NCBI GenBank assembly: GCA_907165135.1
Contig: OU015568.1
Location: 13,640,001 to 13,704,000, forward strand
Direction of reading: 5' to 3'
DNA: 64,000 bases
DNA from: Oikopleura dioica
Lineage: Eukaryota > Animalia > Chordata
The first letter of the stretch is position 1; each line of letters starts with the position of its first letter. Under the pieces are notes generated by a model, which had not been told where the DNA came from, made no database searches, and worked only from the letters and a program-made list of their open reading frames with translations. Positions 1 through 64,000 of the stretch are shown here, one piece after another. The translations under genes were made by a program, and so were the position numbers.

Positions 1-100
1 TGTACTTCATTAGCTTTGATCCTAATTACAACTGCTTACCTTGAACTCTGGGGTCTGTATCACCCTCACCATTTTCAAAAGAGCTTTCTTCACCTGACAT
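1..100 (-). CDS. SH3BP5-like protein, first exon only (runs off window edge)
   Basis: ATG at 100 gives MSGEESSFENGEGDTDPRVQ followed by a GTAAGC donor at 39. DPRVQ resembles the SH3BP5 N-terminal 'DPRIQGELE' motif. Only 20 codons are visible. Confidence 0.45.
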
Positions 101-365
101 TTAGAATCTCCGCGCTCTCGACTATTTCAAGCGTTTTCATCAGCCCTGCGTCCGATCCATCATCTGAATTAATTCGCCTTTAGGCCACTGAGTGTGCCAA
201 TGACATTTACTTTTAACAGACACACAGCTTGTTTTTCTATAAAAGGAGGACACGTAGTTTTCTTAGAAAAATAAAATACAGAAAGTAAGAAAATAAGAAT
301 CACCGTAAACAAAAGAAGATTCGTAGAAAGCGAAGAAGAAAAATCGATGGCGCGATGGGTGATTT

Positions 366-1344
366 TTAATGCGACCGGCATGACCAAGATAGGTTGACCG
401 AGTCCAGCTTTGTCCGCTTTGATACGCTAATCGATGCACATTGGCAGCAAAAAGCAGCGCTTAATTTATCTCTCTGTCGATTCTCTATGCGTTTCCTACC
501 TTGACGGGTCGTCTATAAGATTGGCTCTGAGTTTGTCTTTTAGGGGATGATTATTTCTTAAAAAAAGATAATCAGTCTCACTTTTCCACCGGCAGCCGCG
601 AAATCCCACAACATCGAAATCGCATGAGAAACAACGCAGCTTATCACAGCTCCTGAAAGTGGCAGTTAATCTACAATAAGACGAATGGACTTGACTTTTC
701 TCTATTGTTGTTTACCTGACTTGTGAGGGCTTTGTTAGCCCCTCTTCGTCCACTGCCGAGAGATAAACAAAAGGGGAGCATTTTTTGGAAATATTTGAAG
801 CCTCTTTTTGCTTCTGCACGGATCTACTTGGCGAAAGATCTTTCCAATTGCTATCATCGTCAGAAAACTAATAATAAATCAGTGGATTCATTTAACACGT
901 TGTTTCCAGACGCACTTTCTGGTCTAACCTTTTATGAGTTTGCAACTTTTATGACCGGCTCAGAATGCTTTGTATCTAGATAAGCCCCGACCCTCTATTA
1001 TCCGATAGCGTAACATACCTCTTTCAAGAAATCATCGATGCTCTTTGCGGCGCTGGATTTAGCAGCGGGTGCTTTTTGTACTGGCGCTTTCCATTGTTTC
1101 GGAGTTTTAGCTGTTTGAGGAATTGATACAAAATAAAAATCATCGAGGCGTATCAAATACCTAGCTAGTAGCTGGTGCCAATTCGATTTGTGAGCTTCGC
1201 CGCACTCATAAATCACCCAATTCGACTGATTTTGGCTCATTTAGACTTATTTTAAATCTGTTTCCTCCTCCCTTTTGAACCTCCCACATCTTCGAGTATC
1301 CGATCAAGCTCGTCAAGGTCAACTAGCGAGTCATTATCCGACAT
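366..1344 (-). CDS. CFAP418: Cilia/flagella-associated protein 418 (C8orf37) homolog, multi-exon
   Basis: N-terminus MSDNDSLVDLDELDRILEDV. C-terminal exons read CDKLRCFSCDFDVVGFRGCRWKSETDYLFLRNNHP and RCFCCQCASIS...WSCRSH*, matching the C8orf37 Cys-rich domain. Internal exon boundaries are unresolved. Confidence 0.8.
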
Positions 1345-1428
1345 TTTCGCGACTCTAGAATAATAAAACGATCACAAAAACTCGAAATTGTTTTCCACAT
1401 GTGGCAGTTGAGAGTTGTGCAAAATGAT

Positions 1429-1941
1429 CTAATTAAAAGGAACTTCGTATTTCATTTCATTCTTGATCGCTTCCTCTTTTTTCAGTTTGTACTGGGTGAT
1501 GTTCTTTACTGTCAGCCTCCGAGCATCCAATTGAGTGTCAGCAATATCGTCCAGTGCTGCCTGAATCTTATCATGGATTCGTTCTCCCTTTTCCACGAAA
1601 GATCTTAGTCGCTCTGCCTCCGCCTGATTTTCAGTCTGTATCTTTTGGAGTGTGGCTGCTTGTAGGCTGGATGTGGATTCCTCGGACGGAAGGGAATCAA
1701 TTAAAGTATCAATATTCTTGAAGCTACGGGTAATCAGATTGCTGAAAAGCTCAATGTTTCGACGTGATTCTGCCCTCTGTGCCTCAACTTCCGCTGCGTC
1801 TGGGCGAGGAGTGGTAGTGCGAGTCTCAGCGTCATCAAATGAGCTAGGCGGGGCAGTCTCATGTAGAACACCAATCGAGTTGCACATGTGAATAGCGAGA
1901 TCATTTACGAAGTCCTGCAGCTGACTCAAACGGTCCGACAT
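1429..1941 (-). CDS. MED21: Mediator subunit 21 (SRB7)
   Basis: MSDRLSQLQDFVNDLAIHMCNSIGVL...IDTLIDSLPSEEST...KIQAALDDIADTQL matches MED21 hallmarks (ORF 1429..1950). Confidence 0.95.
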   Translation of the reverse strand: MSDRLSQLQDFVNDLAIHMCNSIGVLHETAPPSSFDDAETRTTTPRPDAAEVEAQRAESRRNIELFSNLITRSFKNIDTLIDSLPSEESTSSLQAATLQKIQTENQAEAERLRSFVEKGERIHDKIQAALDDIADTQLDARRLTVKNITQYKLKKEEAIKNEMKYEVPFN

Positions 1942-2256
1942 ATCTTCCACCGATTTCTTAATTCAACAACCTTCAGCAATGACATTCCCTGCAATAGTCC
2001 TCCATCAAAATCAACTTACTCTTATTTACACCGCATCAGATTATCTTGGCAAACACAAATGACAAACATTCGTTATGAAATTAAGAGACGCTCATTATTT
2101 TTTCAAGTTTATTTTTTTAATCGGAGAGTTCGGCCTTCGATAATGCAAACAAGAGAGAACACTGAGTACGTCCGAAGGCGAATAAATAATTTAATTCAAC
2201 ATATTTTCATTGGGGGATGTTTTGCAGAAATCTATGAATAAATAGAGCGGGCAAGT

Positions 2257-2557
2257 TTACTCGTCGTCCTCATCCTCGTCGTCTTCGGCCTCGGCGGCTG
2301 CGAGCTCGGCCTGTTTCTTGAGGATTTCGGGGAGGATGTGGGGAAGCATGCGGCCCTGGTTGAAGTTGTTGACAAATTGGTCTAAAACAAGTTTCTTGGA
2401 ATGTCGGAATATTTAGTGCACCTTCAACCCATGGGCAGTAAACCCATTCGATGCCGGCTGCGACGACAGCGATGAATGCAAAGTAGGTTGGGTAGGCCTT
2501 CTTGTAAAACGACCTCGAGATGAACTGGAGAGCAGGTCTGGGGAGGATGTAGACCAT
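2257..2557 (-). CDS. UQCR10: Cytochrome b-c1 complex subunit 9 (QCR9), 2 exons, acidic C-terminal tail
   Basis: After removing one ~40-bp GT-AG intron: MVYILPRPALQFISRSFYKKAYPTYFAFIAVVAAGIEWVYCPWVE|DQFVNNFNQGRMLPHILPEILKKQAELAAAEAEDDEDEDDE*. Single TM helix followed by the N-x-G-R/K motif of QCR9. Confidence 0.7.
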
Positions 2558-2645
2558 TCTAAAATTTAAAAACATTGGGAGCCTACGAATTTTTAATTTA
2601 ATTAATGTTGAAGAAATTCTGGACAAGGGAAATAAGGGAGAAATA

Positions 2646-4870
2646 TTAATCGCCGCACGAAAACTCTTCTGCTTCAATTTTAGCAGATTTTTTGGCAACT
2701 TGCTGGGCGAGAATGGAAGCTAAACTCGAGCTACTAGGACAACAGTAATCGTGGTTTTCTGTGAGATGATCGCGGCGGCCGTCATCCAAATCTTTCTCGA
2801 TCTGACTTCGGTAATCGGGCTCTTCACATCCGGACTCCCCAATTTCTAAGATTTGAGTACGCCTCAAATCTTCAAAAGCATCAGATGTGCTAGATTTCTG
2901 TGATTCCGTCGTATTTTCAGATCCGTGAAGCGAAAAGGATTCTGTTGAAGGGATTATTATGTCAGACGGACGTGGCGTATTTTCGCGCCAGTAGTCTGGA
3001 AATAGAGCTTCTTTCCGTGTTTGCCGACTTGGTGAGGGTTATCTTCATGGAAAATTATAGTTTATACGTGAGGGCCATCTACAGCATAATGAAGGAGCGT
3101 TGGAAAGCGTCAACCAACGTATTTACTCAGAAAAAGATAAACCCATTCCTATTTTGATTTACAGTTTTCGGAAGAATATTTTTCAATTCAGAAATGACAT
3201 TTTTCGCTCCAAGCTTCTCCAAAGGATCATCATCTGCAATCATCCTATTGAGAGTTCTACTTTCGTCTTCGTTATCGTCATGCACGACAGTTTCCTCAAA
3301 TATAATATCATCAACAACGTCAATCTGGTCGAGTTGTTCCGCCTCTGCGTTCAATAGGAATGACGTCTGGCTGTCGGACGAAGTTGTCGGCTTTACTGCA
3401 TCATCCTGAGAAGTTACATCATGCTCTTTTTGTGCTGACACGGAAAGCAGTAGGGCAAAAGCTTCGGTGACTCCAGTCGCATGTCGAGACAGATTTTCCA
3501 TGCTTGCAATTTCCATATCTTGGCATGTCTCTGGTAGAGAAGGATAAAAAAATCTGTTTAACGAAAATTTTTATACTACTTTCTTTACTGATAAACTGTG
3601 GAAACGATTAACAAAAACTTAATGATATAACAAATAGATTTTTATCCTATCTTGATACGCCTCGCGTGCGAGAAGTTGTGCATGAATAGCAAGACTTCTT
3701 AGAACGGCGAGTCTATCGTTGTGTACTGGATTACTTGTAGCATCCTCATTTTCTGGGCGTGGCTCAAGATCCAATCGTCTTATTCGATCAGTCTGTTGCT
3801 CAAGCAGTCTTATCTCATCTTGAATGGAAACACTCCTGAAGAAGAGGCTATCTTTTAGCAATTGGGATGCACTTTTCCGTATGCAAACGGAGCGTCGTTC
3901 GTGATATTCTATTATAAGCATTTCGAGCTCGGAGTCGATTGACGTCAAATTTAAAGGTGTTTCCGGATCCAATCGTTCACACACAAATGTCAAGCAAGAC
4001 TTAACATACGATTTCATCAGATGGACGTCTCTTGGACAGCGGTGATTGTTCTCTTGGCTAGACGTCGGAGATTTTACAGTAGTAAAACCCTTGTTTAGCA
4101 CTTGCATATCTCTGATAAAGCGTAGACTTCTCTGAAGTGCTCTGTCCATAAGATCAAATGTCTCCTTCATGTCTTCAACCTGTTTTAAATTTTCTTTCAC
4201 GTTGTCGTGGAAAGACCAGTAGATGAGATAGTATCGCAACCAACTGAAAAGGAATAGCAAACCACCAACAGCGAGACAAAAATGAATGACATTGATCCAA
4301 ATTGGAAAAGAATGTGCGTTCTTGATGATAAGGGCGAGGTAAACTGCAAAAATATGACCTGCGTATTTCGGAAAAGGAGAACGAGTTATTTCTTTTGTTG
4401 ATAAGACGTGCGCACGGTCTAATTCGTTATTCAGACCTTCAAGGGCATCGTCGAGTTGGAAGTCAGCTAACTGCTGCTGAAGGAATGTACGTGAGTCGTA
4501 TTCGAGTTTTGATGCTTTGATCAGATGATTGTCTTGTAGTCCTTGAAGATACTCTGCAGCTCCACGTCTCATCTTTGAGCAAAGATTTTCTTATAAATGG
4601 TTATGATCAAAAGAAAAGGAACAATAAATTGAACATACTTGCAAACATGATTGGGCTAAGATCCTGCTCGATTTGAGAGAGGTCTTCCTTGATTGCAGCG
4701 CTAGTTTGCTCAGGGGATTCTGCTTGCACATTATGGAGCTGTTGCGCTAGACTGAGTTCCTCTGTTCCTGCTGCAGGGTGGAATTCAAGGTCGAGATTGG
4801 CGAGATACCTATCTAGCGGGGAGCCGGGTTCGTCGTAGTCAACCTCGACCCCAGTTCCATCCGATCTCAT
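2646..4870 (-). CDS. VEZT: Vezatin homolog, multi-exon
   Basis: N-terminal DYDEPGSPLDRYLANL resembles vezatin ENSPLYQYLQDL. Two TM segments are followed by ALQRSLRFIRDMQVLNKGFTTV (vezatin RKALRLIQETEVISRGFTLV). 3' exons are approximate. Confidence 0.8.
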
Positions 4871-5130
4871 GTCAAATGCCAGTCTAAACGAAATGCCATT
4901 ACACACTGAGTTAATTTTTCTTAATTTTTATTTGAACTATTTTGAAAACTTGCGCGACAGTAGATTCAGTATAAACAAATGAATTCTATCCCCACGCAGG
5001 TAGATTTCGATCGGTCGAGGGAAATGTCAATAAATAAGGGTGGTGTGGAGTGGTGGAGAACTTGAGCACATGTTTTATGTTACACACTGAATCAGTTCAT
5101 CGACTGAAGTAACTTCCTTGAATACTTCAT

Positions 5131-6037
5131 TTAGAGCTTGGGGACGAGGTCAAGGAGAGCGCCAAGCTTAGAGTAGTTGAACTTCTCGCCCATGGCGTTG
5201 TTCTTGGCAACAAGGGCATCGACTTCAGCGCCCTAGATTGCGTTGACACTTGGTACTCTATCTTAATCTTACCTCAGCGCCGAGGAGCTCAGCGAGGTAG
5301 GCTCGGTCCTCCTGGAGGAGAGGAACCTGCTGGTGGGGAGCGATGGAGGTGAAGTAGTAGATGGCGGCCAAGAGAGCTGCACCACCGAGCTGTGGGTTAG
5401 CAGCAACACCGGCAGCGGAGATACCGAAGAAGCCAGCGGCGAGAATGGTCTTGATGACACCGCTCGATTCGAAGTCACCTTCGGTTCGTCCCTTCTGGGC
5501 GAATCCAGGGACAAGGGACATGATGGACTCGGAGACAGGGTAAGTGTGGTACTTGACCTTCTGGTGGTGGTGGTTCTCGTCCTTGAAGATGACGAGCTGG
5601 AAGAAGGTGAAGAAGGCAACGAAGATCTACGAATATTTTAGTTTGCTCAAAAAACGAGCTCGGATTACCATTGCCCATCCGGATCCAGAGAGGAGGAAGT
5701 TGTGGTTCATTCCTGGGCCACCAACGGTCTGGGAACCGAAGAGGGAGGCGGGGTGCATACCAGGTCGAGAGTACTTGAAGAGGAAAGCCTTCCAGTATCT
5801 TCGGACAGCCATGAAAGTGTATGGGAAGTCGACGGGTCGTCCTCGGAGCCAACCAGCAACCTGGATGAAATTTTAGGGAATGATCGTTTTGGGAGCACTT
5901 ACTTCGCCGAGCTTGAGGTCTCGGAAAGCCCGAGTGTCGGAGGGTCCAACAACAGACTGACCGGGCTTGACTCCATATCCAAGATAACCGAGTCGGTTGC
6001 CGTGGTTGTAGGCAAGGCGAGCAGTGGTGAACCTCAT
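5131..6037 (-). CDS. ATP5MF: Mitochondrial ATP synthase subunit f with ~124-aa C-terminal extension (4 exons: 6037-5903, 5860-5669, 5626-5273, 5232-5131; 260 aa)
   Basis: Spliced product contains FRDLKLGEVAGWLRGRP...RRYWKAFLFKY...WAMIFVAFFTFFQLVIFKDENHHHQKVKYH, the subunit f KLGE/KYH signature. All three introns are GT-AG, 40-42 bp and phase 0. Codon bias is strongly that of a highly expressed gene. Confidence 0.85.
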
Positions 6038-6257
6038 CCTAAAAATAACAGGCTTGAGTCCACAATTTGTTGAACGTTTTAGGTGTGTAGCATTGTCGAG
6101 CAGGAATAAACAAGAATGGTGGCTCATGTGTATGTGGCAGTAGAAATAGAATTTACATTTCGAGCGCAAAATATAAGAAGTTGGTTAGTTTTTCGTTCGA
6201 AATCGAATTTTCCTAGAAGATAGAGAGTAAAGATCAATGAAGGAACGAATGAGACGT

Positions 6258-9200
6258 CTAAGACATTGGTTCAGGTGCGGTTGAGTTTTCCACTGGTCCG
6301 TTGCCTAAATATAGTTTCAGCTTCTGCCGTTCCGCCGGAACAAACCTTGAGCAGGCTGCGGGACTGATTGACCTTGTGGTGGAAACTGCTGAGGAAAACC
6401 CTGAACAGGGGGTCCTTGAGCAGGGCCACGAGCCATATTCGATGCCTGTTGTACTTGTCCAGATGCTCCCTGAATAGATTATAGTTATAAATATTTGTGA
6501 CTAGATGTCTTACAGTTTCCGCGTTAGGCGCTCGCTGGGCTGCTTCGCGTTGACGAGTAGCTTCTTGAATTTTTATTTGCTCCATGTGGAATTGCTGGCG
6601 CTCTGCGATAAGCTACAAAATTATTTAATCGCTTGATAAAGAATCAGATGAGTACCTGTCGTCGTTGATTTTCAATAGTGTCTCGTTGCTTATCGAGCAT
6701 GTTTTCAAGCTCGTCAAGCTGTTTCATCTTGAGCTCCATTTTCTTGACTTGGAAATCAACAAGGACCGCAACTAGAGATCTGATTTTTCTTTCTTCTTGT
6801 GTTGCAAGATGTTTTGCTTTTACAGCGGCTGAAGAAAGAGCAACTGCAGCTGCCTTTTTTAGCTCTTCATCGGTCATGTCTGTTTTTTCTTTTTTGGCCG
6901 GAGAAGGACCTTCGCCTGAAACTTCAATTTATTCGTGAAAACATTATTTTATTTACCATTCTCTTTTGGAGATGATGCCGCGTCGGTATCCATTTTCTCT
7001 TCCATGCTCTCAGCGTCACGCTTAACTCCAGCGATGCCAGCTTCATCCAGACCGTGTTCAGGGTCACATTCGCCTGTAGTTTCCTTGTGTTTCATCACAG
7101 CGTCTTTGTGTGCTTCTTCTATTGCGGTGGGAACTGCGAATTGTTGCTTGCTGAACTCATTAAGAGCGGCCTTTGCCGCAGCAGCAGCAACTTGAGGATC
7201 AACCGCAGATGCGAGGAAAGCAACGGTCGTCATAACCGGATTTCCAGCTTGGCTAGACAGAGGATTAACTTATGTTAACGCTCAAGCTTAATGATTCCCG
7301 CACCTAAATGGAAGGGGCATAAAGTCATAATTTCCATCGTTTCCGGATAGTTTCTTTCCATCAAGATAGGGGTCCTCGATCGGCAATTTGAGGAAATTCA
7401 TTATACACTCGTCTTGCGTTCGACTACCCACATGTTCAGCAACTTTTAAGTTGTTTTAGTCACTGTTTCAGAATTTCATTAAGTACCTTTATTCCAGTCA
7501 TCTCTGAACATCTCCAAACCCTCTAGCAACGAAAGAGTTTCTTGCTCGGTCCATGGTTTTGACGCGTTCTTGTCCTGTTTTTTCTTGTTCTTCTCGGCAT
7601 AGATATCAGCCTTTAGCCCGAAGTTTTCAACTTCTTGCTTGGGCTCGACCTCTCCTTCGGCAGTGTCGCATACTTCTTTCGACGCTTTTTTGAATTTAGG
7701 AGCTTCAACTGGCTGCACTCCAGATGGCGTATCGGCCAGAACGTGAAAGTGGGAAGTTGGTGGAGGGCCGAGCTGAGCGGGTCGTGATTCGGCGTCGATC
7801 TTTAAGAAAAAGCGTAAGAAAAATACTCTTTGAAGAAAGGTCACCTGATAATTAACAAGACCCCATTGTTCTAGAAAAGCATGGACGCGCATAATTGCAC
7901 AAACATCACCGGCCAAATTCCTTCTACAGGCAGTCGCACTCAAGTATTCCATCGGATTCAAGCGATAAGTGTCGATCATAAAATTTCTGTAGGCCAGGTA
8001 GACTTCGGGGTTTTCGATTTGTTCTTCGAATTGAAGAACTCCGGAAGAGCGCGTTTTTCAATGGCGTGGATTGCATTGTAGTCGAACCAGGCAGAGTATG
8101 ATGGGATAATAATGTGGTGCGTTTGCTCCGTCACCTGGTCGGCGTCCGCGACTATATCCGATGGCATATCTGAAAATAAGTCAGTGAGTTTAAAAGGTCT
8201 CGTAAGTTGTACCGTAGTCTTGGCAGTCAAGGTCAAATAAAGTCACATTTCGAAGGTTTCTGTTGGTTGACGGTGGAATGTTTGCGCTCGGTTGAGAGGC
8301 AAGCGGGATATTGGGAATCTCGACGAGCTCTACTCGTGGGGATGGGTCTGGATTTTCCATACCTAATGAATGAATATATCAAACGAACCTGAGAGTGGAA
8401 ATTACCCTTTGTAAGATCTTCTTCGATCATCGGCTTATTTCTACTCCTCCTTGATTTCTTTTGGCCACCAGGCGAGGTGAGATCCGCGTCCTTACGTTTT
8501 AAACTTGGATCCCCGGAGTCCAACGGCTTGAATGCTTTGAAAACAGGGTGTTTTGCTGGCCCTATGTGCTCCATATTCGAGGCATTGAGCTGGTAGTCCC
8601 ACTCGTTCATCCACTCGTTGAATAAATAGCTGTTCTCGATCCAGTGATGACTCAACTTCCATTTAGTGTTTGGCTCTTGGGCAGTGTTTTCAAAGCGATC
8701 AGTGGTCGGCACAAGCTCTGCATCGACCCACGTCTGATAGCTCGGCGGGGAAAACCACCAATGGACAAGCACTCGATCATCCCACGTTTTAAGTGGCGTA
8801 CAGTGCTCTCTACTTGGCTTGCGAAATTGCGAGTGTTGATAAATCAGATGCGTGGCATCTTCTCTCGACTCGGAAATCGTTGCGCCGTTCATCTCTGCGA
8901 TTGATTTCAACGTTTCGCGATGCTCAGATTCGATCTTTTCAGAGAAATAAATTATCTTTTTCATCTTGTGTCTCAGTGATTTGCGAAGACGTTTGAAAAG
9001 AAGAAGGCCTGTTTTGACGCTTTCCGAATTGTAGATGTTGAAATCCTTGAGTTCGATGTCGTGTTCATCGCAGAAAGCCTTCGTGACTTTGATAATCGAT
9101 GCGAAAGTTGACTTTTCGCGGAAATCGTAAAAGTAGCTCGTTGGAATCATCATTCCAGCGCTTCGATCGCGGCAGCCGCGTCCAAAATTTCGTTCTTGGA

Positions 9201-9582
9201 ATCGCAAAAGCTCCACTGCAACATCAGCAAAAATCAGGGCACTTTCAGAAGCAAATAAAGGTGATTCCGATTTCAACGATCTGAGAAGTAGACCAAGTTT
9301 GGCTTGGACTGCTGCGGAGTACCAGTAAGTTATTGAGATCGAGTCTTTGTCACGCCAAGCGCTTGTTCGCCCTCGTTCTCCATCATTTGTCTTATTTCAT
9401 TGTTAATACTTTTTTCAATTCATTTTTACCTCTTTGATGAAAACATCAATCTCGTCCGGTCTGTCTTTCATATCTTCCCACATGTTCCTCGCCGCATTTT
9501 GCATTTCAGTCGTACTGCTGAAAACAAACGCATTCGCCTGTCCGAAAGCCAGTAGGAAATCATCGAAACTCCTACCGGCCAT
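6258..9582 (-). CDS. SMARCC2: SWI/SNF subunit SMARCC1/2 (BAF155/170) homolog, multi-exon
   Basis: SWIRM domain ([28 protein letters not shown]; [46 protein letters not shown]), SANT domain ([22 protein letters not shown]) and coiled coil ([22 protein letters not shown]). One -1 homopolymer frameshift at ~8007. C1 versus C2 orthology cannot be resolved. Confidence 0.92.
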
Positions 9583-9826
9583 GCTCTGAAGAGTTCAGTT
9601 TTTAGACAACTTTTTTCACCAGTGGTTTTATCGTGTTGAACAGAATCGAATCTCATATTGCACATTTTATGTTTTGGAAAGAAAAGATTGGTAGAAGAAA
9701 AGGACGGATTCAACTTTAATTTCAAAAGAAGTTATTTAACCTTTTTGAGATCAAATTTTTTTTTCATCAACTGATGAAAATTAAGAAAAATATCGGATCC
9801 CTTCCTAAAAGCTCAAATAAAATTCT

Positions 9827-10981
9827 TTACTGCTTTGGATCAGCAGATCCAGCTCCGGTTCGTCTCTTCTGCGCGGCTTGGAACTCAAAGTAGTTGACGT
9901 ATCCGTCGCCATTTGCATCCTGATTTGAAAGAATTCCGTCGACCATGTCGATGAACTGTTGCTCTGTGAAACGGGGATAATTATCTGCGGTACCGCGATC
10001 TAATTTTTATTAACTTATCGGTAAATGGATTTTGATAAAATATTTATTTGTAAAATTTTTTTAAATGTAGAAAATAAATCTGAAATTTCATACATTTGTA
10101 TTTTTTACTCGAATAGTGATTAAATAAACCTCGCAGCTTACCTTCAAGATCCATTCGTTCGTAATGAGTCATAGCTAAAAGATAACGTGTTAATCGGCTT
10201 CTGAAGATGATTCATTCTCGAGGGCTAGGGAGGCGGTCTTCTAGAGCCGATCTCTTGTTGTTCTCGGAACGCGCGTTTCTTTCGCGATTTTTGTTATAAA
10301 AGCCGATCGCCAACGCGGCGGCGCGCGACGCTCATTGGCTCGCCCGAGGCCTATCCCAGACAAGCTCGAAAAATGAATGAAAATTTCATCGTTCGAAAAG
10401 GGATGGAGATCATTTTATAAACAACTTATTCTAGAAGAAAAAAATATATAAGACTAAGAATTCTACAAGAAAAAAATCACCCTCTAGTAAAAAAAATTAT
10501 AATGAAGAAAAGTCATCCCTTTTTCGGGTCTAAAACTGTCTAGAAGTACTCACTATGATGCTTTTGAACAACTAAAAGTCAAAATGGCAATGCTTATGTT
10601 TATTCAAAAATTGATATTTCCTTGTTTCTAGCCTAGAAACTCCTCACAAATTTTCAGAATAGATGAAACTAGAATTATTAGTAAAAAGGATACCTTGGAT
10701 GAGTTCAATCCCATCGAGCATATTATTGTTGTCATAATCGTGCTGCTTGAAGTAATAAAATTGCAACTCCTCTGGAGTCATTTCGGAAGTGTCCTTGTCT
10801 CCGATCGTGTCCCTCAAATGCTCGAGCATGTGTTCTTTTTCTTCTTGGTCCTCTGGGTTGAACTCAAGATGCTTAAAAAGATCATATTTTTTGGAAAAAA
10901 AAATGAATAAACCTCAAGTTTGTGATTGTCGCCATGAGCAGCAACGGCGCTGATAGCAAGGAAGAGTTCGCTCAATTTCAT
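9827..10981 (-). CDS. MCFD2: Multiple coagulation factor deficiency protein 2 (EF-hand ER cargo receptor)
   Basis: Signal peptide MKLSELFLAISAVAAHG; EMTPEELQFYYFKQHDYDNNNMLDGIEL; second EF hand DANGDGYVNYFEF. Confidence 0.92.
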
Positions 10982-11061
10982 TCTCTGAAAAATTGCTCCA
11001 ATAATTCAGAAATGCCATGATTGTTTACAGAAAGATTTTTCTAAAAAAAAGAGCAGTGAGA

Positions 11062-11833
11062 TTAGTACATATTTAAATCGCCTCTTTGAGCTTTTCGAAG
11101 TGCATTTAGCTCGCGGATCTTTTGCAGCGCTTGAATTCGTCTTTGCGCGAGCTCGGAGGCTGATGGGGAAGAACTTGACGAGTTAGCTTCGGCCTGAGCC
11201 TAAGTAAAGGTTTTCAAGTGCGATATAAAATATTTGTTACCTTTTTCTTCTCGGCAAGACTTTCTTTTCTTCTTTTTTCGATCTTGGCCTTGTGCTTCCT
11301 TTGATTTTCGTTGAGGATCTTTTTTCGCTCCTTCAAGATCCCTCCGAGAAATGAAATAACTGTGTCGTTTGATTTCATCAGAAATATCTCTATCAAAAGA
11401 ACTTATTTTCGAACTAGAAGCTTTTTATCTTACCGCATTCTTCAACGATCTTCCGGATTGCAGCAAGATTTTCCTCGATATAAGCCTCATTTTCTTTGCA
11501 AAAGTCGAGGTGAACTTTTAAACTTTCATTCTCAAGTTCCTTCTTGAAGCAATCACTGTTCCAGCCATGCTTATCAAAGCTCTTCGATAACTGTTCTTTC
11601 AGCTTTTCTTGGAGTTCTTCCGAAGTATCTTGCTCTGAGCTAGGCAAGGCTGTCTGTAAGATATCGGGCTTTTTGAATATGTGCTCGTCTATAGCCAGTT
11701 TCGCGTATCGCTTCATCCGCTGCTCAAAGTTGATCGCATCATGCATGAACATGGGATCGTAATTTCCGTACTCAGACAATTCCTGTCCTTTTCGAGCGCT
11801 GCTTTTGGCTCTTCTAGCTCTTTTTGGAGGCAT
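11062..11833 (-). CDS. Hypothetical charged/coiled-coil protein (~3 exons)
   Basis: 139-aa ORF 11414..11833 plus spliceable downstream exons ending ...ELAQRRIQALQKIRELNALRKAQRGDLNMY*. No family recognised. Confidence 0.6.
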
Positions 11834-11969
11834 TTTTCTTAATCATTTTGATGAGAAAATTTCATTGATTTAAATATTTTATTATAGAAAAAATAAAGTA
11901 ACATTTAGAAAAATAGAGCAGTAAGAAAGTAAGAGTTCAGCGGAATGAAAGAGTAGAAATTTAAAGACG

Positions 11970-14623
11970 TCATGTTGAAATCATATCAGTTCTATAAACG
12001 TGGCTCTGAAGGGCGCCAAGGATGAGTTCATCATTTTCTGCAGAAGAAGTCGCGTTACTTGCTCGGGGCGGCTTGATTGGAGTCGACCTGACAGAGCTTG
12101 TAACACTCGCGTTCGAGCCACGACGACGCGCGCGAGCAGAGCTTTGAGCTTGAGCATTTTGGCTTGGTGGTCGAGGACCGACCGCTGCTTCAAGTTTTCG
12201 TTCTAAAAGTCCGGGTTGTTTCACTTTTTCAAGCTAAAGAATTTACCGAGAAGCTCAATTTCTGCCTCCAGCTTTTCAGAATGCTGCCTTAAATCGTCTC
12301 GACTAGCTTTTTCTTCGGCAAAAAGTGATTCAGCCCTTTCTAGTTGACCTTTCAACAAGGCAATTTCCTTTTCGTGATTTTTAGGGTAAATCACTAATAA
12401 TTGAGCTTTTTTGGGCTTAGTAGGGTAGGCATATAATACAATTTTAGAAAGCTCAGAGGCTGGGGATCATTTTGACTATTGATACTAGGGGTGATCTCGT
12501 ACCCTGAGGGCATTTAGAGCCCTCCAAAGTCCCAAAATCTGGCCATCTTCGGTCACGTGAATTTTCTCCGCCTGGAACGGGTTTTCAGAACCAGAGACAT
12601 AGCTAGAATTGTAGCCCAGGCTTTGACGGTCATTTTGAGGGGTCTAAAAATACTGATTACCCCCTTCCTGAGGCGCTAGAGACCTCCGAAGTTGGGAAGT
12701 CGGCCGAAAATGGGTACTTTTGCAAAAGTACACATTTTTCTTCATTGATGCTTCTGAAACACTTGTAATGAGTCATTCTTTTCATTTTAAGGGAGCAGAA
12801 ACAATTTGGGGTCATCTGAGGTCATTTGAGGTCACGAATTCAATTTTTAAGAATTTTTAGAATATTCACCTCAAGTGACCTCAGATGACCCCAAACTGTT
12901 TCTGCTACCTTAAAATGAAAAGAATTACTCATTACAAGTGTTTCAGAAGCATCAATGAAGAAAATGTGTACTTTTTGCAAAAAAGTACCCATTTTCGGCC
13001 GACTTCCCCAACTTCGGAGGTCTCTAGCGCCTCAGGAAGGGGGGGGTAATCAGTATTTTTAGACCCCTCAAAATGACCGTCAAAGCCTGAGCTACAATTC
13101 TAGCTTTGTCTCTGGTTCTGAAAACCCGTTCCAGGCGGAGAAAATTCACGTGACCGAAGATGGCCAGATTTTGGGACTTTGAGGGCTCTAAATACCCTCA
13201 GGGTACGAGATCACCCCTTAGTATCAATAGTCAAAATGATCCCCAGCTTCTGAGCTTTCTAAAACTGTATTATATGCCTACCCTACTAAGCCCAAAAAAA
13301 AGCTCAATTATTAGTGATTTACCCTAGTGATTTTGCTGATCGGCTGAGTCGCGTTGAGATGCATTCTCAAGCTGCTGATGGAGAGACTCGAGCTCATCAG
13401 ACATTTTATCGACTTTTTGTCGGAGGAACTCGTTTTCAGACTTGAGCTTTTCAGAATGATCCCCTTGTTTGACAATCGGGCCTTTAAATATTACATAAAC
13501 GCATCTGATTGTATCAAGCATACCAGCTAAAGTTGCACTTGGATTTTCTTTTCGACTCTTTCTCAGTTGCGTCTTCAAATACTCGTTTTCGTTTTTCATC
13601 TTAAGCTTTGCATCCAAATCCGTTTTCCTGAGTGTTTCAAGTTGAGTGCGATACTTTTCGTTTTCAATTCGAAGCGTCTCGCATTCTTTGCCAGACACTT
13701 GGATCGCTTTCTTGAGACCTGCGATTTGAGCCTTTCGCTCTCTTCGTGAGGGCTCTTTCTTCCGTTTCTTTGTGGGTGGCCCAAAAGTGGAAATATCAGA
13801 CAAGTAGTTTGAAAGAACCCTGCCCTTTGAACAGACGCTTTCGTTTCCTCCGAACGATCTTGGTTTATGCTCCGCAATCTTTCAAGTTCTTCCACGTAAA
13901 TCTAACAATTTTTAAAAGATTATTCTCGTTTCAAGAAAAAAGTACCTTGAGAGCGATTTTCAATTCATTGACGTCCGTAGTTTTCATTTCAAACTGCAAC
14001 TTGCCAAGATCTACATCTTTTTGTCGGAGATCTCGTTCCAGGCGAATTATTTTGCAACGAAGTTGATCGTTTTTCGTCGAACTAACATTGTGTTCGAGCA
14101 CAAAAATATGAGGAGCAATTACCTTTCTCTGCCATTATCTCCAGAATAAATCTTTTCCAGTTCGGTTTCACGACTTTTTAGCTCTTGTTCGAGTCTTTGA
14201 TTTCTCGTTTTCTTAATCAAAATTATCACCTGTCGTTTTACGTCTTTTTACTTGAGCATTGATGAGTTGTTTCTGCGTTGCAATTTCCTTTCTGGAAGCT
14301 TCAAGCTCATCGTATAAAGTTTCTGGATCGGGGAGAGCTCCGGGCCTGATTTCGTGAAGATTTGAATGAACACAATCAATGAGCTTACCGAATACGAGTT
14401 GGTTTAGGTTTTGTGGTAGAAAACTGCTGTGATTTTTGACATTTTGCATGGCATCCAAAGACGGCGTTGTTGATCGAAAAGCTTTTATTGAAGCTGCCTT
14501 TGAAGCTCTCCTAAGACAAAATTCCAGATTTGCTAATTGGTACAACAATTCATACCCTTTGGAAGATCTCGGTCGAGGCGAAGCCAACGATTGTTGTAGA
14601 TACGGAGACGCGGGGCGCGACAT
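11970..14623 (-). CDS. Hypothetical long coiled-coil protein, interrupted in a late exon by a MITE
   Basis: ORFs 14213..14623, 13324..13803 and 11970..12224 join through short GT-AG introns. Removing the MITE plus one target-site copy restores in-frame ...DQQNHEKEIALLKGQLERAESLF... Confidence 0.7.
12382..13326. mobile_element. Non-autonomous hAT-type palindromic MITE (945 bp)
   Basis: Near-perfect ~450-bp inverted arms starting TAGGGTAAATCACTAATAATTGAGC and ending GCTCAATTATTAGTGATTTACCCTA, with a ~35-bp spacer (~12833-12867). 8-bp target-site duplication GTGATTTT at 12374-12381 and 13327-13334. No ORF. An 8-bp TSD with TAGGG termini is typical of hAT. Confidence 0.92.
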
Positions 14624-14820
14624 TATCTTTAAAAATATTTGATGAATGGAAGGCTGTTTGACTATCGAGATTATAATTTCTTGTTACAGTTACAGTAAGT
14701 TATTGCAAACGTTTTTTTTGGAGTAAGTTGTGACAGCTGTTCTTAGCTAAGTTTATTTTGCTGCGGAATGTGCATGTGCGGTAAAAAATACAGAATCGGG
14801 CGAGTACTCTTTTTATACGC

Positions 14821-15237
14821 TCAGCTGGAGCCGGCCGAATCGCTGCCGCGTTTGGTCAGTTCTTGAAGCAAGCCGAGGGCCTAAAACATCATAAATATTC
14901 TTCTCTCTTCAATAGTGAAATCTAAGAAGAGCAAATATGTACCTCATTCATTTCTGTTTGATATGTTTTGATAGCCGCCGCCCGTTCGCGCTGCATTTCC
15001 AAGTTTTCAGCCATAATTTCTTTTCTTGGTTTTTAATTTTTCTCTATCTTTGATCTGGTAAAATTTAAAAACTATTCCTTTGAAAGAGGTTTTGATCTCT
15101 GCGAGTTCTGATCTGTAGAGCTCTGCTTCTTCCGGCGACAGATATTTCATCTTTTCTTCGATTTTATCCATTCTGGTGGCGGTGTTTTCAACTTTCAACG
15201 CCATTTCTTTCTGTTTTTGATCGTTTGGGCTCGACAT
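14821..15237 (-). CDS. Small hypothetical coiled-coil protein (~3 exons)
   Basis: MSSPNDQKQKEMALKVENTATRMDKIEEK... continues via short introns to ...ALGLLQELTKRGSDSAGSS*. Confidence 0.55.
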
Positions 15238-15302
15238 TTCTATAAATCATGAAGGATCAGCTTTAGATAAACAACTTTCTCGTTTTATGATCAGTTTGAT
15301 AT

Positions 15303-15915
15303 TTATTGACTGGATTCAAGTCCAGGGCAATCTTCATCTGCGCTTTCTTCATCCGAGCTGTCGTCATCTAAGTCAAAAAATATAGTATTTAAAACAGGAA
15401 TAAAGATATAAGTATTACCTGAGCTTGAATCGGAGTATTCGACCTGAATGCGGTTCATAATCATCGGAAGATCATCGTCTGAATCTTCCTCTCCTTCGCT
15501 TCCATCTAATTCTTCTTTGTTATTTACAGTATCCGTACAATTTTGACCGTCTCCACCAGGGTGTCGTGAATCGTTCTCAAATTGAAGTGGAAACTGTTTC
15601 ATTTTCTTCAGCTGTTTGATATTATCAGGCTGAAGTACTCTAAATGAACAAACCATTCGTAAAGGAATATCTTTCGGTTGACACTCACCTGACGATTTCA
15701 TATTTAACCTTCTCTCCTTCAAAGATCGGCTCACAGATGACATAAGTATTGCGCTTCACCCAAATCGTATTTCTGAACTTTTGCGGAAGTGATGCTAGAC
15801 TACGCTCGCCGAATTGATTCTCAATTTGGAACAGATACGATCCTGGCGAGCTGAGCACACGCTGAATCGACTGGAGAGATGTCAACTTGTCTATTTCCTC
15901 GTCAGCTTCAGCCAT
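15303..15915 (-). CDS. EIF1AD: Probable RNA-binding protein EIF1AD
   Basis: S1/IF1-like domain IQRVLSSPGSYLFQIE...SLPQKFRNTIWVKRNTYVICEPIFEGEKVKYEI with an acidic C-terminal tail. Confidence 0.9.
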
Positions 15916-16389
15916 GACATATTTTTTCTGACAAAAATTGTGAATTGAATTTTTGAAAAATGAATTTTCACCTTTGTAAGTGCACTCATGATTATTAAAA
16001 ATAGATAGCTTCTCTTTCGCGTGCCTTCTTCTGACACGTTCTCCCTCAGAAGAAGGCTCCTATCGGGCCATTCTGAAGAAAAAAAAAACGATGCGCATGG
16101 AGAGATGGCTTTGAAATCTTTATTTCAGTTAATAAGTCATACAGTAGCAGAAAGAAAAAAAAGCTAAAGACAAGTAGTATTGAAGAAATGATTAGATACA
16201 AACTCTACTTTGGAGATTTGGCTAACAATACAGTCAAATAGGGAAAGAGCAGTTGAACAGAAATCGAAACAAGCGGCAGTTAGCATAGTCGGCGCATCAA
16301 ATGCTTCAACCGCAGGCAATTATAAGGCCTTACGGTTAGAATTGAAAAATGGATTGCTCTACTTTGAAATTGGCTGGGGCTACAGAAGC

Positions 16390-19300
16390 TCAGTTCTCTT
16401 CTTCAGACGCTCTGCTTTGATTGAAGGTGAAATTCAAATTGTGAATTTCGCAGTTGACGTCTATCTTCGTTGGAGAATCTTGAATGGAGCCATTATAACT
16501 TGGTCAAATATCAAATAACGGACAAGTTACAATCTTTAGTAATGAAAGAGAAACACACTACGACTCAAAACACCAGAACTATCACCTTATGATTTCATTT
16601 TTTGCCGCTACCTGCTTTTGGAACCTTCGTCTTTTTCGCTCTACTTGAAGGTTTTGGAAAACTACTAGCGTCAGAACTAACCCTTGGCTCAGTAAATCAA
16701 GTAACTACGAATATATAGCAAAAATACATTTCAAAATAAAGTGGAGCCAGTTCCTTCTACGGGAAAACCCATCACCACCGCTTCCGTGTTTTCTTTTCTT
16801 TTTTTGGCCATCGATCAATTCTTTTAACATTTCCATCGTAATTTGAGTGTTTTCAAGTTGTTGTCTTGTTTTTTGACCCCTACGAAGGCTGCAAAGAAGC
16901 AAAACTGCGAGCACTTGAAGCGCTAGAAGAACTTTTTTCCTAGACCCTACAACGAAATTCATACCGATCACAACAGAACCAGCGATGATTATTTTTTCCA
17001 GAGTCGTGTCTAGTCTATCGATTTCCGTAAAAAGAAATTTCACCAGTTCCAAAAGGCGGCTTATCTGCTCCTGAGTTTGCTGTGTAGCCACTTCAGACTT
17101 GGTCAATCGACTCGAGGTTTTTTCAAAACTAAAGACAATATTTATACTTTTTCTCCCGTGAGTCTGTATTTTAATAACATTGAGAACGGTAGTGTCAGTG
17201 ATGGCTGACGAGAGCCATTCTCAATTAACGATGCTACAGTACTTTCTCTGAACAGAGGAATTGAGAACCGGAACCTCATCGTACGTGTTAGCAAATTTTT
17301 GACGCTTGCTTTATGCGAGCAGTGTTCAACAAAACAAAAACTTGAAGTAGCTACCTCGCGCGAACGTCATCCATTTGCTTTTTGTAGGTCTGACTCAGAG
17401 TTTCAAGATACGATCCCATCCAGGTCAGATTTTTTTTCTAGCTTGGCAATTTGCTTCAACGCTCCAGTAGTGGAACTCACTACTTGTGTGTCACCCTATT
17501 CAAAAGTCATGATTTTATGCGAAATTCAATCAGTATCAGTTAATCGACTCTTTCCTTCGGCGCTCCCGAATTGGGCTTCGGGGAGGAATTGGTGGAGTTA
17601 CTAGCCACTGGTGGAGAAGATTTAGCAGCCTGAAATCAAATGTCGAAATCAAGGAAGAAGACAAGATCACTCTCACCATCTCCGGTTTATTATTATTCAA
17701 TATTTGCTGCTCTGCTCTTTCACTCATTGTGCCAGTACTTTGATCAGACTCAGCAGGAGGAGAAATATGAGTTACTCGTTGGTTCACGATTCTTTCAGTC
17801 AGAGGGGAGTTAAAATCAGCATCAGCGTAGACATTACAACCAAAGTTACAAGAGCTGAAAAGAGGAATCAAAAGAGCACAATGAATGTTGGCTTTTATAT
17901 TTGTTGTTGATCTTGATTCGAGTTATTAATGGGGAATCAAAAGAGAATGATGATCAGTGAGGAACGTCGAATGTGGACTAAGTTCTGGAGAGGCGCACCT
18001 TACGCTGTTTCTTTTTAATCTTTTCCGAACAGCATAACCTACTACCTCATGCAGAACTAGTCCTTCATGTAATAAAATCTCTAGATTGAACAGAACTGGG
18101 AAGATCATTTTTGGTACTTCACTATGCGTACCGATGGACAAGAGCATTCCAATGGCATGATGAGAGCTCAGCTCGCAATTCACGATGGGCAATCAGGTCC
18201 TCGGGCTCTGTAAGCCCGTCGTTTCCTACAGGCGCGCCAGTCAAGATCTTTTTTATGCCATTAATTATATTCTTGACGCCGGATTCACCAGTCGCCACGG
18301 GGACCGCTTCACCCTCTTGATCGGCATCTTCCTCATCATCTTCATAATCATTACTTCTTTGAGCGTCTATTGGAAAGCCAAAGACTTGTAAACTCGTGAG
18401 AACGGAAAAGGGCTCGTCGCCCGAGTACTCGAGCGCTTCGTATTTGACGAACTTGAAGTATTGATGTGTCATTGTCACGTTGAAGTTCTACAAAACAAGT
18501 TACGCTACTGCATCGACTATTTCCTGTTTCTACCTCTTTCAGAAGATTGGATTTTCCCGAAGGCTCAATATCAAAAACGCCTAGAAAATGCCACTCTGAT
18601 TTTACTTTATCGGCAGCTTGGAGGCTAAATTTCGACGGGCGAGAGGCAAACAACTCGTTTACTCCGATGAAGAGTCGCTGTATTTGTATTTCCTCGCATA
18701 ATTCTACAGTAAACGCAAATTTCTTGTCGATTGGCGCCTTTGCATACTTGTCGAAATCGTTGTTGATGACGTTTTTGGCGCCCTAAAATAAGTATTCATA
18801 TCGCGAAAATGGTCGCGAGAAGTTCAGGGGAGCATATTACGACTTTATGGGTAGATTATGATAATTATCGAAATGTTTATGCGACACTCAAAAAAGTTGC
18901 ATGATCTTGACCAAATTATGGTTGAGTAAATTTGGGAGCTAGTTCGTGGGTCCTGTGGAAAAATACTGGCTCCATTAGGAGCTGGTGATTTTTGATCCCC
19001 GCGCTCTCTGGCTAAAGCTGCCTCGGGTAGCGGACTGCGCCCCCGCACACATTGCCACGGCCAAGATCTACAGCAGCTACTCACCGTAACGTCTGGGGCC
19101 GATTTCTCTATCCGAGCGCCGCACGAGTCCGATGCAAAGTTTTTCGTCGTTTTCGACGTTAATTTCCACGTTTCTTTCTGCTCCTCGTCGATTCTTGCTT
19201 CAACGAGCGCGTCGTCTTCTTCCACATCATCGACTGTGCCCTGTCCGTCCGTCTCCAATCTGCTCACGACGTTGTTAAATGTCTCGACGTTAACCTGCTC

Positions 19301-19438
19301 TGGGACGATGTTGCTATCGTCTTCTGCCGAGGCAGGTGCATATTCCCCTGGCCGCACTTCTTCGGCAACGGGCTCATCGTTAGTCTGCTCCTCTTCCAGC
19401 TCAATGGCTCGTCTCGTTCTCTCTGCAGCCTCCTCCAC
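16390..19438 (-). CDS. SUCO: SUN domain-containing ossification factor (SUCO/SLP1) homolog; 5' and 3' ends approximate
   Basis: KNFASDSCGARIEKSAPD; FTVELCEEIQIQRLFIGVNELFASRPSKF; YFKFVKYEALEYSGDEPFSVLTSLQVFG; coiled coil LEKNLTWMGSYLETLSQTYKKQM (needs one base removed from an A8 run at ~17430); C-terminal TM segment. First exon not located. Confidence 0.85.
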
Positions 19439-21289
19439 TGGCTTCGTCGTCTAGAATTGACCACGTGAATTTAAAAAAATCGCGGAAAATATAAAAATCG
19501 AGTTGTTTTCATTTCGATGTCGAACTTGACACTGAAGCTCGTTGCCGCTGGTGCGAGTGTGTGTGTATCTCTCTGGCGAGGCGCTGCTCGCCTAGTCTCA
19601 CGTACGATGAAAAATGAGCCGGCCCGATCTCCTCAGCGTGGAGAGGGCAGGAGATCTCTCCGGGCACACTGGTGCCGTATCCACTCTAATATGCGTCGCT
19701 CGCCGCTCCACCGTGGTTTGGAGCGCGCGCCACCGCGCTCCTTTAGAACGCACCAATCTCTTGTGCCTATGCTCGCCTCATCCAGCAGGCATTGGCCCTC
19801 GTGAACTCGTGAAGCTAAGGGCGCCAAGAAACGAGCGCGCCGGACTGCCTCTTACGAATGGCGCCTTTTCTAGGGTGCCCAAGGACTGCTTTCTACCACA
19901 CTCTTTATGACAAATGATACAGTATCCCTCGCCCTGGAAAGTAAAGCTCCACTTGTCAATATAAAATGAAAAAACGCACGGAGACGGGGCTTTGTAGGGC
20001 CCGCCGGAATAAGGAACACGAGTAGGAGCATTTTAAGGATTAGCTAACCGAATTTTAGCCAAAGTAGCCAAGTAACTTCCCTGAAACGAGTCCATTATGT
20101 TATTTTTGGGCCTACTGCGGGCCGCTCTACCATCCTCGCGAATTCGTTAGGCCTCGTAACAGACCTCAATCGACCAGACCGAAGAGTACAGTGTCATAGG
20201 CGCTATCAACGTGTTAGCCCGAGTTTTGGCCACGACTCACACAGTTGACCATGGAGTAGACCGAGCAAGGCTCAATCACTCATTCTCAATTCTTTGCTTA
20301 TCAATGAAAATCAACGCCAATGAGTTTTTAGTGGAAAAAAATGTTGTTTTCCGATCTCTGAGCTCGTTCTTTATGCTAATTTTCTTTGGAAAGTGAAATT
20401 AGGTAGATGGTTTATCAAGTGTTTTTAAGATTTCCATCGTCGAAAACTGTTTTCAAGCTCATTAATTATGCTCGTACGAATCTCTTAGTACGATCAAGAA
20501 TATTGAAATCATCGGACTCTCGATAAACGAAATTTGAATATTTTTCTGACGAGTTGGTTCAAAATGGAATAAGCGAGATTATTCTTCATCAACTAAAACA
20601 CTCAAGGATGATCAAAACACAAAGGAGACGAGAACAATTAATAGCTGATCTGCTGAATTGAACTGTCACCTGTGAAGTATCCGATTTCGATACTTCGATG
20701 GTATTCTTGCTACGTATCTACAGCACCGCGAAAGGCACGAAAAAAAAGACGCGAATTTTGAAATAATTGAAAGGTGCGTCAAGGTGCGGATTTTGCTTAT
20801 TAACTTTTCTGGCGACAGGGCCGGTGCCCCGCTGGGCGCAGCTCTCCTCGTTGGTGCCGAACGAAAAGAAAAAAATGAAATTTTCTGCTGATATCGGCAG
20901 CCCGTCAAGTTTATGGTGAAAGTCAAGTCAGACGGCCAAGGTCACGTAGAATACCGCACCGCGGCCGGCACCTTCGGGCTCAAGCAAAAAGAAAAACCAA
21001 CGAGCAAGCTCGAACGAAAAAGACTCTTTCGCAAATCATCATCAATTACACCACTCATATAAACTCAAACAATTAAATTTTGAAATAACTTTTCCCGGAA
21101 AAATGAATAGACGCTCTCAGAATGAGAATAAAAAAACGCGCCATAGAAAAGTCACACAACTACAAATTTCTATTCCACATTAAGAAAACAATTGAATAAA
21201 AATAAAATGCTTAGAATCGTTTCTAATTTGCAAAATGTTTATCAACGGACATGATATGATCCGGAAACCTGTGTAGAAAACATTACGAT

Positions 21290-21557
21290 TCCAATCTATA
21301 TTCAAATTCTGGCGAAGCTGCTTTGCAGCATCGTAGAAAAAAAATCGTTTTTCATTGAACATCCTTCAGACCCTGACTCAACTATTCAGGTGTATCTACT
21401 CATATTGCCGAAATCAGAATATGATCTGATTGAAGATAAGACTTACCTCCGTTAATATTTTTCCAGGAGCATCTTCATTTTCTTCAAGAATAGAATTCTC
21501 GGGGATGTCTGAGCAGAGCCCGATTCCGATCACTAGAAACGCCAACAGACAGCGCAT
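21290..21557 (-). CDS. Hypothetical secreted protein (first exons; remainder unresolved, may extend toward 20.2 kb)
   Basis: MRCLLAFLVIGIGLCSDIPENSILEENEDAPGKILTE followed by a GTAAGT donor. A second exon reads GLKDMFNEKRFFFYDAAKQL... Confidence 0.4.
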
Positions 21558-21698
21558 ACTACGGAAACTCTAACTGAAGGTGCAGCTCGAGTCCATATCT
21601 GAATAGATGATATTTGTCTTCCCTTGATGTTTTCGAATAAGTTGAATGATCATTGAAGAATTGAATAAAGAATGAGTGAAAAAAGAAATGAAGAAATT

Positions 21699-23694
21699 CT
21701 AGAGCTTGTAGACGCAGTCGCGCGCCCATTTTAGATTCTTGAGGAGCAGTTGCATTGCCTCGCACTGAAATAGAAAAACTCTCTAGTGGCGTGATTGGTA
21801 TGTTAAGGGCGTACCCATTGATCGCCGGAGGAAAAGGAAAACTTCACTGGATACCATTGATTGGAGCTATTCGTTTTCTGAATCTGGCCCTTTTCAATCT
21901 TGTACGGCCAGGTAATGCCGCTGCTAGCCATTTTGTCTCTGATCTGACAGAGAATATCTGTAATGAATATTAATTACCAAAAAGTGGCACCGAAAATGGC
22001 TGTACCTAAATATGCAGAAACGCCGCTATCGAAGCCCCGTTCGCCGAAAACGCGCGATTTGACGCTCCTAGAAGTGTACAGTGGCAGCCGGTTGCCCTTT
22101 TCGTCTTCGATGAAGCTTTTCTCGCCGAGTGGGACGAGAGTAAAACGCTCGAATTTCTCCATTTTGAGCTTCTTCGCCACTGCTACTGTCAATAACGCAG
22201 TCTTTAATTAATTAGTTTTTTAATAAATTCTATTAAAATAAATATATACCTGTCCCCACGCGGCAGCGATTTCATTCCAGGGTACTTCTTCAGATTCGCT
22301 CCAGCCGAGTCGGAGGCCATTAATAACGCCGAACTTCCCTTTTCGCGAAATGTGAAAAGCGGCGGCGAGGGGAGTAGTGCTCTTGAGACGCTGAACGTGT
22401 GCCTGAAGTGCTCGATTCTGAAGATTTGTTGAAATCGACACTTCTTCGGCTTGGAACATTCGCGCCTGAAAATAATAATATATACCGTTTTCGGAATTTT
22501 TTCTCTAAAAATTTTACCTTCAGCGTTGCATATTCTTTCTCTAGCTCGTATTCTTTGTCTTTTAGCTCTGAAACTTCGGACTTCAACTTGGTGACCTCGC
22601 TTCTGTAGCTTTCAAACTCATTCATCGCCTGATCAAGTCGTTTTCTCTGCTCAGCCTCCTGCTTTTCAAGCTCTTTGAGCTCCAGCTCAACTTGATCCAC
22701 GTCTTCGTCATCTTCAAAGTCTTTCCCAAATGCCTCGATCGCCGTCTTATAATGCTGCGTGTCCTCTTCCACTTCGTCGATTCTTTTCTGAAGCTCGATC
22801 GCCAGCAGCTTGTTGCACGCGGCGCACGATTCAAGGTCGATCTTACCCTAAAAGAAGAAAATTGAGCGACTCTATTGAAGGTTTTTTCGAAAAAAAAAGT
22901 TTTTTTTTTCACGAAAAATGTAAAAAAACATTACGATATTTTGATTTCGATAAAAAAGAACGAAGAAAATGCCATATTTGGGGATTCAAAGCCAACTTTC
23001 TTGGAATTGTTTTTCAGCACTTGCTTGGCCTTGCTTTTTCTGGCAGGTGAAAAATAGAGAGACGAGCCATAAAAAATAGATTTAGCTTGATAGTCGTCGA
23101 GGATCACTCAAGTTCAACATTTGAACTTTAGTCGAAGAATAGTGGAACTAGCAATACCTCTAAAATCTGTTCCACCAAATCGGCCACGTGCAGCTTGTGG
23201 GAGAAGCTTTCTCTATCCTTTCCAGATTCATCGGCTGTTCAAGGGATGAGCCGAAGCTCCGGTTAAAAACAAAGTTAAAAAGTCGGTTTCTTTCAGCCCT
23301 TTTTCCTGTGGTGATAACGAATGAGTCAGCATCGTGATCCGAGGCAGACTGAAAAGAAAAATCAGAGGAAAGACTTTTTTGAAATTGCGCCTTTTCTGAA
23401 TTTTATAAGATACTCCCAATGGCGCCTAAAATAAATTAGGGTGTCAAGCGAGACTTTTTATAGAAGCGAATTTTTTCAGTCTCTCGAAAATTATCAATAG
23501 ATTGAAAAAATAATTTTCTGACCCGTTGATGAGAAAATTTAGATTACATTTATCCGGACACCCTAGAATCCGAAGATCACTTATCGAAAACGCTTAGCGT
23601 TTTTTATATTTTCAAAATTCAAACCTCGCACTTTTACCTTTCTACTGAATTGGCTTGATTCTGTAGATCCGCCAGAGTCCAGCAAGTCTGGCAT
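21699..23694 (-). CDS. BECN1: Beclin-1 / ATG6
   Basis: IDLESCAAC; coiled coil; AFHISRKGKFGVINGLRLG...VPWNEIAAAWGQ; RFTLVPLGEKSFI; LPLY; C-terminal QWCEAMQLLLKNLKWARDCVYKL*. The start codon is inferred. Confidence 0.9.
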
Positions 23695-23834
23695 TTGCTG
23701 CTGAATCTTCTTTTATGAGGCAATTCTCTTGTGTTTCTTGTCTGAGTTCTTCCAGGAGGGAAAAGGCCGAGGATATTTTTCAGAGACGTCGCATATCGAC
23801 CAATTGGCGCGCGGGGAGAACACGCGAACCCGAG

Positions 23835-24388
23835 GGAGCACACTCAAATGCGCGGCGCACTCATTTGCGCGAGCGCTCAAACGCGGGGACGCTCATTTGC
23901 ACGGACACGGGCGAAAGAGTGTCCCCCGCGAATGAGCGTTTGATTTAATTGGTCGACGATGAAAAATACCTGAGGATTTTAAAACAGAACAAAAACCACG
24001 ACTCAGTGGTGTCAGTTCTTAGATTTTTATCAAATAAAAATCGGAACAATTTCCTAAAAGACTAATCACCGGGAAGAAATGAAAATGAAGATTAATCTCT
24101 TTCAATTAGTCATGAAGTGTTATGCAATAATTGTCCAGAATTTTTAAGATGATCATACAATGTGTCATTTTATCTTATATTTGGAAAATACAGCAATTAG
24201 AGTGAGAAATACACTGATGAACACTTTTAAGTTAGTATTTTCGGAGAAATATTCTTGCGCTTATTTTCGACCAATTAAATCAAACGCTCATTCGCGGGGA
24301 CACTCTTTCGCTCGTGTCCGTGCAAATGAGCGTCTCCCGCATTTGAGCGCTCGCGCAAATGAGTGCGCCGCGCATTTGAGTGTGCTCC
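23835..24388. mobile_element. Non-autonomous Mutator-like (MULE) element / MITE (554 bp)
   Basis: 122-bp terminal inverted repeats (23835-23956 and 24267-24388) beginning GGAGCACACTCAAATG. 9-bp target-site duplication GAACCCGAG at 23826-23834 and 24389-24397. Repeated CTCATTTG/CTCAAATG motifs inside the TIRs and an AT-rich ~310-bp core. Confidence 0.88.
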
Positions 24389-35547: not shown

Positions 35548-38500
35548 CTAAAACACGAGAATCAGAAGTTTACTGCTTTATGCTCCTTTATGAGTTTTGT
35601 GGCTTGAGTTCTATTATGCTCTGGGAATTCTAAACTTTATTTGGCGAATGAATTCTGAATAAAAAACGAACCCATCAAATATACGAATTTCAAAAAATCA
35701 GTTGAAAAAAATGATACGGTAAATATTTGAAGAAGGAAAATCCGTGGAGCCCGGACACTTAGAAACGGGCAATAAATGTGTTAAAAGGGGCTTTTATAAG
35801 TCGACTTAGCAAATTTTAATAAGGCCAACATTAAGATCACTTGAATTCTGTCAGTCAACTATTAGAAGATATTTCATTAATTCTACCTTTTTCGATAAGT
35901 TCGGAGCCTTCGGTTTCCTCCTCTCGGTAATCATTCACGATATTTTTTGTTGTTTTAGTAGAAAAATAAATTTGCTCTGTTATTTACAAAATTTTAGATT
36001 TATAAAAAAATAGAATTGACGTGGGGCGACGGTGGAATACGCTGCACGCCCCGGGCGAGAGCCGAGTACACTACATTGTTTGATTATGAATAGCGAAATG
36101 GCTTTTCACGATTTAGGGGCTTTAGCGGCTGTTTTTGATGAGTTCCACTCACGAGCATGATAAAACAGAGTTCCTTCTCACAAAAATACCAAGTCCCGAC
36201 AATGGGGTATCTCCTGTAGCTATCACACGGGCAAATCTGGTGTATCAGAACGAGGGTACTAGCGCAAATATTTGGGATCGATGAAAAAACGAAAAAAGAC
36301 TGACACTATCAACTTTCTTTGTTCTGATTTTTGTTCAAAAGAATACTCGCTCAAGTAAGAAAGGACTTACCATTATTATCTCTCACAAATTTTCTGAAAA
36401 AACCCGAAAACTCAGAACTGAGGTCCGTTTTTCGCCAAAAAATCTGATTCTGCTGCACAATATTTTGCTTGATTGTTATCAAGCTGTTGAAATTGAAACC
36501 TAACGGACTCGCGCGAAACGAGCAATTTCGCCATGTTTAGATTCCCACGTGCCATGATCCTTTACGGAAGTAGATTCCGGATTAGGAGATTCTTCAGCAC
36601 TGTTGGTGAATAAAACAGCCGCACAAAAGAATGCTCGGATCAGAATAATACGCCAAAGCCGACAAAGTTCAAACATGACAAAACTTGGCAAAAAAATACT
36701 CGACTGTCTGACGTGGATACTTCCACTGCTGAAAAATTCTTGACGTAAAGTCCATAAAACGCAAATCATTTATCGCGACTGCTGGCAAACATTTAAATTC
36801 TCCTTAAAAATCAAGGAAGAGTACCTTTTCCTCCGACTTTTCCGCGACTTCCATTTTTCTAATTCTAACTCTCTCGATATTTGTTGTTTCCCCTCATTCC
36901 GATCTACAGATTCGCGTGTTTTATTTGTTCGCTAAAATTCGGTACTTGCAGAAATTAAAGCCCACGCTAAGCAAATTTATGGTCAAAATAAAATAATAAT
37001 TTTGTGAAATTTCTATTTCGGATGGAAACAACGCTTCATTTGCTTTCAATTGTCGAATGAAAAGGGCTATCAAGTTTGATTTTGTACTGGTGTTGTTCAT
37101 TTTGACGGTCAAGTAAATCTCTTTTGATATAAAATCGATATTTTTAAATGCTTAGAAACTCGATCAGAAGACTAACAAATCGAGTTACAAAATAAAAGCT
37201 CTTTGAAAACACATAATTTCCTAATTTTATTCGAAAGATAATAATTATCGAAAATTTGTCGAAATACCTGCATTATCTCTAGAACTTTCTGTTCTATTCT
37301 TCTTATGGTTGACTTTTCTTTCTTCAGGAAGACTCTCTTTTCAGTTTTGAAAGGGAAACATGCAGTAAAAGCGCAAAATGAGGATTATCAAAAGGCAGGC
37401 GAAATTAGGCTCTGTTTCGACCAATCATCCGGTTTTAAAATTTCCGCTGCTCGTTGAAGCGCGCTGCTCGACAAAGGACGAGCGCCGGATCTCCCTGAAG
37501 AGGTTTTCTCTCCCAAACAAGGCAAAAACGACACAATTCTAACAAAAAAAGCAAAACTTATCAAAATCACAAACGATGATCTGGAGCTGGCGCGTTCCCA
37601 CACCGCGCGCGGTGCATTTCTTCCTTTTCAATTGGAGACTTTCAAGCCGCAGAATTTTCATGCTCTCTTGATGATTCATCGGATGGAAATTTCAATTAAA
37701 TTTTCTAAAGAATAATCGAGGGAAAAGACTGAATATATGCATTTTAAAATTTCGAACTATCGCCTTAATTTCGAATAAAAATGGCGAGGAATCATGGATG
37801 AGTACACATTATTCTTAGCATACTTTGAACATCTTACGATTAAGCGTATAATGTTATGTATGTTAACAACAATTTTCTTTGTTTCTGAATAATAAGATCA
37901 GATAATTTCGGTCTACCATCCTGGTAGTACCACGATTGACGTAAATCAATAAGAAGTAAAAAGATACCGCTCGAAGTTTCATCTGGGATAGATGTCTTAT
38001 TATCAAAATATATATTTAGATACTTTGAAATTAGTTATGAATATGAAAATAATATTTAAGAAATACCAGCAGATTTTTATGTCTAATGTGGTAGAACTGA
38101 TAGCAAGGATGAGAAAGTATTTTTTCGAGAGAGCAATATTTATAATTAGATTAGAATTATAAAATATTATATTTTTGCGTTTATTTCATGTTAGCAAGAT
38201 TGGTTGATTTTGTCAGAAGAAATCAAAAAAATCATTGAAGGATGATTCTATTACGTAAAGTCACCGTCAGTGCGGCACTGGTGGTGTTAGTTGCCGCGCC
38301 ACATTGGCAACCGGAAGCTACTGCTTCGATGAGATTAGTACCGAAATCGAAATTCTATCGCTAATTCTGAAACAATAGACGAAATCCTTGTCATAGAAGC
38401 ATAGAATGCATCTCTACTACTCGTTTACTAATCAATAAACGATCCGTTTTAATATTTCTTGCATGATATCACTGATATCTTATTTTCGATTGTAAATATC

Positions 38501-41500
38501 TATGGAATAATCGAAGCATAACTTATTTTCATTGCGGGTGACAAATTGTGTCTTGCGAGTTTTATAGCTTCAAAATATTAAATCTAAAGAGCGTTAGAAG
38601 TTGTTAAGGCTTGTATAACATCGGATGTCAGTCGATTATCAAATCGATTCGGGCGTGTTTGTTTTACAAGTCGACCATATTGCGTGTTATTTTATAATTA
38701 CGCGTATTGCCAATTTAATATGCGTTGTCTTTGGAACGGTCCCACGAAGAAACCAGATTCGGCGGCGATCATTTCATCGCTCAACATATACCATTCTATC
38801 ACTGATAAGGCGAAAGACGTCTTAACAGATAAGAACAGCAGATGTGTGTGTATGTGATTGCCAATGCAAGTATCAAGTCGTCGGTTGTTTTAGTTGAGAA
38901 ATGCTCACGTTGGTCATCGCTTGACAAAATCTGCTAAGGCTAAAGACAAAGCAACTAACGCACCGTACAGCTGCATCCAGTGTCAGATTTATCACAAGCG
39001 CGAAATTTGCACGAATTCGCCAACAGACACGCTAAGATTTGTTTTCACTCTCTCGCCAATAATGCAACTCAAGAACATTGTTCTGCTCAGATAATTATTG
39101 TAGCCTGTTTTTGATGATAAAAAATCATCATTCTAATTCAAGAAAAAATAAATGGATGTTCTTCCTTTTTGCGGATAAGTACAGTTACTTATACAGTTGT
39201 TGTATACACCTGTGGACAGTCAAATTTCACTTTTTGACTCTAGTCAGATGTGGTCTCCCCTGCGAGTGGATTATTCACCTCAGCTAGGCTGTGCGATGGT
39301 TTTTAAAGCATTAACGCCACCACCAACGCCAGATCTTGGATACTTCACGCGGTCGCGCAACTAGTTTAACCATTAGAACTCGTTTGCTTACGTCCTGCTG
39401 AATCCAGAATCATACTCTCTAATAAATTGACCGTTTTCACAGAAGAATAACAAATCAGGTTTGTTTCTCTTTTTCAGCCAGCAAAACAAGCTGGCGCTGA
39501 CATTTATACCGATCGTCTTCGATCTTGATCTTGTTGTGTTAAAAAGTCGCCAAGAAGGTGCGCCAGCTCACATGAAATTCGATTCAACCCATTTGCACCT
39601 CCTTATGACGCTCCTTCAAATCTGTTTTCTGCCATTTCATTTTCAGCCCGTCACAATATTGCCAAGCGACAAAACGTGGGCTAACATGTGATGCATAAAA
39701 AACTATAAGTATGAGAAAGAAATTTGCATAAATTCGGAACCCAGTCGGTTAAGGCAGCTTCTACTGGCAGCGCTCCAGAATAGGATTCGCGCGCGGTTTT
39801 CGCGTTTTTGAATTTCGCGCCACGTTGAATAGCGTCGCATACCAAGGGATCGGCGTTTCTTTCATCTGCCCTATGTCATTACTGAAGTAGAAGGGGTTTT
39901 GAGGAAATTAAAAAGATTCTTTAGCGCAAAAATGCACGCTTGCGGTCCTCATTATCGCGTAGATTTGAAACCACAACACAAACTAGAATAAAAATTTGAT
40001 AACATTTCGGGAAATATTTGTTGTGCAAGAAAACCACCGGTGGAGGAGAAAAATCTCGGCGACAAAAAAAAGGGACCACGGGTGCTCAAATTAGCGAGCG
40101 GTTGTTCTAGGCTACTGATCGGGTTACGAATTACGCCACAATGAGGCCGAATCCAATATGAGGTGTTTCTAATGCTACGCTCTTGTCCGTACAACCACTT
40201 TAGGATTCGTTAAAGCCACGGATGACCGTAAGAAATCTCGCATTTTTCTAAAAAACGTTTTCAGCTAACTAGCTACATTTTGCTCCTTCGGCGTTTGCTG
40301 ACGACAATCGAAGATTCTTCTCTAATTTTAATAAAGATCATTTACATTTGTAAAGAAATATGTTTTTATATCCACCGAAGAAAATAATTGAGATAATTCT
40401 TCAATGTAACAAGATGTTGGAAGACCGTAAGAAATCTCACGATTTTCTAAAAGCGTTTTCATCTACGATCACAAATTGTCAATTTGTTCGATTGCTGAAG
40501 CAAAGATGTTTTACATTTGTAAAGCAATAAAGAAGAACAAGTAATTACGACAACAACCAAAACATAATATTCAGATAATTCTGCCATTTTTTTATAACCC
40601 TAGCTCGTCTCCTATCCACAATATATTCTAACATCGATTTCCTCTGCGCGTAGCTGTACAACGTTATGTACTCTGAAGTGGGTCTGATTATTGCAATTTA
40701 GAATGTTTCAATCTGGCGCAACAAGGGAAGGATTAGTTCGACTAGCGTCGAGCCTGCCAGCTACAGATGTTTCTGGTCGAGGACAGAATACGCCCTTGTT
40801 TAAATGTGAAATCATATTCACTAGGATATTGATCCGTTTTGCCTCTAGCACTTACAGTGCGTCAGCAGATTAGTACCTCTTGTTGCTTAGAATGTAAGAT
40901 ATATTTTCATTTTACTGAATCAACTTCATACTATGAAGCAATATCTCTCTCTCTTGAAGAGAATCACTTGTGTAATCATCGAGGAAATCTTGTAAATAGA
41001 ATTTCTACGCACTGGCTATTTGTAATCAAGCTGGCAACTTCCGCTGGTGATTTGCCCCTTTCAGACTGCTGGCGCGGCTACCGTCTTTGGCTAATAGTTT
41101 TTTTGAAAATCACTTCCTTCATAAGATTAAGGCGCTTATAAGAAGGCTTAAACTCTTGGTGCACAGCTCGAGGTGGTGAAGTTATTCAATTTTGAGCTAA
41201 ACTGGAGAGAATTAAGCCTCTCACTTGCACAAGGTGCTCATTAGCTCTCGACACGTTTACCCTTGAACAAATGCTCGTATGAGTGGCTACCTCCGGTTCC
41301 AGATCTTTACTCGCCGGTTTTGATACTGTTTCAAAAGAAGGCCAGTCGACGGTAATCAAATTAGTCCTTTGGAAAATACGTCGCGTGTCAATAATCGCTT
41401 CCATGCGTTGAATCTATCGAGCCCGGAAGTCGCCCCCTGGAGTGGCCCAGTTTACTTCGCAACTTTCAAACAACACCACACAACTTGGCTCAATATGCCT

Positions 41501-44500
41501 TTTACTTTATGATCAAAGGCGTCTATCTGGGATGCATTTGCACAGCCATCGCTCAACGAGTTTCCGACTTTCGCCGATAACTTCTCTCCCTTTTTGCTAA
41601 ACACTCTACTCTGGCCAAATTTGATCACCCGTATCTACTCTCAAGGATCAAAAACGCGGCATGTGTTACTTCAAAGCGAAGCACCACCAAATTGGATAAA
41701 TATAATTTTTCCAGGGACGAAGACAGATTGTGTATTTTCTATTATTCCAGCTTTTTCACACGTTCCACACTATTACGCATTTTGCAACGCGGCGAATCCG
41801 CGGTAATTGGCAATGTTTCGACGGCAGAATCAAGCCCGGATACTAATTACCGGTCAGAATATACACTTTTCATCTTTTCAACGATTTTTTATTCAAGATT
41901 TTTTTCGAAAACTAAAAAAAAAACTTGAAAAATTTGAGAAAAGTGAGTGGTTTGCAATTTTCTTCAAACTTTCTAAGAAACTTGCAAATTAAGCAATATT
42001 CTTAAACCCCGTGACAAGCTTTCCATCTCTTTAGAAATCAATCCGGGGCGAAAGCCGACTGAAGATGATTCCCGTCTGACCCGTGTATATCTCCCACATC
42101 ATCGACACGGAACGGTCGGTTGAAAAAATCGGCTAATATCCTTGATTGCGCCTCATCAGAATTCCACAAGCAAAATAAACTCGATTCTGCAGCATGAGCG
42201 GCAATGATCAAAGGCTCCAGGCCGCCAAGCAATTTACTGAGTTGTTATCGATACAAGCTTATTTCCGCTGAGAATTGTAAATGTTCTCAGATCAGTTAAA
42301 TTGTCGGTTTGGAGATTGTCAAGGTGAGAATTGCTCCAAACTATTGCAAAATTATCAAAAACTGAAAAACAGAAGCAGCCCCCTACAGTGCTCCTTGACG
42401 CCTGGCATCAGTTCTAATTGAATTACAGTCAACTCCAGATACTCTTGAGCCGCATTATCCATCAATTATCCCCGGGAGTTTGAAATTGAGTTACTGTCAC
42501 GTCATTTGATTGCAATCTCGTCAATTTGAAAACGAAGTATTGCAATTTCGCGAATTCAGTTTACTTCGAGCCCGGCTCATCCGGAAACTTTATTCTCAAC
42601 GACAATTACACCATTTCTAAAGCTGTGTATTACGTCAGGTGCGCCGTTAATAAATTTCAAACTGTTTCTTTACGTAAAGACCACGCCTAGCGCTACTCGC
42701 ACCAGGTGGAGGATTTAGCCCTCCACCTCCGTTGCAGATGCTTTTCAATCTTGCTCGGATCTGACACGCCGGTTAGAAGGTAGTTTGACATATTAATTAC
42801 GCGCTGTACTTAATTCCTCTTTATAATTTAATGAGATCTCGCCTCAGCTAAACCCTACTAAACCAAATCCAGGGCATGAAACGCGGCTTTGTGCAAATTT
42901 ACGATGATGACAGAAGTGATCCGCGTAAAAAATCCGTTCCAAGCTCGGCATGCGACAAGGTGATAGACAATGTCAGCTATAATTAGCATGAAGGGGTCAC
43001 GTGATCCCGCAAAACACACTTCAAGTGCACGATTGACCTGACAAGGGCGATGATGAGCCCCTGCTGGGAGGCGATTGGAGCTTCCGATAAGGCAGTGCGT
43101 GCTTTCTGTTAACTCCGATTGCCAATTGTTGAATAAAGAGCAAATAAAAACTCTCAGAGGGGACGTTTCCCTGTCAGCTAATGCTGCAGCCTGTCAGTGG
43201 AGTTGTTGACATCCTCACTGGAGGTGTCCCGAATGCATTTAGAAGGCACAGTTACAACACCACCCTCTTTCCCATGATTTTCTTTATTCAATTAGCATGA
43301 TCATCAGTAGAACGTGGGTGGACAGACGGCCGATGATAATAGAATCTCGTGAGGTAATCTTTAGATAGAAGGCGCGACCGAACTTCTCAACTTGAATTTC
43401 CGCGCTCTGTCACTGCCACGCACAGCACATCCGTTCTATCCCTAATTGAGCCAGACAGGGTGAGAAATCGGAACCGATTGTTTCCGTCCAAAATCCTAAT
43501 TGCCAAACGATGGAAATCGTGTTTTTGAATTTTCAATTTTCCTTCGCTGAACAGAATAACAAGCCATCTTTTAGGCAGCGTCTTGCATAAAATCAAATTT
43601 CCTTCTTTTGAACAAAATGCTTTCCGTTTCTTGGCTCGGATTTTATAGTCTTAGGGAACGTGATAAGATTATGCAAGTTCGAAGCTTTGTGTTCGATAAG
43701 CCCAAAATCTCAAAAATTCAAAATTACGCGGGGAGGGGATTAGGGTAACTTGCAGAGATGAAAACGGCGCATTTTTACCCTTGCAGCCTTCGATAAGGCA
43801 GCGCCGATGATCCGGCGCAGGTGCACACGAATCCAAATAATTTTGGGCAAGGATCTCTATAAACCCTGCCTTTTCGCCTGGCCACGATATCCGTATCTTG
43901 GACCGGAACTGGGTGAATCCAAGACAAAATAATATGATTTCTTGTTTGGCAGTACACAGCTTGGTGCTAATCGGAAATGCATTAGGAGTTGCCAAAACAG
44001 TGCAAAGGCAATAGAAATGAATCCGGAAAAGCGTGTGAATCCGCCTCGCCCTGCTCGGTAACGGTTGTATTTGGAAACACAAAAAAGCGCCAAATGAGCG
44101 GAAATGAAAAGTTCCTCCTAGTTGGGACGCATCTTTATAGGTACACAGCTTTTATTTTCAAAATACAGTGATGCTTTTTCTAATTGACGCCCGGGAAAAT
44201 CGCCGGTATAGAATATTGCTCTCAAACTTGAGCTTTGAGCTTGGCGAGGTTAGAAAGCTTTCTGACTTTGCGATTCTCTAATCACAGTCTTACCACGTGC
44301 AGCCGCTTACAAGCCCACCACTCGTTTCAATCTCTTCTAGAAAGAATATACAACAGAAGTGTCAAGAAAGCACCGTTGCGAAAATCATACCTTTCGTAAC
44401 TCCTCGATGCAAGATCCACCTGTGCAGCTACAAATTTCTACACAAGTCCGTTTTGGTCGGGAGCCCAAAAAAGACCTTTTTTGTAAAAAAATCTATTAAA

Positions 44501-47500
44501 AAATAGACAGTCATAGTTTAATTTCTAAATTGCTGCGTCTAAAATTTGAACATTTCCGCTTTAGTTCGTGACAAGTTAAACAAAAAAATAGTCTATTTTT
44601 ATTTTAATAATGGCAATAAGCTACTATTTGAACAAGGCATACGGTTACTTCGTCTTCTAAAAAGAGGACAAACAGTTGTTTATCGCGCGGAACCAGATCT
44701 GTATGCTGGTCCAGGGCGCTAAAAAAGCATTTCCGGGCTTTTTGGCTCGACTGGCCCCTAAATATCGCAAGTGATATTTTTACGCTAAGTCCGGTTTTCG
44801 CGGATCGCCAGGGATTAACCGTTCACTTGAAATATATTTGGAGCGGCTCCGGAACCGATTTCCGGACAGTGGTTACCCTTCCCGGACAAGGCACCGCTGC
44901 TTGCTCATGTTAGAACGTGGTCCGTCTTGATTTTTTTCCTGTACTTATCGCGGCGATCTTTTTTCTTCACATCCGGATCCTGGACGAAACATTTTCGAGT
45001 TTGTCGGACCTTTTCTACAGTTATAATTTATAACATATAAACCCGTTCTAGTATGATCTGACGAGGGCTTTTTCCCCAGAACATTCCTTTTTTCCACACA
45101 ATTGTTCACGCAACTGGCGGTTTTCTCCTGGAAAATCTGACTTCCGAACACTTGCGCTCAGCTTGACTTTCGTAAATAAAACAGCATGATGTGATCCTCA
45201 TAATTCCTTCCTAGCATGCTAAGTCGTTTTAGCACGGACTATCTATCTTTGCCGGGATAAAAATTTTCCATCTGAATCTCGTGCTTCGTCCTAATCCATC
45301 CAATTTTATGTTAGGGTTTCGCTTCCGCTTTCTAACCACGGAAATTCGCGCAAAATCCAAATTTACGCGCTGCAATTCTACAATTCTAATCGAGTCTCCC
45401 TTCTCGTGGGATCTCCAGGGGCCTTGTTGAAGGCGAAAGACTTGTCGAGATTTAAGCATGAACCCGCAGGTATTGTTTAGAGGCCGAATTGCGGCACTTG
45501 TCTCGATCTCGGGGAGAGAAAATTTCAATGTTCGACATGGGCTGGGTGATGCCGAAACATTTGTTCGACATTGAGACATTTGGATCTTGGGCCAACGGCG
45601 ATTAGGTCACAAAGATTTTTAAGAGCTCATTAGCAGGGGCCTTAACAGAACGAGTTGAAGCAATTTTACCAGTAAAAATCATGTTCTACGAGAGCGTTTT
45701 CAATTTGAGTTTGAAGCGATTGTTAGATTAATATTTGGAAATATATGAATTTCGATATTATCGGATACAATTTTTAATCATTTTATGAATTGACGCATAT
45801 TCAAAAGAAAGTCCATGTTGAATAGATATCTCCCAAGCAATTATCCTTGTCTACTTTTTGTAAAATTCATTTATGTTGAAATTTACTTACGATAATCAAG
45901 CGATATTCTCCTTCATTTTCAATCGGCAATTGAGAATCGCCCTCCATCTAGAATTATTCGCCAGTCGCCGGATCAAAGGACTGTAGGTGCGAAGAAAAAC
46001 CGTCACCCTGGATAAGAATTGAAACGGGCGACATTTTGACGATGACAGAGCACTAGAAGAATCAAACTGTGCCCAGATGTATGTGAAATCGGAAAAATTG
46101 GCCGAAAATTTAAATTGCAATTAGGCGGGCGGCGCGAGCCACAGATGGAAATTGTTTCAAGTTGCTCCATTTTGAATTTTCCGGCGGCTAATTGCCGAGC
46201 TCTACTGGTATTTCGAGTCACTCTTTTTGTACTTTTTAGTTTTAATTATTTAACGGCTAAATCCGGTTCCGACATTTTGACCTCTAATTCGACCTTTTTT
46301 CGTGGTGGTGACATTGGTGCGGCGATTTAGCGAGGCTTTACACTCGTAATTGGCTTTTTTATGGCCAAGTACTAAATGGACAGTCCTTTGAGCAAAGCGA
46401 AAATGCATAAAAATGTCAAGCTGCTTCCTAGTTTACTCATTTAGATCCCCACGAAACTTTAGACAGCAATTTATGTCGAGCTATTGAACGCATTCCAAAA
46501 GAGGGTAAGAGTGGCTTCCCGTTTCTCGCGAAAGTCTCGAAGGAAAACTGTGTACAAGGTGCTTCTAACGAGAAAGTGGAATCTGATCAAGATAGGCGAC
46601 TGCATCCGATTACGAATTTCCAGTTGCCATAATTTCACAGGTGCTTGAGGAGCATCCTCCTGCTTCTTCCCACTTGCCAATTGGGAGTTCGCGGACAGAT
46701 AAAATCAACACCACACTAGTTTGGCCAGCATCGAGCAATCTACCGTTCTAGTGCAACAAATCGTTCACCTGCTTTATCACTGTTATTGTAAATAAATATA
46801 AAAAGAAAGTCTTTCTTGTGATGTAATTTCTAAAAGAGCTGGAAACTCTGTTCGCGCTTGTGCAAAGCGGGGCGAATGGGATTGTTTCGGTTTCAGTCTT
46901 TTCGCCCCTATCGAGGTGGCGAACACTACCGAAGTCTACTAATTGAATTATGTGAGAGGAATTTTAATTTTCTACTCCTGATTTTTATCCTCACACGTTC
47001 GACCACGAGCTGCGACCACAACAAGGAAGTCAATAGTTGTGGGAACACCCGATTGCGTAATAAAAACCAACGAAATTCAACTTGTAAAGCGTTTAGCTGC
47101 TGATTGAATTGCTTCACTCTGGAAGGGAAAATGATTACTTTTTACGATCGCTACATGTGATTGAGCTCGTGTGAATAGTGCTATTATTATGTTAATGATT
47201 TCAGGATAAGCTAAAAGTTAATTCAACAATGATTCCTCGAGAAGAATACAAATTGTCATAAAACAGGAAGAATCTTGCGAATGAAAAATTGGCACTAGAA
47301 CTTGGTTTTGCAGATTGAAGCTTAGGCGTCTAGCCAGGGCAATTTGGCATAAATCCGGGCATAATCTTGACCGTGTGTTTTATCCAAATGCCATCTTTTG
47401 CATTTTTTTTCCAAAACTATCAAATTTGTGAATTTTCCGGCTCATGCGCTAATCCGCCCTGCGATGGTCCTGTTTTGTACCACTGGTAACTACTGGTGCA

Positions 47501-48885
47501 ACTCTCGAAAGTGCTCTCAAATCGTCGATAAAGATCCAAACAAATATTCCTCGTTGTGTGGAAAGAACCGGAAGAAAAGGGAGCTCCGGATGATTTGCTA
47601 TTTGACCGGCCAAACAAATATTATTCGTATCTGCTGAAAGTGGTGATGAATTGCCCACAATCGGAAATGGTAACCGATCTCCATCACAACTTCCTTTCAC
47701 AATATTGACAACGAAAGTGGAGCAACCGTCGGTCTCATGCTGCGCGTAACTTTCGAATCTATTTTTAATAAGTGACTGCCAATAAAGTTTTTAAATTATC
47801 GTCTTGTTTTTAACAAGAAGCTTTTATCTCAAATATAAAACTCATATTTGATTATATTACGCTTGTCTAAAGTATGAGAGAAGAAATCCTTCGATACAAT
47901 ATTCTCGAGTGTTTCTTTGATATCAAGATTTTACGAAGGAATAAAACAATGATCAGTTTGAACATATTCAACAGATACATTTTGAAGTTTTCAAAACTAT
48001 CAGCAAATTTTATGGTAGAGCGATTTCAATTTTCAAAACTTAGCTGATACCAGTAGAGATCTGCGTCAATGTGTTCCATCTATGTGAATACACTGAATTA
48101 AGTCTAAAAATACCCTTTCTTCTCCGAATATAAAGCTAGACTTTCCAACTGCAGCAGTTATCAGTGTGAGACCAACCGTCATTTTCTCGTCCTTAAGAAT
48201 TCATTCGAATTTGCTCAGTTAATCAGTTAATAACTTTTAATATCTTTCTACACTATCATGATGCGTTTTAACCGACCTTTTCTCGTTCCCATTGCATCTG
48301 ACGCAACTAATCTGTGGCCATGGTATGTGAAAACTATGATTTTGATAGTATATTACTAGATTTATTGTCTATCGCTAACCGAAGCTATTTTATCGTTTAG
48401 TTTTTCCGAGTTTGAACTATTTTTAAAGTTAGTCAAAATTTGACTGTTTTTCATACAATTTTTTATGATTTTTTAGTTTCCAATAGAATTAATCCGAATT
48501 ATCTTGAACTCGAACAAACCCATTTTATCCATGCTTCTTCAACATGGCAATGTCAACTTTGGGCAAGTATGAAATGAGAAGTGATTCTGTTGAACTTGAT
48601 AGGAATTTAACGATATTACTGTCTAATTAGCATGCAATTATCGCCGCATTTTGAAAATTTCAGCCCCCACGCCAGGCCAGATTTTAGCACTCTGACGCCA
48701 CCGAACGCGCGTGGCGCACCGCACTGCTGCGCCCTCGCGCTCTCCCGACTGGACTGAGCGAGAAAACGCATCGAACATTACTAAATCAGTCATTAGACAA
48801 GCTAAAACCACAGAAAACGTTATTCTCACAAAACTCAACACTCCAGAGATCCCTTTCAATTGACCCAAGTCCCAAAAAAGAGATC

Positions 48886-49877
48886 ATGAATCCTCAAAGC
48901 CTCGGCCTTGCATCGTCTTTGCTCGGCGGTCTCGACCAGCGATTGCTCCAGCAACAGCAGCAGCTTCTTCAAAATCCGTTTCGTCTTGGAACCCAGGCGC
49001 TTGACCCTGCTCTCATCGCCCGAGCTCAATTGGTAAGTCATTCATTGTTGATCAAAACAGGTTCTTTACTCGTTTATCTTCAGACATCGCAACTTCCACG
49101 ACTCCCACAGCTTCCGCAAATGATTGATCCGATGCTCGCCGCTCAGTACGGCTACTCTCAGCTTCTTCACGGAGCTGGTGCCCGCAAAAACGCCACACGA
49201 GAATCTACTGCTCCGCTTAAAAACTGGCTCAAGGAGCACCAGAAGAACCCGTATCCTACAAAAGGAGAAAAAGTTTACCTCGCGCTCATTTCCGGTACGT
49301 ATCGTAACATTTTGTAAAAAAAATATATGAGTGACTTACCTTTATGACGCGACTTTAATATTCATTTTTAGGAATGACCCTCACACAGGTTTCAACCTGG
49401 TTTGCTAATGCGCGCAGACGACTCAAGAAGGAGAATAAATGGTCTCCAACATCCGGCTTCGAAGATGATGATTCTTCTTCTTCCCCAAATAAGAGTTCTT
49501 CAGTGCTCGGTAAGTCGTCGTCACATACCGTGTGCGATGATAAATTCAAAAGTTTTATAATCCTAGATACATTCTTGCGCTTTGAGGTTTGACTAACTTT
49601 CCATTCAGACGAGGAAACCAATGCAGTAAAACGCGTGTCCGAAGATCATATCGAATCCGGATACAGTTCTCACCAGTCGGACCACAGTTCGGAAACATCA
49701 CCAGATAGAGCCGACTCACCAACAGTCTCCGAGCCCGCGCCCATCCGAGTATCCGCCATTAGCGCGAGCATTCCCGTTTCTCCCCCAAGCTCGACTCTCC
49801 CCAGGCCGAAAATCTGGTCCCTCGCAGAGATGACGACCTCGTCAGATGACGAGGAAGAAGAGTTGAATGTCAACTGA
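48886..49877 (+). CDS. IRX: Iroquois-class TALE homeobox protein (4 exons)
   Basis: Homeodomain [37 protein letters not shown]|[23 protein letters not shown] and IRO box [12 protein letters not shown]. Confidence 0.97.
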
Positions 49878-51469
49878 GGTTGCAGCGAGGTCAACTTTTT
49901 ATATTGAAGCAACTACTGTACTCAGTGACTCGATCGCATGTGACAATCTTAAATACTCAAACTGTACATTCGCTGACCTCGTTTACTTCACCAATTACTT
50001 TGACATTATTTTTGTTCCGAAACAAACTGATTCCTAAGGATTTTGATTACACATTCGAGCTGCACAATTTGTGAATAAATCATCCAAATATGAACATGCC
50101 GTCAATTATTTTAGACAAAAAATATAGATAGACTTTCTCTATTTAAAATTTATCAATAGATTTTCAAACCTTATCACTTTAATCAGGTCTATCACGTATT
50201 GAAATAAGGATAACAGTATGTTATCATAACAGAGCAGAATATAACTATTAGCATAAAACGTATCCAAAAACACAGAACTGTAGCTCAATATCAGTTATTG
50301 AGTTTCCCGAGAGAAAATGGTTTCATCCTTGATTTCAATGACGAACACGATTTCAAAACGCATGGGGCCATCAAAACTTCCGCTTTTGAAAACGAGGGAA
50401 AACAATTTCTCCCTGTGGTATATGAATTTTTGATAGCGACAGGAAAGCTCTAAAGTAATTGTAGTAATATCGATAATCTGGGCTCGCCTTTGCAAAGTGG
50501 CTCTCTGAAACAGAAGCCTGGAAGGACACGAGCCATGTCGGGCGGATCCAGCTGTCTGAGATCCGTAACAAATTTAAAACGCGAACAGGCCCATTCCAAA
50601 CGTGTGAACCCAAGGAGCCCCGACTCAGATCGAATTTTACAAAATCAACAAGTTACGCCAAAATTGGTGTTAAAATCCACAGCCGGTAGTACGGACGAAA
50701 ACGGCATTATCAAATGTAGAGGCGAGCGGTGGAATTAGTCCACTCGCTCTGCAAAGTCAGCGATCTGAGAAAGTGTATACAAAGGGATTACACAGATTTC
50801 CGCACTCGAGTGTGCTTCAGCAGAAAAGAACACATATGGAATGGACCAGCTTATGTCATACAGTCATGGCTAGCGATTTGGCCATGCCTTTTTCAGGAGA
50901 AATGCCGAAAAAAACAATAACGAAGGCTTTCGAGAAAAAAAATGCGAATTATGAAGGTTTTCCAGCTGTTGATCTTGAAGCGGTTGTCTTGTTACAAGGG
51001 GGTGTTAAAAGACCCCACTGTAGCTTGTATTTTATAAACCGATCTGAAGTCTTTTTTTTATTAGGTAATCAATCAGTTATTATACACTACTTGTACAACT
51101 TCAAAAAGCATAAAAAACCTAATGAAAATAATTACAAACGATAGCAGTACATATCATAAATTGATACTTGAAACGCACTATTAGTTATCTTAAACATTAA
51201 AATTGCTTTAGTTTGTTGTTGAGGTGCTTCGTTGACTACTTAACTTGATCATTATCCGGAATTCATGCTATACTGTCAACAGAACATCGTGAATTGTTGG
51301 GAGAAAAAGTGGACACAGCCATGGTTGTTGGACTCATTTGAAGGATTTCTAATGAGTGCGAATTGGGAACGTCAATTCTTGAAAAGCACCAAAATGTTTC
51401 AAGATTTTGAAAAAGGGAAAACAAAACCATCCACAAAACAAAGCTCATTTCGATTTTTCAGAATCGAAA

Positions 51470-52565
51470 ATGGGTATTTTGCTCACAAGCCTTTTTCGAC
51501 AAAATGGAAGGCTTGAAGCGGAACTTGCTGAGAAAAATCAACAACTTGAGAAAATCAAGGAAGAAATTCTTGCAATAAGGCGGGAATCAGCTCGAGATAG
51601 AGAAATAATCAGAGAGCTACAGATAAGATTGGAAATTATGGAAAGAATTCACCGCGCGGGGAGTTCACACCGCAGCTCAGGTAGCCAACCAGACGGTCAC
51701 CAAGATCTGGGAGGACTTCTTCGTGGTGCCTTTGGTTTCGGCCAACAGCTAGGCGAATATTTCAATCGTCAGGGATTTGACTTCGATCCGACAGGTCCTC
51801 AACGACATTACACAAGTACTCGTCAATCGGAAAGATCACCCTCCAATTTTTCCTTCCGATCAAGCGGTAATCAAGGTAGAAAATTAAAGTAAAACTGTTA
51901 AAGATCCTTAGTTGACCAGTAAACCAATGAAGTGTTTAGGGCGCTCGGGAACATCAGGTTATCGTGTGAGCACGATCAGCCCTGTCGACGAACTCGATGA
52001 ATTTTCTTTCAGGAACGGACTGAAAAAATGATATCATTCGCGTCTAATTTGCTTCAGTCTTTTTTCAGTGAAATGCCCGACCCCGATAATGACGAAGAAG
52101 AGGACACTTACATTGAGGATTTGAAAGAACAGTTGGTGCGTTTGAATATCCTACTTTCTCCTCAGGAGAATAAGTCAGCGAACTTCAAGGACAGTTTTCT
52201 ATTTATTCATTCTATTCGTCAATAAATTGAAAAACATCAACAAGTTCGACTACGATCGTAAAGTTGAGCTTATCTACTCAGGATGGAAACTTCAATTTGA
52301 CCGTGAAAAAAGAGGAAGGCTCAAGCATATGCTCATAATGAAGAAAATTGGTAATCCTATAAGACTGATGAAAAGTAAAAATAAATTATTTCTAAGATGG
52401 GAACACTCCTCCTTTTCGCGCGGTTATCCGTGAAGTCGGCAAAGGAGGTGCAACTTATGACATTCGTACGGTGAATAGTGAACCACAAGAAGAATGCGAC
52501 GGTCAGATGATCGAATTCGACCTTTTTACGGAGACTGTAAAGATCACTGTCAGCTTTTTTTGATA
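51470..52565 (+). CDS. Orphan coiled-coil gene, copy 1 of tandem pair (exon structure uncertain)
   Basis: MGILLTSLFRQ... coiled coil, then segments PVDEL and QMIEFDLFTETVKITVS shared with the downstream copy. Confidence 0.5.
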
Positions 52566-52713
52566 AATTCGGAAAATAAATGATGAGGAACATTTCTGGA
52601 TTCTCGAAGAATATTGAGGCGTTTTATCTTTCCAGATTTTGAAAAAAGGGAAAACCGCTTTTTCCACTCCCGAAAAGTCTGTCAGTTTCAGTCAGCATTC
52701 GTAAACCTCGAAA

Positions 52714-53566
52714 ATGGGGATTTTGCTCACAACCCTTTTTCAACTAACTCGGACAATTCATGTCGAACTGGCTGATCATGACGAACGAATCAATAAAATG
52801 GAGGAAGAGATATTTCTTCTAAAGCAAAAATTAGCCAGAGATGATGAAAACGAAAAAGAAGAAAAATTGGTAGCTCTCGCAAGAACGGGAGATGCAAGAA
52901 GTGTCCGGTCTTCTACGCCTATGCTGGGAAGTGGTGGAGAAAAGCACCCTTCCCAAGATACCAGACCACTTAGACCAAGAAGCTTTGACAAGCAGATCCG
53001 ACTGCTGCAGAATCTTCCTCGATTCCCCGTCGCTCTTGGACACCAGCAGGGCTTATCCGAAGATGTTTTGAAGATGAATGAAAAGCAACTGAAGAGGATG
53101 AATGAAGGCTTTTCACCGACTTCTAAGGATTGTTTTACTTACGAGTTATTTAAATTAAATTATTAAACAGTTTTTACTCAGAAAAAAAAACATTAAAAAG
53201 TTCAACTTTCACCGAGCCGGTCGACGAACTGAAATTTTCTCTCCTCAATGGAAACTCATTTTTGAGCGAGAAAAAAGTGACTGGCTTGACTTGCATAGAC
53301 TCATCCTCGATAGAAGAGGTAATCGTAAATGCATCCAAAGTAAACTTAATTATTCATTTTTCCAAGATCGCAATACCCCCCAGTTCGAGGCAAAAATCCA
53401 CGAAATCGGCGAAATTCGCCGCGAAGGAAAGAACCCAACAAATTACCGTATTCGCATGGATACAAGCGGTCCGAAAGGTGAATCTGGTGGCCCTCAAATG
53501 ATAGAGTTTGACCTTTTCGCTAAAACTGTACTCATCACTGTTACTCTTCCCAAAGAGAGCGAATAA
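52714..53566 (+). CDS. Orphan coiled-coil gene, copy 2 of tandem pair
   Basis: MGILLTTLFQL... coiled coil; PVDEL; QMIEFDLFAKTVLITVTLP*. Confidence 0.55.
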
Positions 53567-54000
53567 ACACAGTAGCAAGTCTTACAACTTGTATAATAAT
53601 AATTTATTATTGTATTATTACCGCGATTCACATTCGTGAGTGACCAATTCAAAAATCGTTTGAACATTTCCCTGTGCTAAAACATAGGACTTTTGTTCAA
53701 ACGCATTACAATAGAAATTGATTCTGGTCAGTCAGAAATTGTTCTTAGAATGAAATCTAAGATTTATTGGTGAATATATTCAGTTTTAATAATCAGCCAT
53801 TAATAATCATTTAAAGTATAAGCTTTGAAAATGTAGAAAAAGCTTGAGTTCTTGTAGAGTCTAAGTTAGACTGGAAAATCGCGAATTTCGGAGCTTTCCA
53901 GCGTCCGATTTGTGATTGGCGCCAAGTGCGCGCCACGGTCTGAATTGCCGCGAGAGATAAATCCTCGATTCGCTACAGAGAAAATCTTCGATTCGACAAG

Positions 54001-55957
54001 ATGTCTGACTCTGACGACTACGATTTGCTACCAGACGATGTCCAAGATGACTTATCAACTGCGGGGTCTAATTTCTTCGATTGCTTGGTAATTATTTGTC
54101 AAATATTCAAATAAATTCAGAATACGAACATAATGCCTTTTCAATTAAAATACGCAATATTTTTATTCAGACTGTTGGCCAAGCGAGCTCAATATGTCCA
54201 TCATCAGTTGCCCTCACAGCCAAATCAGGATTCCAACGAAATAACTTCCAGAAAAGAGAGAAAAGCTCGTTCCAAAATAGCCGCCCGCGACGAAATTTCC
54301 AGCAAACTACTCAAAAGATCGGCTATATTCCGCCGAAGCTGTCGGAAGAAGAATATAGATGCCAAGAGAATGAAATTGGGAACAACTTCGAGAATTATAT
54401 GAACATGGAAATGTCGATTACGCCTGGCGATGGAGTGGAAAACGAAGAAATGCCACCGTTACTGGTTAGTTGGGATGATTTGGATTTGCCCGAGAATCTG
54501 AGAAATAACTTGAGGTAAGGATACAAACCCAGAATTTCTCTTTATGTTGTCTAGGAAGCTGAAGATGGAGGTTCCAACACCTATTCAAAGATGCTCTTGC
54601 AATATTATCAGACACAACTTTGGTAAAATAACGAAATTCCAACCTCTCTTATAAAAATTTCTTTCAATTAGACTGTCTGGCAATATCCGAAACGGGCCAG
54701 GGAAAGACGGCAGTTTTCCTTATTCCCATCATCCGAAACCTTCTTTACCAATCCTCCCTGCCTCCAAAGAAAGCAGTTCCTCAATACCCCCACGTGATCG
54801 TCATCGCACCGACTCGAGAGCTGGCAATTCAAATCTACGACCATGCAAAAAGATTCACAGTTTATACAGAATTGTTCGACAGGATCAAGATCACCTACGG
54901 AGGGGCAAGCATTGATGACCAGGCGGATGAGATTGAGAAGGGATGCCAAATTATTATTGCTACTTTGGGACGGCTTGTGGACTTTGTCAATAGGGAAATC
55001 CTGTCCCTCGAGCAAGTGAAATATTTGGTGATTGATGAAGGCAGAGTTTTAAAAATTCTTACAATTTTATTTTGGCATAAAAGGTCGTTAAACATACGCA
55101 CTTGAAATTTATTTTAAACTTATTTAAAAGCGGATAAGCAACTGATGGAAGGCTTCGAAGAATGCCTCAATCAGTTTCTCCAGCACGAAGATCTCCCGGA
55201 CAAGAATTATCGCCGCACAATCATGACTTCTGCAACAATGACTCCGGATGTCCAGCTTTTGGCGAAAGATCAGCTCTCTGACAGGTCTTATTATTGCCAA
55301 GTTGGCGAGCTGAACCATGCGAATCGAAATATTCGGCAAGAAATCATTCGATGCTACTCGCATTCGAAGTTGAAAACACTCAAGGAAGTTTTGCAACGAC
55401 CAGATGTGAAAGAAGGAAAGACGATCATCTTCACGAATCAGAGAAGACTGTGTATGACGTATTCGTTTCAGCTGCGGAATTGTGGCGTCTTTGGAGCTGT
55501 AGAAAGCATTCACGGAGATCGACACCAGCAAGATAGAGAAACTGCTCTGAGAAGATTCAAAGAAGGAGAAGTCAACATTCTCGTTGCGACGGATCTGATT
55601 GGGCGGGGCATTCACATTCCGAATGTCCAGACAGTCATCAATGTCGATTTGCCGGAGAAAATCCTTGACTACATCAATCGGATTGGACGAACTGGCAGAA
55701 TTGGCCACAACGGAAAATCCATTTCGTTCTATGACCCGTCCAACGACTCAATCATGGCCGAACGTCTCTGCAAGGTCCTTGCACAGAACGACCAAGAACT
55801 GCCTGATTTTCTCACGGCAGAGACTTTCATGCATAACCGAGAGCGATATCGATCGATTGCCCAGGAAACGATGCACTCAAATGACTACCTCATGTCAAGA
55901 AGCAATTTGAATGGACAGGGAATCTTGACTGGCTTCGATTTTAACGAAGAATGGTAG
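54001..55957 (+). CDS. Divergent Vasa/DDX4-like DEAD-box RNA helicase
   Basis: Q motif (PTPIQ), SETGQGKT, APTRELAIQI, DE|AD across a GC-AG intron, SAT, IHGDRHQQDRETAL, RIGRTGRIG and the Vasa-type C-terminal EEW*. Confidence 0.85.
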
Positions 55958-56077
55958 AAAATACTCAAATTAACTTTAATCACTTATACTTCAAAGTTCA
56001 CTTACTCACATCACCACAATTTTTACACTGCCACAAAATATTATTGCAAAAGAAGCTCAAAAGAAGTGTTTTTAGAG

Positions 56078-56345
56078 ATGGCGCCGAACGATCCGCGAAA
56101 AGCGATGCAGGACAAGTTAGCTCGCGAGAAAAAAGAGCAACTTCAACGCCAAAATTCTCAGCAACGACTTAACTCTCAAAATCATAAATATACTGACGGG
56201 ACGCACTTTATCAAGGTTTGAAAACGATTATTTTCGGAAATGAAAACTAGCTCAATTTACAATTTAGACAGACTCGAAGTGGCAAAACACCTATTTGCCG
56301 GTTATTCCTCGACTCAATCCCGACGGAACATTCAAAGAAAACTGA
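56078..56345 (+). CDS. Small hypothetical protein (2 exons)
   Basis: TTTAG-AG-ATG context. MAPNDPRKAMQDKLAREKKEQLQRQ...FIK|TDSKWQNTYLPVIPRLNPDGTFKEN* via a short GT-AG intron. Confidence 0.55.
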
Positions 56346-56503
56346 ACTGTTTCCAGAATGAATTCTAGACTTTCACTGCTAAAAACTCTCAAGTAATTCA
56401 TTGATCTTTTCCCTCTATTTTCTTCTGCCCTTCATTTTTGTAACATATTTCTATAAAAAATACCTCAGAATATAATTGCCCTTCTTTTGAAGATAGAAAT
56501 CGC

Positions 56504-57649
56504 ATGCTCCGCAGGTCGAATGCGTTAAGAAACATCCTTAGGACGTCCTATCAAGAGAAACTCGTGTTCACTCCAGTAGGATCCATTTCTCCTCCTCTTC
56601 CAGCTGGCAAATTTCAGCCCGGCCAATTTTTCATCGCCAAAAATTATGAATACAGAGGACTAGTGCTGCTTTCGCAGGAGACTGAAGTTATAGGAAAGGG
56701 TTCAATTTCGAGTTCGAAAGAAATTTCAACGATTGATAATTTGAGAGTCCCATGAAAGGAGAAAATGAAAACGGCAGCTCCTACGAGACGAGTTACATGG
56801 TGCTCTGCGATGAGCGCGACACACTAGCAGACTCAAAAAGCCAAATCGACTATCTCGACTACTTTCTCAATGACGGCGAGGTCACATACACCATGAACAT
56901 CGACATAATTTCACACAAAGACATCATTCCCGCTGGGGACACGAACGTCACTTTTCAAAATCAAGTGGCGGACTTTTACTTCAAAAAATCAGAGAATCCA
57001 TGGCCGACTGCACCAAATAACCCAAAATTAGTTCCTACATCGAATCTTCTTTCGCTCACTGACAAAAGGTATCATTTATCTATCCATCTTTGATTCATCA
57101 TTTATCTCAGAAATATCAAACTGAAGAAGTACGTAAAAGTAACCAACAACGTTCGCGTTTCCGTTATTCCAGTCTACCTCGGCCAAGGATTCATCCGCGA
57201 TCGACGAATCTCCGGCGAAAAATTTTCACGGAACGACTTCATCAAGTCCAGACACTACTGGCAGTATCACATCACAATTGAAAACCTGACAAACGAGCCG
57301 CTCGAGCTCATCGAACGGCTGTGGTATATTTATGAAGACAATGAAAGTGAGGACGGAGACAGTAAGGAGGGGAGCTTGAAAAGAGTTGCTGGGAGAGGAG
57401 TTGTTGGAAAACATCCGATTTTATTCAACGAAACGCAGCCTTTCAAGGTGAGAAATTGCCAAATTTATCTTTTTTTTTCTGATATTTCAATTGACTTGAA
57501 TTTAGTATACTTCCACTTTGGACATTTCCACTGGCAAAGGACACATGTGGGGCAAATTTATCTTTGAAAGTCGTCTCGATGGACGCCCAGTAGAAGTTTT
57601 CGTGCCCAAGTTTGAACTCTCCTCCCACGTCGAATACGGCGAATACTGA
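56504..57649 (+). CDS. POLDIP2: POLDIP2-like protein A (YccV-like + ApaG/DUF525 domains)
   Basis: GKFQPGQFFIAKNYEYRGLVL; NVRVSVIPVYLG; YWQYHITIENL...LIERLWYI; RVAGRGVVGKHP; GHMWGKF. Confidence 0.88.
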
Positions 57650-57751
57650 TCAAACCTCACTGAAAAACTATTTATTAAAAAGATACATGTATAAAAGACT
57701 CAAAAATAAGTAAACTGCCTGCTGGAGCTTACTCGTGTTGATTTAGAAATA

Positions 57752-59228
57752 ATGCTTCGATCAGCGATTCTGTGGCTGGGACAAAATATGTCCGACCGTC
57801 GGAGTCAACAGAAAGAGACCACACCGTTTCTAGAACACGTTTATTTTCGAGGGGATGCATGGAGGAAGAGGGAGGAAGACTTCAGTTTAATTTTCGTACT
57901 TTTCAAAGGAAGAAATGGTCCGAAATCAGTTCGTTATTCAAGGTACATTTCTGAGTCTTTTTATTTTCTGTCTGATAGACGCGATGAGCCAAGAATCTAA
58001 GACTATGGATACAGTGGTGAAGGAAATCTAATTATGATTTTTAGTTCGCAGAAATGCTGAAGTTTTTTCAAAAGTGGGAGTAGTAACATCACCAAGTTTG
58101 AAGAAAAAGTTCCATGAGTAAGTCTAATTTTCACTTTTCTTTCGCACTTATTAATTTTCAGATCCGGTCAGAACTTCATCCACAAAGAACTGTCTTACCG
58201 TGGTGTTATTCTGTACCCATGGCCCGGAACAACTGTCGATGCCGAGGGAGAGTCTGAAAAGACTCTTTTCTATCAAGTACTTGTGGATCAGCGGGATGCG
58301 GAAGAGCTGCCGATGGAACACGAGCTGCTCAGGATTTCTGATGCGGATCGTGAAGCTTTCGATTTCGTAAGTTCTTTCAAATCGGAGTATAAATTCATAT
58401 TTGATTTTAGTCTCCAACCCGATTCAAAAATTGGGATATCGCGACCCACGAAGAGATCTTCCCGTTCGACCCCATCGACACCAGTCTAGGAGTGAAGCAT
58501 CATCTAATGCATCATTTCCTCAAGACGTTCTACTCGTACAAGGATGGAACGCCGACCTGGGAAGTAAAAAGAACTCCGACTCTGACGTATTGGATGAACA
58601 AGTTCTCGTCTAAGCCGCTTGTTTGCCATGTTGCAGAGGCCGAGTTTGACGTAGCGATGGAAGAAGACTCGACTGAATCGAAAGATGTTGTATCGATTCA
58701 TGTAATTCCTTATCATCTAACAACAAACGTAAGTTTCAATTTTAAATTTCTCGATAAACTTAATTATCTCCTACGGGATCTTTAGATCTTTCCATCAATA
58801 GTACTCTTTTGACGTTTTTGAAAAATGTCCTAACTAGTCACTGATATATTCCTTTAGAATGTTCAAAACTTCAATTTTATCGGACATCTGACACGATTTG
58901 CATCACAGAACAGCACTGAATATGAAATTATCGAGAGGACGGTCATTGCTGAAAACGATCAAACGGGCGATATCAAAGAAGATGTTGCCGTAAGTCTATT
59001 AACTCCTCAATCAAGCAATAAACGATCATTCAGAAACTGAACATCGCTCTCGGCGGCGAGTACAACAACATCTACCAGCACTCCCGGCACATAGAAATCC
59101 CACACGGTGAAAGTCATCTGGTCTTCAATTACAGGGTGAAGCGACTATCAGATGGACTCGAGAAAGACATCATGGTATCGGCTTTTAATGTTTCTTCAAA
59201 ACACGGTGATCCGCTGTCTCAAATCTGA
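57752..59228 (+). CDS. POLDIP2-like protein B (YccV-like domain, degenerate ApaG-like domain)
   Basis: SGQNFIHKELSYRGVILYPW; FYQVLVDQRD; ATHEEIFPF; VSIHVIPYH. Lacks the GxGVVG and HMWG motifs. Confidence 0.78.
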
Positions 59229-59494
59229 GAATCTCAGACTGAGATACTGTTCAATCTTCTTTTCTTTCTAATTTAAACTTCGACTTTCTGTAAACCCCGT
59301 TCGTTTCAAATACATTCATATAAAATATATTTGACGCGTTTTGTCTCATCCTCCTTGCAGAAAAACATGTGATTCTAGTTAGTAAGCCTTAGATTTTTCA
59401 AGAAAGTAAGCATTAGAAATAAGTAGGTAGAGAATATTTTTGAGTTCAAGAAAATCCACATTATAGAGAAAATCTTATTCTCTACCATTTCAGA

Positions 59495-61201
59495 ATGCCG
59501 AGAAAGAAAGCCCCTCAATCGACTGTCGATCAGTTGCTGGATCGACAGCCAGAGACTCGCGCCACTGCTCCTGTTTGTGACTATTTGTTGCACGCAGCAA
59601 ATAGCGATACAACGGCAAAAAGCATAGTCAGTGTGAGAGCATACAGAGAAGGTCTTTGTCAGTCAATTTACCTAAATCACCTGTTTCCTGTCGATGGAAT
59701 TGCGAATGAAGAAAATCAGGGACGTAGTTTTGAAAGTTTCAGCGCGGCTTTGTTGAGAGGATCTCATCAACACTTTGAAAACTTTTTAAAAGTCACAGTT
59801 GAGAGAGCGAATCGCCACGCATTTGGTCGGCATGCATTTTCAAGACCAGGAGACTCTCTTGGATACAACTGATGCGCGATTTCTCCAACCACCAGTAGAG
59901 CAAGAGGCAAGACCGCAAGCAGCGCGTGATGATTGGAACCGCATTGACGAGGATAACACATGCCTTGTCTCTCAGCGACTTCTGAAAAGCTACCAGAAGA
60001 AACGACAGCTTCTACGAAATGATCAGCACGAACGAGAAACCAACTATCGAAATAGTTTGAAGACAGAGTATCTTGGATACAGACGATTTTCACCACTGGC
60101 ATTGAAGATAGAGCATGAAACGCTCGAGCGAAACATGAAAGCTGTCCGAGAGAAGATAATGACTCCGGAAAACAGAGAACTAGAGTAAGTGGCACTTTTA
60201 AGTTCTAAAATAACAGTTCAATAAGCGTGAATACAGTCGTCATCACTGTTGCCGTATTCCTTCCGAAATCGAGAGGAAATCAAACTCGACAAGCATGGTA
60301 AAAATTCTAAACCGACCTCGATTTTAATCGTTTTCTCAGCGAGTTCAAAATTCATAATCAAACGAGGCTGGTGGATCTTGTTGACCGTCTGGTTTGTCCG
60401 AACGACCAAATTTCAATGGTCCGCGGGGAGGAGTTCGCTAAAGATCCAACGAGAGATCCTAGACCATATGCTGCCGATATGTTTCCAGACAAATTTTTAT
60501 TTATACACGATACTTTCTACTACGACAACAGGAATGAGCAATCGCTCCAGGTCGCTTCAAGAATCAAAGATTTTCTTGATCGTCGGCCAATCTCGATTCC
60601 CAAGCCGACGAAACTTATTCCGCTCGTTGCTGATCCGGAAAACGGTTACGACAATGACGTTTTGGTAGGGCATAAAGATTTATTCAAGCATAAATGTCCA
60701 ATCTAGGTAGATGATCTAGAGTTCAACTTGGGAATGCCATATCTTTACCAGCATGTCCGAGACTGTGAACATCTGATTGTATTTATGGATATGAAAGCGA
60801 TAAGCATTTCTGATCCACAGACGCTCGCAGAATATCCGCAAATGATGAACAAGGTATTCCGGAACGAATATTAGTTTTCTCTAGCCAAAAACTTAGCCGA
60901 CTCCCCGACGCGTTCTTTGTCGAGTTTGTGAGATGCATTCGGCTGTTTGGGAGACAAGAAAAGATGAAGAAGCAGACTATGATCCTTGTTTCTGGTGTGA
61001 GAAGTGCTTCCATATGTTTCACTATACAAAAGGTATCAAGATTACTGTTCTAATTTAGCTTTCTCAGCCTTCTTTTTAGACGAAAAAATGGCGCACAGTT
61101 TTCTTGCTAGGCCTTTTACGGATCCCGCTATTCTCTACGGGGATATGAAGAATGAAGAGCCGAGTGGCGAAACAAATGAAGAAACGATGGAAGAAGAATG
61201 A
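59495..61201 (+). CDS. SNAPC3: snRNA-activating protein complex subunit 3 (SNAP50)
   Basis: FLFIHDTFYYDNR; DLEFNLGMPYLYQHVRDCEHLIVFMD; zinc finger CRVCEMHSAVW...DPCFWCEKCFHMFHY. Confidence 0.92.
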
Positions 61202-61409
61202 ACAAGCCAATATATTTTGGCAAGAAAAGAGCTTTGAGACTGTAAATAAATTTCTCGCTCTTCTTATAATCTCAGGCGTTTTAAATAAGAGCAGCTGTAT
61301 ATGTGTTCACATTTGACTGTTTAATGATGGAAAGCTGGAGAAGAAATAAACACTGCCTCAATCGAAATAAAAATGGTAAAAACGACGGAATTAAGATTGA
61401 TTTCTCAAA

Positions 61410-61772
61410 ATGCCTATGTGCCAGGTTTTCACCAATGTCTCTGCCGATAAGGTCACCGATGATGTCCTGACAAAGTTGCATGAAGTTTTCACTGAAGCAA
61501 TCAAGAAGGATAAGAAATGGTGCGTTGTGCACATCGTCCCAGACCAAAAAATGGTCGGCCATGGACGAACAACTGATCCCTGCGCATTGGTCAACATCAT
61601 GTCCATTGGAAACCTTGGCGCTGATGAAAACATCCGCATCTCTGGACAGATCCAAGGATTCCTTGAGGAGCAACTCGGGGTTTCCAAGGAGCGAAATTAC
61701 ATTCGATTCGACGATGCTCCAGCCAAAGAAGTCGGCTGGAATGGATCTACCTTCGGCCCTATTCTTGGATAA
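61410..61772 (+). CDS. MIF: Macrophage migration inhibitory factor / tautomerase family, intronless
   Basis: Catalytic N-terminal Pro (MPMCQVFTNV); DPCALVNIMSIG; RNYIRFDD...VGWNGSTF. Confidence 0.92.
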   Translation: MPMCQVFTNVSADKVTDDVLTKLHEVFTEAIKKDKKWCVVHIVPDQKMVGHGRTTDPCALVNIMSIGNLGADENIRISGQIQGFLEEQLGVSKERNYIRFDDAPAKEVGWNGSTFGPILG

Positions 61773-64000
61773 ATTCCAGAAGCACTTTTCAATACATCAA
61801 AATGATGCCTAATTCAATTAGTGTTCACTTCTTCCGAAATTGTGTCTTTCTTAATCCTTTCACTTCCCAATCAATCAATTAGTTTGTAAACTGAAGCCTT
61901 CTAAAGTCATCGTCTAGTCTGGAATTGTCGCCATCGAATAAAAAGTATGCAATGGTTTGGATTAGTAGAGGAGATAATTTGCCTCGTTTCATTGTTTCAA
62001 TCTGCCAACAAGAGTGATTGGGATGCAGGATTTATACTTGCTGGTATTTCAGACCAATTTAATACAATCCAATCATTTGAGTTTAGGAATCACAGCCAGG
62101 GGTGGATAATTTGAAATCAAATCATTATTCCATTTTTTCCAGAGCAAAACCGGCTTGATGAATCAGTCTGAAATTTTAGGTAATGATTCGAATATATGAA
62201 AGATGAAAGCATGCGAAATTTCAAGCCGATTCATCAAGCCAAATTTGCTCTAGAATAAAATGGAATAATGGTTGATTTCAAAATATCCACCCCTGATCAC
62301 AGCTCTACTGAATCTTCAGAAATTATTCACTCCCAGTGAACAAAGGTCTCGTTTGAAGTCACCGTCTGCATTAAACTTATGATTAATTTAGATACTACGA
62401 GTGCAGCCGCCAGCGAGCATCAACGGGCACATGCATCTGCATGTTTCTCGTCTGTCAACTTACGCTCTCGTTGAGTGAGAGTTCAATGCAGAAGGCGCTT
62501 GCATATTCTGCAGCGATGAGCTTTATGATGTACCAGGTGCTATTTTCGGGCTTGTTCAGCGGAGTCAGCCTTCCTCTGTTCGTCCAGGCGCTTTTGTTAC
62601 TCGTAAGTTGATTATTGATTACTTAGTTTAAAATTGGCTAATCGAAAATATCTTCAAAAAAGTGAATGATTTCAGGTTCCTTCACTCGTCTGCCCCCAAC
62701 TCCTCACCACATCAGGGATCATCGACTGGGACGATTTAGTCGAGATCAGGTTCGGGATCAACACGACACGCTGAGGGCACGTTTCGTACGTAATGAAAAC
62801 TGTGTTGATCCCCCTGTGAGCATTTATTGCTTTCTAATCCTGGCTCTTACGGATTCGCTCCAATTTTCCTTTCCTCGAACATTTACCAATGGCTAGAGTT
62901 CAATACATACGAAGAATATCTATTAACACGAGAAACAAATTAATTATTCTTGGTTGAAACTAGGATATTTCATTAAAATTGATTGTATTGAACTTTTTCG
63001 CAGTGAAAGCTTTCTTGTATCATCTTTGATCATTCTCTCGTTGCGATGGACGATAGAGGCCCAAGCTGACGTCCTAGTAGAGGTAAGAAAGTTAGCAAGT
63101 GATGATGTTGTTTTAATTTGGATTAGACGTTTGCGGGTGTCGGAGTAATCATAAGTGCTGGCTGGATGGCATTGATCGTCACAGTATTGATCGTCGCTTG
63201 CGCCACCTTAACCAAGAGAGAACGCAATTCTTCCCCTAAGCTCACTCGAGCAGACTGCCACTTAGGAAACGGATACGCCTACGGATCCGTAGTACACACT
63301 TGTTCACATAACTTATGGGCTCTGAAATAGAAAGAGAGAGAGCCCAGTCGCCCGTAACGAAACCAGAATAATGAGGCTAATTTGGTAGAGAGAGCGGCGA
63401 GAATTTAGCCAGAATTACAAGCCTCTGAAAACACGACATCAAAAAGCGACATGTTTAAACGTAACAGGATTGACATGAGAGCAAATGTTGCACTGCGCAA
63501 ATGTAACACGGGGCGAAATAGTGAATCATGACCTTTATTGATTCAGAGTAACCAGTGATTCTTAAATACGAATTCAATGATTTCCAAAGAGTTTATTTTG
63601 TATCCGAAAAAGAGCTCTCGTTTTCTATGGGGGCATTTGTGCGTTTTGTCTCTTCACCACTCCCGTTGGCCTTATCTTTGGGTATGAGAGCGCAGTAATG
63701 ACTGTAATCTACGCGTTGGCCCGTCTGTGTGATTTTAATCACTTTCTGATGATAGCTGCCTGGTGCGGACTCACGATTCTCACCACTAAAATTATTGAGA
63801 AGCAGCAGAAGAACAAGATGCATCAATTTTGTACAGCACAACGCAAGGTAAACTCGTTTATTTCGATTCTCGCTCATCAAAACAATAGTGGAAGAGGTTA
63901 TATTTTTTCCTTGACACGGCGATCTTGATTTTACAGCAATAATATTTGCCAAGCAATGGCTTCATAGTTCAAAGTTTTCAAGCGTTTTATCCCGCTAAAA

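Follow-up and report, generated by a model that had tools for sequence, protein, structure and literature searches.

The window analysed here is a 64,000-nucleotide stretch of the Oikopleura dioica genome (assembly GCA_907165135.1, contig OU015568.1, positions 13,640,001 to 13,704,000), and positions below are those of the window unless another contig is named. Its minus strand carries a four-exon gene whose first 136 codons read as subunit f of the mitochondrial ATP synthase and whose frame then passes the KYH motif and runs on for a further 124 residues without a stop, T137 beginning at 5545, exactly where a first-pass annotation of the letters alone had placed the start of a fused domain (Table 1). 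The gene is single-copy, and a separate short f was not found in the genome. A SMARCC-like gene and f lie 214 nt apart on an intron-less transcript contig of 3.3 kb, f being apparently the downstream member of an operon.

Table 1. Features of the extended subunit f gene in the window (positions from the first letter of the window)
Feature	Position	Strand	Evidence or remark
Coding sequence, 260 aa, four exons	6037..5131	minus	read directly from the sequence
Spliced-leader AG acceptor	6039..6040	minus	39 raw reads and one contig run past 6040
Exon 1 (coding), residues 1-45, N-terminal part of f with KLGE at its end	5903..6037	minus	RNA junction 5858>5901
Intron 1, 42 nt, GT-AG	5861..5902	minus	sequence and RNA, 31 raw reads; same place in L011
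Exon 2 (coding), residues 46-109 (64 aa)	5669..5860	minus	f core and start of the TM helix
Intron 2, 42 nt, GT-AG	5627..5668	minus	175 raw reads and 2 contigs; position kept in L011
Exon 3, whole, 118 aa	5626..5273	minus	end of f and first 91 aa of the extension
Exon 3, f part, residues 110-136: TM helix IFVAFFTFFQLVIF, then KDENHHHQKVKYH	5546..5626	minus	
KYH, residues 134-136	5554..5546	minus	
Junction and linker, residues 137-151, T-YPVSESIMSLVPGF	5501..5545	minus	no stop; within exon 3
Extension helix h1, residues 165-185, GVIKTILAAGFFGISAAGVAA	5399..5461	minus	Gly/Ala-rich, borderline TM
NPQL turn joining h1 to h2, residues 186-189	5387..5398	minus	
Extension helix h2, residues 189-205, LGGAALLAAIYYFTSIA	5339..5389	minus	second hydrophobic stretch
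Tail motif DRAxLAxLLG, first half, residues 216-227	5273..5308	minus	end of exon 3
Intron 3, 40 nt, GT-AG, inside the extension	5233..5272	minus	contigs join 5231>5272; 154 raw reads, in frame
Exon 4, residues 228-260 (33 aa), and TAA at 5133..5131	5131..5232	minus	
3' UTR	4955..5130	minus	contigs reach 4955 and 4995

The spliced frame of 260 codons, including the GT-AG intron within the extension, had been predicted in the first-pass annotation and is borne out by contigs and raw reads over its whole length. All three introns are removed as modelled in two metatranscriptome contigs (at least 99% identity), and raw reads cross each of the junctions (Table 1; counts from 4 RNA runs, 20 runs from 8 studies containing at least part of the stretch). 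The letters that raw reads carry beyond 6040 are the reverse complement of the 3' part of the 40-nt spliced leader, which is joined there, 3 nt ahead of the ATG; orthologous mRNAs begin with the complete leader, and in 14 transcript contigs from several species it stands at the 5' end only, immediately preceding the ATG of f. The 3' end of the mRNA falls at about 4955-4995, with single-cell 3'-tag reads peaking at 5016-5123. RNA read depth is unbroken over KYH, and neither an internal leader nor a poly(A) end occurs among the best-supported loose read ends listed, so that the transcript end at KYH named in the first-pass annotation as the opposing outcome does not appear among them. As the TM helix of f, KYH and 91 residues of the extension share one exon, no splice choice separates them. 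A single spliced-leader-capped mRNA thus encodes subunit f and the extension together, as one protein. An internal trans-splice site at a pyrimidine-rich ...ccgag before Met145 was considered and rejected: depth shows no step there and the leader is never internal in the 14 contigs, the check covering the best-supported loose ends, with 35 weaker ones outside that set. Codon usage agrees across the junction, GC3 being 0.67-0.73 in the extension and 0.58-0.96 in the f part as against 0.39-0.54 in neighbouring ORFs, which supports the shared codon bias claimed at first pass.

To go by its profile matches and motifs, the segment from residue 1 to 136 is a divergent form of ATP synthase subunit f with KYH as its last three residues, in agreement with the earlier identification. 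When a profile of this part was searched against the PDB, all eight matches (8/8) were to subunit f (E 0.016-0.9). The best alignment spans profile positions 30-82, with the KLGE-x-P/A-x-W and RRYW..KY region, and positions 100-133 align with the last 35 residues of solved f chains, both ending in KYH. The WRW family (PF10206) is the sole sensible family match, with 18.4 bits for residues 1-136 of the database protein P0001 and 24.6 bits (E 3e-5) for residues 1-133 of the relative P0005, both scores falling below the gathering cut-off of 26.5 bits; the other family match, Aph-1, is weaker (E 0.097), and a further relative, P0008, has a precomputed PF10206 match. Exon 1 contains HGNRLG.LGYG and R.F..IK, invariant across orthologues, exon 2 contains W..GRP, RRYW and KYSRPGM, and the TM helix of f reaches Kyte-Doolittle values of 1.7-2.3 (19-residue window). 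An exon-by-exon Pfam scan of the window gave no match, and PF10206 searched exon-wise over the whole genome matched nothing, the present locus included, so that family searches of this kind are low-powered here.

Compared with animal subunit f (ATP5MF/ATP5J2, PF10206; chains 6j54_f, 6zbb_f and 8h9f_R), the Oikopleura protein is alike in KLGE..W, RRYW/KY, the single TM helix and the basic KYH end. It differs in that solved f chains have 83-93 residues (one has 119) and end at KYH or a few residues past it, whereas the O. dioica protein adds 124. The f part, at 136 residues, is itself longer than animal f: it has a conserved HGNRLG.LGYG block at the N-terminus and an insert ahead of the helix.

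The extension is made up of three parts: a linker with the consensus YPVSETLM..LPF.YK, two Gly/Ala-rich helices (h1 and h2), and a helix-loop-helix tail with the consensus DRAxLAxLLGxDxxxVDxLVKKNxxM.....YS, whose second half (VDALVxKNxxMxxxxxYS) is held in exon 4 together with the C-terminus. P139, V140, E142, M145, P149, F151 and, further on, Y199 are invariant in five full-length orthologues, and R217, L220, A221 and L224 are invariant in 13/13 alignment rows. The first-pass annotation had proposed one or two membrane helices in a Gly/Ala-rich stretch. The hydrophobic stretches are indeed present, but by Kyte-Doolittle both are only borderline TM in most orthologues, with h1 at 1.77 in O. 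dioica and 1.2-1.8 in orthologues, and h2 at 1.1-1.5 (19-residue window). The pattern of charges around them is ambiguous between one membrane crossing and two. AlphaFold2 models h1 and h2 as helical with a pLDDT of about 60 each, a low-confidence helical pair; the model of the entire chain (5 rows) has a pLDDT of 34.5, and that of the extension by itself (13 rows) one of 48.6. The two helices are likely to make up a hairpin, either within the inner membrane or at its surface. The echo of the MPQL start of ATP8 that had been suggested for the PQL between them does not hold up: around NPQL only Q188 and G190 are invariant, P and L are not conserved, and NPQL itself is confined to O. dioica, the other orthologues having RRAQA, RRTQA or KRAQS at this place.

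About 10 related sequences were found, and every one of them has the same f-plus-extension layout. They comprise three O. dioica lineages with 260 residues, several forms of 275-276 residues and genomic contigs; full-length relatives have 260, 275 or 276 residues, the others being fragments, and the extension varies between 124 and 143 residues. In L011, a genomic contig from a different species, a single exon holds the helix of f, KYH and the entire extension, and introns 1 and 2 occupy the same places as in the window. Intron 3 is absent from both L011 and L015, the genomic contigs of other species that were examined. Full-length work used P0001, which is 97% identical to the window over exon 3 and differs from it at 14 inferred non-synonymous sites over 260 codons, the window itself being compared exon by exon. 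Substitutions between lineages fall mostly at third codon positions. Among O. dioica lineages the extension has a dN/dS of 0.08-0.18; between two 275-residue forms, in which it is 91% identical as against 80% for the f part, the value is 0.03. Judged by these substitutions, the extension is under purifying selection (dN/dS 0.03-0.2), and the comparison supports its being a real, conserved and selected part of the protein. Neither a free-standing nor a non-larvacean homologue was found in database searches, and the alternative raised at first pass, that subunit f of many animals carries the same extension, finds no backing, as it was not found in other animals' f or in any protein outside this group.

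Searches for an ancestor of the extension gave no candidate. It matches no Pfam family, and by sequence and profile it matches no ATP synthase chain of any kind in the PDB (E up to 10). The ATP-synt_8 model (PF00895) matches neither residues 137-260 of P0001 nor residues 134-275 of P0005 (E up to 10), and the models for 6.8PL/j (PF08039) and DAPIT/k (PF14960) do not match the extension. A word search with exon 3 among candidates of 65-206 residues found nothing, and an ESM Atlas feature search with the O. dioica and 275-residue extensions gave no usable match (best scores at most 0.79). Some candidates were rejected: a duplicate of f (hhalign against the f part, probability 0.1%), a tautomerase (PDB searches with exon 2, exon 3 and the extension, E 0.06-0.09) and an aquaporin (extension profile against the PDB, E 6.4), the last two being taken as chance. 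P0002 and P0003 were set aside as repeat proteins matching through low-complexity noise, and P0004 as lacking an aligned stretch.

Two of the small Fo subunits are encoded elsewhere in the genome. Loci above the cut-off were found for subunit e (PF05680; G000:C4:12690839-12690952, 30.6 bits) and subunit g (PF04718; G000:C4:9829614-9829886, 51.8 bits), so that the extension is not the sole copy of either. The kinship with ATP8, 6.8PL, DAPIT, e or g floated in the first-pass annotation is thus not upheld, there being no HMM or PDB match and separate genes for e and g. A DAPIT-like exon lies at C2:5260456 (23.5 bits, near threshold). Neither 6.8PL anywhere in the genome nor ATP8 (PF00895) elsewhere in it gave a credible match in exon-wise searches, whose low power makes these two non-detections weak; an ATP8-like match of 18 bits at C4:4625915 adjoins a metalloprotease-type ORF (HEIGHILGLSHE motif) and was taken as chance. 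O. dioica mitochondrial DNA lacks atp8, and a nuclear atp8 has not been found either (PMC11384887, PMC11384890). For another Oikopleura species, the paper on the complete mitogenome gives nine protein genes, and atp8 is mentioned nowhere in it (PMC12004063).

A comparable situation has been described in a nematode. Caenorhabditis elegans lacks subunits 8, i/j and k. Buzzard et al. (2024, PMC10903453) fitted a homology model of its enzyme to a sub-tomogram average, in which the C-terminal helix of the extended subunit f occupies the usual site of subunit 8, and they suggest that the role of subunit 8 passed to f. Both lineages lack a mitochondrial atp8 and both have a C-terminally extended f. 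A database search detected no sequence similarity of the Oikopleura protein to nematode proteins, and the two extensions are therefore probably of independent origin. Another clade-defining event is the ancient fusion of the genes for subunits b and h in the SAR supergroup (PMC10214729). Like the present case it is an in-frame fusion or extension that involves stator and membrane subunits of the mitochondrial ATP synthase, but both of its partners are recognisable canonical subunits, whereas the part added in Oikopleura has no recognisable ancestor.

We consider it quite probable that this single-copy nuclear gene encodes the F1Fo subunit f of O. dioica with a conserved, clade-specific structural module of Fo placed beside f. 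By analogy with solved subunits, the f helix would put KYH on the intermembrane-space side. The module would start in the intermembrane space, near the point where subunits a, b, 8 and j meet and by the monomer-monomer interface, and would act as an added structural piece of Fo. With lower confidence, the module may most likely serve to offset small Fo subunits missing in the lineage, a suggestion drawn from the lack of a subunit 8 gene in oikopleurid mitogenomes and from the failure to detect 6.8PL/j. That it replaces mitochondrial ATP8 in particular, either as a transferred atp8 fused to f or as a new segment taking the places of 8 and j, is a plausible proposal, though on balance an unlikely one; it would be an independent parallel to what has been proposed for nematodes. 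Replacement of a small Fo subunit does gain indirect support from the oikopleurid mitogenomes without atp8 and from the C. elegans precedent. If ATP8 is indeed replaced in this way, the failure to find atp8 in the mitochondrial and nuclear genomes of oikopleurids would be accounted for, and attachment to f at its intermembrane-space end would overcome the import and topology problem posed by a protein with an outward-facing N-terminus.

The narrower form of this proposal, which equates the extension with the lost subunit 8 (A6L/ATP8), the mitochondrial gene having moved to the nucleus in frame behind f, seems to us improbable. Helix h2 would then be the TM helix of subunit 8, the tail would run up the matrix peripheral stalk, and h1 would lie on the intermembrane-space side. 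In solved structures, subunit 8 is the one canonical Fo subunit with its N-terminus on the side where f ends, and the C-terminus of f would indeed lie in the intermembrane space, where the N-terminus of subunit 8 must be. The topology fits if h2 alone crosses the membrane, in which case the extension would resemble subunit 8 (PF00895) in a possible single crossing from intermembrane space to matrix with a helical tail behind it. An invariant Gln188 precedes h2, with PQL at this point in O. dioica, and basic residues follow h2 in the 275-residue forms (NRVTFKSKS, EKAKFQPK). Oikopleurid mitogenomes lack atp8, none was found in the nucleus, and PF00895 has no credible match elsewhere. Set against this, the extension matches neither ATP8 models nor solved A6L chains, PQL has lost its P and L in the other orthologues, KYH and h2 are separated by another helix and some 50-60 conserved residues, and the tail is an acidic helix-loop-helix with another pattern of conservation. 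The extension is also 2-2.5 times as long as animal ATP8, the tail of which is short and basic. Homology is in any case not demonstrable for a protein so short and fast-evolving. Nuclear genes for subunit 8 are known in other eukaryotes (ASA5 and ATPTB13, PMC10214729), and C. elegans provides an analogue (PMC10903453), both of which speak for this origin.

Slightly less probable again is a precursor of 260 residues that is cut after import, near the conserved KYH / YPVSETLM junction in the intermembrane space, into a normal-length f and a separate small membrane protein, whether or not the latter is part of the ATP synthase. Some mitochondrial proteins encoded in the nucleus are made as tandem precursors, and inner-membrane peptidases act on the intermembrane-space side, where the junction would lie by analogy with solved f subunits. 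The invariant residues of the junction motif (P139 to F151, listed above) likewise exceed what a plain linker would need. However, the extension is conserved at least as well as f in the 275-residue forms and is never found apart from it, which permanent linkage fits equally well, and in C. elegans the f extension is present in the mature protein by mass spectrometry (PMC10903453).

It is very unlikely, in our estimation, that f became fused with an unrelated downstream gene when an operon collapsed, leaving the extension as a formerly independent small membrane protein whose function, unrelated to the ATP synthase, rides on the expression and targeting of f. Oikopleura genes lie in dense operons, this gene itself appears to be the downstream member of one (with the SMARCC-like gene), and the extension has its own invariant Met145. 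Yet searches across organisms turned up no homologue of the extension standing on its own, a one-to-one tether to f within Fo makes an unrelated function unlikely, and the fusion is of old date and strongly constrained, every relative having retained it. An artefact of annotation or assembly, or a read-through tail devoid of function, has the lack of database matches as the sole point in its favour and is effectively refuted already by the same frame in independent RNA data sets and genomic contigs, by the predominance of third-position substitutions and by a dN/dS well below 1.

Returning to the preferred reading of a structural module beside f, the extension also cleanly marks the sampled Oikopleura-type larvaceans as a group that shares it. 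Oikopleura is a very fast-living chordate. Where its atp8 went was left open in two recent mitogenome papers (PMC11384887, PMC11384890), and the present gene is a testable candidate for subunit 8. If the module does stand in for subunit 8, this would be the second animal lineage, after C. elegans, in which f has absorbed that role, and would suggest a general route for dispensing with the last small hydrophobic mitochondrial genes. Even otherwise, a conserved addition of 14 kDa at the f corner of Fo would be likely to alter the dimer interface and the shape of the cristae.

The gene is compact, lies on the minus strand (it was read from the reverse complement of 6150..5050, with its ATG at 6037) and consists of four exons, whose three GT-AG introns measure 42, 42 and 40 nt and whose product is 260 aa long. 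The first-pass annotation had claimed that the frame of ATP synthase subunit f continues past its terminal KYH motif, and this observation holds in full: a single exon encodes the transmembrane helix of f, KYH and, of the extension (residues 137-260), the initial 91 residues, so the read-through belongs to the DNA and not to the splice model. The f gene is single-copy in the genome searched (64.3 Mb, 19 contigs), and no separate short f was found elsewhere in it. Introns this small, together with the spliced leader described below, mark a larvacean of the O. dioica type. GC3 of the extension is 0.67-0.73, versus 0.39-0.54 for neighbouring ORFs. The third intron, within the extension, is absent from genomic contigs of two other species (L011, 2896-3408; L015, 704-1189), having been either gained in O. 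dioica or lost elsewhere.

Features of the subunit f gene and of its upstream neighbour in the window
Feature	Position	Strand	Content
Upstream SWIRM/SMARCC-like gene	6039-6585	-	ORF 6271..6585 matches its C-terminus
Exon 1	6037..5903	-	45 aa
Exon 2	5860..5669	-	64 aa
Exon 3	5626..5273	-	118 aa
KYH	5554..5546	-	residues 134-136
T137 codon	begins at 5545	-	first coordinate in the first-pass annotation
Third intron	5233-5272	-	within the extension
Exon 4	5232..5131	-	33 aa + TAA

Exon-by-exon searches with this gene gave no match. A large HMMER search with exon 3 retrieved P0001, a database protein of 260 aa with 97% identity across that exon, on which the full-length analyses were based as a stand-in for the window's own product. 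PF10206 (WRW) is the only plausible family match for the first 133-136 residues (18.4-24.6 bits, cut-off 26.5). A profile of five orthologues matched eight distinct sequences in the PDB, all eight of them ATP synthase subunit f, with individually weak E-values (0.016-0.9); it aligns to solved f through KLGE..W, the RRYW region and the helix, and KYH falls at the chain ends. Since all PDB matches are f and the register runs end to end, assignment of the first part as a divergent subunit f is safe despite the weak E-values. Its N-terminus, encoded by exon 1 and also seen in full-length orthologues, is unusual in having a conserved AxxHGNRLGxLGYGxKP block of about 25 residues ahead of the canonical f region, and about 20 residues are inserted ahead of the transmembrane helix; neither feature occurs in the matching solved f chains.

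Public RNA with at least part of the stretch comes from 20 runs in 8 studies, and four RNA runs were compared with 4800..6400. Two metatranscriptome contigs match at 99% identity or more (4995..5231, 5272..5626, 5669..5858 and 5901..6040), and both lack the three introns at the modelled boundaries and keep an intact frame, which bears out the spliced 260-aa ORF. Raw reads bearing the window's species name are just 90-95% identical to it over 4800-6400 and are therefore from another cryptic lineage. They confirm the junctions of intron 2 (n=175), intron 3 (n=154) and intron 1 (n=31), and across the exon 3/4 junction thirteen letters are changed with the frame kept. Beyond 6040, reads and one contig continue into the reverse complement of the 3' part of a leader, which we take to be the O. 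dioica spliced leader; in orthologous mRNAs the full leader stands at the 5' end, 1 nt short of the ATG, and in 14 transcript contigs it is restricted to the extreme 5' end. Read depth is smooth across KYH, no leader-type loose ends or clustered ends near the KYH junction are among those listed for the four runs, and 3'-tag single-cell reads concentrate in the 3' UTR (5016-5123), not within the ORF. With the leader at the 5' end only, smooth depth and no listed ends at the junction, the mature message is the leader plus one 260-codon ORF. Cleavage of the 260-aa product at the KYH junction, which would yield an f of ordinary end, seems unlikely. Synonymous divergence (dS) is about 0.4 between the window and one lineage and 0.7-1.2 versus another; together with the read identities, these values fit deeply split cryptic species inside O. 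dioica.

All relatives found share one layout, f followed by the extension. Those of O. dioica type have 260 aa (97-98% and 88-89% identity), and the more distant forms, at least six in number (L002, L035, L007, L022/L037, L004, L036), have 275-276 aa and are 39-54% identical by best aligned segment. The 275-aa forms carry the Oikopleura spliced leader, and in partial forms reading passes KYH into the extension wherever that region is present. In L036 (13-854) a frameshift, probably an assembly error, falls in the region of the two hydrophobic helices; the tail resumes in another frame and both halves are present. L011, a 10.6-kb metagenomic contig from another species, has introns 1 and 2 positioned as in the window, and everything from the f helix through KYH to the end of the extension falls in its last exon. 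Neither a free-standing extension nor one outside this larvacean group was found by a profile search over 8000 word-sharing candidates or by an exhaustive search with a single query sequence. That the extension is an unrelated passenger domain is very improbable. In the window a SWIRM-domain gene precedes f on the same strand, and one also lies upstream of f in L011 (1-752), the synteny therefore being conserved; in the intron-less 3.3-kb metatranscriptome contig L032, such a gene (298-2283) and the f gene lie 214 nt apart with no leader between them, and the contig looks like an operon pre-mRNA.

Selection was estimated as dN/dS (Nei-Gojobori), the window being compared exon by exon. Between the window and two other O. 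dioica lineages the ratio is 0.04-0.05 for the f part and 0.08-0.14 for the extension, and between those two lineages 0.05 and 0.18. For L002 versus L007, both 275-aa forms, it is 0.17 for the f part and 0.03 for the extension, with protein identities of 80% and 91%, respectively. Read differences fall at third codon positions in 17 of the 20 listed in the exon 3 extension and in 6 of 7 in exon 4. As judged from such sequence comparisons, translation continues in this frame through the extension, and the extension is important to the animal; an artefact is excluded.

The extension has three parts. Directly after KYH comes a junction motif, x-Y/F-P-V/L-S/T-E-S/T-I/L-M..L/V-P..F..K, in which P139, V140, E142, M145, P149, F151 and K154 are invariant in the alignments. 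Two Gly/Ala-rich helices follow, h1 (165-185) and h2 (189-205), and then the best conserved part, a tail with the core DRAxLAxLLGxDxxxVDxLVxKNxxM.....YS, predicted to be helix-loop-helix; the 275-aa forms have an additional final amphipathic helix. AlphaFold2 places helices at h1 and h2 with pLDDT of about 60, and below 50 elsewhere. The hydropathy values, 1.2-1.8 (h1) and 1.1-1.5 (h2), compare with 1.7-2.3 for the f helix, so it is plausible, not certain, that h1, h2 or both insert into the membrane. The hydrophobic stretches first proposed as one or two membrane helices are present, but are borderline transmembrane.

No Pfam family matched the extension, and its profile found no solved chain in the PDB, a set that includes entire mitochondrial ATP synthases, as the f matches prove; the kinship with ATP8, 6.8PL, DAPIT, e or g that had been suggested for comparison did not emerge. 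Direct comparison with the f part rejects a duplicate of f. Subunits e and g have separate loci above threshold (G000:C4:12690839-12690952, 30.6 bits; G000:C4:9829614-9829886, 51.8 bits), which rejects these identities, and a DAPIT/k-like exon on another contig (G000:C2:5260456-5260539, 23.5 bits) is just under threshold. ATP8 and 6.8PL/j gave no credible match across the genome in exon-wise searches, whose weakness is plain from the failed PF10206 control. The PQL clue to ATP8 dissolves across species: at the h1-h2 turn O. dioica has NPQL and the other forms have RRAQA, RRTQA or KRAQS, with Q188 and G190 alone invariant. The initial interpretation is partly supported: the first part is subunit f, and the module beyond KYH is real, translated, conserved and selected. 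A literature search found no paper mentioning a long-tailed Oikopleura f.

Neither the mitogenome nor the nuclear proteomes of O. dioica yielded the atp8 gene (Klirs et al. 2024, PMC11384887), and its whereabouts were left open by Dierckxsens et al. (2024, PMC11384890). In another Oikopleura species the complete mitogenome, which is homopolymer-free, carries nine protein genes, eight of them unambiguous and one a putative nad2; the report is without any mention of atp8 (PMC12004063). In Caenorhabditis elegans, subunits 8, i/j and k are missing, and e, f and g are extended; the extensions were detected in the mature protein forms by mass spectrometry, and the fitted model puts f's C-terminal helix at the subunit 8 position (Buzzard et al. 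2024, PMC10903453). Both animals thus lack atp8 and have a C-terminally extended f. Sequence searches detected no similarity to the worm protein. Given the shared pairing, a replacement of subunit 8 can reasonably be hypothesized, and by this analogy the extension might replace it, by descent or by substitution, a possibility we hold quite tentatively; the pairing does not show homology to ATP8.

In solved enzymes (bovine, porcine and yeast), f, which adjoins subunits a, b, 8 and j, runs from the matrix through the membrane in a single pass and has its C-terminus in the intermembrane space; the Oikopleura module would therefore begin there, at that corner of Fo. Either h2 alone would cross, and the tail would then follow the route of subunit 8, on the matrix side along the peripheral stalk's base; or h1 and h2 would form a hairpin with an intermembrane-space tail, and the RR or KR turn of the 275-aa forms, being positive, would face the matrix as the positive-inside rule prefers; or the intermembrane space would hold the whole module as a peripheral domain. 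The long-tailed f is an altered form of a subunit already known and no novel type of system, and its extension is probably an intact, functional Fo module; under any of the three arrangements it would be added to Fo permanently and stoichiometrically, close to the monomer-monomer interface.
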